From Iphione sp. A-MEVVRFRX5 (lineage: Eukaryota), in the NCBI GenBank assembly GCA_976226885.1, contig OZ320321.1, positions 27,962,001 to 28,026,000 on the forward strand: DNA of 64,000 nucleotides, in the 5' to 3' direction. Below the pieces are notes generated by a model, which was not told the DNA's origin, searched no databases, and saw nothing but the letters and a program-made list of their open reading frames with translations. Shown here one piece after another: positions 1-64,000 of this stretch (the first letter of the stretch is position 1; each line of letters opens with the position of its first letter). Both the position numbers and the translations under genes were made by a program.

Positions 1-477
1 TGTATTCCTATGTTTGTAAAATGATCATTTAGGTGATTGGCCAGCTGTACGGTGTCCGTGACCATGTTTCCCTGTATGCTGAGTTTGGTGATTGTGGTGT
101 CATCTGACTTCTTGCTAGGTAGTAAGGTTTTCAATTGTTTCCAGTATTTCTGTGGTTCATGTTTGTATCGTTGGAGTTTACTTGTGATGTACTTGCGCTT
201 TGCTTGTCTAATTACTGAGTTTAGTTTGTTTTGGACTTTCTTTGCTTGTTGTAGTGTGTTGTTGTCTCATTTAGTTCTGTAGTATATTGAGTTGATTGCT
301 ATTAATAGTGCTATTAAGCCATGTTTCTGTTATGCATAGTATATCAATATTATTGTGGGCAAGCTCAGCTTGCAGAAGATCTACCTTATTTTTCAGACTT
401 CTGATATTGGCATGGACTATATTTAGTCCACGTTTGTTCAATTCATTCACATCTGATAGTACAGTGTTTGTTGTCAT
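1..477 (-). pseudogene. ORF2 of LINE copy A: endonuclease N-terminus fused by an internal deletion to the EN-RT linker, with frameshift and in-frame TGA
   Basis: MTTNTVLSDVNELNKRGLNIVHANIRS...ETWL aligns to the ORF2-B start. From 281 downward another frame reads YRTK*DNNTLQQAKKVQNKLNSVIRQAKRKYITSKLQRYKHEPQKYWKQLK, aligning to ORF2-B residues 328 onward; stop at 267-269. Confidence 0.88.
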
Positions 478-1050
478 GTATATCCTATCAAGCAGAAAAG
501 ACGATAAGGTGCCTTCTCAGCACAGACAAATAGGGGCGATGCGGTCAAGCTTGTATTTAACTATTCGAATTGGGGGAATATTGTAAGATGAGTTGTATTA
601 TGTGTAAGGAATGTTCTTTAGGTAGGTGATATTAGTGTTGCTGTTATTATTATAAGTTATGTACCATAGCAATGTGAATAATAAATCGTATTGCATTACT
701 TGGAAGCGAATACCTCGAGGACAGTGTCGGACGGTGACAGAAAATGTGTCACCGGTTCCGGTTTCGTTAATTATGCATGTCCATTGTGACGTATTTCCGG
801 TACATCTGACGTACTGTCTATTGTCCTTGAGTGAATATTTCTATGACATATCTGATTATTGTGTTGACAATTAGTGAGTAATTGATAACATATACCGTCA
901 ATATGTAGAAATAATAGCCATAAAGGTCAGATGTTGTGAATAAAGTCGCTGTACCATGTTAATTATTATATAGAGTGAAGGGTGTACTATTTCGTGGTCT
1001 TGCAGACCGGGTTGGCCGAGGCCGAGAGAGTTTCTGTGTTGGGTTCAGTA

Positions 1051-1914
1051 CTAGTTTTCCATTCCTTCAGTGAACAGAATAGCAGGACTGGTCTGGGTGA
1101 GTTTCACAAAGACCATGCCGTTGAGAGTCCAGGCTCCTGCAAATCTGCCTGACTTTACAAGCATTCTTGCTTTGTAATACTTCACTCGATTTGTCTCTGA
1201 CAGATCCTCGTTAAGGTACACTCCCCTAGCTACCCTTCCCAGAGTTGTTCTCTTTGCATAGACCTGCTGCTTTAAACTCTCTCTAAGGAAAGATACATAT
1301 AATGGCCTGGTCTTATTAGCTTCTTTCTTACCTATTCTGTAAACGTGATCGAAATCTTCATTTTTAACCTGTGTATCGAGACCCAGTTTGTTGAGTATTG
1401 TAGTTAGTCCTTCAACGTCAGGTTGTTGGGTCTCAGGTATCCCTACAATTTTGAGTGCCTTATTTCTAGCCCTGTTCTCAAGTTCTTCTGTCCTACTAAC
1501 TGTGCTAATGGTATTATTGGTGACGTCCACCATTTGGGTTTCAACCGCTTCAAGTCTGTCGTCAAAGTGGTTGAACATTTCCTGTCTTGTTGTCCTTATT
1601 GCCTTATCAATGATTCTCTCCAGTTCATGTTTGCTAGTCGAGATGGTGGACATTCTTGAGACTGTAGTGTTCATAGATGCACTCGATTCACTAGCAGTTG
1701 CCTTGGGTGAGGATGTTGGGGATGTTGAGGTGCCAGGTGTAGGCTCTTGTTCATGTGTGGTGGATTCACTAGCCTTGGAGTCACTGGCAGGCTTTTTCCC
1801 TTCAATTTCCTCCTTGGTGAAGCCATGGAAGGAGGACGTCGAAGAGTCACTGGATGCGCTGGGCTTCCTTGTGGGTGTCTTAGCCTTTTTCGGTTTAAAA
1901 ACCTTGAGTGGCAT
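1051..1914 (-). CDS. LINE ORF1 protein (L1-ORF1p/Transposase_22-like coiled coil, RRM, CTD), copy A
   Basis: Open frame; first ATG at 1914 (the track start at 1944 is TTG). Motifs LKIVGIPE, YRIG, RPLYVSF, VYLNEDLS, AWTLNG; Ser/Thr-rich disordered N-terminus. Confidence 0.88.
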   Translation of the reverse strand: MPLKVFKPKKAKTPTRKPSASSDSSTSSFHGFTKEEIEGKKPASDSKASESTTHEQEPTPGTSTSPTSSPKATASESSASMNTTVSRMSTISTSKHELERIIDKAIRTTRQEMFNHFDDRLEAVETQMVDVTNNTISTVSRTEELENRARNKALKIVGIPETQQPDVEGLTTILNKLGLDTQVKNEDFDHVYRIGKKEANKTRPLYVSFLRESLKQQVYAKRTTLGRVARGVYLNEDLSETNRVKYYKARMLVKSGRFAGAWTLNGMVFVKLTQTSPAILFTEGMEN

Positions 1915-2243
1915 AGTGAAAAGATTACCCAGGGTTGATAACAATAGTTCATAAATTTGTCAAAATTGCAGGAGTGCCGTAATAGCTGTATTGCTAGGGA
2001 AAGTTCATTGGGTAGCAACCATAAACAAAGCTTCGTCAGCCATCTTGGTTGTTACGTGGTGGACTGCAATTATTTCTCGTTGATTGGACTGTTTTCAGTT
2101 CATTGGGATGCCAACTTTTGCCTCCTGCGTGGTCTCTGGGCCTTTAGAAATTAATGTTGCCGTTGGGGAGAGTGGTTTTTCATTAATTCCCTTTAATTTC
2201 TTTGAAAAAGCACAGAGCGCATTTAGCCCCTAGTCGTCATGTC

Positions 2244-2261
2244 CCGCGCATGCGCAGAACT
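2244..2261. promoter_or_regulatory. NRF1-type GCGCATGCGC motif at the 5' end of LINE copy A
   Basis: CCGCGCATGCGCAGAACT, identical to 7354-7371; core matches the NRF1 consensus YGCGCAYGCGCR. Confidence 0.55.
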
Positions 2262-2692
2262 CCACGTTAGAGGAGGCAGTTATTGAACATTCTCTCTCAG
2301 TCGCCCCTTACAGAGAGTACCGCCTATAAGAATCTAGGTGATATTTTTTTTTTTTTTATTTCGGTAATTTCTACAACAACATAACTTCAGCCACTTGGCT
2401 GGTCTTCAGTTTGCTGCTGGTGAATTTGAGAGTATACAATCTTTTATGGATATAGAGTACTTTATACAATGTTTATCTACATTTCACTATGTATTTGCTA
2501 TATACAATTATAAATATAATATTTCGTATTTTGACACACACATTCGATACTGGTGAATTTTGCATTTTCAACATAACATAATATATCCTTTTGAGTTATA
2601 TATATCCGTTAAGTACAATAAGAAAAAAGAATATATATTACTATTTGTATCACACTTCTAGATCACATTTGTGCCTTTATACCTGGTAGATT

Positions 2693-5596
2693 TTAAACCA
2701 ATTCCAATAAGCTTTTCAAGTTAATAGATAATTCTCGCCATTGTCTCACTATATCTTTTTTGAAAATGAATATATTTTCATAGTCTCTTGAATACAGTTT
2801 GCTCGAATTCCACAATTTTACAACTCTTGAGTATGAAGTCTTCAATATAGGTCCTTTCACTTTGTTTATATTGTCAAATGGATCACTTATATGGTCACGC
2901 AGGTCATATACCACTTGCTTTTCTTTATAAGTACTGTTCAAATATCCTGGTAGTTGTTTATGTGCTGCTCTATAACCATGCATTAATAGATGCAATCGTA
3001 TCCTGTCTTGAACTAACATAATATTTGCTAGTTCATGCACTTCTGCAGTTGGGGTCATATGATTCAGTACAAGTGCATTTTTAATAACTCTATTTTGACA
3101 CTTCTGAATTTGCTTTAGCTGTTTCATTGTGACATTTGACCATATCGTGTCCATATAGTCTATATGTGGTATAAACAACATTTTGATTAACATTAATTTT
3201 ATATCTCTTGGAAACCATTTATTACATTTGGATAATAGCATCATTTGTATGTGGAGTTTCTTTAATAGTTGTTGAACATGAAATTTAAAATTTAGTTTGT
3301 TATCCAAATATAGTCCTAAATACTTATATACGTTAACACATTGAATTGGTGATCCATTTAACATTACAGGAGTAGTTAGTTGCACATTTCTATTATTCGG
3401 TGTTACAAGCATATATTGCGTTTTTGATATATTTAAAGAGAGTGAATTACTACACATCCAATTGAAAATTTTTGTTAACTTATTGGTTGCTACAGAACAT
3501 AGTGTACTGGGGTCCTTATGTTGGATAATTAAAACTGTGTCATCCGCATACATCGAAAAAGTATCAGGACTTAAAATATTTGATAAATCATTTATAAACA
3601 ATATAAATAATATTGGTCCCAAAACACTTCCTTGGGGGACACCAATTCGTACATCACAAGAACTTGTAGATATCTCCATGCCAATTTTTGTTTTTTGGGT
3701 TCTAAGATTTAAATAATTTTGAAGAAGTTTATATGCTCTACCTCTGAAGCCATACACATGTAATTTTTTCATTATCTGTGCATGCTGAATAGTATCGAAT
3801 GCTTTTGATATATCAAGGAAAATGGGCATGGAATATAGTTTAGCATCTTTATTTTCTAGCAACCGATTTACCACATATTGTGCCATATAAGAGGTGCTAT
3901 ACCCCGCTCTATAACCCCCTTGATAATCTGTTAATATTTTACTGTAATTTAGATATTTCATCATACGTACGTGTATAATCTTTTCTATAATCTTATGAAA
4001 TAAGCACAAAACAGAAATTGGTCTATAATTGCTCATATCAGTTGCATCCCCATTTTTATAGAGAGGAGTAACTAAAGCACATTTCCAGGCTATTGGAATA
4101 TATGATTCATTAATTATTCTGTTATAGAAGTTCACCAGGCCTTCTGATAGTCCCTTCTTAATATCTTTAATCAGTTTCATTGGGACCATTTTTAAGCCTG
4201 TTGGTTTGCTGTTTGACATTTTGCTTATAATGTTTTCTATTTCTAATGGGGTTGTGTATTCCAATTTGGAAAAAATATTCTTTGATGGTATTATACTCTC
4301 AGGACTATTCTGTTTAGGGATGGTTTGACTTAAATTAATTCCAATAGTTGCAAAGTGTGTATTCATACAATTTGCAATATTCTGTGCTCCAGTTACTTTC
4401 TTTCCATTGTCTCTTATTTCATATATTTCGATTCCTGTTTTAGTCTTTGAAGGAACAACTTCTTTCAACAATTTCCAATATTCTCCTGGTTCATTTTTAA
4501 CTGTTTTCAATTTTTCTCTGAAATATGCTTGTCTTGATGATCGTAATTTTGAATTAAAGATATTTCTTGCAGTTTTGTAATTGCTATGAGATTCATTACA
4601 CCTTTTTGATGTGTATTCTTTCAAAAAGCCATTTTTTCTTTTTTGTAATTCAATCAAATCCTTTGTCAGCCATTTCGGCATGTTGATTGGTATCTTTTTC
4701 TTAACTATTGGGATGTTATCATTAATTGCAGTGGTAATTATTGAATTAATTCTGGACCATGTCTCATCAATTTCTTCATCCTCGTTAATTTCTAATAACT
4801 TTTCTTTAATTGTGGTGTTAATTGAAGCAGGAGAATATTGTTTATAGTCTCTACATGAAACATGTTTGTATTCAGGCTTTTTGTGATACATCTTACGCTT
4901 TGCAAAGATCCACCTATGATCAGATAGAGTATTTTCTATGACTCCATGTGTTGCATATTTTTCTGGGTTTGTGGTCAAGAACAGATCAATTATTGTCGCT
5001 GACTTTTCAGTTTTTCTAGTTGGTAAGTCTATGACATTTTTCATTCCATTAACTCTTTCAAAAGTTTTAAGTGACTTATATTGATTTGTTCTTGTGTTGC
5101 AATAATCAACATTAAAATCACCCATAATGACAATCTCTTTGTGGTTTGTTTTACAATCATCCATAATCTTATGAAGTCTATCAAAAAATGCAACACTGTT
5201 TCCATCAGGTGGTCGATAGATTAATAGTAATAACATACGAACATATTTTGATTGTAAAGTACATGTTATACATTCAATATCACTATTGGATATACAATAC
5301 GAGTGATTTATATTTACCGTGATATTACATGTCTTTTTTACGTAAAGTAGTAAGCCTCCACCTCTTGTTCGTTTTCCAAGGTGTCTATTGAGCCTAAAAA
5401 TACTATAATTGTTAATTTCGACCATATTATCCATTATTTCCTTTTTTAACCATGTTTCAGTTATTCCAATTATATCAATGTTCTGATAGCATAGATCCAT
5501 TTGTAATTCTGGCAGTTTAGGTAAAACGCTTCTAATATTCAAATGAGCAAAATTTATACCTCTTTTGTTAATATTTTGTATATCAGATAATTGCAT
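2693..5596 (-). CDS. LINE ORF2: AP-like endonuclease plus reverse transcriptase
   Basis: APE motifs NIRS, ETWL, IYRPP, GDFN, IDLFL, SDH; RT motifs YRPIS, DISKAFD, PQGSVLGP, YADD, YKYLG; uninterrupted 967 aa; no C-terminal zinc knuckle seen. Confidence 0.97.
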   Translation of the reverse strand: MQLSDIQNINKRGINFAHLNIRSVLPKLPELQMDLCYQNIDIIGITETWLKKEIMDNMVEINNYSIFRLNRHLGKRTRGGGLLLYVKKTCNITVNINHSYCISNSDIECITCTLQSKYVRMLLLLIYRPPDGNSVAFFDRLHKIMDDCKTNHKEIVIMGDFNVDYCNTRTNQYKSLKTFERVNGMKNVIDLPTRKTEKSATIIDLFLTTNPEKYATHGVIENTLSDHRWIFAKRKMYHKKPEYKHVSCRDYKQYSPASINTTIKEKLLEINEDEEIDETWSRINSIITTAINDNIPIVKKKIPINMPKWLTKDLIELQKRKNGFLKEYTSKRCNESHSNYKTARNIFNSKLRSSRQAYFREKLKTVKNEPGEYWKLLKEVVPSKTKTGIEIYEIRDNGKKVTGAQNIANCMNTHFATIGINLSQTIPKQNSPESIIPSKNIFSKLEYTTPLEIENIISKMSNSKPTGLKMVPMKLIKDIKKGLSEGLVNFYNRIINESYIPIAWKCALVTPLYKNGDATDMSNYRPISVLCLFHKIIEKIIHVRMMKYLNYSKILTDYQGGYRAGYSTSYMAQYVVNRLLENKDAKLYSMPIFLDISKAFDTIQHAQIMKKLHVYGFRGRAYKLLQNYLNLRTQKTKIGMEISTSSCDVRIGVPQGSVLGPILFILFINDLSNILSPDTFSMYADDTVLIIQHKDPSTLCSVATNKLTKIFNWMCSNSLSLNISKTQYMLVTPNNRNVQLTTPVMLNGSPIQCVNVYKYLGLYLDNKLNFKFHVQQLLKKLHIQMMLLSKCNKWFPRDIKLMLIKMLFIPHIDYMDTIWSNVTMKQLKQIQKCQNRVIKNALVLNHMTPTAEVHELANIMLVQDRIRLHLLMHGYRAAHKQLPGYLNSTYKEKQVVYDLRDHISDPFDNINKVKGPILKTSYSRVVKLWNSSKLYSRDYENIFIFKKDIVRQWRELSINLKSLLELV

Positions 5597-6182
5597 TATA
5601 ATTAATGTAATAGATTTTTAACAAATGTACATAAGTTTCTACTATATTCGGGCACTTCTTTGATAATTTTTGTATCATTACTGTTGAAAGCAAATAAGCA
5701 CTCAGAAGAGTGATGATGAGAGACAAGAAAATCAAGTATAGCTCGCTCTCGTAAATTTTGTTTTTACTACCGATTGATCGTAAAATACATTGTGGCGCTA
5801 TCTGGTGTTATTACGACAATTTACATCGCCACAGGAAGTTACGTAGTTTGTATTACGTCATTACGTCATTTCATATGTTGCGTAAAGCATCGTTATATCA
5901 CTATGACAACTACTGTCAACAATATGTAACAGAGTGATACTTTTGCTCTATATTAGATCACTTCATAGGATTAGTATAAAAGAAAACAATTTCTGAAGAA
6001 AATTACAATAGCTGGAAAATAGTACAAGCAATTAAATTGTTATGCGAATTCACCAGCAGCAGTATACCGAGTTGTCTCGTTACGTAAATCTTTTGAAACA
6101 ACAAAATAGCTATAAAGTTGAGAGTTACATTGTCATATATATTACTGGTTAAATGTTACACGAGCAAACATTGTCATATACA

Positions 6183-7103
6183 TTACTGGTTAAATGTTAC
6201 ACGAGCAAACAAATCTGCAGGTGCGTTTTCAACAACCTTGCAATATACCTGGCCATTACTTGTCCATGCAGAATGCAACCTGCCTGCCTTAACATCTGCT
6301 CTTGCCAAGAAGTAGAGGTTACGATTGTCATTGCTAAGGTCCTCATTGATATAGACATTTCTTCTCAGCTTGGATAGGCTTGTTCTTTTTCCATATATTT
6401 GTTGTTTCTGATATTCTCGAAGTAATGTTATGTAGATAGGTCGAGGTCTCGTCTCTCCTGGGGTGAACTTGCCCACTCGGTACAGCATATCGATGTCGGC
6501 AGCTACTACTTCTGGACTGATCTTCATATCACGGAAGAGTTTCAGCACTTCATTTCCATCTTCAGCGCCTCGTTCTGGAATCCCAAAAATCCTCAGTCCA
6601 CGATTACGAATTTGTTGTTCAACTTGTGCTACCCTTGATCTTGCTTCTTTCACTTCAACTTGCACCTTCTGCGCTGATTTCTTCACTTCATCAAGATTCC
6701 CCATCGTGTTCTCTACTGCCGTAGAAACTGCTTCATTCACCGCTTCGTTCACTGTAGTCGAGATGGAATTCTTGAACGATTCACTTGCAATGAACTTCTC
6801 CATCACACGATCAACTTGGGTTTCCCACAAATTGTCCTTGACATCATGTTGTTGAGTTGTACTGCACCCTGGTGTTACCATTACTGATGTTGAGGATTGT
6901 GATGATGCTGTCTCCGTTTTCGAGTTGGACTCAGCTACATCTTCGTTCCGTTGTCGATCAATTCCTGGTGCTTCGACTGGAGTACTCTGATGAACTATCT
7001 TCATCATCTCTCTGGCTTCTTCTTGTTTGGCCTGAAGTTTCTCTGATTTCTGCACCTCATCACTTGAAAAACCGTGAAACGACTCCTCTGAGCTGCTCTC
7101 CAT
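6183..7103 (-). CDS. LINE ORF1 protein (coiled coil, RRM, CTD), copy B
   Basis: 306 aa with LRIFGIPE, YRVG, RPIYITL, VYINEDLS, AWTSNG; clearly homologous to ORF1 of copy A. Confidence 0.92.
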   Translation of the reverse strand: MESSSEESFHGFSSDEVQKSEKLQAKQEEAREMMKIVHQSTPVEAPGIDRQRNEDVAESNSKTETASSQSSTSVMVTPGCSTTQQHDVKDNLWETQVDRVMEKFIASESFKNSISTTVNEAVNEAVSTAVENTMGNLDEVKKSAQKVQVEVKEARSRVAQVEQQIRNRGLRIFGIPERGAEDGNEVLKLFRDMKISPEVVAADIDMLYRVGKFTPGETRPRPIYITLLREYQKQQIYGKRTSLSKLRRNVYINEDLSNDNRNLYFLARADVKAGRLHSAWTSNGQVYCKVVENAPADLFARVTFNQ

Positions 7104-7353
7104 TTCAGTTCGCTCAATTCAAATCAAGCAATTCCAAAGCGAGGCTAGCACAAATTTGAATCTCTGTTCACTTAAGAAATTCTTATGTCTGTAGTTCACT
7201 ACTTGCGCTGTTTCTTGTATTCACTTGATGTTCAGTAGTGCCTATGTATATTCAGCTGATATATTGTCGTATTTTTTCAGCAAAAATGTCCTTTTTAACC
7301 CTTTGTTCGGTTAAATTACTGAGGAGCTAACACTCGGTCGGTCTCACACCTAT

Positions 7354-7371
7354 CCGCGCATGCGCAGAACT
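7354..7371. promoter_or_regulatory. NRF1-type motif at the 5' end of LINE copy B
   Basis: CCGCGCATGCGCAGAACT, identical to 2244-2261. Confidence 0.55.
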
Positions 7372-7769
7372 GCGCCTATATACGGTTATAGGAATCGATT
7401 CCCACCCCAAATGCTCCGAACTTTGTTACCACCATTCACACTGAATTCAATTTTGTCTAACTCAATGGGCTCCTGGAGAGGAGGGAGCGGGAGGGGGTCA
7501 ACCCTTCCGTGGGAGACAGGTGAGACAATGTCGGCTTTTGACCTTCAAAATATAACTAAGCCTGTAAATGACTTCAATGTCATTGGTCTGGTGACCTTTC
7601 ACTGACGTGAGGCATCGGTCAAGACGCTGCAGGCAGTCGAGTAACTTTAAGTGTAGTTCTACCATGAAGAAGTATTTATTTATTAAAATATCTTAATTTC
7701 AACTTGATTATTTTGACCAGTAACCCGTTCTTTCAACCTTTCAGTCCGATATCTTCAAGTCAGTATGGT

Positions 7770-8110
7770 TAGAATTAACCTTGAGGTTAACCTCCAATGC
7801 AGGCATGCTAGGCAAAACAAACTTGTACAGTTACCATTCACTGAAGCCATGCTAGAACCACTTTAAATATTGAAACGATGACAATGAATTAACCTTGAGG
7901 ATACCCTTCACTCAAACCATACTAGAACCACTTTTCAATGCTAAAACAGTGACACTGGATTAACCTTCAGACTACCCTTCACTGCAACCATGCTACAACC
8001 ACATTTAATGTTAAATTGAAACCCCTGGTTGCCGTTTACCATAGATATGCTTGAAACACTTATAGCGTCAAAACAAGGACAGCATTGAATTCGCCCCGAG
8101 ACGCTGCCTG
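7770..8110. repeat. Degenerate ~72-bp tandem repeat
   Basis: Recurrent GAATTAACCTTGAG...CCCTTCACT...CCATGCTAGAACCAC units; anchors about 72 bp apart near 7886 and 7958. Confidence 0.7.
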
Positions 8111-9002
8111 TGCTGTGAGAGACTTACCTGACATCACATGATCTGAACAAGTATTTTTGTACACTTGGAAATGTTTTTAATGTGAGGGTAAACATCAGCC
8201 GCGTCGAACGCAAAGATCTGGTTGCCTTTGCTTCAAGTTACCTTTTACATGAAGCCAGTAACTCGAGCCCACAACCCCCCCCCCCCCCACGACCACCCAC
8301 CACCAGGTTGTTTTCGCTGACATTATCAACGATCCACATTTATCTTTCAAAAGAAGACTGAAATCTGACTTCAAATACATATACACCATCATCCACTGAC
8401 GAACCGACAATAACGACATAGCGCCCCACCTGGCGGCGGGGGGTGGAGGAAAGCACTAAAACTCTTTGGAAACTTTTCACCTGACGTTCGAGCAACTTGG
8501 GGCTCCCTCCCTCCCCCCCCCCCTCCATCTCTCGGGGATGAGTGCCTTTTTGCGACATTTATCAAACAGTATATACAAATGGCGGGCGGGTGCGGGCTTC
8601 TACTAATGATTCACGGGGAGGGGATCGATGCTAACCGCAGAACGAGGAGAAGTCGAAGCCCGCCGTCCGTCTCCGCGTATTTCGATAGCGTAATGAGACG
8701 GAATCAAAGCCGCATATGGTCGTGAGTGGTATAAAGGGGTTACCCATGTCACACTGTAGATCAGTAGGAGAAAAACAGACTCCTGGGGGTTGGGGGAGAG
8801 GAGGAGGGGAAGCTTCAAAGGAGACGGGACCCGTTTAGGTAATTGGGAGCTGGCATCTCTTGGTGCTGGTTTTCCTCCGCCTCGGATCGACCCCGGCTGC
8901 CTGAGAGGCAAAAGAAGACGGAAAGTCACTCTCGGTGCGTTCAGGGTGCTCGATGACGTATGAATATATACGTGCGCGTGCATGTGTGCGTGCGGGCATG
9001 CC

Positions 9003-9004
<2 letters not shown>

Positions 9005-9050
<46 letters not shown>
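9005..9050. repeat. (TG)n microsatellite
   Basis: Directly visible. Confidence 0.98.
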
Positions 9051-9052
<2 letters not shown>

Positions 9053-10339
9053 GTGTGCGCGCGCGCATGTGGGGATGGATTTGTGCATGTACGTACCTTT
9101 GCCTGTGTGTAAGTGTGTGTGTGTGTGCCTGTATATGCGCCCTACCTGGCATGATCAACGTCGCTCCCCCCCTCCCACCACAGCCCCTCTCCCTCCCACA
9201 GACACATCCCATCTCTGATCTGTCACCATGGAGGAAGTATGGACCCGACCCATACGGTAATGTCGCCGACGACGACTGACTCGAGCTGACTAAGCAATTT
9301 TCCTCGTCCAATAACTCTTGGTAGCGGGGAATCTCCCGGCCTGACCCCCTCCACCCACACTGCTTAGTTTCCGTTTGCTGCCTAAGAATTTTCCTCCTGG
9401 TTTACCTTGTGTATACCTCCCTGACGTCAGAGGACGGTCGTCAGCGTTCCTTACTCTCACCATATGCAAATATATCCCTTAGAACGAAGGAAACGTCTGT
9501 ATCGAAAAAAATTTATGGCCTGAGGCCACTTTTTGCCGAACGGTTTTCTTTAGAAATGATTGGAAAACGGAAAGAAGCAATACAAACATATACACCTACA
9601 AGGATATAATTGAGGATATATAAATTCCCAGTCCAGATGAAGTGGGAACACATGAAAAACACTCCTGAAATAATAATAATATACCTCCCAGAGATTTCAA
9701 GGAGCACATCTACTTTGCTAACAGAGTTATACCTATTTGAATGTAAAATGCACTCTTCACACAGCGTTCTGCTCTGATCTCAAACTGACACCTACTTTCC
9801 TTATTTGCCTTGGCTCGCGTCGACAAGACTAACACGGAGGACAAATATAGCAAAACAGTGCTTCCAGGTAAAGGCCATATATGCATGCCCCCTTATCAAA
9901 ACGGTGTATGCAGGTGAGCAGGATCTGAGCCCAAATGTTTAGGAGACCCCCCCGCCCCTCCCCCCAACCAGTTTTGCAATAACAACAGTACTTAGGGGCA
10001 GGGAACTCTTCCCCTCCTCTTTCAAGGTTTGACGATCAGATGATGTTGAATAGTGCAGAAAATATGCAGACCGTAATTGGTGAATTTCATCATTTTTTGT
10101 CGCAGTCCCAGAGAATATATGGTAGAAAAAGTATTTCAATGGAAAACAAACTTTTCAAAAAATTGGTGGAAATGAACAATCACTTTTGAAAATTTCCATA
10201 TGACTTGTACATTTTCCAGAATGCAAAGAAATTATTTACGATCATATGAGAGTTATTATAATCATAGAAAGATATATATTTATATATATGGACACAAAGA
10301 CATGGAAGAATCAGCTCGAACTGTTTATGATCAGTACTC

Positions 10340-10935
10340 ACTAATAGGTCCATAATAGGCCTGTAATGTCACACTGCCTATTGACACATCCATATTTTTA
10401 CACTGTCTCAAAACAGGTCCATACATTTACATCTCCTACTGATAGGACTATACTGTCACACTGCCTCATAACAGGGGCATAACTGTTACACTACCTATTG
10501 ACAGGTCCATACTCTTACACTGTCTCATATAAGGGTCCATACAGTTACACTCCATACTGATGTTTATATTTTTTCACGCCCTAATAACAGGTCCATACAG
10601 TTGCAGTGCCTCATAACAAGTCCATATAGTTACACTGCCTAATAACAGATCAATGCGGTCACAGCTCCTATTGATGTTAACACTGTTTCACTGTCTAGTG
10701 AAGGCCAATACAGTTACAGTGCCTAATAACAAGTCTATAGTATTACGTATATTGCCTACTGACAGGCCCATACTGGTACAATTCCTGCTGATGTCAACAC
10801 AGTGACACCCCCCTAATAACAGGTCCTCATTGTTACATTACCTCACAGGAGGTAACACTGCTATGCTGCCTAATGACAAGTGTATATTGTTAAAGTAAGT
10901 GCCTAATAATGTTCAGGTCCATACTGTTAAAATGC
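10340..10935. repeat. 29-bp minisatellite (consensus ~CTAATAACAGGTCCATACAGTTACACTGC), ~20 degenerate copies
   Basis: Units counted at 29 bp around 10465-10650. Confidence 0.85.
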
Positions 10936-12044
10936 AGAATGAGCCTTCCCAAAAACGGTCTTACCTAATGTAACCTGTCAAAAGTACATTAACAACCTGA
11001 TCTCGCCTTACCCAGCCTACCTGACCCATCCTTACATAACTTAAAACGAAATTCTACTTAACCTAAGTATCCTTGTCTTAATTTACCTTATGTAACCTAA
11101 CTACCTCTAAATAATTACCTACCTGCATAATCTAAATTGCCAAGCCTACTCTATCGTACCTGCTCTAACTATACGAAATGTAGCTCAGCTACATACATGT
11201 ATTTATTGTATCCATTTGTCGTTCATATAAAAAAAATACATATCTCTGATAGCAAGACTGTTTAAACGTTTGTACTGTAATAAAGGCTACGAACCACAAC
11301 TGTTTCCAGAGTTTGGCATTTATTCAAGAGATAATAAAGAGATATGGCTTACACACGAGCTTTCGTCCGTCAAGTGCGGACTTCTTCAGGTGACCATATT
11401 TAAACGTTTGTATTGCACACTTTGCACTGCACACCTTGTAGAGCACATTTTGCAATGCCATAAAAATTTAATGTACAAAAAACCCGTTTCTCTCGTTTAA
11501 AATCAACTGCGCAGGGATACAATGCATGAAACGGTATCAAAAGGTGCCGGAATAATTTAGTGCGCTCGGTCAATATACCAGTATTATATTGAATTTGTCC
11601 TGCGAGCTCGTTCAATACAAAACGAGTACATATCAATCTGAACAACACCTTATATCTGTGCCCTATGGTAGTATTATCAGTAAGTCCTAGGAGTTTAACA
11701 TGAGGCTCAAGTACACACTGGCTCAAATGGGTACGTGTCGCTCTGTGAGCCATATAAGGAATTTAAAAAGGAAAGGACTGACAAGCACAATCGTCGACAC
11801 GAGGACTCCGTGGACAGACAAACAAGACCCTGTGCTGGGCGAGCAGGCTGCGACGTGAGTGGGACTTCGGACTGAATCAATAGGCCGTGCGGCACGCAAA
11901 CAACCGGACCTCTCCAGGGTATCATCCCACAGGTCAGAGCAAACAGCTCACAGCTAATCGGCCATGTCTGCGGGTAACCAAGCTACTGGTCCATCTTTAA
12001 TCACGGTTGGGATGAACCCGGTGCGCGCCTTTTAGAGAGCTACT

Positions 12045-13144
12045 CGGACGTGCTGACGGCCCGCACCTGTCATTGGGTTACACACAGGTAGTGATGAGTT
12101 CCATGGATGGCCCACACCTGTCAGTGAGTTACTCAAGGGTAAGGATGAGATGCATGGATGGCCTGCACCTGTCAATGAGTAACTCAGGGTGGGTGATGAG
12201 AGGAATGGATGGCTTACATCTGTCAATGAGTAGACAAGGCTGGAGATAAGTAGAAAGGAATGCCTGTACCTGTCAGTGAGATACTCAAGGGTATTGATAA
12301 GTTCCACTGATGGTTTGTAACTGTCGTTGAGTTCCTCATGGTGGGAGATAAGCTCAAGGGATGGCCTGCATCTGTTAGTGAAATACTCAAGGGTGAGAGA
12401 TGAGTTTCACGGATGGCCTGTGCCCATCACTGATTTATTCAAAGGTAGAGGTGAGTTCCATGGATGTCATTTCCATGGAAATAAGCGGAATGGATGGCCT
12501 GCATCTGTCAGTGAATCAACAAAGGTGGGGGGATGAGGGGAATGGATGGCCCACTCATGTTAATGAGTCACACAAGACTAGAGATGCATGGAATGGATCA
12601 TCCATACCTATCCGTGAGGTACTCAAGGTTATGGATGAGCTCCATGGATGGCCTGCACCTGCCACTGAGTTACTCAAGGGTTAGAGATGAGTTTCAGGGA
12701 TGGCCTGCACCTGTCAGTGAGTTACACAAGGGTAGAGATGAGATCCATATATGGTACACACCTATTAGTGAGTGCTCAGGATTAGAGATGAGCTCTACGG
12801 ATGGCCCACAGCTGTGAGTGAGACACTCAGGGCTAGAGATGAGCAGAAGGGATGGCCTGGACCTGTCATTCAGTTACTCAATGGTAGTGATCCATTCCAT
12901 GGATGAGCAGTGACCGTCACTGAGTTACTCAAGTGTAGGCATGAGATCCATGGATGACCTGCACCTGTCAGTGAGTACTCGAGGTTAGAGATCAGCAGCA
13001 TGGATGGCCTGCACTTGTCACTAAGTTACTTAAGTAAAGTGATGAGTGGAATGGATTGCCTACACCTGTTAGTGATTCTCACAGGATGGGAGACGGGTGG
13101 AAAGCATGGCTTGCACTTGTCAGTGAGTCACCCTGGGTAGGCGA
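12045..13144. repeat. ~51-bp satellite array, left arm
   Basis: GATGGC anchors at 12106, 12157, 12208; consensus GATGGCCTGCACCTGTCAGTGAGTTACTCAAGGGTAGAGATGAGTTCCATG. Confidence 0.92.
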
Positions 13145-15089
13145 TTTTTTTTCTTTATTTGCAACAGAACACATCATCAACCCGAAGGCTGTTATCCTGC
13201 TGGCCTGCCTATCTTGTTGGTTAATAGGGTTAATATATTAGTATGTCTAGCTAACAGGCTGATTGCCATATTCAGTAAATAGGTGTTACATAGACTTGCA
13301 GAATACAGTAATATTGTCGATAATGTAGTTAAAATGCTATAAATGGGGCCTGTTACTTGAGTTGTTAGGATATTAATCGCCAAGTACAGGGCTTTCTTTT
13401 GTTTCAATAATAACTATAATAACAATGGATATTATTATCAAACATTTAACCCCTTCCAGACTGGCCATAGGCTTATCGGCCATATTTGGCAGTTAAGCCT
13501 ATAGACACTTCAGCTGCAGCTAATGTAACATATGAATCATAATTTCCTAGGTACATGGAAAATACAAGTCCTAAGAAGTATCAAACAGATTACTAGATCA
13601 AAATTAACAAAATTGCATTATGGGTAACTAATGTGAGGATTATGTCACTTTTACATAAATTATGGGCTAGCTAATAGGAAAAGTCAACATAAATCACAGC
13701 TATTAGTATTTCTTTGCAAATAGTGAACTACATTACAGTTTTGGAAAAATCTTTATAATCCATCATAATAGCCTACTAACTTGTTTAGTTTGAATTACTT
13801 TTAGAAAGATTTCTTCACTAATTATTTTGGCAATGCTGAAAACATTTTCAATCCAATAACTTATTTGGGGCAAGTTTGGGCATATGCAAGTGATAGTATC
13901 ATATCTTATCATATACTAGGCACACTACATGCATTGTGTTAGTAGATTGAATATTAAACTATTCTTTTGTAAATTCACATAAAACCTCTCTACTGACTTT
14001 CCTGGTCTAAAAATAATTTTGTAGTCATTTCTCTTTTAAAATCTGCTATAGAATCATAATCGTACCTTAACAACTTCTCTTTATCCCATATGTCTATAAA
14101 TTCATATGAAATGGTTCTTCTTGTCTGCCTTGTGTGTACATTCATTTCAGGATAATTGAAAAGTCCATATTTATTCCCTCTCAGATCGTAGGCTGCTTCT
14201 TTCAGAGTGAAAAAACTTTGATAAAAATCAGGGTAGATTCCTACAGAAGCCTTATATTCAGCAATAAGATAATGTAATTTAATCCCCCTGTTTACTGTCA
14301 TTATTTTTCTATCTTTATGCAACCTAATAGTATTATATCTTCTATCCAATCTACATGCTCTTTTTAAAATATCATTCTGTATTCTTTGCAATTGTTCAAG
14401 TTACTTATCTGCACTTCGTGACCAAATCAAATCACAGTAATCTAAGTGTGGTCTAAACAAACTTTTGAAAAGCATTAAATTAGTTTTTACATCCAGATAT
14501 TTGTATACAACTCTAAGTTGATAACACACCTTCTGTGACATAGATATTATATGCTGTATATGCAGCTTGTATGTTAACCACTCATCCATTATAACTCCAA
14601 GATATCTATAATAAGATACTCTTGTTATAGTCTTGTTATCTACTTTTATTTGGAGATTACTATTTATAATATTCGCATTAATAGTCTTATTAGGGAAGCA
14701 TAACATATATTTCGTTTTATCAATATTCATAGATAACTTGCTGTAATTCATCCAGTCCTTTATATTGGCTAACTCTCTGTTAGTTTCTTTAAAGATTTCT
14801 GTTATTTCCATCCCGGAGACACAGATTCCTGTGTCATCTGCATATGTCAATAAATAATTTTTAACTATTAGACTCATAGAATTAATGTACAGAATAAATA
14901 ATATCGGACCCAGTACCGATCCCTGTGGCACTCCTATTCTAACGTCAGATGTACTAGACAGGTAATTATCAATTTTAGCTCTCTGTGTAAATCCCCAGTT
15001 ATGCCAATCGATTCTAGTTTAACTAACAATTTTGCATGGTCTACTGTATCAAAAGCTTTTGACACGTCTATGTACGTTATTAGACTATA
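13145..15089 (-). mobile_element. 5'-truncated, decayed CR1/L2-group LINE (copy C) inserted into the 51-bp satellite
   Basis: Poly-T at 13145-13152; RT remnant YSLITYIDVSKAFD...PQGSVLGPILF...YADD...YRYLG; C-terminus homologous to ORF2-B; in-frame TAA at ~14401; small deletion and frameshift at ~14960-14985. Confidence 0.92.
13450..13925. mobile_element. Probable piggyBac-like MITE fragment inside the 3'UTR of LINE C
   Basis: TTAA at 13446-13449 followed by CCCCTTCCAGAC, nearly identical to the left end of the element at 48455. No right TIR found, so the right boundary is a guess. Removing it leaves a 3'UTR close in size to that of LINE B. Confidence 0.5.
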
Positions 15090-15099
15090 CGATGAGTAT

Positions 15100-15430
15100 A
15101 TTAGACTGCGATGAGTGGAATGGATGGCCTGCACCTCTCAGTGAGTACTCAGGGCTGGAGGTAAGCAGAACAGATGTTCTGTGCCAGTCAGTGAGTTACT
15201 CAAGTGTAGAATTGAGTTCCAAGACTGGCCTGTACCTGTTACGCACGGTAGATGAGCAAAAAGAATGGCATGTACCTGTTAGTAAGGGCCCACACCTGTC
15301 AGTAAGTACACCGGTCTGGAGATAAGCAGAAAAGATGGCTCCCCTCTGTCAGTGAGATACTCAGGGTTAGAAATGAGCTCCATAGATGGCATGCACCTGT
15401 CACAGACTTACTCAAGCCTGGAGATGACTG
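15100..15430. repeat. ~51-bp satellite array, right arm (degenerates toward ~15650)
   Basis: Same GATGGCCTGCACCT/GTGAGTTACTCA units resume immediately after LINE C. Confidence 0.88.
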
Positions 15431-17469
15431 TGCCTGTAAACAATTTGCTCTGAGTGACAGATGGTCATATCAGTCAGCAAGCCGGTGTAAGCTAGAAATG
15501 ACAGTGCCTGTCAAGATACTCAACATCAGGAGTAAGGGAGGCTGTGAGTGAGCTATTTTGGACGGCAAGTGGCATGCCTGTCAATAAGCTTTTACTAGTC
15601 TGAGGTGACAGTGCCTTTCAAGAAGCTAAGTCAGAAGTGACATTTATCAAGTGGCTGTTGTAAATCACGAGTGATAGCACGTGTTATTAGCTCCTCTAAC
15701 CATGAGGTGATATGGCTTTTCAATGGTGCCTTTCATCAAGTTTGTGTAATGTCAACGCAAGACACTTGCCAACAGGCTGACCACTCTTATCAACAAGCGC
15801 CTCTGCACTACTGACCACTAGGGTCAGCATGCCAACTAAAGCAACAAGTTGCACCAGCTGTGAACAATTAGCTTTATGTAACAGTCGAGTTATAGTGATG
15901 TGATTGGTATGCACGAAAGAAGGACACACATGTCATTGTAGTAAGAGAAATAACTGTGTATGTAAAGTGTAGAGGTATAAGGAACTAAGCAAAAGCCTTT
16001 TAGGAGAGTGCAAAAGTGTGCAGTTGAAAATTTTCAAGTACATTGTCTCTATATAGATGGCATACGTGATGACACCTAGTCTGTGGGAAATGTATCCTTA
16101 TTTATGTAAATTCTATCTGTTATGTACTGAGTAATGAGTGTAAAAAAAAAAAGCTATCAAGAAATATCTTGTGGGAACTTGGTTCTTTGTCCGACTGACG
16201 TCATTAAAATTGGATATCTGTCAATGCTTTGCTCTATGTGACAGCTGATGTGTCTGTTCATGTTTCGAATAGTTCGATAAACTTGTTTACCAATTTAAGG
16301 ATATATAAGCAGAGGAGTGCGCATTTCCTGCAGGACTCGCACATCTATGATCACAGGAGACTGTGCACAGTTAAGTTAACAACAACATAGTCAAATACAT
16401 GAATCCATTTTGTTCTATGCCTAGGCACTACACATAGAACGGATCAGTCCGCAAAATTAAGAATGACCCAATGCTCGTTCATCACTCCGCCGACCGTTTT
16501 CGGATCCGTCCTGTGCGTGCTGCTCATAAACTCCAAAGAAATACTACAAAGTGCACGAATGTCCGGCCTCGTGCTGCAATAGCCCCAGCTATGACCCCAG
16601 CTGACTGCCAAGGCCTGTACCTGTTACCACCAGAGCCTTCCTGCCAATCCACTGTTGCCATCCGGTGTTAAGCAGCACGAATAACATCAACCCATGTACC
16701 TTGCATCAGGTAATTTCCTCAACGATGACCCAGGAACCAGCCACAATATATACAAATCTTATGTTCTCAGCTGACCTCGGGTAACCCTGTTCTCTAAAGC
16801 TGACATCTCCGCTACAATACACACACGGTTCGGATTTCTTCTTTTGTACCGCAGAAGAAAAACGCATCAGCAAACCAACTGATGCATGCCATTCGTGGCC
16901 TGGTGGAAGTTCTTCCGCAAATCTAACTTGGTGTAGAAGCTCTGTATGAACAGATGATACATTATTATGATGGCAGTATTTTACTGTGTAGCCCATATGG
17001 GGTAGTGTAAAAGTCTGACTGGTCTGTCCTGTGCGCTTCTGAGTGAGCATCTTTGTCTGTCTGTAAACAATCCTGGGTATGTATACGATGACCAGTGCAA
17101 GAGGTCCCTTTGATCTGCAGGACTGTGTGTCTGTGCCGGGCATCTGTGTAGTGAGTGTGCGAATTCGTAGGTGCATCTGTTGTATTATGTCTAGAAAATG
17201 GGGACGAAAGGTTTATTCAAGAGTGTTTTGGAAATAAGCAAGGGTGTTTGTTGTAAAGTGGGGAGATATATGGCTATAAACATATTGTACAAGGAGGGTC
17301 ATGGTATAAGCATGAAGAACCCAGACTGCTAACAATACATTGTCAAGTAGAGTACAACATAAAACGAAATAAGAGACTGAGATTCATTGAAACTGTTTGT
17401 CTGTGCTTGTGTTTGTGTGCATCCGTGAGTGAGTAAGAGTGTGTGCCTTTGTATGTGGCCATGTCTTAA

Positions 17470-17770
17470 TGCAGTGGTTTACTGTGTGAAAAGTCTTGGG
17501 TGAATATAAATTGTGGTATAACAGCCTCTTTGGTGAGAAGGGCTGTGTGTAAGTCTTTGCTGTGTGTTTGTGTGTGAGCCTATGTGTCTGTGATTGTGAA
17601 TGTGTTTGTGTGTTTCCGTGTGTGTCTTTGTGCAATGCTGCAGTGTCTGAGGAGTCCTGGATGCATATATTGTGGTGTAACAGCCTCTTTGATGGGCACG
17701 GCTGTGTGTCAGTCTGTGCTGTGTTTGTGTGCGAGTCTTTGTGTGTTTATGAGTTGTGCGTATAAAGAGT
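17470..17770. repeat. ~160-bp imperfect tandem duplication in TG-rich sequence
   Basis: TTGTGGT(A/G)TAACAGCCTCTTTG at ~17511 and ~17670 with similar continuations. Confidence 0.75.
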
Positions 17771-19198
17771 CCTGCCTGCCCAGGTCTCCATGTGTCCCGA
17801 AATAAACCCAGAAATAAAGAACAGCCAGCTGTATAACAACTATATTTCATGTACATCATATGTCAATGCCTTCCTTTATTAGGGCAGCCAATTCCAGATA
17901 ACAGGGTACCTGAAAGTCATCTGTTGGGCGACCTGTAAACTACAAGCAAACGAACAGCCTTCCTTCAAACCGAATACTATAAAACGGGATTTTAACATAT
18001 ACACGAATATTTCTTCCTTAAGATACGTCCATCCAGGATAGTGTGACACTGTATTTTAACATATACAATACCACTATTTGACAGTTTTGAAAAGCCTTAT
18101 TCCTTGTTAAAAATATGTTTACATGAACACACAGCTTGTCGACGTGTTGCAAATGTATCCTGATTTTTTTATTTCAGTAGTTTCTACAGTAACATGACAT
18201 CAACATCCGAGATGCTGGTTTTCGCCCTGCTACTGGTGACTTCGCTGTAGAACTGTTTAAACTGCTAGTTTCGAGTAAAATACAGTTCACAATTATAATT
18301 GATATAGACAGTGGTAACTACATTCAGACAATTTAAAATACATGTATGTTCATGTGTGTTTACTTTCGGGGGGATCTATACAACACTACCGTCTAGTTGT
18401 GCTATACAAAAGTCTTCTGTTGGAAGACCGTATTGCAGCCCTGCGCTTTGCTGTACTTCCCACGTCAAGGCAGGCAAGCAGTCAGGTCAATAATGTAGTC
18501 AATTAATTCATTCTGGGCCTTTCGGCAAATGATTTATAATGCAGGCTTCGTATTTCCTGACTGCAGGAGTCAAGTTTATATATAATATATATTTCGGTTC
18601 TCGTTATGTTTTTTTTTCACAGCTAGATTTTACAACTACGATCATTCTGTTAAAAGCCCGAGTTCAATGTGAATCAAAACAGGTCTGCTTGGAAGGCTTC
18701 AGCTTTAAGCACTACAATACGGCTTCCACAACACACTGAGTTCAGTGCTGAAAGGCTTTAACAACAACCACTCTCCTGTCACAAATGAAGCAGTCCCTAT
18801 CGACTCAACCTCCACTACGTCATACAGCTTTGCTGTGTCTGAAATGTAGGACATACCTCCACCTGTATGTGTATATGAACACTCTGGGACTAATCTTGTC
18901 ATCTCCAGCGCACTGTCCCACAAGAGTAGTGCAACGAATAGTGCATATTCTAACTGGCGAGGAGGCTATTTTTAACATCCGCATTATTATACAATAGCAG
19001 CAGCTATAACTGAGTGATGCCCATCTGCTGGCTATCCACTATCAGTTCAGTCAGACGCACGTTTCTCATGGCTTTACCCCCCCCCCCGCCCTACTCATGC
19101 TAGCAGTGGTAGAATCCTCCAAGTCATTCCAGACCAGATCAACAGGTTCCTGGATCACACCATCGAAGTCTCAGGGAGAATTAAGCTATCACTGAGAT

Positions 19199-19331
19199 NN
19201 NNNNNNNNNNNNNNNNNNNNNNNNNNNNNNNNNNNNNNNNNNNNNNNNNNNNNNNNNNNNNNNNNNNNNNNNNNNNNNNNNNNNNNNNNNNNNNNNNNNN
19301 NNNNNNNNNNNNNNNNNNNNNNNNNNNNNNN
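19199..19331. other. Assembly gap (other N runs: 21275-21415, 29580-29715, 34855-35057, 48163-48346)
   Basis: N runs; several are flanked by low-complexity repeats. Confidence 1.
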
Positions 19332-21259
19332 GCTAAAGAAACTGTTACAGGACATTTGCATATAAGTCATGGAAATCGTGCATTCTTATTGGTGTACGAC
19401 AAGAGCCACCTTGTTGTAGCTGGTTGGCCGAAAATTCGACAATTAGTCAACTGTCCCAACACTGGGAGGAGGCTTCGACATTGTCCTATTCTCACGCGTA
19501 TTTAATTGATCGATCATATTTCCTAGTGACGTTCTGTCAAGAGCATAGTGACGTTTGGATGAATGTCACTGATGACACATTTTCAAAGCATGCTGACGAC
19601 AACAAGAACAACAACAGTCAATGTTCTAGAGGCATCAGGTAAAATCTTTACTGCAGCTGGCTGTTATGCCATTAATTCAACTCCCGACCCCATCAGTACC
19701 TTACAGTACGCCTCCTCACCATACGTCTGTACATTTTCCTAGGTGGAGACTACATGCTAAGTGGGGAAAGCGGTTGTTGCAAACAAGGACAGGTGAGAGT
19801 TGGTAATGTCCATACCTGCCTGCAGAAGAGTCAATTGTTACCTGTGCCTCTGGTAAACCTGCAGAGCTCCACACAGTCTCATATAAACCTAGGTTTTCCC
19901 CTACTCTTGCCGTCGTTCCTACCAGGAAAAGCATGGCTATATGTGCAGACAGAGACAAAGATGGCGGAGGTAATGAGCCGCATTCTGTGTGAGGTACAAG
20001 AAAGTGATGAAATAAGTCATGTCAGGCAAACCAGTCTCAACCACCTTATAGCAGAAGATGGCGATGTCAAGTGTGTATGTTTGTGTAGTGTGTATGTGTG
20101 TACTGTGTATGTATGTATGTAGTATGTATGTGTGTAGTGTTGTGTGTGTGCATCGCTTATATGAGGAGTTCGTACGGTGAGAGCAAGTGTTTGAGTGTGT
20201 GTGCATGTATGATGTGGGTGTATGAACAGAGCGAGTGTGTATAATTGCGTGCATGAATGTGTGTACGGTAAGCATTAGTATGCGTATGAGTGTGTGCACA
20301 CGATATGTATATGCGAGTAAATGTATGTACATGTATGTGTGACTGTTGATTGAAGCTGGTTTGTGAATGTGAGTGCGCCTATGTAAATGTGTCCATGGCT
20401 ACATGTGTAGTGAAAGTATCACCGGAATATTCAAAGAGATATCACCTCTGTTGATATTCTACTGCAAAAGATGGAAGGGAGGGGGGGGCAGGCAAGAGGC
20501 CCCTCTAGGTATCTGAAATCCAACAGTATCTTATGAATCAGCTTCAATCTACTGGCTCCCTGAGAAGGTGGGGGAGGAAGGGAAGAGTTTAACGATGGTA
20601 GTACTGACATGTACAGTGATGCAGAATGGTTTTCTTAATCAGCCATCCAGTCATCTAGCATTTCTTACAGCTTTTTATCTAGCTTCTTTCTAATGAGTCC
20701 ACCGCTGGTGTCTGCAGAGCACCATTGATGTGTAAACACCTGAGCTCTAGATCCCCTAGTTTCAGAGACTGAGAGGAGGTGGGCTCGTAAATAAATCAGT
20801 AATAATATACATGTAATAAGGAACTATCTGCTCCAGGGTACACAACTAGATGTCTACTGCTCTAAATCACACAATGAGCTAATGGACGGCAACACTGGTC
20901 AGGGAAGGTGTCTTATATCAAAGGTAAACCGCCGCCCACCTTTGTCTACACATGACAACATGAGGCTAACCCTGCAAGCCTCATAGAGCGGTTACATACT
21001 AGACATCCAAGAGACAACAACAACAGGGCGCTCGTCAAATCAATCCACCCTGCCACCGGGTCCCCGTGCCTGCCAGCGTTCGCTCACCCCCTCCCTCCAA
21101 TATGATTCCCTTGTCGGCAGGTGGGGGCGGGGGGGCGGGAAGGTGGGTATCAAGCCTACAAAGGCGGCTCCCATCTGTGTGTTAGCGGCAGGCGTGAGTC
21201 TTCCCCACCTGCTGCACCTACTACCGTGCGATGAGGACTGATATCGTCAAGGTGGAACC

Positions 21260-21960
21260 TTCTAGAGGAGGGAGNNNNNNNNNNNNNNNNNNNNNNNNNN
21301 NNNNNNNNNNNNNNNNNNNNNNNNNNNNNNNNNNNNNNNNNNNNNNNNNNNNNNNNNNNNNNNNNNNNNNNNNNNNNNNNNNNNNNNNNNNNNNNNNNNN
21401 NNNNNNNNNNNNNNNGCAGCAGGAGAGGCAGGAGGAGAGGGAGGAGGAGAGGGAGGAGAAGCTGGAGGAGGAGCAGGAGCAGGAGCAGCAGATGTAGGGA
21501 GGAGGGGTTACGGGGGGGGGGTCATCGCATCTTCAATAACGCTTCATCAAGAATCCATAGTGACAATAACGCTTTAAAAACAGAAGATAACACTTTACCA
21601 AGAATTAATTCATTCGGGAGACAAATAACGATTCGCACTGCATTACAAAGGCCAATAACGCTTCACCAGAATAGTTGATCCCCCTGTGGGGTTTATGGGG
21701 AGGAATAAGGCGGACGAGGAGGAGAGGGGGAGCAGCAGCAGCAGCAGCAGGAGGAGGAGGTGGAGGAGTAGGGGACAAGGACAATGGGAAGAGAAAGGGA
21801 TGTGAGAGAGTAGTTGCACGAGGAAGAGGAGTGGAAGAGGAGGGGAGTGGCAGGAGCAGGAGCAGGAGGAGGATAAGGAGCGGCAAAGAAAGGAGAAAGA
21901 AGATGAGGGAGTTGTGGAAGAGACGTACGTAGGAGCAGGAGCGAGCTGCTGAGCATAGCG
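21260..21960. repeat. Purine-rich low-complexity (GGA/GCA/AGG) tract around a gap
   Basis: GAGGAGAGG, GCAGCAGCA and GGAGCA repeats visible. Confidence 0.85.
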
Positions 21961-23419
21961 GAAGGAGAGCTGGGCTGCTATTGTGGTCTTTGTCAGGACC
22001 AGTTGAGAGAGACCCTGCCGACTAAGTTCCATGATAAATACGGTTATAATGGATGCAGGCGAGCGCATTCCTGTTAGTGTGGTTACGTCGGGCCCAATCA
22101 TAGAAGACACTCCCGGAATAAGTTCCTTCCAATATGAACAGACACACTCTTTAGTTCACCAATTCACATGGGGACAGAATTAGACACATTGGAGCGTACC
22201 ACTAGAAAAGAGAGCAATAAGAGATGACGGGGTGGAACCGGAGCCTGTTATTCTGACTCTGCCGGACGCAATTATAGAAGACACTCCCCAAGCAGTTCCT
22301 TGCTATGATTAACCCTGACAGAAGCGCTCTAAATGGCTACTCATGAGGACCATAATAAGTACATTATCCACTCACCTGTATCTGCAAGCAGAGATGTACA
22401 CGTATTTACAAAACATCCAGCAGGTACATATTGTAATGATTTTGAGTTGATAAAAGCTTCTAAAATGCTTTGTTCACATTTCCTAGACTTTATTTTGTTT
22501 CACAGCTGATTACAGGTATGGCACTTCTATTTTTATATGGAATAGCTTTGTTTTTACTTAGTTATCAATGGAGCAACTATTCCTAGTAGGAGCGGGACTC
22601 CTGGAGCACCGGGGCTGTCCATTAAGTATGAGAAGGGTTTTCCTTGAAATATTTAGCTATTTTACTATTTTTCATCTATTGGGTTGGTATAATTACTGTA
22701 CTCTTACCAACGACTCTGACTCTATTATGTGGATCAGTCAGTTTCTCCTTTGTGTATACAATGTATGCTTTTGAGCCTCAGACGCAAGCTCATTAGTTAT
22801 TCTTGGAATGGTGATGTAGTGATGACATCACACATTACTTCATATCTAGTTGTACTGTATATAAGTTTTGAATAAACTCTCTGGATTCATGCTTGGATCC
22901 ATGACACTCCAATCCACACTACAACTCAGGCCATGCTCTTTCTTTCATATGGCTTCTAAAAGTTTTGAAAGTAGCAGTTGGGACTCGAATCAAAATGTTC
23001 AGGTAACAAAATGTAAGAACTGGTAGTGGCTGGCTGTTATAGACAAGACCTATTTCTCATTTGGTAATGATACTATCATTATTAATCTTTGATCTCTTCA
23101 ACCTTCCAAACGGGGTTTACATCATTATGGACCATACTGGTAGCTAATAACTACAACATGGACCATACAGCCTGGTACCCATTAACTGGTTAATGGACCG
23201 CACAGCCTAAAGGTCAGTTAAGTTATCAATATAAAATTCTGGACGTACAGCCAGACGCATGGCCTTAATTGTAGACAAACCCATTTCGAATGTCCTCCAG
23301 TTCAGCCGGGGGGCAAATACATTCACATGCCGATCAATGACCACCTCTACAATCCGAGCTCAACTGGTCACATGAGTGATTTTGGTTGCATATCCATTAC
23401 CAGATACTGTGTATATATA

Positions 23420-23750
23420 CTGGATGCCAGTGGGAGAATTCCTCTCCGACAGTCTCTGTAAATGCCTACCAATCCAACAGTTCTATCACCAGATGACACT
23501 CAACATATATGGGCCATTGGCAGGAGAATTCACTACCAACCATCGCACACGATACACCTATCAGTCAGACTGTCCATCGGAAGACTATACAAGTATACAG
23601 ACGTCTGATGAAGAGAATTCACCTCTAACTATTCCCATGATGCACCTACCAATCAGACTGTCGATACATGACACTACATAATATATACAGGCAGCCCAAG
23701 GGAGAATTCACCACCGCCAGTTGCTATGATGTACCAATGAAACATCCATT
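23420..23750. repeat. Degenerate ~90-bp tandem repeat, ~4 copies
   Basis: GAGAATTC anchors at ~23430, 23524, 23613, 23702, three followed by CCTA(C/T)CA(A/G)TC. Confidence 0.65.
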
Positions 23751-24984
23751 AGCAGGGAGTAAATGTATTTGCTCAGTAATCAAACTTATTTGCGTCGGCA
23801 GTTTCACCGTTAATTCCTATATAACTGGACATATTTGACCAAAAGAACTCAGTTTCGTTGTATATGTGTATACATGTATTATATATATGCGTATATTTAT
23901 CTTATGTTGATTATGTTTGAAACTTGAGTCAAGCCAAGAAATAATGTAATACCGAGTGCTGTAAAAAAAGAACCTTTTTCCTTCTCTATGTTCAAACGGT
24001 CGAGTGACAAACTGATGCTGGGGCGGGAAGGGTGGTGGGGAGGGGCAAATCTTTCAATATTACAGCAACTTCGCCTATTTGTGACTGGGCCAGCCATTAC
24101 AACTCGGGGGGGAAGGGGGGTACCAGGTTACCTACACAGGCGACACCTGTTGGGGCTCGCTCGTACATGCTCATAAACGGCCTGTACAGGTAAAAATCTT
24201 ATTAAATATTGATTGCGAGACACGAGACTCATGCACCGTGTCATTCTCCTCTCCCCAGGGTGTCATGTTGGTATTCAACGAAGGAGGAAACGAGACGGAG
24301 AGAGAGGAGGATCTGCAAGACCTATGGTCCCCCACCCCCTACCCCCACAAGATGTTCAATCAAGCGGAACTAATTAGTGATGCCAGGGTGAGCAGGCTTT
24401 AGAACAACTCCACTGTCTTGAAATCTACAAACTGTGCGTCTTTCATATTGAAATACAACTATTTGATCATGAAATTACTTAAAATGAAACAAGAAAGAAG
24501 ACAATAGAAAACATCTATATATATACAAATGTATTAGCACATCAATTTAAGAAATCATTTAATTTGAGTTGATGGTTAAGAGATAGACCCAACAGCTGTG
24601 AGATCATGATTTTTTTCCCTAAGATTATGACGGAGGATGGGATGGTTGGACAGTAGTATTCCTCGAGTCCGCCCACACGTGCCTGCCTACCGAGACGGGG
24701 AACAACCAATGTGTTACGAAGGGCCACCTGATTTCTCCTCAATTAAATTGGAATACTGCTACTCCAATTACTTTAATGTATTGGAGAAGTCGAGACCAAC
24801 AGCCAAGCTGTGATGAAAATGCCAAGCCGGGTTCGAGTCTATGAGCCATCCAATAATAGGAGTACATGTATATCATTTTCAACTCCCATTAGTTGACCCT
24901 GAGACTCGAGCTCAGGGCCCGTTAATGAATACACTGTGCAAATATGACGGAGAAAATCTAGAATGAGAGAACCGTTCAAGTAAC

Positions 24985-25575
24985 AACAAGAGTGTGGACC
25001 TGTGAGGTCTATTGTCCCCCGCCATCATCTGCCCATAAAGAAGGGGGGGGGGGCAGAGAAGGGGAGAGAAAGAGAGAGAAAATGAGTGTGTGTGTGTATG
25101 TAGTGTCTCTCTCTCCTTACAACCACCTTGATTGGCAGCTTGTTTTAGGGGTAGTTGGCTAGACTTGTTTAAGTCCTTCAGGTTTACAACTCTCGGTTCT
25201 GCCTGACCGGGCACAGCCCCCTCGGTTCTGCCTCACTGAGCACCAGACTGCTACAAACCCTCGGTTCTGCATGACTGAGCACTGAGTGTGTATGTATGTG
25301 CATTGTCAGACCTAGGAACCCCTGAACCAGGTATGTATGTTTGTAGGTGTGTTAGGAAAAGAGTAAAATTGGTATAATTTCACCTTCAAAATATTTGAAT
25401 TACTACCAAAATTACCCAGTGCCATGGGGCCATATATACCAATATCATATATTAAAATCAGTTTTTTGGAGTGAAGGGTTTAAGACTTATAAGACCCACA
25501 AGAGTGTGACGGATGGTCGGGACACCAGCTGGCAGCATTCCTAATGTCCCCCCCTCTATGAGGCGGGGGACAAAA
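24985..25575 (-). mobile_element. HINE/DINE-1-like (Helentron-associated) non-autonomous element, copy A
   Basis: 12-bp subterminal inverted repeats (25012-25023, 25562-25573); 5' hairpin TGTCCCCC..GGGGGGACA; 3' stem-loop GACCT-CAC-AGGTC (24997-25009); internal microsatellites; T-rich insertion site; inverted homolog at 47419. Confidence 0.75.
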
Positions 25576-25683
25576 AGCAAAGATACGCAATGACGATGTA
25601 AAAACGAAAATTAAAACCCAGTTCGAGCATCCCCCACTTATAATGAGCAGGTAGCGAGTAATAACTAACAGTGAGCAACTCAC

Positions 25684-25844
25684 GTCAATGAAGTTCTTGA
25701 TGTCCTTGATGGTCTCCAGCTTGATAATGTTGGACACCTTCTTGGGGAGCTCCTGGAGGATGAGGTCCTCGCCACAAATAAACTGGAAGCCATACGAGCT
25801 GACCAGGTCGTCGACAATGCGGCCCTTCCGTGAGCCTGGTCCAC
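25684..25844 (-). CDS. Adenylate/NMP-kinase-like gene, coding exon 2 (P-loop region)
   Basis: ttccag|GT...GAC|gtgagt, 161 bp. Phase-1 join with exon 1 gives [41 protein letters not shown], matching the AK pattern hhhhGGPGSGKGT...YGFxHhSxGDLLRxE. Confidence 0.88.
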
Positions 25845-27207
25845 CTGGAACGAGCAACAGGAATCATTTCCCATGTGTTTAAATACTGAGACTGCATAGT
25901 AACTACATCGTGCCTGAGACATATTCTGCTTAATCATTCTGCAAACCTGCCTCACCGCCTTTAAATATTATGGCCAGAAAGTGACCACATCAGGACTGAG
26001 ACATAGTCTGTTTGACCCCTACACGCTCGCAATGAAAGACATCATGAATTTCAGATCGCATGCGTTTGTCTACTGGGGCCTGATCTCAATCACATTAGAT
26101 CTGAGATAATTAATTGAAAAGTTTTCATTTTGGTGGGCAAACTGTGCCCGAAATAGCAAGAGATGACCAATATAATGAAGGGTCGTCCCTGTTTGTGTAA
26201 ATTTCCTGTGTGGGAGGGGAGGCTTATGTCGAAATACATGTATATGTTTTTGTATTTGATCCAAGCACCATACACAATACACAATGTGACACTTCTCTAG
26301 TGACCTCTCTCCTTATTTTCAATTCTGTTCTGCCAAAAGACCCACACATTCAACTCATACCCTTGTCATGTTTATCCTTTTAACATTATTCCTCATTATT
26401 GCAGCACCTTTCTACCTAAGACCACATGTTAAAAATCACATGCACCCTTTTAATATATCCTTTCAATAATATTCAGCCTTACGTTCACTTCACACCTTCC
26501 CATCTTTCCTTATGAACAATACTACTGGGCATTAATTATTTCAACACCTCTTTTCACAAGACCCACACGTTCCCCTTCCACTCTTCTCACAATATCATTT
26601 TGAGCAGTACTACTCAGCTGTATTTTGGTACCTTTCTCCCTGACGACTTACGTGTTCACCTCACACCCTACTCGTAATTCCTTACACCATACGAACACAG
26701 TCTATTAGTCGGACTTTCCTGAAAGGAGAGCAAACTTGAGCCGGGCTAAATCCGATTTTACTTTTCTCGCTAGGGTCTCCCCCCCCCCCCCCAGTCGCTC
26801 TGCTAGTACGCAACGCCATCTGACGGCCGAGATCGGCAAAGCCTGTGTCAACACGACTTAAGACTTCTGAGACTCCAAGGCAGGGACAAAGAAGGCCCCA
26901 GGATTAGCAGCTAAGCCTTCGGCCTGTTCTTGGAGTTATGGGGGGAGGTGGTGAAGAGAACTTTTGGCGCTCGGCTACCTGTTGGAGGAAGGTCGAGGGA
27001 GGGGGGTGGGGGCATGAAGGCGGCTGTGGTGCTGCTGTTAACACCCATAGTCTTGAGTGGACTTTTCCCATAGGTCCTCACTCAGCGACGGTCCAAGTAA
27101 ATCCTACCCCAGCCCCTCTCCCCCCTATCCCTCCCGCTCTTGAGTGAACCTATCTCCGTGTTTGTTTTAATGTCCATTGTAACTGTCGTGCTGTGCGAGA
27201 TGACACT

Positions 27208-27912
27208 GAATGATGAAATATTATTCAGCTGGTTTTAATGAGTAAGCTCCATGTGTATGGTTCTCTAGCAACCATTCTGTCATAGATAGGCCAGGTGCGG
27301 CATTGACTTGTCTGCGAGAACCTCAATTTAATACATCTTAAACATAATACTTAAGTTTTAATATTCCTTGTAACCATCAAGCTCTGCCAAAGGACGGTGA
27401 ATGATGAAATGTTATTCAACTGATTCCAATGTATAAGCAGATTTTGGTATGATCCTCTAAGAGCCGTTCTGTCAAACATATGCCAGGTGAGGTATTGACT
27501 TGTCTGTGAGAACCTCAATTCAACACATCTTAAACATACTACTCAGGGTTTCATGTTCCTTGTATCCATAACGCTGTGCCAAGGGATGGTGAATGGTGAT
27601 TCTGATGAGTAAGCTCAGTGTGTATACATGTTTCTCTAGCCACCATTCTGTCACATATATGCCAGGTGAGGTGTAGACTTGTCTGTGATTCAAAACATCT
27701 TGAACGTAGTACTACTCAGGTTATAATGCCCCTTGTAACCATCAAGCTCTGCCAGAGGAGAGTGAATGGTGCAATATTATTCAGCAGATTCTGATGAGTA
27801 AACTCAGCTGGTATGTTTCTCTAGCTGCTGTTCTGTCATACATATACCAGGTGAGGCAGTGGCTTGTCTGTGAGAAACCTCAATTCAACACGTCTTAAAT
27901 GCAGTAACTTAG
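27208..27912. repeat. ~190-bp tandem repeat, ~3.8 copies
   Basis: GAATG(A/G)TG anchors at 27208, 27399, 27591, 27764; shared CCAGGTG(A/C)GG..GACTTGTCTG.GA. Confidence 0.9.
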
Positions 27913-28473
27913 GTGGAACTCGTCTGAGACTTCATTACATGTACATGTACATGTATTAACCGAGGATAGAGCGTGCACATTGCAAAAAGAATAAAATGTA
28001 AACATATTGTCGTTTCAAAGTCCTTCCTGTAATTTCTATCCTTATTTCTGATCTGTCATTACAACTGTACCCTGAAGTGGCAAATGCTCCCCACAAGAGT
28101 TCCGGCCGTGCCTTTGTTTTACAGTTTAGTCACCTTTAATGTCTTACTCTATTACCTGGCACATAAATCAAACAATCTAGCAACCACTGACTAGCACATA
28201 GACCATATGGCATGGCGACTATCAATTGGTGCATGGACCATATGGCCTGGTGATCAGTTACTGGTGTATGATGCTCTTCCGAGAGGATTTCCAAGAATAC
28301 GGGTACCAAAGGATTATGAAGAATCATGACATACTTAGAGATGTAAACAGGAAAAATAATGTGAGACATAATACGTAGAATACACAGGGCACACACATGG
28401 TGGTGGGCTGACTAAACGCGACTTGTGAGACCCTCAAACCATGTGCATGTTTTCGATCTATATCCATGTATTA

Positions 28474-29535
28474 CCCCTTAAGGACCGTGCAAAAATGACC
28501 TTTTTGTAATGGAAATGATGTTTAAAAAGTATTTCTTCTATAGTACTTAGTATTTTATAACATACAATATCATGTGATATATCAAAAGAAAGCCTAGAAA
28601 TGTGGGTTTAATTTAGTATTAATGATCACTTAATTACTTGGTTGTCATGGCAACAGGGTGGGTTTGAAAACAGCAGAATTTCATAGAAGTGACATCAAAT
28701 TTTGTCTTTCTTATAAATTTGGTCATAAAACTTTGGAAAATATTAGGTTTACAGAAAAATTTTCAATTGCAAAAGTGTAGAGCAAGTGATTTGCAATCTT
28801 TTGATACCTAAATCATTAGTATGTGTAGAAAGGGTTACTTTTTATGATGATCTAGGTCATTGTATGTGCTGCATCAAAAGTAAGCATAAGCTGCATCACT
28901 GATGCAGCAATAGTAACTTTGAGGAGATGATAGTATTGATTAAAATTGGACTTAAGCATTTATTTTGGTCATACATGTAAGGTTTCATAGAACTAAAGTT
29001 TTTATATATACTTATTTGACAGAAAAAATCATAGGAAGACAAGTCCCACAGTCTACAGTGTATATAGACCTTTTAGCTAAAATCACCTGATGCTGATGCA
29101 TATACATCAGGCAAGCTATGCTAAAGCACTGATTTATGCTATGTTTTTATCTTTCTTGATGAAAGAGATAAAAGTTAAATCAATCAAAGAGTTAACTATA
29201 TTGAAAGCATAAGGGAAATATTTTAGTCAGATCTAAAAAATATATAGTAATTTATGGAGTTACATACAAAGTTTGAGGAATCACTATTCACTGTGTGTGT
29301 AGTTAGTGGTATTTGTGGTGTTCAGGGCAAATTATGATATTTCCAAGGTCACATGACCATTTTTTAAAATCCCAACTATTTCTGATGATCTATTCTTTCT
29401 TTATATTTGAAGAAGAACTGTAGTCTAACCTTTTTTGACAAAAAATAAATGTAATGATGTAATAGACTTAATAAAATAACAGCCTCAAGTATGCGCCAAA
29501 TTTGGCACATTTGTCTATGGGTGGTCCTTAAGGGG
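28474..29535. mobile_element. piggyBac-like TTAA MITE (1062 bp)
   Basis: TIRs CCCCTTAAGGACC / GGTCCTTAAGGGG; right TTAA at 29536-29539 (left reads TTA); non-coding AT-rich interior related in inverse orientation to 37401-39040. Confidence 0.85.
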
Positions 29536-30384
29536 TTAATTTGCCACAGTGTTTCCCACAAAACGCTCCGTGAGTTGTCNNNNNNNNNNNNNNNNNNNNN
29601 NNNNNNNNNNNNNNNNNNNNNNNNNNNNNNNNNNNNNNNNNNNNNNNNNNNNNNNNNNNNNNNNNNNNNNNNNNNNNNNNNNNNNNNNNNNNNNNNNNNN
29701 NNNNNNNNNNNNNNNTGAAAAGGAGCAGGAGCAGTAGGAGAAGGAGCAGGAGCAGCAGGAGGAGCAGGAGCAGGATTACAAATCAGCTCAAGCACAATCC
29801 CTGCCGTCACACACGCCGCATACTGTGTGTAAACTCCTTACAAGGCCCATGGAATCATGCATCCATGAAAACCTTGCAACCAATGCTGTGCTACTGTATA
29901 GTAACTCCTCTTCCAATACAGTGTCATAACCACGACTAAACCATCAGTGACATACATCGTACCAGCAGCTGAGGGCAACAATGATGTTCAAAACGTGCAG
30001 CATTACTTACAAGCCTTTTGACCCAGTTTATTTAATTGTCCCTGTTGGGGTGAATTATGCTGTAGAGTCTTCAGTACGGTATGCTACGTGTTTAATTAGT
30101 GTGCTCTCAACTAGGCGTGGTCAGACACTTTTGTTGAGTCCTCTCAAGTATGGGCCTGGACTCTGGTCCCGTGAACCGTAAGAAGTAGTAATCTTTCTAC
30201 GATGTGCTATAACAGGCCCTGATCAGTATTAGGGCCATGGTGTGTATTGTTTCGTCGCTGTGTTTGCATCCAACGACTGCACAACTAACATGACTACCAA
30301 ACCGACTAGACCTTTCATGTCAGCCGCCCGGTTCTCTCTGGATCTGCCATGTAGCGACCTCCGGACTATGGCAACACAGCTTTT

Positions 30385-30655
30385 GATACATTTGACCAAT
30401 CTAATACATTACATACAGTGATTATGTGATACTTTAAAACAATGTGATACATCATGTACAGTATGTGTACAATACATTTGACCAATCTAATACATCACAT
30501 CTAGTATGTACATCATACATTTGAGCAAACTGATACATGGCATCTAATCTCTATGTGCATAGTATATTTGACCAATTGTATGTACCACATCCAGTGTGTA
30601 CATGATACGTTTGACCAATCTGATGTGCCATGTTGAGTATATATGTGATATGTTT
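30385..30655. repeat. Degenerate minisatellite (ATACATTTGACCAATCT core); resumes at ~32205-32290 after LINE D
   Basis: TTTGACCAAT-type core repeated about 5 times left of LINE D; TCTGACCA(A/G)T twice to its right. Confidence 0.7.
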
Positions 30656-30659
30656 GAAT

Positions 30660-32200
30660 AATGTATAAACAGTTAAATGACAATATGCTTGTAGGAGCCA
30701 TTTACATAGACTGTAAAAAGGCTTTTGACTCTGTCAACCATCAGATATTCAGAAAAAAAGATTTGTAATTTAGGTATGGAAGGGGAGAAGAAATGGTTCG
30801 AAAATTATTTATCACATAGGCTTCAAAGGGTCAAAGCAAATGGATTTATATCTAATGATGATACAGTTGGACGTCCCAAATACGGACACCTTTGGTTCTT
30901 TGCAAAACTGTCCACATTTCAGACGGGTCCTAATTAGAGATCACTTGGTAGTATATGAGATGTATATGAGTAAAATTCCTAAAAGTGCTGGATTTAATGA
31001 GTTTAAGTCCTAAAAGCACTGAATTTAAAGAGTTTAAGTCCTAAAAGTGAGTGCTGGATTTAATGAGTTACAGTCCTAAAAGTGCAGAATTTCACAAGTT
31101 AAAGTCATAAAAGTGCTGAATTTGATGAGTGAACCAACACTTCATCCACAGGGGGTAATTCATTTCCACCTTTGAAAATGACTTCTGAGGCTTCCCTCAG
31201 GCCTCCCTGCAGATCCAAATTTGCATGACAACACCTCATCAACAGGGGGTTATTCATGTCTACCTTTGAAAATGACTTCTGAGGTCTCCCTCAGGCCTCT
31301 CTGCAGCTCCAAATTCATGTGACAACACAGTCCACAGGGGTTTATTAAAATAACCACTAAAAATGAGCTCTGAGGCCTTTCTGCAGCCCCAAATATGCAC
31401 AACAACAGTGTCCACAGGGGGACGTTCCATAGAAATTGGTGTCCCAATTAGAGACCTCCTCTTATAATGCTTAACTACAAACATCAAGTCCATTCTCTTC
31501 CAAATCGTCTGCATTTGGGACACGTCCGCTTTGTAGACAGGTCCGTGAGGGGACATTCCACTGTATTGTAAGCTGTGGTGTACCGCAGGGGTCCACTTTA
31601 GGACCCCTGCTGTTCAGTATATTCATAAATGATGTTGAAACATGTATATTCATCAATGATGTTGAGACATATACAGAGCACTGCAATATACTCTTATAAG
31701 CTGATGATACCATGTTGTATACTAGCGCAAGTACAAAAGATGAGTTACAAGACAAATTGCAACATGATTTGAATAATATTGCTGATTGGTACAAGGATAA
31801 CAAAATATAATTAAACCTAAGGAAGACTGAATATGTCACCTATGGAAGTTTGTTGAATCTGGATAAATGTAGCAACTTCCAATTATTTATTGATGGACAA
31901 TAGGTTGGACGAAAGCTAAGCTTAAGCCTCTTTTGAGGTGTTGATTGAATGTAACACTGATCACAACAATACATTTATGCAATATGTAGCTGTCATGTGC
32001 ATAATAACAACAGCATATATTAATGTATTGTACTATGATATAGTATATCTTTGTTGAATTCACATATTTTACACTGTTCTATGTGGTTTATTACTATACT
32101 GTGATGCATCACATTTCATCAGATCAAACTGTTATTATGTTGGACCCTGGTCACATGTACATTATTGTACGTTTTCACCCCAGGTTAAATAAGTCTTAAA
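30660..32200 (+). mobile_element. 5'-truncated, decayed CR1/L2-group LINE RT fragment (copy D), split by a MITE
   Basis: VGAIYIDCKKAFDSVNH...WFENYLSHRLQRVKANG | ISNDDIVSCGVPQGSTLGPLLF...*ADD (TAA at 31697-31699); 27-bp internal duplication (FINDVET twice); AT-rich 3'UTR. Confidence 0.88.
30864..31563. mobile_element. Tc1/pogo(Tigger)-like MITE, 700 bp, TA target-site duplication
   Basis: Termini CAGTTGGACGTCCC / GGGACATTCCACTG; TA at 30862-30863 and 31564-31565; excision restores the RT frame; internal ~30-bp and ~113-bp tandem subrepeats. Confidence 0.88.
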
Positions 32201-35200
32201 ACAAAATCTGACCAGTCTGATAGATCATATCCACTATCACCTCCAGTGTATACATGAAACATCTGACCAATTTGACACATTGCATGCGATACATTGGACT
32301 GAAAACTGGTGCCCATAGCAAAGACAAGCATCACCTTAGCATAACATTTAGAACAACTACATCTGTCTCACAGATCAACATGAGCAACCGGCCTCGTGCT
32401 CAAAGAGGTCAAGCCCAACATGACAATGACTTCAAAGGATGTGGACTATGTAGGCATCTCGTTTTCCCAACAGGCTAACATGGTAACAATAATCAGTCTG
32501 GTAAATAGTTCGAATGCAAATTGTCTCTGGCCAAGAATACATGTACTGTAATGGAAAAGTGCAAGGACATAAATCTTACACGTGCATCCACTGGATTACT
32601 TCTGCTTTCGGTACGACTTAGGTTAGGTGCATGTAATGTATTTCCTCTTCTTTCAGTGCGATTTATGGCAGGTCCATGTAATTTACCTCTTCTTTCAGTT
32701 TAACTTACGGTACTCATCCTTCTTCAGCTTTAGAGACTGTTGCCACCATTGGCAGTGACACCATTCAGATTTTATTCGTGAATTCTCCTTTGATAATATA
32801 TGGAGCCGCAGAAAATCCACAGGTAACTCCCTAAACTTCAAGAGACAGACCTAGCTAACTCTAGGGAATGAAGTCAACACTGCCATTTATTTCTCATATT
32901 AGGCTTTAGAGACAGACCCAGCTATGAAAAGGGTATGACGTCAGTGCTGTCAATCACTTCTCATATTAAACTTAAATGCTACTATCAGAATTCATGTTTC
33001 TCCTCTTCAACTTTACAGAACGGGTCTAGCTTTGGCCCGATCTCCATACTTGCATCGATCCATTTGTGTTATGTTTTAATTTTGCACAAAGGATGAGTAA
33101 TATTGTTTCCATACATGCACTGCATGTTTGTGCTGTGTGGGTGCGTGAGTGTATTGTACATTTTCTGTGCATACTCATAATTTCATGCAGCACAGCAACA
33201 TAAAGCACAAGTATCAACTTGGCAGATAGTGCTGAAGGAAGTAATGATATCGGTGAACTTATGTTAGTGGAAGTGAAAAGACATGATTACCACACACAAC
33301 CATCAAAGGTGCCACTCTTAGCACTTTTTCCTGTCAAATTGTCCGCTTGTAGGATTGTCTAACCAAATTCGCACATATTTAGCATTTTTCTGATTAAATT
33401 CGCTACTTTTTAATTTTTTTCCTCAACAAATTTAACACTCTCAGCACTATCCCCACCAAACTCGCGGTGTTTACCACTTCTAAGAGTGAATCGGCATGCG
33501 ACACTACACAACGCAAACACATGTAAATGCTTGCCAATGTAAGTAAGGAAACCTACCCCCACAGGAGGCAATGCTACAATCATTATTACTCCTTTTTCTT
33601 TATTGATAAACCTTCCGGCCAGAGCTTAGCTTCCACTAGGCCGTACTCGTGTTAAGACTGATTACTCCTCGGGTAAATCCTTCTATAGAAAAGCTGTGAG
33701 CTGTCTACCTCGGGAGGGTGAGAGAGACGGAGCACCTGTATGTTACAGGTGTCTGGAGGAAACGCCTGCAGCTGAATCTCCATCTGAACGCCGCATCACC
33801 TTACATAACTCCAGCGTTAAGATCTCACGTTCCCCCTAACCCCCGTTACTACCCCCATCCCCACCTCCGCAATCCCCAACGGCCCCCTCACCTGCTACGT
33901 GCTATCTATGCAGGGGGTGAGTGTTCCTTCTAGCTCCATCCTCTCCCGTCCCCACTCCCAACCACCAGATGTGGCTCGCGCCGTAAAACCTGAAACGCTT
34001 GGTGATGATAAACGTGCCTGCTCGAGATGTCTGCACCTTTCGACACTTTATATACTGCTAGCATGTCCACCACCCTCCTACACTTTCCTACGATCTCTTC
34101 ATTAGACCCACTAAGACTGCCATGGCATTATCATGCTTCTGTCAGTGACACGCAAGGTCAGGCGTCCCTCTCACACTAGAATAGAGACACCCCAGACGAC
34201 CATTGGGGCCATTCAAACTCAAGTTACCAACAAAATGGGTAGAATATGTAAATACATTACACTGGGAACTCCTCTCCTGCGGTCACTCTTTGGTTGAGTC
34301 ACTTTATGACCATTAAGTGAGCTGACCGTTGCAGAGAGGTAGCTTCAGTATAATATATCTCTCCGTAGCTGATATAATATAACGATCTGCTCTAAAGCCG
34401 TTTGATGATCGTAGGAGGTGACCGCTAATGAAAGTTGGGGGGGGGGTTTACTTTGCACAAGCGACTTCACCACTTGACTCGACACTGGCGGTTTAGTATC
34501 ATTATTTCCGCGAAGTCTTGCGATATTTCCTCCATAACACCTGCCGGTAGTACTTTCAAGCAACGTTTTACTTAAGTATAGTGTAAATGTGGTGTTTGCG
34601 AGTGCTGTGTTTCTCATGCACGTCGTGGTACGAATCCACCACCCCCAACCCCACCTCATCACCTGGGAATGGAGGAGGCTGAGCTAGGCTGTACTTTCCT
34701 TACAGGTAATACTGCTCTACAATGTGGCCTTCGACTCCGGCACGACGGCGGCTTGAGAGAATGAACAATGAAGGAAAAGAAGTTCCGTGACGGACAGGAA
34801 ACTAACCAGACGGTCCGAGTCATTGGATGAGAGCCACGAAAGGGGGGGGGCCCANNNNNNNNNNNNNNNNNNNNNNNNNNNNNNNNNNNNNNNNNNNNNN
34901 NNNNNNNNNNNNNNNNNNNNNNNNNNNNNNNNNNNNNNNNNNNNNNNNNNNNNNNNNNNNNNNNNNNNNNNNNNNNNNNNNNNNNNNNNNNNNNNNNNNN
35001 NNNNNNNNNNNNNNNNNNNNNNNNNNNNNNNNNNNNNNNNNNNNNNNNNNNNNNNNNATAAAGATCGAAATTCAGAGCAGTGGACAAATTGAAGACAATA
35101 CAAAGCAAAGGGAAGGACAGGGAAGGAAGGAGAGGTAGAGGAGAAGTGAGGTACAGAATCGAATACAGCCGGAAATGAATGGGTAAGAGGAAGGAAAAGA

Positions 35201-35299
35201 GGGCAAGAAGACAAGAGGAAGAAAGGAAGACAATAAAGATTGAGGCAGGTAAAAATGCGTAAGAAAGAAAGAAAGTATGAGAGGCAGTCAGAGAGAGTA

Positions 35300-35670
35300 C
35301 AATTGTAACAAGGCAGGAGCTACCTGCATGTATAGTGAGATAAAGACAGGTACAAAAACAATGTAACAGCTAGCAACTGATGTATGTACACAATAAGATA
35401 CAGACAGGTACACAAAACAATGTAACTGAGAGCGACTCATATACACAATGAGACACACAAATACATCAACACTGTAACAGAGAGCAATTGACAGTGTGCA
35501 ATGAGATACAGACAGGTACACACAACAATATAACTGAGAGCTAGTCATATACACAATAAGACACAGACAGATACATCATCATTGTAACAGAGAGTGATTG
35601 ACAATGTGCAATGAGATACAGACAGGTACACAAACAATGTAACAGATCACTACCAGCAGACACAATGAGA
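35300..35670. repeat. ~110-bp tandem repeat (~55-bp subunit)
   Basis: TGTAACAG anchors at ~35362, 35474, 35583; GAGATACAGACAGGTACACA repeated. Confidence 0.8.
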
Positions 35671-36834
35671 TTGACAGGCCGATAATGAGAAAGAGACCGT
35701 AACATAGTACATGTAGTGAATTTGACTGAAAATGTAAAACATCTGTGAACAGGAAAAATGACCTGTGTGAGTGTAAATGTGATTTAAAATGTATGCGTGG
35801 ACTATTCCCATGACTGACTCCCAGGACTGGCATGTTTCACCTAAAAGGATGCTCAGAAGAATGCTTCAAGGAAGGACACTAAACCCGATCCCCTCGTCTC
35901 GCCGCAAAAGGCTTCAAGTGCGACAACAAGTGAAAAACAGGAACAAATATTCAGTTGTTTTAATCATACACAAGCTGAGAAACTGAATAAAGGACATGCA
36001 TGTAGAATGCTGTTTGAACCTGTACACATCCAGAGAAACATTTTTTAAATCTTTATTTTATCTGGAATTTGTATACATAATGTACATTCAGGTTCCTACG
36101 GAATAAAGTAAAAAGCTGCTTGAACCTGTACACAGACAGACCGCGTAAAATTGGAGAGTTGTTTTAAATTTGTATACATGGGAACTACATGTACATAAAT
36201 GCAGGAAGCTGTCTGAATCTGTGCACAGACTGAGAGAAACAGAGAACAAATCAAAAACTCCCCCTCAACTGATACTCCATTACACTCTATCTAATCAACT
36301 TCCCGCCCTCATCGGACAGTGCACCTCATTTCAATTCACTCTATAAAATGTCTCCACATTGGATACCTCATTTAAACACCCACTATATTAGCTGAAAACT
36401 GACCCGGGAGTACAAATCAGTGAGCAGTTACAGAGACGAACATCTGTATAACCTACTTGGTTCCCCACCCTACCACCAGCTCCCCGCTCCCTTCAAATGT
36501 TCCTGCCATAGAATGCAGTGGAGATGTTTTGTATCTTGTCAAAACTCCTCATGAAGTTCACCTGTTTATTTTTCAGCTGCTAGAGCAGCAATATCAGTTC
36601 ATATTGCGATGCCTCCTCCAAATAGCCACAGGATGTCAACTGTGCGTGGCAACAGCCATTTGGAATTGTTCCTGTTCCGGTCACGTGATACGGACTCGGG
36701 CTCATTCGTCGAACTCGTCTTTTGTGCAGACATGGCTTATTGAAACGCTTTATGTTATTTTATGAAAGGCGGCTAACCTCGTTCTCATCTACACAGCATG
36801 CAAAGAACAGTCAGCTCGACTTTCACTGCCTCTG

Positions 36835-36885
36835 TGTGTGTGTGTGTGTGTGTGTGTGAGTGTGTGTGAGTGTGTGTGTGTGTGT
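36835..36885. repeat. (TG)n microsatellite
   Basis: Directly visible. Confidence 0.95.
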
Positions 36886-36967
36886 ACACCCCCACTCCGC
36901 TTTGTCCTCGGTAAACATATGGCTCCATATCTGAATTCAATGTATGGACAGGACACGTCAAGACGTG

Positions 36968-37396
36968 TTTATTTTTTCTTTTTTTTTATTCTATGAAGTC
37001 AATCACCAAAAAAGTGCATATATACACACAATGCATCTGGCATGCAGCCTGCCTTTTCAATTGAAAAGGCAGTAATGCAATAACATCAGAAAATAAAAAA
37101 AAACTAATCAAATATGCTTTGGAACCGGTACCTAACCTCCATGAAAGTAAATGGTATTGATCGACAACGAACTGAGTGTTTCAAACTATAGAACATAAAG
37201 GACCTGTACTAATGGTAACAGCTACCGAGAGAACTGAAATGCAACTCCCGCTACAAGGCCTGATAGAAATAAGAGCACTATTAAAGATACATTATTCACT
37301 GTATGAACATGCTAAGCTAACAGTCGATTGACAGTGCGCCATTTGATATACATGTACATATATATGGTCGCCCTGATGGAGAACAACTGGGACTTC
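36968..37396 (-). mobile_element. Possible retroposon 3'UTR remnant with poly(A) tail
   Basis: Poly-T with TTTATT at ~36968-36990; 24-bp palindrome ~60 bp inside; no coding remnant found. Confidence 0.4.
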
Positions 37397-37400
37397 TTAA

Positions 37401-39040
37401 CCCCTTACCGTCCAACAATGGTAAAATCGTACATATATGTATGATGGGTGTTAGTGTGCATGCTGTAGAATCATTTTTGAAAGTATTATCCCATAATTTT
37501 CAAAATAAACCCAAAATATGCATTTTACCTCAATCCTAACAAGAAAATTTATCAATATCCAGCAGGTCCCTTTTAATACTGGTCACATGACCTACATCAT
37601 TTGCATAAATTCAGTCAATGCTATGTTTAGCATTATACATATATGTTATGATGAAAGCAAGCCCTTGAATGTATGTATAATATATAGATTTGCAGTCTAT
37701 TTTGGAATAATACTATAGAATTTGAGTTAATGCTTGGTTTTCAGTAACTTTGTCAGAGTCTGCACTCTTACTTATTTAATAATACCAGTGTGCTTCGCAC
37801 GATTTTCGATCTCTCATCCAGATTTTCGGACGAAATTACCTTAGATTTGACGCTTTTCCGACGAATTCACCTGAGTTTTCCGGATTTTCGGACGATTATG
37901 CCTAAGTTTTGACAACTTTTAGACGAATTCACCTGAGTTTTGATGGTATTTTGGTGGAAATCACCTGAGTTTTTGCTAAAATCCGATTATATTCACGAAA
38001 AGCGTAAGTTCTCCGCGAACCAGAAATAACAGTCGTCCCGGTTCCCATACCTTGAGTTCGGACGAAATCGAGGTGGGGGTACCAGGAGGAGTTCGGAATG
38101 TTACTCAGAGTGTTGTCTAATCGAAATTTATAGACAAAAACCCTAAGAATAATGCTTTATGGAACGAAATTCGGGGAGAAATCCTTTAATATGTCAAAAT
38201 GAATATCTTAAATGGTCTAATCTCTCCCAATTGCAATGAACAATAATCGAATCGACACGATTCCGCCATTTTGAATTGCCTTTTTTTCCCAGAATTCACT
38301 TAACCAAACCGGATTTCCGAGAAGATGCCTTTTTATATAAGTAGTGTAATTAAATATAACAGACTGGTATCCATTACACCTCCACTAGCAATGGGCATAT
38401 ATATAATGAAAGGTATTACTTAGTGCTTTGTGATAGATACACACACAACATCTGCCAATTCCCTTGAAAATGTGTAATATTTTCTACAAAAATTACATAC
38501 AGAGAGCTTGACTGCCTGCTAGGAATTTAGATCTGGTCAAAATAATTGACTGAATATTTAATTTGTTTCCATGGTGACACCTGAAGCTCCTGATGCAGTA
38601 TCAGTGATGCAGCTAATGCCTGTGATTTGACATTTTTGGGGGTGATAGATGCAAATTGGCAGATTATGGTACAGTTTACTTAATACATGCACAATAACAA
38701 ATGAGGTATCAAAAGATTGCAAATCACTTACTGAATATTTTCTCAATAGTAAGTTTTTCTCTAAAAGCAATATTTATAACACTTTCTAGACATTTCCTGT
38801 CAATAAGTGGAAATTGATCATTATTTTGGTAAGAAATGGTCTATGTTCAGGACTCCCCTGTTACCATGGCAACTAAATTAAAAGAAGAAAATTAATGCTA
38901 AATCAAAGTGCAATTCCTGAGGTTTACAGTGATATATGATATGACATCAGTTCTCTTAGAATACTACTAACAGGAGGACAGCAAGTCTTTATCCTCTAGT
39001 CCCACTTTCAAAAACCTGGATTTACTTGGACGGCAAGGGG
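37401..39040. mobile_element. piggyBac-like TTAA MITE (1640 bp including a nested insert)
   Basis: TTAA at 37397-37400 and 39041-39044; TIRs CCCCTTACCGTCCAA / TTGGACGGCAAGGGG; shares GTATCAAAAGATTGCAAATCACTT and CCATGGCAAC blocks with 28474-29535. Confidence 0.9.
37781..38370. mobile_element. CpG-rich nested insertion (HINE-like or short-TIR element) inside the MITE
   Basis: Abrupt CpG-rich segment; ~30-bp internal repeats (GACGAATTCACCTGAGTTTT); 11-bp imperfect inverted ends ATACCAGTGTG / CAGACTGGTAT. Confidence 0.55.
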
Positions 39041-41228
39041 TTAACACTGAAAACGCTTCCATATTCACACTACTTATATAAAGCGTTGCCTGGAAGTAAT
39101 CCTGGCCTTAACTCCAGAAATCTTGTGAGATTTCATGAGACAAAATATCACTATGCCTGTGTATAAAGGGTACTCCCAGAGATGACATCAATTTGAAATA
39201 AAACTGTGCTGCTCAAAGATATGCTACCCCATAGGTACAGGGGGAGTCAACTATTCTGGTGAAGCATTATTAGCTTTTTGAATTCATCGCGAACCATTAT
39301 TTGCCTCCAAAATTAAGTGCTAAATGCTACAGAGGAATTTCTGGTGATCCGCTATCAAAATAAAACAATTGTTGGTGAAGCGTTATTTGCTCAGTTTCAA
39401 AGGCGATGAGCACTCTGAATTCTTGATGAATCATTATTGGGTATACGATGATCCCTCCGGTAAAGGAGATGAGCCTCTTCTTATAAGCACACTCCCACTT
39501 CTGGAAGCTCTGCCACAGTGATAGCTTACTGTCAATCTATTACTAAACCTGCTTTCCCCACCTCCTAGAAGCTGTTACAGTGATAGCCTAGTGACATCCA
39601 CAGGGTATCCATCTGTTACTGGAGTCACTCCCACTCTAATCACGTGGTCTGAGAGCTGCTCCTAAGGCCCTTTCCATGTGCTCTTCCGAGCTGTCTCCAG
39701 CAGTACTCTAGAAAGACTACACGTACTTGCCCTTGATCAATACAATCACCTAAGGTTAAAACTGACTACTACCCCACTGATCAGTGGTCAACTTAATTGC
39801 TTTGACAAGGTGACACAGACGACCAATGATGAAGGGAGTTAAGGTTGGACCCTGATGATCTACATCTCATGCGTACATGTACAGTAATCTCCAAACACCA
39901 CCCTTGTAATAGATACTGGTTGACATTGCCTGGTCATTGTACATGCTTTGATTTGATCTTTATCCTACGAATATGTAACCAATATGAAGGGGGATATGGT
40001 AGTTTCTGAACAGTTACTGCAGCTGTGACTCGTAGGTTCCTCAGGGGCCAAAAGCAGCCACGAATAAGTAGCATACTTGCAGAGCTATGTACCCCATGGG
40101 CATGGACTCATAGAGTCTCTCACCAACTTACCAGTGGTACGTTTCTAGACAACTCGCACCACATACAAACAAAACAATAACCAACTGTAATATAGTACCT
40201 CCCACCTAATGAATATAAATTAGGGGACAATCCCAGAAGCATCAGCCTAGATGGTTACCGCCATGTGCTCGCAATAACCACAATAGTTGTAATCAAGTTT
40301 ACCCAGTCATTATTCAACACACGCACACAACATAACACCAAGTGGCACCATAACCAACTCGTCTTCAACTGTTAACCTCTTCCCTTCGCCAACTCACACC
40401 CTGATGGTAACTTATTATACAATAACTATATAGAGGTGTTTGATTCAAGAGATTTCTGGATTGGCTGTATCGCGTAGGCATGATTCGCACCTCTCTCCTC
40501 TGAACGCTTTCAGTCCGGCCGTGGTCAATGCCACTGCATCATCAATCCTGTGTTGTTTCTTTTCTAACTGAGCTGAGCAGCTGTTCTTTCGAGCTCAAGG
40601 AGAGAGGTGGGCATTATGTTTAGTACTTCAATTTATGCGGAAAGCCGTGGGTCTTGCAGGGCTACTGGCGTACAAAACCAACGGAACAAACTTTAGGGAG
40701 CCTTATCAGATTGGCAAAGTGGAGTGTGCGTGTGTGTGTGTGTGTGTGTGCATGTACACATATGCGTGTGTTTGTGTGTGCGCATGTGTGTGTGTCTTGC
40801 ACTAAGAATACAGCAGTGAAGCCATCGATATAACTAGTGACAAGACCACGTAATCAGCAGGTAATGGTGGACGTGAGGACGCCATTGACACAATCACTGA
40901 TATCTCTGTTTGTATTAGATACTTCTCATGCTGGAATCATTGGTGCAACGTTCAGTGGAAAGCCATCTCAGGGACATGTCTCCAGTAGGGATACGTTTCT
41001 AATACAGAGACTTTGGGGGAAGGACAGCTTGGGTTTTTTATTACAAGAAGCATCTTAAAGCGACTATTATCAATGCTGAACAGTATGGTCCAAGGGTGTC
41101 CTGATCAGAGACTTTCCACTGTACAACCATCGGTGTAGACAGCCCAAAGCTGCCATTATAGAAGGTACTACTAAGTGGTTATTCAGTCTTAGTTGCAGTA
41201 TACTGTCGCTAGGTACCTTAACCTCCCA

Positions 41229-41830
41229 TGTAAAGTGTATAACGTAGAGCTTGCTAAGATTAACCATATTTAGTTGCATTACATCTTGTTTTCAAGAGCC
41301 TTCCATATACATGTACATTAAGAGGTAGCTCATATACATGTATACTGATGATTCGTCACAACTAATTGCACTTGCACTACATGTTGACGCTACCAAGAGT
41401 TTCTTATGTAAAGTGTATAACTTAGAGGTGAGTCCTATATCATGACAAATCATAATTAGTGGAGGTACGTTTACTTTTCAAGAGCCTTGCTTGAGAACTT
41501 AAAGATGGCCTATACATGACAAGGGTTGATCATACATATAATTGCACTACGCGCGGTTTCTCAGAGGCTTCCTTAAGAAGTATATTTGACTATGGCCTGG
41601 GGAAAAATAACGTAACACAAGTGATTCATGCATAATGAGGGTTAAGCATACTTAGCTGTAATCATAAGACAAGAGCTAGGTGCTGGTGGTGCGTGAGGAA
41701 AATAATCATACTGGGCTGTAGAGCTATGGGTCATTAAGAGCCTTCCATATACGGTGTACAACTTGGAAACTGGCCGATCATGTGACGAGGGCTGATCATA
41801 CTAAGCCACAGTGTGCGTGTATACACATAC
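41229..41830. repeat. Degenerate ~178-bp tandem repeat
   Basis: ATGTAAAGTGTATAAC at 41229 and 41407; AAGAGCCTT three times. Confidence 0.6.
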
Positions 41831-42872
41831 GCCAACGGAGGTCTAATGTTCAGCAATCTGCTTCATATGTACACACATGTATAATGCTGCACCTATGAAA
41901 GCCCAACGACAACAAGCTCGATATGCGCCACTTTCTGTTTGACTGCCCATGTAGAAGAACACATACATTCTAACCATGCCGCTTGTTTTGGTAAATGGAT
42001 TGGCATATGGATAACGTCAATGCAGACTCCGAGTACTGGCCTACAATCGCCTACATATGTGTCAAACCTGTATGCCGCGAGGTTGTTTCATGTATATGAG
42101 TAAAGACTTGGACAGACACAGTATGCTTTTGCTTCATAATTGTAAAGGCAGCAATACTTCTTTTGAACATCTCTGCATAGGAAAATTCTTTCATGCATAA
42201 GGGGTTGGGATGGTATATATGTTTTTTTTTATATTTTTCTTGGTTTGTGTTTTTTTCTTCGGTTGGGGGGGGGGGTGTTTGTATACACATCTAATACCCA
42301 TGTGAATCTGCCAGGCAGCTATTGACCGCTACACAGTAACATTACATTGTACTAAGTTTAAGACAATTTATTTGTTCCATTCCATCGTAGGACCCAAACA
42401 TCCCGCGTTATCTAACTAGTTACTGTCATACATGTATCAAACCTTCTGCAGCCACTATATGGCGTTAGGCACTCTGTATTACAAAAGAATAGTGTGCATG
42501 ATATCACTAAGGCCCGGTTTCCTTGTCTATGGATTTTCTCTCCAGACCACGGACTGTGTGGTACAGAAAAGAACAGTACTATGAGTTTGTACTGGGATGT
42601 TTCCATGTGTACGGGTACATGGTCCATAGTCCAAAGACGGAAAATGGACAATGTTTTTTCTCTTTTTTTTGTACCACAGACGTCCACGGACCAGCAGGAT
42701 AGAGAAATGGACCTTTTCAGCAGGGCAGGCACTATCATATAAGAGATGAAATGGAATATTTTCTAATTTGCATGAAAAAAATTGTCATTTACACAGATTC
42801 GGGCAGAATTCCTTCCGATCTGCACAAAAAACTTGACATTTACACAGATTTGGGCAGAATTCCTTCTCTATC

Positions 42873-42913
42873 CCCCCTCTCTTTCTCCCCCTCTCTCTCT
42901 GTCTCTCTTTCTC

Positions 42914-42949
<36 letters not shown>

Positions 42950-42980
42950 CCCTGTAGCTGCACCAAAGCAGTTATCTGTA

Positions 42981-43058
<78 letters not shown>
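42873..43058. repeat. (CT)n tract followed by a (GA)n microsatellite (42984-43058)
   Basis: Directly visible. Confidence 0.97.
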
Positions 43059-43063
<5 letters not shown>

Positions 43064-44135
43064 GTGTCTCTGTGCTTGTGTGGAAAACAGCTTGTTTTCC
43101 GGACCTCACACACAGTACAGAAAAATACCCGTGCACATGGAAACCAGGCCTCACTCAGTAGATAAGAGAGAACTACGTATGAGAATTTATTGTCACAAGT
43201 CTAAAACAAAAGATGAAATTCGTATGATATGGCAATACATCTATTAGAGGCCCAAATATGAATACAAAAGTAAAAGTGGTTGTATAATGAGCATGCTACC
43301 TCACGGGAAGGCTTTCCCATTGTGAACTGAGTCTAAATGATAATGTTAAAGAATCTGATAGCTCTGATGTTTTAAATTGGGCGCCGCTTTGTGGCGCCTT
43401 ATTACCGTCTTGGGTTTATCAACATAAAGTGTCTGTGTATGAATGTGTATGGAAGCTGTACACTATACTTACCGGTATCATTAAATCAACCATAACATGA
43501 CAAAAAGGAAGGTCAACAAACATCATCTACATCTTGTCTAAGAGAGAACTAAAATGCATGCAACATGGTACGCCTCTTAACTCCTCCATTAAAGAACTTC
43601 GCTGGAATAACAGAATCAATCAAGCCAAATCGGAAAGATCTCGAGTGACCCAACTCTACGACACTGTTTTTTCCCCTGTCAGGAATCTATCATTATATCG
43701 AATTAAAAATGTAATTTACAAAATTCAGTCCGCATACTACCTCTGTATATCTGTATCATATATGCATTATCAGCTGGAAGGTGCAAAGGATGCTTGAGAA
43801 AATGAATGTCGAATTATGAGAAGTGATATTTAATGTAATAATATGCAGCGTGATACCGCATACATAACACAACGACCGATCACAAGTGTCTTAGTAGCCG
43901 CATGTATATTTATATCCCCATATACATCTGAGTCAAATTTACGTCCTTTAAACGACACGTTGACTCAATCTGATTAGCTTTATTTCGATAAATGATCAGA
44001 ATTAGCCGCAGATCCCCATATTCTTGATCACTAACTGACACATGATCACATGCCGAACAGTCTATTTTCAGTCTCTAGCTTGAGATATGTGTGGCTGTGA
44101 GATGTTGCCATAATAAAAACCAACACGGTACTCAC

Positions 44136-44289
44136 CGAAAATAAAAACGCATCCTGGAGATCCGTCGATCTTCTTGGCCTGAGGCCCTACTCTGACACTA
44201 ATCTTGGGTCTCCTGTCGAACGGCACCACCTTGCCGTTGGAGCTTTCTCCAGCACCGCTCTTTACCTCCGTGCTACCTCCACAACCCAT
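44136..44289 (-). CDS. Adenylate-kinase-like gene, coding exon 1 (N-myristoylation/palmitoylation motif MGCGGS)
   Basis: ATG at 44289; donor TTCG|gtgagt at 44136/44135; phase-1 splice to 25844 completes the P-loop across an 18,291-bp intron. Confidence 0.85.
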
Positions 44290-44610
44290 CCTGCTGCCTT
44301 TTCAGCACGTTCTCAAAGAGTTCCTGTCCGCTAGCTTTCATTGCCTGTCAAAGTAATGACACCCGTGCGCTCTCGACGCCATTTTTTCCCCTCATCCGAT
44401 GTACTACTACTATTTACGGTTCCCACTATGACAGGTGCCCGCTAAACTTGGCCGTGTGCCCGTCTGCTTCTCTTTATTGTTGCTATGGTGATCTACCCCG
44501 TTCCCAGACGACCCTCACATGGATCGTGGTAAAATCGGGGCAGTGAGACATTGCGCATGCGCACCGTATACAGCAGCCTCCATCACGTGACAGATGTCAA
44601 AATGGCAGAG
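44290..44610. promoter_or_regulatory. Bidirectional promoter between the AK-like and V-ATPase C genes
   Basis: CpG-rich. YY1-like AAAATGGCG (minus, 44377-44385) and AAAATGGC (plus, 44599-44606); X-box GTTGCTATGGTGAT 44479-44492; NRF1 TGCGCATGCGCA 44552-44563; E-box/CLEAR TCACGTGA 44583-44590. Confidence 0.75.
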
Positions 44611-44735
44611 AAAGGTTGTTGATTTGAGGTGATACTGGGAAAGAACTAGCTATATAGCAAGTTCAGGCGAAGATTTTAATCGGTGTTGCCACATAAAAAG
44701 CCGACTTTATAGTTATTTCGTATCGAGAGCACCAG
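44600..44735 (+). other. ATP6V1C1: Predicted non-coding exon 1 of the V-ATPase subunit C gene
   Basis: Donor CAG|gtatgt at 44735/44736 just downstream of the promoter motifs; the next acceptor (ttccag at 46368) precedes the ATG by 8 nt; TSS approximate. Confidence 0.65.
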
Positions 44736-46376
44736 GTATGTTATTTGATGTCTACTAAGGGCTCGGGAATCTGATTTCGATCGCCGCTTTCAATAATCAG
44801 TGACATTATTATTGACATCCCTGACTTGCCGTTTTCTTAAAGCTTCAATGTGATTTTCATTGTAAATTCTCCTCCAAATTAATATTATATGTGCCTCATA
44901 TATTTACTAACGGAAAAATACATTTCATAGCAGTCGCATGACTGCCACTGTGCGTTCAAAGTGTATAGGAAGGACGTTGACATTGTCAGGATTGTCGTTG
45001 TCGAATAGTTTTTAAAGAAGTGTAGTCTACGGGTCAAATGTCGGTGGTCTTGTGATCTCTCCTGTAACTTGTGTATACTCGACACTCTTTAGGCTATAGT
45101 TTTACATCTTTGAGTCGTCTTAGAGAATTTTGTACTGACGTCTCTATGTATTAAAGAAAGGCAATCGGATTTTAGTGAAGGTTCCTCCACATCATTTAAA
45201 CCTAAGAAGTGGGTGTGGCATATTCATCCACAGGTTGCGTTCTCTAAGTTCTTACAGTCTTAGTGTTGTAACTGATTTCTTGTGTCGCATTACACTGGTC
45301 TTGGTTTCATTATCAAAGCACAGAAGGTCATAAGATGCCCAACAAATGTTGAATGTTTCCGTCACAGCTTCGTTACATTGCTGTGTTTCAGTATTGAATA
45401 TACAGCACTTATAAATGCACACGTACATGAACATTTAATCTTAGTAATAGAAACCATACATTGATGGTACCCCAGGAAACATGCACCATAGAAATAAATC
45501 ACTTTTCTTGAACAAATTACACAACTGTAAAATTGCTAGCTTTTTCCAGTATGGGGTGGGGGCTACTTTCTTTCAGCAAAACTAATGCATGTCCAATCAA
45601 CCCCTTCCTGTTGTGAGATGGTCTGAGCATCAGCAAAATGCCTTCAGACCTCAGCAGTTTTCTATAAGAAAGAGTAATGTACCATCAACAATTGAGACGG
45701 ATTTTTATGGATGGTGATCAGCGTCATGTGTGTGATCATTAACTTCTTGATATGATTTATGTAAACGGCTTATGTGAGCTCAGAACAGCATAATGATGGA
45801 TATCAAGGCTGCAGCAGAAAAGTTAGGCAGTTCATTTCAACACGCAGTTCTGAGGTAGCATATTCCATCCAAGGATGTGTCAAAGGGAGAACAGAGATTT
45901 GAAAGACCCTAAATATCCCATCCAAGGTTGAGAGGATCGAAGTTTTTTGTGTCTGTACATAGTTTTAAGACATCCTGTTCCTTTCAAGGTTAAATATATT
46001 AAAGTGTTTTGGAAGTGAAAATAGATCTAAGATACTTTTAATTTCCTGTCCAGCTGAGAGTATCGAAGCGTTTTGTTACTTGATAATTCTGTTTTTGCCT
46101 TGTTTTGAAGAAACAGGAGGGAGTGGATCCTAACTGTGGTTAATTTTGTGCACCCGCCAAGAGGAAGTCTGCATACCCTTTTAAAACTGCTATTGTATCA
46201 TACCAAAATGCACTATAGAAAACCAGCAATACATCTTCTGATACCATTACCCGAGTATCAGACAAGTTGAAAGTTGGTCACTCGTCCTTAATAAATTCAT
46301 GTTTTATTCCATTTTGTCATCTGAAAATGCAGAGGACGAACATGACGTATTTGCTTGCATTCTTCCAGTTAAAAAA

Positions 46377-47911
46377 ATGAATACAAACAGCAACGACTTC
46401 TGGCTCATCAGCGCCCCTGGCGAAAAAACATGTCAGCAGACATGGGAAAGGATCAACAATTTAACAGCTAAGCAGAATAAATTCTCAGTAAACCACAAGT
46501 TTCATATTCCTGATCTGAAGGTAAGCAAAAAATATCGCAAGAAGCCCCATGTGATACAGTGTATATATACATATATGTGTAAACATAATTTGCTAAGGGA
46601 AAATGTTTTGGCATATATCTTCATATATATTTATATTTAAAATGCAAATTGATTTCAATGCAAATTGATACCTGTAACGATAAGGCAATAAAAAGTGTTT
46701 ATTAAAGGGATATGTATCGGCCTTCACAGAAATATTAATTTTATTCCCATATTTATATTGGCAGTGGATTACATATTTCTTGGCTTCTTTTGAAAACGAA
46801 CAAGTGACATGTATACTTGCTTATGGCCATTGCTTTCTTTTAGGTGGGAACTTTAGACGTGCTTGTGGGCCTTTCCGACGAACTGGGAAAACATGATGTC
46901 TTTTGTGAAAGGTGCGTTGAAAAAAATATGAACTCTTATACAGTAATTTAATTTTCTCATTCAACAGATAAATATTCTTAATCCCATTCGATGACTCTTG
47001 TATTACAATAGTTAAACTGATTTATTTTCAGCATTCTGCGTCTTTACAGGCAGACTATCATTAGGAATATAATTTTCCTATTTTCAGTGTTGCGCGAAAA
47101 GTTGCTGGCTACTTGGGAGAAGTATTAGAAGAACAAAAAGATAAACTCCAAGAGAATTTGCTTGCAGATAACAGTGAGTACTGTTGAAATATTGCAAGTA
47201 TATAAATCATGTTGCGGTCTGTGTGAAAAATTCCGTAGCATGCTTCCAGTTCATTGCTGTATTTGGTCTTATGTAACTTAGATACTAAGGAATGCTGCTG
47301 GTTGACTGTCCGATCTGCCATCACACTCTTGTGGATTTTATTAACCTCAAACCTTCAGTCAGATCAACTGATTTTGATATATGGTGCTTATGTACATGGA
47401 CCTATGGCACTAGGTAATTTGTCCCCCGCCTCATAGAGGGGGGGACATTAGGAATGCTGTTGGCTGGTGTCCTGACCATCTGTCACACTCTTGTGGTTCT
47501 TATAAGTCTCAAACTCTTCACTCAAAAAAACTGATTTTAATATATGATGTTGGTATATATGGCCCCATAGAACTGGGTAATTTTGATATTGCCAATTATG
47601 CCAATTTTACTCTTTTCCTAACACACCAACATACATACCTGGTTCAGGGGTTCCTAGGTCTGACAATGCACATACATGCACACATACACACTCACCAATA
47701 TCTCCCTTCTACCAGTATCAGCTTGTAGTAGTCTGGTGCTCAGTCATGCAGAACTGAGAGTTGTAAACCTGAAGGACTTAAAGAAGCCCAGCCAACCACC
47801 CCAAAACAAGGTGCAAATCAAGGTGGTTGTAAAGAGAGAGAGAGAGACTCCACACACACACACAGACACACTCACTCTCTCTATCCCCCCTCTCTTTCTC
47901 TCTTCCCTCCT

Positions 47912-47973
<62 letters not shown>

Positions 47974-50900
47974 CCCTCCCCCCTATCACACAGCCACAAA
48001 TATACATACCTAGTTTGGAGCTTTCTAGATTTGGCAATGTACTCACACACATGCACACACACTCATCAATTATCCCCTTCTACCAGCAGCACCTCCCCTT
48101 CTACCAGCAGCACCTTGTAGCAGTCTCATATAATTTGAATTCATTCAAATAACAAAACGAGGNNNNNNNNNNNNNNNNNNNNNNNNNNNNNNNNNNNNNN
48201 NNNNNNNNNNNNNNNNNNNNNNNNNNNNNNNNNNNNNNNNNNNNNNNNNNNNNNNNNNNNNNNNNNNNNNNNNNNNNNNNNNNNNNNNNNNNNNNNNNNN
48301 NNNNNNNNNNNNNNNNNNNNNNNNNNNNNNNNNNNNNNNNNNNNNNCATGTATATATTGTAGTCACACACAAGAAGTTGAGTATTATGTACAGGGCTTTA
48401 GGTTGGGGCTGCTAGGCAGCCGTGATAGCATTTAACCTTGAAATGGGCAGTTAACTCCTTCCAGACCATACCCATTCAAATCAATCATATATAGCGGATT
48501 TTTCGTAATGCAGCAGTAAGATATTTAATATTTTATGAATTTCTTTAATTTTTTGTATAAAATAAGATCATATTATAAGCCATCCAATGTCACTTGAAAT
48601 TTTGTTAGAAGACCCTGGGTTACAATGGGAAAGTAATCAAATGACCTGTAAGAACCTGAAAAGTATGTATATTCACAGCTTATCACAATTCTTTGATGAA
48701 TCGTTAATGGGAAAATAGTAAAAGTGTAATTTATGATTTCCTATAACCTTCTTTACTAAGGTATAAAATTACATGTAATTAGACTCTTGTTAATATCTTT
48801 CATGAAACTGATGAGGAAATTCATTGTTTGTTTTGTTGGGAGTGATATTTAACTAAAAAATGCATGTGTCTATTTTTTATACATCCCATGGTGCATCAGT
48901 GATGCTGGTGCATTTGGTGATGCCGTATTTTTACATGAAGCATATATACTTACAGGCCATGACAAAGTATGTTCCTGATCACATACAGAGACAACTTAGT
49001 TATGAGAACACTGGAATTCACTTCCTGAACACTTTCTTAATCGAGCATTTTCCCCTAGGATGAATATTTTTCAATGTTTTCTGTCCAGTTTGTAAATTAG
49101 TGTAAATTTATTGTAAATTTCCCAAATTATATGTTACTTTCAATCTCATCTTGTTGCCACGGCAACCAAATAAATAGAATAAAAACATGTTCAAAATAAA
49201 ATTAAGGTGTTTCATATGGTATATAACATTACAAAGCATCTCTATTAAACCCTGCAACTAAGTATGATAGAAAAATGTTGGGGTTAACGTCAGGGGACAA
49301 TAGATCTCACAGGTGCACATTATTGTATTTGTATTTTCAGTGGACCTTGCCACATATTTGACGAGATTCCAGTGGGATATTGCCAAATATCCTATTAAAC
49401 AAAACTTAAGGAGCATAGCAGACATTATAGTGAAGGTAAAAAAAATATTTGATTGCCTTTTTAAGCTGAAAGTTTCTCAATCTAGAGTCAAAATAAACTA
49501 GTATTTATTATCATTGCGTACAGTGGTAGTACCTAGTACACAATTCACAGATCCGCTCTGGACAGTGTATTACAGTATAAATTTTCATTGGTTCAGTAAA
49601 GTAATGAACAAAGTACCCATTTCTTGTAGAGAATTCACCAAGCTATGACAGTTTATATGTTTCTATGTGCGTTTCATCAGAAATCCTTCACAGTATATGA
49701 ACTATTCCTCCTTGCACTAGTTTTGTGCCATACGATTTTATTCTGTAGAAAATAATCTACAGTGTGTAAGTATAACCATCTGTGCTTTTTGGTGGAACTT
49801 TTTCTGATATGATTTAAGAGATTAGATGAGTTTATAAGACAATGTAATACTAGTTTGTGTCTCCACTCTTTGCATGTACAAAATTCACATAAATACTCAT
49901 AAAAGTTACTTTTAGTTTTGATGAATTTATATTACAGCAAGTGAACCAGATCGACAATGACCTAAAAGCCAAGTCATCTGCATATAACAACTTGAAAGGA
50001 AATCTGCAGTCACTGGAACGCCGGCAGGCGTAAGTAGAAGTTTATAATATATATGTCTTTGTCATCATGAAATTTTGAACTGATTTCCGCACCAACTTCC
50101 GAGATTTCATCTTTTGAGTTATTTTAGGTTTTAATGCTATCTAAACTTATTTCTGCACCAATGTCGAGATTTCAATCTTTGGGGTAATTTCGGGTTTTAA
50201 TTCCAAAGAAGCAAAACTATGCACCCGTTACTTGCTGATACGGTCTTTGTCAGGAAAAGGGATTTACAAATTCTAGTTAAATATCAGTTCTGAGATCAGC
50301 TTCCCGCAGTTAAGAGGCGACTGTCATTGGGAGGTGGCCGTAAACTGAGGTACAATAATATTCCCCGCATTCTTTCGCCATGTTTACATTAAATTCTTAT
50401 GAAGTCTTTATTATTAATTTACTTGTTTATGAACATGAAATTTAATCATGGAAATCTAAAAACAGAAGCATAGCATTTCGTCATCCTCACACTGAGACGA
50501 GGGATCAGTCTGCTACTTCCGATGCTATCGTTGGAAAAAAAATATTTTTTTTAAATGATGTAATGGGCAATGTTTTAATTACAGGGGAAGTCTTCTGACG
50601 AGAAACCTTGGTGATCTGGTAAAGAAACAGGACTTTGTACTGGACTCGGAGTACCTCACTACGCTGGTTGTTTGTGTGCCCCGGTAAGTCTTCCCCCTAC
50701 TAAATAAACCAGATAGGAATTAACAGTATATCTAAGAGAAAATACCTTTTCACGCAGATTTAGTCGCATGACCGAAATGAAAACACAGTTGTATCTGCAC
50801 CATATCAGATATGACGAGGGATGTTCCGTTGACCACTGAAAACCATTATACACAGCACACAAGTGCATTTGTGATACCATCGCACACATTTGACAAATCT

Positions 50901-53900
50901 AAGACCATTATCTGTGTCTGTATCAAAGCCATGTTAGTCTTTGTCACTGTGTTGCCACCCTGCTTCCTCTAGTTGGTTTGCTAAACACTGACACAGACAC
51001 AGATACATTGGCACTTGTCCCAATCTGTTGCTGGTATACATACAGATACATGAAGCAGTCCAGGTAATAAGCATAGATGCCAAATAACACGGATCCACAG
51101 CACCAAACACGGCCATGAAAAAACAGGTGTATATGGAAATTAGAGTCACCATAGATAGCACTGTCACTTTTTTAGAATGTACATACGGTTGACACTCTCT
51201 TAAAAACCAATTCACAGGGATGCAAACCCGGGGGAAAGACCCAAATCCTCCAGTTTCAAGGTTGATCTCCTACACAAGTTTTGACTGTCTTGTGTGGTGG
51301 ATTTGGCTGGAGCGATGCATCATTGTTACTTTAGGGTTGGGTCGATTCTCTACATCTAGCTGTTTGTTTAATCACAGTTGTGCATAAATTACATTTCAGA
51401 AAGATGTGCTACGTGCGGAAAAGTATTAATTGACTGGTCTGTCACCTGGAAATACATTTAAATAACATTTGTATTACTTCCAGGTTTAACCATAAGTGAG
51501 AACTGGTTATTAGAACCTTTAAAATATGTTAAATGTGAGGAACATATTAAAAACATCTGCAAACCCAACTTAAGTGAATGGGAATGAATAATAAATATAC
51601 TCATTTATGATCCACACAAAATTCTTAAATGTCTGCCTCATATATTGTTGTAGCCTCATGTATAAAAGAAGCTATTTTTGCTTGTGGTCTAATCTGATTT
51701 AACAATCATTGTAACTACTAAACGGTGCCATTCGACGTATCTAGTTCTTCCTGCTGTTGGTAAACGTTTATTGAATTCACATTGCAGTGCAAACTACAAT
51801 GACTGGAACCAGAGGTACGAACGCCTGTCTGACATGGTGGTGCCACGCTCCTCCAGGTACGAACAAGTATATCACCGCGAGTACCGTGAATAATGTGTGT
51901 ATTTATTTCCTTATGATGCAGATAAGAGGGGAAGATTAGCAAAAATAAATTACCCTTAAGAAATAATCCTGTAAGTACTTGGAACCTTCAAATGCGAGAA
52001 TACCGGTATTATTTCAGTAAAGTTTTTCATATATGTAAGAATTAGTCACTACATGTACCTGTATTGTCGTGGTGGCTCCCTTGAAATGATTGAATAAACA
52101 ACTGCTGCGATAAAACGATCTGGAATATTCACCTGATGCGAACTTCTGTATGCTTGTTTTGGGCCAATTTGTGGACAACGATGTATGAGTATTTTGTTCA
52201 AACCTTCCCCAATGTCATGTAGTAATTCATCGTCTGTTTTTTGTTTTATGTTATTTCTTTTCAGAATGATTTTCGAGGATACCGAATATGGCCTCTTCAC
52301 GGTAACCTTGTTCAAGAAGGTCATAGATGAATACAAGCTGCATTGCCGTGAAAACAAGTGAGTAATTATACACTTTGACTACAGCTGAGTGAACAACACG
52401 AGATGGATGCACTCCCCACTACACGTGCTCCAGTGTAAAACGTATGCCTGATAGGTATCAGCCCATCTCGTGAAGCAGTAATGTATATGCCATAAATTGA
52501 CCTATCGTCACATTGTGGTACAACGTCACAATGCTGCTACCACTGTGTATATTTGCAGTGGGAGAGTGTCGTAGCTCATGTATTATGACATAACTCAGTT
52601 ATCGGGGAATTGCTTCTGAAGCTTTTCCTTGCCATAATGCAATATTACAGTATCAGGTATCCCGTATACTTGTGTATGTAATTTGCTTTGCATGAAGCAG
52701 ATCTACATCTTCAGCCTTCAGTGCAACTATCTTTTTCATGCGAAAGCTCTTAGTAAGGTAAAGCAAACTTGAAACCAGCTACATGTATTTCTTCCGTTTA
52801 GATGAGGGGATGTATATATTCTCCCGGTAGCAGAAAGCCAGCCTAGAAATTGCACGTAGAAGTCATTCTTTTTGTACATATTTTTGTATCGATGAGGTTT
52901 TATTTATTTGTACAGGTTTGTTGTCCGAGACTTCGTCTACAACGAGGAAGAACTGGCTGCGGGAAAAGATGAAATTACCAAGCTAACAACAGACAAGAAG
53001 AAGAAATTTGTATGTATACCTTAAATAACAGTCAGACGGAGCAGGTGTTTTTGTCTCCTTAAAGTTGCTCTCCTGTAAATATATCTACATTATTCTTAAA
53101 AATACTGGTCTTTTCAAAGAGTTGGTCTCTAAGATCATTCAGTCTTTTCGTAGGTTTGTACCGTATGTTTATTATTTGCATAAAGAATTAACTTATCCAA
53201 GAACTTAGTGTGTCTTCATAACAACGTTTATGCAGTTACTCTATTCATATCACACTCCTACAAAAAAAAAACATTCATAACTAATGTAAAATCTCGTTTA
53301 GGGGTACCCCATTTGTATACACGAAGACGACTAAACACTCCTAAGTATTGAATCTAAAACATAATTATTTACTTTTCGTGACCTTGTACCCGAGGCAAAG
53401 CTTCGTCAGCATCAACCACATCTACAATGTAATGGTATCAATTGACTTTGAAATGGTATTAGTTAATTGAGTTGGTTGACCTTGAAATGATGACCCCCCT
53501 CCTGTCCTTGACCTTTCATCCTACAGGGCCCGCTAGTGCGGTGGCTCAAAGTTAACTTTAGTGAGGCGTTCACAGCCTGGATTCACATCAAGGCCCTGCG
53601 AGTGTTCGTCGAGTCTGTGCTAAGGTGAGAGCCCGCCACCCCTTCACACCTTGTATGCTCTAACAAGGCTTATGTAATAAATTATATGCATGTCCACGTC
53701 TCTAGGGCCAGGGCCACTACAAGTCTGAGCGCTTGGTCACCTGAGCAAAGTATTTACATGATATGCTCTAACAATAGCAAAAACTGTGGAAAATGATTTC
53801 ATTTTATTGTACAGATTATACTAGTGCAATAACTTGCAACCTTTTAAAATAGGGTGCCAAACTGGTAAGACTTTTGCAATGGGTTCTACCACAGAATATT

Positions 53901-55348
53901 CACTGCACTAACCAGTCTGTTACACATAATAGCCACCTGCCCTAACTTCTGCAGGTCTTCTTGTACCTGCGTATGTGTGTGCATGTGTCTCTGTCCCTGG
54001 GTGTGTGGGTGCATGTGCCTGTGTGTGTCTTTGCCTCTTTGCCTGCTTTTATCTGTGTTCCTCTGATTGTCTGTGGGTGTGTTGGTGTGTGTCTGTTTAT
54101 CGGTCTCTGACTGTGTTCATATGTCTCTGTGTGTGTTGGTGCATCTTTTAATCATATCCAGACCTCACGAGTGACTGTATCACATTTCCTTGAACAGGTA
54201 CGGTCTTCCGGTCAACTTCCAGGCAGTGTTGATGCGTCCTTACAAGAAGACAGCCAAGCGACTACGGGAGGTCCTCAACCAGCTCTATAGCCACATGGAC
54301 AATACCGTCTACACAGGCCAATCAGATGTGAGTATGTCTGTCTGTCTGTCTGTCTGTCTGTGTGAATGACAGCCACCTCCAACTCTTTGCTGTTTCCCTG
54401 TCTGTCCTTCTCTCCACTCCCTTTCTACCCTTCCCGTGTCACTGTCACCCTTGCTCAAGTCCTCTCCTCTAGCTCTCTTTACCTCTCACTCTCTTCCTTT
54501 CTCCTCCTATTCCTCTTTCTTCTCGCCCTCTCTCCCTTTCACCGTTGACCTCCTCCTGTCTTTTTTTCTCCCTGTCTTTCCCTTTACTATGACTATCTCG
54601 TCTATTCGTCTGTCTGTTTGCCCCCCCCTGTCCCACTCTATCACTCTTTCTCATTCTTTCTCTCACTCTCTCTCTATCTCTCTCTTTCTCTCTCTACCAA
54701 TGGACGGATTGCATACCACGGGGTAACAATGGAATAAACGGAATTCAAATGTAGAGCACTGGTCCACTGACTGAGAGGTCACAGGTTCAATCCCGGGCTT
54801 GGGACTCTTGATCACGACCAGACAGATTTACTGTAGCCCCAACCCAGAGTGGTCCACAACTCGTAAAAAGGCCGTGGGTGTATAGGATTCTATCCCCTAT
54901 GCACAAAAAGACCCCAGAAACCTATTCGAAATAAGAGTAGGGGGCAACCCCGGGTATTCTGGTCTCTCAATTCTCAACAATAGATGGTAGTATGCTACCC
55001 CAGGAGGATATGGAAGAGCTCTGTCATGTGATGAAGAATATCTAGTTCCTGGTTAAAGATACAATGAAATGAAAATGAAAAAAATGATGCAATTTTTACC
55101 AGTCACGTGACCAAATTCATTATGATGCTAACTACAGAAGGTTTCTATAATACGCGTGATCAGTCAATTATGCAGATTCTGTTTTTTAAAAAATGGTTAG
55201 TTTTCATAACCAGTCGATATTTTCATACCTCCTTCCCCGTATTTGCTTTCAGGTGGATATTCCTGGCCTAAACCTGGGCTCCGGAGAGTACTACCCGTAC
55301 GTCTTCTACAGAATAAACGTCGACATGCTTGACTCCGGCAGGCCCTAG
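46377..55348 (+). CDS. ATP6V1C1: V-type proton ATPase V1 subunit C (387 aa, 12 coding exons)
   Basis: Exons 46377-46520, 46844-46911, 47088-47173, 49341-49435, 49938-50029, 50585-50683, 51788-51856, 52265-52357, 52916-53009, 53527-53624, 54198-54327, 55253-55348. All introns GT-AG with consistent phases; 1164 nt. Motifs [71 protein letters not shown]. Symbol given by family orthology (invertebrates typically have a single C gene). Confidence 0.97.
47285..47418 (+). mobile_element. Older partial copy of the same HINE-like family, directly upstream of copy B
   Basis: GGAATGCTG...TCACACTCTTGTGG...AACTGATTTT...GGTAATTT parallels 47450-47585. Confidence 0.65.
47419..49325 (+). mobile_element. HINE/DINE-1-like element copy B, with a gap and a nested TTAA MITE, in V-ATPase C intron 4
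   Basis: Reverse complement of 25040-25573 over ~550 bp; 3' end GGGGACAATAGATCTCACAGGTGCAC matches the copy A 3' end once 48451-49283 is removed. Confidence 0.75.
48455..49283. mobile_element. piggyBac-like TTAA MITE (829 bp) nested in HINE copy B
   Basis: TTAA at 48451-48454 and 49284-49287; flanks rejoin to match HINE copy A; left end CTCCTTCCAGAC, right TIR degenerate; shares the GTTGCCACGGCAAC block with the other MITEs. Confidence 0.75.
54750..55089 (+). mobile_element. tRNA-derived SINE, probably Meta-domain type
   Basis: B box GGTTCAATCCC 54784-54794 after a degenerate tRNA-like head; central AAAGGCCGTGG...TGCACAAAAAGACCCC...ATTCGAAATAAGAGTAGGG recalls the MetaSINE domain (from memory); (TGAAA)n tail. 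Confidence 0.7.
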
Positions 55349-57486
55349 TGTCACCACCAACCACCTCCCCTTCACTCTATCTATTCCAGTAATAATAAAG
55401 AGTATTCGTTCGTAGGTTTGTGTGAACTCGAGCAGGTTGGTAGGTGCAGTGAGGAGACCTTTTCTCTAGTGTATCATGTCTCTACCAGGTGGCAGCTCTG
55501 TGTATGCAGTATATGATACCGTTTCAGGATTTGCATTGATTTTCATTTCTGCATTTATTTTACCTTTTTATCCGGTTCACATTGTGGTTTGAAGTATAAG
55601 AGGGGTGGGTGTACGTGGAACGTGATGCTAATGAGCTGCCACCTGCCGGGAAGGAGAACGTAGACGTGTATAGAATAAAAAAAAGTTGTGTCTTGACCTG
55701 TAATAAAATGAAATGAAAACTGAGAGACATATTGGCAGAACTGACATTGCAGAGCGGCAAAGTCAGCTTCAAATGAAAGTCTCGTGATAGAATACGAATC
55801 AGCCTCTGTTTATACGTCATTTCTGTGCTTTCTTTTCATTTGATGTACAATTTATATGTACCACATACACTGGTCATCTTTCTTTACGAGGAATTTAATG
55901 TGTAACCAGGCGAGTAGCAGTTAATCGTGATAGGAAATTATCTTCACCTGTATAAATGTTCAATAATATGAATTAGGAATAATTCCATCAGGAGAGATGA
56001 AGAATGGAATCATGGTGTGTACATAATTCTTCTCACAGTCACCTCCAGTTTATTCCGATGTCGTGCATTGTAAACTCCGCAACACTATGAATATTCCCAA
56101 TATATATTGATCTAACTAGCCTTACCTGCAGAAAGGGAAGGTAAATTGTAGTTAGCAACTTCCTAACTGGTAGTGAGCTGATGATAGTACCACAAGGGAC
56201 CAGATAGATCGTGCCGTAGCCAACCTGCGCCATCAACTCCTGTCAGTACCACTTTAAAACTCGTCACTTTAGTACCAGGACAGGACACCAGGTGTCTACC
56301 TGAGATACAGCCCAGTGGCGCCACCACAGTCAGCCATCTTGGATCCCTCACTTGTAGCCTAGCAGTCACCCAGTTCAGACCTGTCTGAGGGTTCTCTGTT
56401 CTGTTCTCCTGTCGATTCTGCGGATAGATTTCCTATTCTATTTTCTCCTAGATCTACTCCATGAAATCACTTATCTTGTGACCATAATGTTCAATATATT
56501 TGTCATATTTATGTAAATTTCAGTACATTTTATTCATAAGTTTGGAATTTATCAGGTTTTTAAAATGTCAGTTCAAGTGGTGCTCAAGATGTGTTGGTGA
56601 TGGTGTGAGTTAATGATGTGAGTTGATAATAGTGTGAGTTGGAGATGGCACATGCTGATCATAGTGTGAATTGTCTAGAATATGTCCCACAATATGCTCT
56701 CATCTATGGAATCACTAGCAGTTAGAGGGGCAGCTAATTGTAGATATGTAGCTGAAGTGGTCATGAAGTGGTCCTTGTACCTGTCAGTGAAAAGGTTCAG
56801 TATTGCTGTAACCATACCAACATAGAGCTGTATTTGGTGTTTCCCACCCATGGTCTCACCTTCACACAATCCCTTACACGTTCCTTGTTTTCCCGTATCA
56901 GACCTACGATTATCCGATGTACAAATTGCACATTCATTTTATTACACTGTCACAATTTACTTCTGTAACTAGCCTGTGATTGTGCTCGTATCAAACAATA
57001 GAGGTGTACAGAACTTCCACTTTACATGTAGAAGAGGGAGCGAGAAGGGAACGTCGAGCTGTACTAAAGAATGTGTCAAACTCAACTATGTGATTCGAGA
57101 TGAGATCTGACATATACTCTTGAGATGTATTTGATGTAGAATGGTATTCCCCTGGACTGTAAGGAAAGATGTCCTATGTTTCTTCCATTTCAGTTAGAGC
57201 ACACGTGTGCCACCCTGGTACCATGGTACATTGTCGAATTATAATTGCACGAAGACCTTTCTGGTGGATGCGGGTGAAGTTCTATGTTAGGCCTGCCTTG
57301 TTAAAGATATGGTTTCACTTGGTCAGATGTTGTTGGGAGTAATATTCGAGTGAGTCTTTACGGCCAGTTGATCCTAGTCTATGCCTCTTTGTACTTGATT
57401 TCCAATCTATTTGTTCGGACAGTTGAGAAGTCCTTGCAAGGTACATGAATTTAGGAAGTTAGTACGGTGGCAGTGAAAAAATAAGT

Positions 57487-57523
57487 AATAAAAATATCAG
57501 AATAAAGTTTTCATCTTTTTATT
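57487..57523. terminator. Opposing polyadenylation signals
   Basis: AATAAA on + at 57487-57492 and 57501-57506; AATAAA on - (TTTATT) at 57518-57523. Confidence 0.5.
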
Positions 57524-57904
57524 AATTAGTCATAAGTTATTACTCTAGATGCACATTATACAAAATGTCATTAACAGTTTGTTTCACCATCTGTGTTTCC
57601 TTTAGTACATTGTTAGACCACAGAGGTGCATGTCTAACTTATTCAAGTATATGTACATAGACATATGTACCCTGAAATCATTCTCGGCCTACACAATTCA
57701 AGGGAACTTGTTTCCAGGGTTACTGAAAGTAAGTGATAATACATAAAACCATCCTCAACTTTCATTTAAGACTCTCCTCACGTGTACTATACTGTAATAA
57801 AACCCTCGCCTCTCATCAAGGAATATGCAACACGCCTGCCTTTCATATGACCACTCAAATTTTCAAACAGCTGGACCCATAACACAATAAATCTTTAAAA
57901 TGCT

Positions 57905-59717
57905 CTAATCCAGACCTTCAAGGTCAGGATCAAACAGTGGTGGTTGCTTTGCTGTAGACCCAGCCTTTTCAGCTAGGCGCTGGATCTTTTCGGCTTCGGT
58001 AAGTCCTTTGGTTTCCTCCTCCTCACAACTGATTTCACTGAAGTCCACAACCCCAGTACGAGCCACTTTGGAATTGGACATGGTGTTGAGCTCCCCAAGT
58101 AGCCAGTTGGACTCGAGCTGGTTCTTTGAATCCCCAGGTCGTCGCTCCCGCTTTGAGCTATCCATAAGTTCACCAACCTGCTCAAGTTGCTCTTTCTCCC
58201 TTCTCCCTCCCTCCTGTTTGCTGGTTAGTTTCTTGTTCTCTTCATAAATCCTCTGGATGAGAGGTTTACTTGTGTCTGTGCTGGGAGAGACTTCCTCTAT
58301 GAGGACTGGAGACTCTCTCACTGGAGTTGCATCCTTCACCACCGGTGATTGGCCGGTGATGTCCTTGATGACCATTCCAGATGTTTTCTCTGTAACATCC
58401 TCAATGAGCATGCCACCTGATGATGGTGCTGCTCCTCTGTCACTCTGTGTCACGTCTTCGATAAAGATACGGTTTGTCTTGGTTTCTGGCGTCTCCTGGT
58501 CCTCCTCATCGCTCTCAGGCAATACTTCAATCTTAGGCCTGAAAACCTGTTTTCAAGAGGGCAAAGACACATGTGTCAGTAAATACAGTTAACCTACACC
58601 AATAAACCGTATAAGCATGTAAATCAAATAACTGTAACGAAGAGATGGCAAAGCAATACACCCGTCCTAACTACTGCCTCAGTAATTGATGACTGCACAA
58701 CCTACAATTCTGCCTTTTGCCCTAATATCTGACCTCTTGGGAGAATCATCTGCATTTCTCGTTCCATTTAACTGTCGTGGCATTTTGCTTTCCTATAAAA
58801 ACTATCCCGTTCATAACTGGTAAAATCAACAGGGACAGAACATTTTGGTTGTTGAGTGATGATGGCTGTCAAGTGTTTCTTTTTTTAATATCAGTGTTAT
58901 GGTACATGTATACTAGATACATGCAAAAACTGCAAGATGTGCTCTTTGAAGACTACTAAACAGTTGGTTTGTGGTATCAGGGGTAATTCACTTTTTTTTT
59001 TAAAGGGAGGATTATTTTTCAGATTTACCTTGTTCACAGATGTCGGTTCAGCTGGTTTCAGCTCCTCCTGGGTCAGTTCAGTGACATCAACATCCTCTAG
59101 TTCTGGCATCTCATCATCTACATTAATGTTCAAACCATGACAAACATGCCCAATCTTTAACACAGAAATGCTTTATCAACAATAAAAGGGCATAAATGTG
59201 CTATTCTGGTGGTTGAAACAAATTTCTCATTTCGGTTACTTTGAAATTCTGTAGGAGTAAATACCAGTGTACTGTATACAATGTTTATTTATGACAACGT
59301 GTAGATACTGAAGGTAACTAATTTTAACAGTGATTTTTTACTATTTCTTTCAGGGGGAATAATGCAGACATGAGCCTCTTACATATGATTTCACAAATAA
59401 TTCGTATGATTTTACACGTAATTCATTACAATCTATGTACTGCTCAGACATCAAAGTTGTGTCTGTGGAGCAAAATATGCACCAGTCTGAATGGTGCCAG
59501 AGAAGCAGCCGACATGGTTAGTTATGAAAAAGAACTATACACTTTGACATCGTCATGGGCAATGCATTTTGGCAGCCTCGGTGAACGGTCAAATCACTTA
59601 TCTTTGAGCAGCTAACACAGGTCAACAGTATCCCACAGTATCAAAGACTATAGTATCAGGGGTGGACCCAAGGTGTCTCACTGAGAATAGCATAGGTGGT
59701 GCCACAGTAGCCAACTC

Positions 59718-59748
<31 letters not shown>

Positions 59749-62700
59749 ATTTTTAGTTCAGCAGTCACGTAGGATGGTCAGACATCCACATACTTGCTTC
59801 TTAGTTAAACCCTTTTTGTCTTTACTTTCTGTCACTATATTCACTTTGGGATCACTGTTAGCGCATCCAGGATTGTGGATAGCATTGCTGGATTACCATT
59901 TGTTTAACTTTGCATATTTTTTCTGTATGCAGTGAATGTAAATATTAACACGTACAAGTACAATTAAGCCTCTTTTTTAAATACATTAGTTTGAAAACTT
60001 GGTGCACAGCCTCCTCCTCCTTCGTTTTTCTCCCGCCACTTATTTTCTAAGTGCACACTTGAGAAATATGAGTACAATCTTAAGTCAACACTTACCATCA
60101 TTCTCCGATATGAAGACTTTGTTTTGCCGATTAGAAGAGAAGATGCTTGAGTCGTCTTCACGCGGTTTTGGTATAATCATTGGGAGGTCCTCCCCAGCCT
60201 GTTGAGAAAATATAATATAAATATATTCTGCTTAAAAACACTTCAAAAATATATCCTCTCTTTAGCACATAAAGTAGCTTCAAATCAAACGCATCAAAAT
60301 AGACTGATTTCCATTATTTCTTTGTTCTGATCCAAACATTCTGCTATGTTGCATGTACAAAACTTTAGATTCATCCTTACGGCGTGATCTGCCTCATCAT
60401 AATAACGGAGGGCATATATCTTCATGGTAGCTAAAGCACCAAGCTGTACACATAGGCCCCCTATACAGGCAAATCTATCTGTACAGCCGTACTATTTAAA
60501 GCCTTTAGTAATGCATAAAAAAAATACACAATAGAATAATTTCTTCCTGTAGTTTTCAATAATCCCGGTGAATACCGCTGGTACATCTATTGATATTTCT
60601 AATAAGATGTATTATAGAACCATTTAGCCATGCACATACAATCCTGTACATTTCGGTACAAATGTACATGTACCATAAAATCATTAAGTCATAGACATAA
60701 CATTCTATACATGTACATCTTTCCGTACAGTACATTGTACATGTACTATAAAATCATTAATCCATGCACATAAGATTCTATACATGTACATCTTTTTGTG
60801 CAGACGTACTTGTGATGCAATGAAATCAGGATCATCCTGCCACCGGTTGGAGGTAACAATCTCCCCAGCCTCTGCGCCTACCTCCACCCCAGCACTGGTC
60901 TCCTCGGGCTCTGGCTGGCCTGTGGCTGGCCCACTGGTGCCATACAACCAGTCAGCCTTGGTGACGACTGGTGGTTCCCCCTCACGGCCTGCTGCCCGGT
61001 GCTCCTCATCCACAGCCGCCTGTGCTCGCTTTCGTTCAGCATTGTTGCGGATTTCCAATAATGCTGGAGCAGAAAAGAGATGTAGACATGAATGTAGAAG
61101 TTAAATGATATGCCTAGTGACCACATCGTTGCATGGAAATCGGCCATATACCTTTACAGCATTATTTAGCTTTACTCTAACCAAGACATTTTAATTGCTT
61201 AAATAATGACTCTACCTCCCGTTATGTCTTAATTCATGTAATATACTGACGCATTCACGAAATCTAAATAACTCATAGATAGTTTATGTCACAGAACTGA
61301 ATTGACCCATCGCCTTTTTACGTCATTACGATGCAAACTGAACTAAGAGAATCATTGCAACAGGTAGAGAGACTACGACAGCTGCAGGTCTGACTACGAC
61401 ACATTCCACATGATGCTGGTAATAGAGTCATGATGACGTAAAAGGCGAACGGTCAATTATACACCACAGACACTGTGGTCTGTATATTTCAGAATGGAAT
61501 GCGGTACGTCTCTTACATGTCTGACCTGAATGTGGTCCATATGTCTCCGACCTGAATGTGGTCCATACGTCTCAGAACTGAATGTGGTCTGTATTTCTTA
61601 GGACTGAACGTGGCCTGTATTTCTCAGGACTGGATGAGGTCTCTATGTCTAAGAACTGAGTGTGGTCTCTAGTTTTGAACTGATTGACTCACCTTTGACG
61701 CTGTCTTCAATTCGTTTTCTATCTTTGCTGATCCACTTCTCCCTCTCTATTCTCTCGGCTTCCTTGCCACCCTCGGCCCTATTCAAAACAAAGACCTTAT
61801 AGTAAGATACCTCATGTAATACTAAAGTTTTACTCAGTATAAAGAATACAATTGATTCTTCGTGGTCTAAAACAAATTATATTGCGACTCGCTGGACATG
61901 TTCTTGGCCATAAAGGATGTTTAAATCTGACTGTTTTATTTAACCAGCGCTCATTCGTTTCTGATTGTTGGCGCCAACCTTTGTATATTTGATGTGTGCA
62001 GATCACTATTTGCTGATTGGCAAAAGGTTCTGTATCTGGGAAATACATGAGCATTGTCTCTAAAAAACAAACACATATAAGATGTAGAAACTGTCTAACC
62101 CTCCCGGCGATGAGTTTATTTTAAAACAGAACAACGTGAATGGGCAATTTGTAATAGTTGCAACAGTAGAACTGTAAGTTATTGAACATACCATGCCTCT
62201 GTGCATGCTCTTTCCTTGGGGAATACAGGCCTGTCATCCAGATACTGGAGCTCTTTCTACAAGGCAGGAGATAAAGTTTATATATAACATTAACAAAATT
62301 CATCTCAGGGTATTGTTTCATAATTATGAGATACACATATATGTATATAACTACTGAAAAAGTTATATATATAAAATTATTGAAACATTTTCGTTCTTGT
62401 GAGGTCTCATTCAGAAATGGATAGTCATACATGGAAAGACAGTTACAAAAATATTTTACTTACAATTTTCAATATCATGGTCTTCCTGTAGTTGGTGATC
62501 TTCTTGATGACTGGGTTTCCAGATAGATTCAAAACTCTCTGAAAAAAACAGACAAGCATATTTGTCGAGAATTTATGTCGGCTGACTATCTACTGGTGGG
62601 AGACATTACAACTGGCAAGCTTAATTCAATTGGCACATGAATCAAATATTATCAAGTATCAAGGAGAGATTAAGGAGAATTATGTGAACACAATGTGTCA

Positions 62701-63695
62701 TTTACATGTACAGGAATCAAGAAACACTGACTAGTTTTGCCATGCCTCCAAACACATCCACTACAGCTGGATCGTTGATCCGATTATGCGAGAGATCAAC
62801 AACACTTAGGTTGGGACAATTAATGAGATGTTCCAGGTCAGCTGCTGTCTCAATACGGTTGTGGGTGATCTGTAGTGTAGACAGCACTGGCAAGCAATCT
62901 GTAAGAGAATGCATACACTTCACCATAAACAATGGGAATCATTGATTGACTTTAATAAGTATGTTACCATTCAACACTTATTCATCCCATTAAAGGTAAT
63001 TTTCAGGTAAGTTTTCTATTGCTAGTCCCATTAAGACCAGGTGAGGCGAAAAGAGCATGAAGAAAAAAAACATCACTGAGGTCTCATAATTTGAGTAAAA
63101 CAAAGCACAGCCAGACCTGCAATGATAACTCATCAAGGTCTCACACTGTAGATACAATACAACACGGTACCTGCTCACTAGTGTAGACACTGTTTAATAC
63201 CAAGCGATTATGTCTGTGTTGGTGATTTGTTCGAATAATGAGGGATTTTTTCATGAAATGGTCTCATTCTGTGCAAAGGAAATGGCAAAGAGATGGAAAT
63301 AGAGAAGTGTTGAAACAGTGACAAGTTCCTGTAGAATCAGACCTGGAACAATAACTCACTGAGGTTCCACACTCTGAATAAACATAGTACAGTGAGACCT
63401 AGGGCAATGACTGACCGAGGTCCCATGCTGTAGTGCATGATAGTATAGTCAGATCTACAATAACTATACTCACCAAGGTTCTCTATTCTTGATATGGTGT
63501 TATTGGAGAGATTGATAGTGTCAAGTTTCTGCAATGGCTCAAGGTTTTCGATCTTGTCAATGATATTCTGATGGAGGTAGAGACAGCGAAGCTCTGTCTG
63601 TGCATCCAGGTTCTCAATGCGCCGGATACCATTACATTCCAGCCACAGACACTTCAGGCCTGTATACTCCTCCAAGTTCTCAATTTTGGTGAAAC
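57905..63695 (-). CDS. DNAAF1: Dynein axonemal assembly factor 1 (LRRC50/ODA7), 3' nine coding exons; 5' exons lie beyond the window
   Basis: Exons 63474-63695, 62732-62898, 62464-62538, 62192-62256, 61693-61778, 60810-61063, 60096-60198, 59029-59117, 57905-58546; GT-AG with consistent phases. SDS22-like LRRs ([24 protein letters not shown]), LRRcap [40 protein letters not shown], acidic tail. Confidence 0.93.
59718..59746. repeat. (CA)n microsatellite
   Basis: Directly visible. Confidence 0.97.
61526..61684. repeat. 26-bp minisatellite (CTGAATGTGGTCCATATGTCTCCGAC-like), ~6 copies, abutting a DNAAF1 splice donor
   Basis: Units counted directly. Confidence 0.88.
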
Positions 63696-64000
63696 CTGAG
63701 TAATCATGAGATAATAAGCATGAGCAAAAAGGTTCATGTCCAGTGTGTTACAACTAAACTCGAGTGTTCTAGGAGAATTAACAGAATTCTTCGGCCACAT
63801 TTCCAAAAAAAAAATCTACATTGTTCCATGTAAGTCTGAAGAAAAAAAGGAACTATACTCGGAAGCTTACACTGTCATATCCGTATTAAAGGAGGAAAAG
63901 CCATTTTTTTAAAGTGTTTTCACATTTCTCGTCCTCTTTCCTTTGCCCACAGTCAATACAAAATACAAGTCCACGTTTGTGTAGGACGGTGATTTTCTAT

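What the first reader, a model, noticed from the sequence alone, without database searches (positions are those of the whole stretch)
7056..7103. Conserved Ser/acidic FxGF motif in LINE ORF1p N-termini: candidate LEDGF/TND-binding tether
Seen: ORF1-B begins MESSSEESFHGFSSDEV (FHGF at 7068-7079) and ORF1-A contains SSASSDSSTSSFHGFTKEEIE (FHGF at 1819-1830). The surrounding disordered N-termini do not align, yet SFHGF is identical. All five codons differ at the third position (TCG TTT CAC GGT TTT vs TCC TTC CAT GGC TTC), which points to selection on the peptide. Established: acidic/phospho-Ser plus FxGF ([E/D]xExFxGF) is the motif by which MLL1, JPO2/CDCA7L, IWS1 and the domesticated transposase PogZ bind the LEDGF integrase-binding domain and related TFIIS N-terminal domains, and HIV integrase uses the same LEDGF domain for targeting. 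Inference: this LINE family may tether its RNP to transcription-elongation or H3K36me chromatin factors through ORF1p. I am not aware of this being described for non-LTR elements.
Basis: partly seen in the sequence, partly recalled or inferred. Interest (0 to 1): 0.85.

Follow-up and report, generated by a model that had tools for sequence, protein, structure and literature searches.

The report
Conserved FxGF motif in LINE ORF1p
A family of jumping genes (LINEs) in this animal genome has kept a short Ser-rich "FxGF" peptide at the start of its RNA-binding coat protein through a very old radiation. The peptide resembles the docking tag that cell proteins use to bind the chromatin reader LEDGF, but no binding has been shown.

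Summary
Both ORF1 proteins lie on the minus strand (ORF1-B 6183-7103, ORF1-A 1051-1914) and carry SFHGF with all five codons differing at the third base. In the whole genome, 47 of 49 non-redundant intact ORF1 relatives (27-80% identical) have one F-x-G-[FY] in the first 70 residues, against 0.3 expected from shuffles. It sits in a ~20-residue block, S-S-[SD]-S-x-x-S-F-x-G-F-T-x-E-[ED]-[IV]-x-x-[AS]-[EQ]. Synonymous codons are used freely. Non-synonymous change is 0.01 at F/G/F and 0.10 across the block, against 0.28 in the next linker. The selection therefore acts on the peptide.

The protein is an L1-type ORF1p (coiled coil, RRM, CTD). The motif lies in a low-confidence N-terminal tail just before a predicted helix.

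The LEDGF/TND reading is plausible but unproven. FxGF is the hallmark of LEDGF-IBD ligands, and the host has an IBD orthologue. However, the acidic consensus positions are mostly Ser, and ORF1-B has no room for the upstream helix of a canonical TIM. I estimate about 0.35 for IBD binding.

I found no paper describing this, and the scan's notes on this genome held no earlier finding of it.

The parts
7041..7100 (-). Conserved ~20-residue motif block of ORF1-B (residues 2-21, positions -7 to +12 around F9): Ser/acidic run, FHGF, then S-S-D-E-V..S-E
   Evidence: Anchored column statistics over 47 lineages. pN is 0.10 here against 0.28 in the following linker.
7068..7079 (-). FHGF core of ORF1-B (residues 9-12)
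   Evidence: F and G are invariant and the second F is F in 45 and Y in 2 of 47. Codons are TTT 24 / TTC 23, all four Gly codons, and TTT 23 / TTC 22.
6999..7064 (-). Predicted helix directly after FxGF (ORF1-B residues 14-35). Only its first two turns are conserved: T/S at +4, E/D at +7, I/V at +8, A/S at +11, E/Q at +12.
   Evidence: AlphaFold2 model with alignment A1: helix 14-35, with block-mean pLDDT 83-86 over residues 11-30. Column statistics.
6183..7103 (-). ORF1-B, 306 aa. L1-type ORF1p: N-terminal motif, low-confidence linker (38-89), coiled coil (91-166), RRM and CTD (170-304).
   Evidence: The best Foldseek matches are the human LINE-1 ORF1p trimer 2yko/2ykp/2ykq. No Pfam hit.
2693..5596 (-). 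ORF2 of element B (967 aa): AP-endonuclease plus reverse transcriptase
   Evidence: Pfam RVT_1 3.6e-32, Exo_endo_phos_2 1.7e-10, Exo_endo_phos 3.3e-07.
2341..2362 (-). AATAAA and an A-run marking the likely 3' end of element B
   Evidence: Read directly.
1792..1851 (-). The same motif block in ORF1-A (residues 22-41): S-S-D-S-S-T-S-S-F-H-G-F-T-K-E-E-I-E
   Evidence: FHGF lies at 1819-1830.
1879..1914 (-). N-terminal basic element of ORF1-A (MPLKVFKPKKAK). Most lineages share it, but the ORF1-B subgroup lacks it.
   Evidence: Alignment A1 and N-termini listed. pN before the motif is 0.12.
1051..1914 (-). ORF1-A, 287 aa from its ATG. Intact, and 33% identical to ORF1-B.

Best explanation
The FxGF block is a short linear peptide motif under purifying selection in the N-terminal tail of an L1-type ORF1 protein. 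That part is shown. It was present at the base of an old LINE radiation in this genome and has been kept in nearly every surviving lineage.

I infer that it is a docking site for a host protein. The best candidate is the FxGF-reading pocket of the integrase-binding domain (a TFIIS-N-terminal-type domain) of the host's LEDGF/HRP2 orthologue. In this model the flanking Ser/Thr residues, which fit the casein kinase 2 site pattern, supply negative charge for the domain's basic patch. The ORF1p trimer would present three copies, so weak single-site binding could add up. The outcome would be tethering of the LINE particle to H3K36-methylated, transcribed chromatin, or recruitment of elongation factors to the element.

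Confidence that it is a selected peptide motif is about 0.9. Confidence that the partner is a LEDGF-type IBD or another TND is about 0.35, and that is the number given below.
For: Motif conservation:
- 47 of 49 lineages carry it, against 0.31 expected.
- F, G and F/Y are near-invariant while the x position takes at least 6 different residues. All synonymous codons are used.
- pN is 0.01 at F/G/F, 0.10 in the block, 0.28 in the next linker and 0.097 in RRM+CTD, from 33 independent pairs.

Phylogeny:
- On a tree built from the C-terminal 200 residues, without the motif columns, the own-genome clade has SH-aLRT 100 and 30 of 32 rows carry the motif.
- The ORF1-B subgroup, which lost the N-terminal basic segment, is nested inside that clade and still keeps the block.
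- A second clade of five ORF1p from other samples carries [ST]-F-x-G-F-[TSNP] (T, S or N in four). A hydrophobic [LI]-x-[LIN]-F lies 7-9 Ser/Thr/acidic residues upstream in three of the five (P0012, P0023, P0036), which is the canonical helix-linker-FxGF spacing.

Literature:
- FxGF is essential in all known LEDGF/HRP2 TND ligands, and their linkers are phosphorylated by CK2 (PMC9987994).
- The consensus is D/E-x-E-x-F-x-G-F, and an 8-residue MLL1 FxGF peptide alone competes for the IBD (PMC8022399).
- The FxGF-IBD pairing holds from fly (JIL-1 with JASPer) to human (PMC6877644).

Host reader:
- The host has a LEDGF-type IBD (PF11467, 40.5 and 31.8 bits).
- Its last exon aligns to human LEDGF residues 403-448.

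Fit of ORF1-B itself: it reads S-E-E-S-F-H-G-F, with Glu at -2, and S3-S5 are followed by E6 and E7.
Against: - No binding data exist.
- Across the clade the acidic consensus positions are not kept. Position -4 is Ser in 39 of 47 and -2 is Glu in 11 of 47. Conserved instead are Ser at -1 and a downstream T-x-E-[ED]-[IV]-x-x-A-E turn that is not part of the published motif.
- ORF1-B has only 8 residues before FxGF, so the 'obligate' upstream helix of a TIM cannot exist there.
- In most other lineages the upstream hydrophobic MPLKVF lies 21-30 residues away, across a Lys-rich rather than acidic stretch.
- A profile of the motif did not retrieve the solved IBD-ligand fusion chains from the PDB.
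- Most ORF1p relatives elsewhere lack the motif: 144 of the best 150.
Confidence: 0.35

Rival explanations
1. The block docks a host protein that is not a TFIIS-N-terminal-type domain. FxGF plus the immediately following helix turn would form one compact recognition unit for a so-far unlinked reader.
For: The conserved residues extend downstream (T at +4, E/D at +7, I/V at +8, A/S at +11, E/Q at +12). That is a feature absent from the published IBD motif. The published acidic positions -2 and -4 are not conserved. ORF1-B cannot form the upstream helix.
Against: In the searchable literature FxGF as a binding motif appears only with LEDGF/TND domains. From memory I checked the LC3-interaction, FFAT, gamma-ear, G3BP FGDF and PP2A-B56 patterns, and none fits F-x-G-F with a free x and a fixed Gly.
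Confidence: 0.3
2. The block acts inside the LINE particle. The FxGF staple and short helix would pack against ORF1p's own coiled coil, RRM or CTD, against a neighbouring trimer, or against ORF2p, and so tune assembly or RNA binding.
For: AlphaFold2 gives the segment after FxGF a confident helix (block-mean pLDDT 83-86 over residues 11-30). The block's pN (0.10) equals that of the folded domains. N-terminal regions of ORF1p are known to affect assembly in mammalian L1 (own knowledge, not checked here).
Against: The block is separated from the coiled coil by a 50-150 residue linker of highly variable length that does not align. Two lineages lost the motif yet keep intact ORFs (L016, L058). No co-varying surface was identified.
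Confidence: 0.2
3. The Ser cluster and Thr at +4 are the functional part: a phosphorylation switch or degron controlling ORF1p stability or localisation. FxGF would only be a kinase or ligase docking determinant.
For: Ser at -7, -6, -4 and -1 and Thr/Ser at +4 are highly conserved. T/S(+4)-x-x-E/D(+7) fits the minimal CK2 pattern in 42 of 47 lineages.
Against: The most invariant positions are F, G and F, not the Ser residues. This reading overlaps with, rather than excludes, phospho-regulated docking.
Confidence: 0.1
4. The conservation acts on the nucleic acid (an RNA structure, a translation start context or an internal promoter), not on the peptide.
For: The block lies within 100 nt of the start codon in the ORF1-B subgroup.
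Against: Third positions are randomised (TTT/TTC about 1:1, all four Gly, four Thr and four Ser TCN codons). pS is about 0.7 while pN at F/G/F is 0.01. The block lies 8 to 50 residues from the start in different lineages.
Confidence: 0.02

Closest known systems
IBD-binding motifs / TND-interacting motifs of MLL1 (KMT2A), JPO2/CDCA7L, POGZ, IWS1, ASK/DBF4, MED1 and Drosophila JIL-1
   Same: An F-x-G-F core with a free x, in a disordered Ser/Thr/acidic context with CK2-type sites. Acidic residues follow the core (JIL-1 reads DFxGFDE). A transposase-derived protein (POGZ) is among the known carriers.
   Different: Conserved flanks are Ser at -4 and -1 rather than D/E at -4 and E at -2. ORF1-B has no upstream helix. 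There is a conserved downstream T-x-E-[ED]-[IV]-x-x-A-E turn. The carrier is a LINE ORF1p, and binding is untested.
HIV-1 integrase with LEDGF/p75 IBD (lentiviral tethering to H3K36me3 chromatin)
   Same: If the reading holds, a retroelement would use the same host domain, at a site overlapping the FxGF pocket (PMC8022399), to reach transcribed chromatin.
   Different: Integrase binds through a folded catalytic-core dimer, not a linear motif. Here the candidate is the RNA-binding coat protein of a non-LTR element that integrates by target-primed reverse transcription.
Dictyostelium TRE5-A ORF1 protein with TFIIIB
   Same: A non-LTR retrotransposon ORF1 protein contacting a host chromatin or transcription factor, linked to integration site choice (PMC5911963).
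   Different: Different host factor (Pol III machinery), no defined short motif, and experimentally supported, whereas this case is not.
Human LINE-1 ORF1p
   Same: Same fold order: disordered N-terminus, trimeric coiled coil, RRM, CTD (Foldseek 2yko, E 4.7e-06).
   Different: About 14% identity, no Pfam Transposase_22 hit, and the human N-terminus has no FxGF (own knowledge).

Membership tests
LEDGF/HRP2 IBD-binding motif (D/E-x-E-x-F-x-G-F) | F-x-G-F core with both aromatic positions kept | tested here: met
   47 of 49 lineages. F 47/47, G 47/47, and F 45 or Y 2 of 47.
LEDGF/HRP2 IBD-binding motif (D/E-x-E-x-F-x-G-F) | Acidic residues at -4 and -2 (consensus from PMC8022399) | tested here: inconclusive
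   ORF1-B has Ser at -4 and Glu at -2. Across the clade, -4 is Ser in 39 of 47 and -2 is Glu in 11 of 47. The feature is met only if phospho-Ser substitutes for the acidic residues.
LEDGF/HRP2 IBD-binding motif (D/E-x-E-x-F-x-G-F) | Flanks phosphorylated by casein kinase 2 | not testable with these tools
   Sequence pattern only. S3-S5 of ORF1-B are followed by E6 and E7, and T/S(+4)-x-x-E/D(+7) holds in 42 of 47 lineages.
LEDGF/HRP2 IBD-binding motif (D/E-x-E-x-F-x-G-F) | Direct, FxGF-dependent binding to the IBD | not testable with these tools
   The one complex-prediction job gave no verdict, so there is no evidence either way.
TND-interacting motif (TIM) | Obligate alpha-helix with hydrophobic anchors, 8-16 acidic residues N-terminal of FxGF (PMC9987994) | tested here: not met
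   ORF1-B starts 8 residues before FxGF, with a stop codon 5 codons upstream of the ATG. In most other lineages MPLKVF lies 21-30 residues upstream across a Lys-rich stretch. Three of the five external-clade proteins (P0012, P0023, P0036) have [LI]-x-[LIN]-F 7-9 residues upstream.
TND-interacting motif (TIM) | The host encodes the reader domain | tested here: met
   PF11467 matches over the cut-off at G000:C10:31339058-31339699, in exons with canonical splice sites. The last exon aligns to human LEDGF 403-448.
L1-type ORF1p (coiled coil, RRM, CTD) | Fold and domain order | tested here: met
   AlphaFold2 model. The top 11 Foldseek matches are all human LINE-1 ORF1p structures.
L1-type ORF1p (coiled coil, RRM, CTD) | Match to Pfam Transposase_22 | tested here: not met
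   No Pfam family at E <= 0.01 except a sub-threshold DUF. Atlas neighbours include clusters named L1 RBD-like.
   No RT tree was made. Element B ends with AATAAA and 13 A, which is not the usual CR1/L2 tail (own knowledge).

The most novel reading that the evidence does not exclude
A whole LINE clade uses an N-terminal FxGF peptide on its trimeric ORF1 protein to dock onto the host LEDGF/HRP2-type integrase-binding domain. This would be the first non-LTR retrotransposon found to copy the cellular FxGF tag and to converge on the lentiviral strategy of tethering to H3K36-methylated, transcribed chromatin. The two natural loss-of-motif lineages in the same genome would serve as built-in controls.
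Probability: 0.3. Interest if true: 0.85.

Novelty: new variant of a known kind. Interest (0 to 1): 0.62.

Why it matters
How non-LTR retrotransposons choose where to land, and which host factors their ORF1 proteins touch, is poorly understood outside a few site-specific elements. Here a sharply defined motif has been kept through an old radiation, down to 27% protein identity, and it marks a testable contact point. If the partner is the LEDGF-type reader, LINEs and lentiviruses would have converged on the same host hub. The FxGF tag of POGZ, a transposase-derived protein, would then gain a living parallel. If the partner is something else, the motif still gives a handle: a 20-residue bait with an obvious F-to-A control for finding a new ORF1p cofactor.

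Tried and rejected
Tests that gave no usable result:
- Complex prediction. The host IBD could only be given as three separate exon translations (23, 34 and 45 aa) plus ORF1-B residues 1-40. The verdict was 'no answer' (score 0.13, mark 0.34). This is not evidence either way.
- PDB search with ORF1-B residues 1-40: nothing.
- PDB search with the 47-sequence motif profile A2: only chance-level GFT-x-EI matches, and the IBD-ligand fusion chains were not retrieved.
- The word-indexed protein search found 2 and then 11 weak ORF1 relatives. For the IBD exon it found only exon-sized fragments, so no full-length IBD protein id was available.
- Cluster look-up and contig look-up of the external motif-bearing proteins gave no organism names.
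- Sequencing-run search: none was listed.
- Atlas search with the N-terminal 36 residues: no usable hit.
- Tesina 2015, Sharma 2018 and Cermakova 2021 are not held. The motif definitions were taken from two reviews instead.

Readings rejected:
- Conservation at the nucleic-acid level.
- A chance match.
- LC3-interaction, FFAT, gamma-ear, G3BP-FGDF, PP2A-B56, BRCT and PP1 RVxF patterns. I compared these from memory only and none fits.

I took no contig for human and met no N runs.

Full report
THE OBSERVATION. The finding lies on the minus strand. ORF1-B (6183-7103, 306 aa) begins MESSSEESFHGFSSDEV, with FHGF at 7068-7079. ORF1-A is listed from a TTG at 1944, but its ATG is at 1914, and it contains SSDSSTSSFHGFTKEEIE with FHGF at 1819-1830. 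The proteins are 33% identical, mostly in the C-terminal half.

THE ELEMENTS. ORF1-B is followed, after a 586-base spacer, by a 967-aa ORF2 with AP-endonuclease and reverse-transcriptase domains (2693-5596). After that come AATAAA and 13 A at about 2341-2362. ORF1-A belongs to a second element just downstream on the same strand. That element's ORF2 start is visible near 477, but it is interrupted.

WHAT THE PROTEIN IS. Pfam finds nothing in either ORF1. An AlphaFold2 model built on 21 diverse relatives gave mean pLDDT 74. It shows:
- residues 1-13 extended, including FHGF;
- a confident helix at 14-35;
- a low-confidence stretch at 38-89;
- long helices at 91-166;
- an alpha/beta domain pair at 170-304.
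The best eleven Foldseek matches in the PDB are all human LINE-1 ORF1p structures, starting with the trimer 2yko at E 4.7e-06. Language-model neighbours include clusters named L1 RBD-like. So this is a distant L1-type ORF1p: coiled coil, RRM, CTD. I did not test the CR1/L2 label. The A-rich tail does not suggest it.

HOW CONSERVED THE MOTIF IS. A six-frame search of the window's own 1.18-Gb genome gave 129 scored ORF1 relatives at 30-78% identity to ORF1-B, beside its own copy, most of them with open frames. I fetched 90 of these.
- 76 are intact and full length, and 49 remain after removing pairs over 80% identical. Pairwise identity among those 49 goes down to 27%.
- 47 of the 49 have exactly one F-x-G-[FY] within the first 70 residues and none later. 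Shuffling those 70 residues gives 0.31 on average and never more than 3.
- Anchored on the first Phe, the conserved block runs from -7 to +12: S, S, S/D, S, x, x, S, F, x, G, F, T, x, E, E/D, I/V, x, x, A/S, E/Q. Its middle x takes at least 6 different residues.
- Outside the block, the region between it and the coiled coil does not align and varies widely in length, by up to about 60 residues among the 21 aligned sequences.

THE CONSTRAINT IS ON THE PEPTIDE. At the invariant positions the synonymous codons are used almost evenly: TTT 24 / TTC 23; GGC 18, GGT 17, GGA 7, GGG 5; TTT 23 / TTC 22; four Thr and four Ser codons. I made Nei-Gojobori counts on 33 phylogenetically independent pairs. 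Synonymous differences are saturated everywhere (pS about 0.7), so absolute dN/dS values are not reliable. Non-synonymous differences are:
- 0.01 at F, G and F;
- 0.10 over the block;
- 0.28 in the following linker;
- 0.097 in RRM+CTD.
The block is as constrained as the folded domains. A degenerate DNA pattern for F-x-G-F-T-x-x-[DE]-[IV] occurs 388 times in the genome, against 131 for the reversed control.

PHYLOGENY. I built a maximum-likelihood tree on the C-terminal 200 residues, so the motif columns were not used. It placed all own-genome lineages in one clade (SH-aLRT 100), and 30 of its 32 rows carry the motif.
- There are two losses. L016 is nested deep and reads SFESF. L058 is near the base and reads SFDVV.
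- The ORF1-B subgroup has the motif at residues 9-12 and is nested among lineages that start MP[LI]K[VL]FK-x-KK-x-K and carry the motif at residues 28-40. ORF1-B therefore looks like a derived form that lost the basic N-terminal segment but kept the FxGF block. This argues that the block works on its own.

OUTSIDE THIS GENOME. A profile search of 1.84 billion representative proteins found 12,841 ORF1p-like proteins.
- Among the best 150, six have F-x-G-[FY] in the first 130 residues. Five of these share a Ser/Thr/acidic context and read [ST]-F-x-G-F-[TSNP], with T, S or N in four.
- Those five form their own clade (SH-aLRT 93), separate from the own-genome clade. At least four changes of state are needed on the tree.
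- Their organisms are unknown. They come from JGI and Logan contigs.
- In three of the five (P0012, P0023, P0036) a hydrophobic [LI]-x-[LIN]-F lies 7-9 Ser/Thr/acidic residues upstream of FxGF.

COMPARISON WITH THE KNOWN MOTIF. According to the TND review (PMC9987994), a TND-interacting motif has three parts: an obligate alpha-helix with hydrophobic anchors, an acidic, often CK2-phosphorylated linker of 8-16 residues, and an optional FxGF. All known LEDGF and HRP2 ligands carry the FxGF, and it is essential for them. A second review (PMC8022399) gives the consensus D/E-x-E-x-F-x-G-F. It describes MLL1's helix (IBM1, residues 123-134) and FxGF (IBM2, residues 147-152), and reports that an 8-residue MLL1 FxGF peptide competes for the IBD. 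It also notes that the integrase site overlaps the FxGF site. The fly kinase JIL-1 binds the LEDGF domain of JASPer through DFxGFDE (PMC6877644).

Measured against this:
- The FxGF core is met.
- The Ser/acidic, CK2-like flanks are met at the sequence level.
- The acidic positions -4 and -2 are mostly Ser or variable.
- The upstream helix is impossible in ORF1-B, because a stop lies 5 codons before the ATG. It is doubtful in the MPLKVF lineages, where the element lies 21-30 residues away across a Lys-rich stretch.
- Helix-linker-FxGF spacing is plausible only in three proteins of the external clade.
- The conserved downstream turn is not part of the published motif.

THE HOST READER. The genome encodes a LEDGF-type IBD. 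Pfam PF11467 matches of 40.5 and 31.8 bits lie on contig 10, in three phase-0 exons with canonical splice sites. The last exon aligns to human LEDGF residues 403-448. The run KK-C-RK-Y-K stands in the place of the human KK-I-RR-F-K; the first three host residues come from my exon join and the human ones from memory. That this run is the basic patch is also from my own knowledge.

WHAT COULD NOT BE SHOWN. I obtained no evidence on binding. Full-text searches found no paper that connects FxGF, LEDGF or TNDs with LINE ORF1 proteins. The nearest precedent for ORF1p contacting a host chromatin factor is Dictyostelium TRE5-A ORF1 with TFIIIB (PMC5911963). The scan's own notes on this genome hold nothing on FxGF.

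VERDICT. This is an ancient, strongly selected, roughly 20-residue linear motif with an invariant FxGF core at the N-terminus of an L1-type ORF1p clade. The inference of peptide-level selection is right. The LEDGF/TND tether is the best available hypothesis, because FxGF has no other documented reader and the host has the domain. However, the motif departs from the canonical architecture, and nothing here tests binding. My estimates are:
- about 0.35 for an IBD/TND partner;
- 0.3 for another host partner;
- 0.2 for a role inside the particle;
- 0.1 for a mainly phospho-regulatory role.

Noticed in passing
window 1879-1914 (-); L022-L090 N-termini: Most ORF1p lineages of this clade start with a second conserved element, MP[LI][KRN][VLK]F[KS]-x-KK-x-K. 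It looks like a nuclear localisation signal and is under constraint (pN 0.12). The ORF1-B subgroup lacks it.
   Followed up: partly
proteins P0020, P0070, P0112, P0113, P0121, P0132, P0136: Other ORF1p clades in public data carry a different recurring N-terminal peptide, roughly KR[ED]L[ST]SPE[DE]...KKN[KR]. Clade-specific short motifs in ORF1p N-termini may therefore be common.
   Followed up: no
window 7354-7371 and 2244-2261: Both elements share the 18-mer AGTTCTGCGCATGCGCGG (minus strand) in their 5' regions, as another first-stage note says. It contains the palindrome GCGCATGCGC.
   Followed up: partly
window 2262-2362: The A-rich 3' end of element B lies only about 80-100 bases upstream of the 5' region of element A, in the same orientation. 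One LINE has landed next to another's presumed promoter. This is a single case.
   Followed up: no
window 5597-6182 and about 478-1050: Both elements have long ORF1-ORF2 spacers of about 580 bases. In the one frame I translated (5597-6200), stops are frequent.
   Followed up: partly
window 1-477 (-): ORF2 of element A starts near 477 (MTTNTVLSDVNELNKRGLN...). It runs into a stop after about 70 codons, and the sequence that follows appears to resume in a later part of ORF2. Element A is therefore broken although its ORF1 is intact.
   Followed up: partly
G000:C10:31338477-31339700 (L091:920-2139): Host LEDGF/HRP2-type IBD gene. Three consecutive phase-0 exons with canonical splice sites encode the five-helix domain.
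   Followed up: partly
window 8603-9311: An (AC)n microsatellite produces several spurious His-Thr or Cys-Val open frames on both strands.
   Followed up: no
window 13990-14931 (-): Two adjacent open frames hold a reverse-transcriptase fragment of another LINE copy.
   Followed up: no
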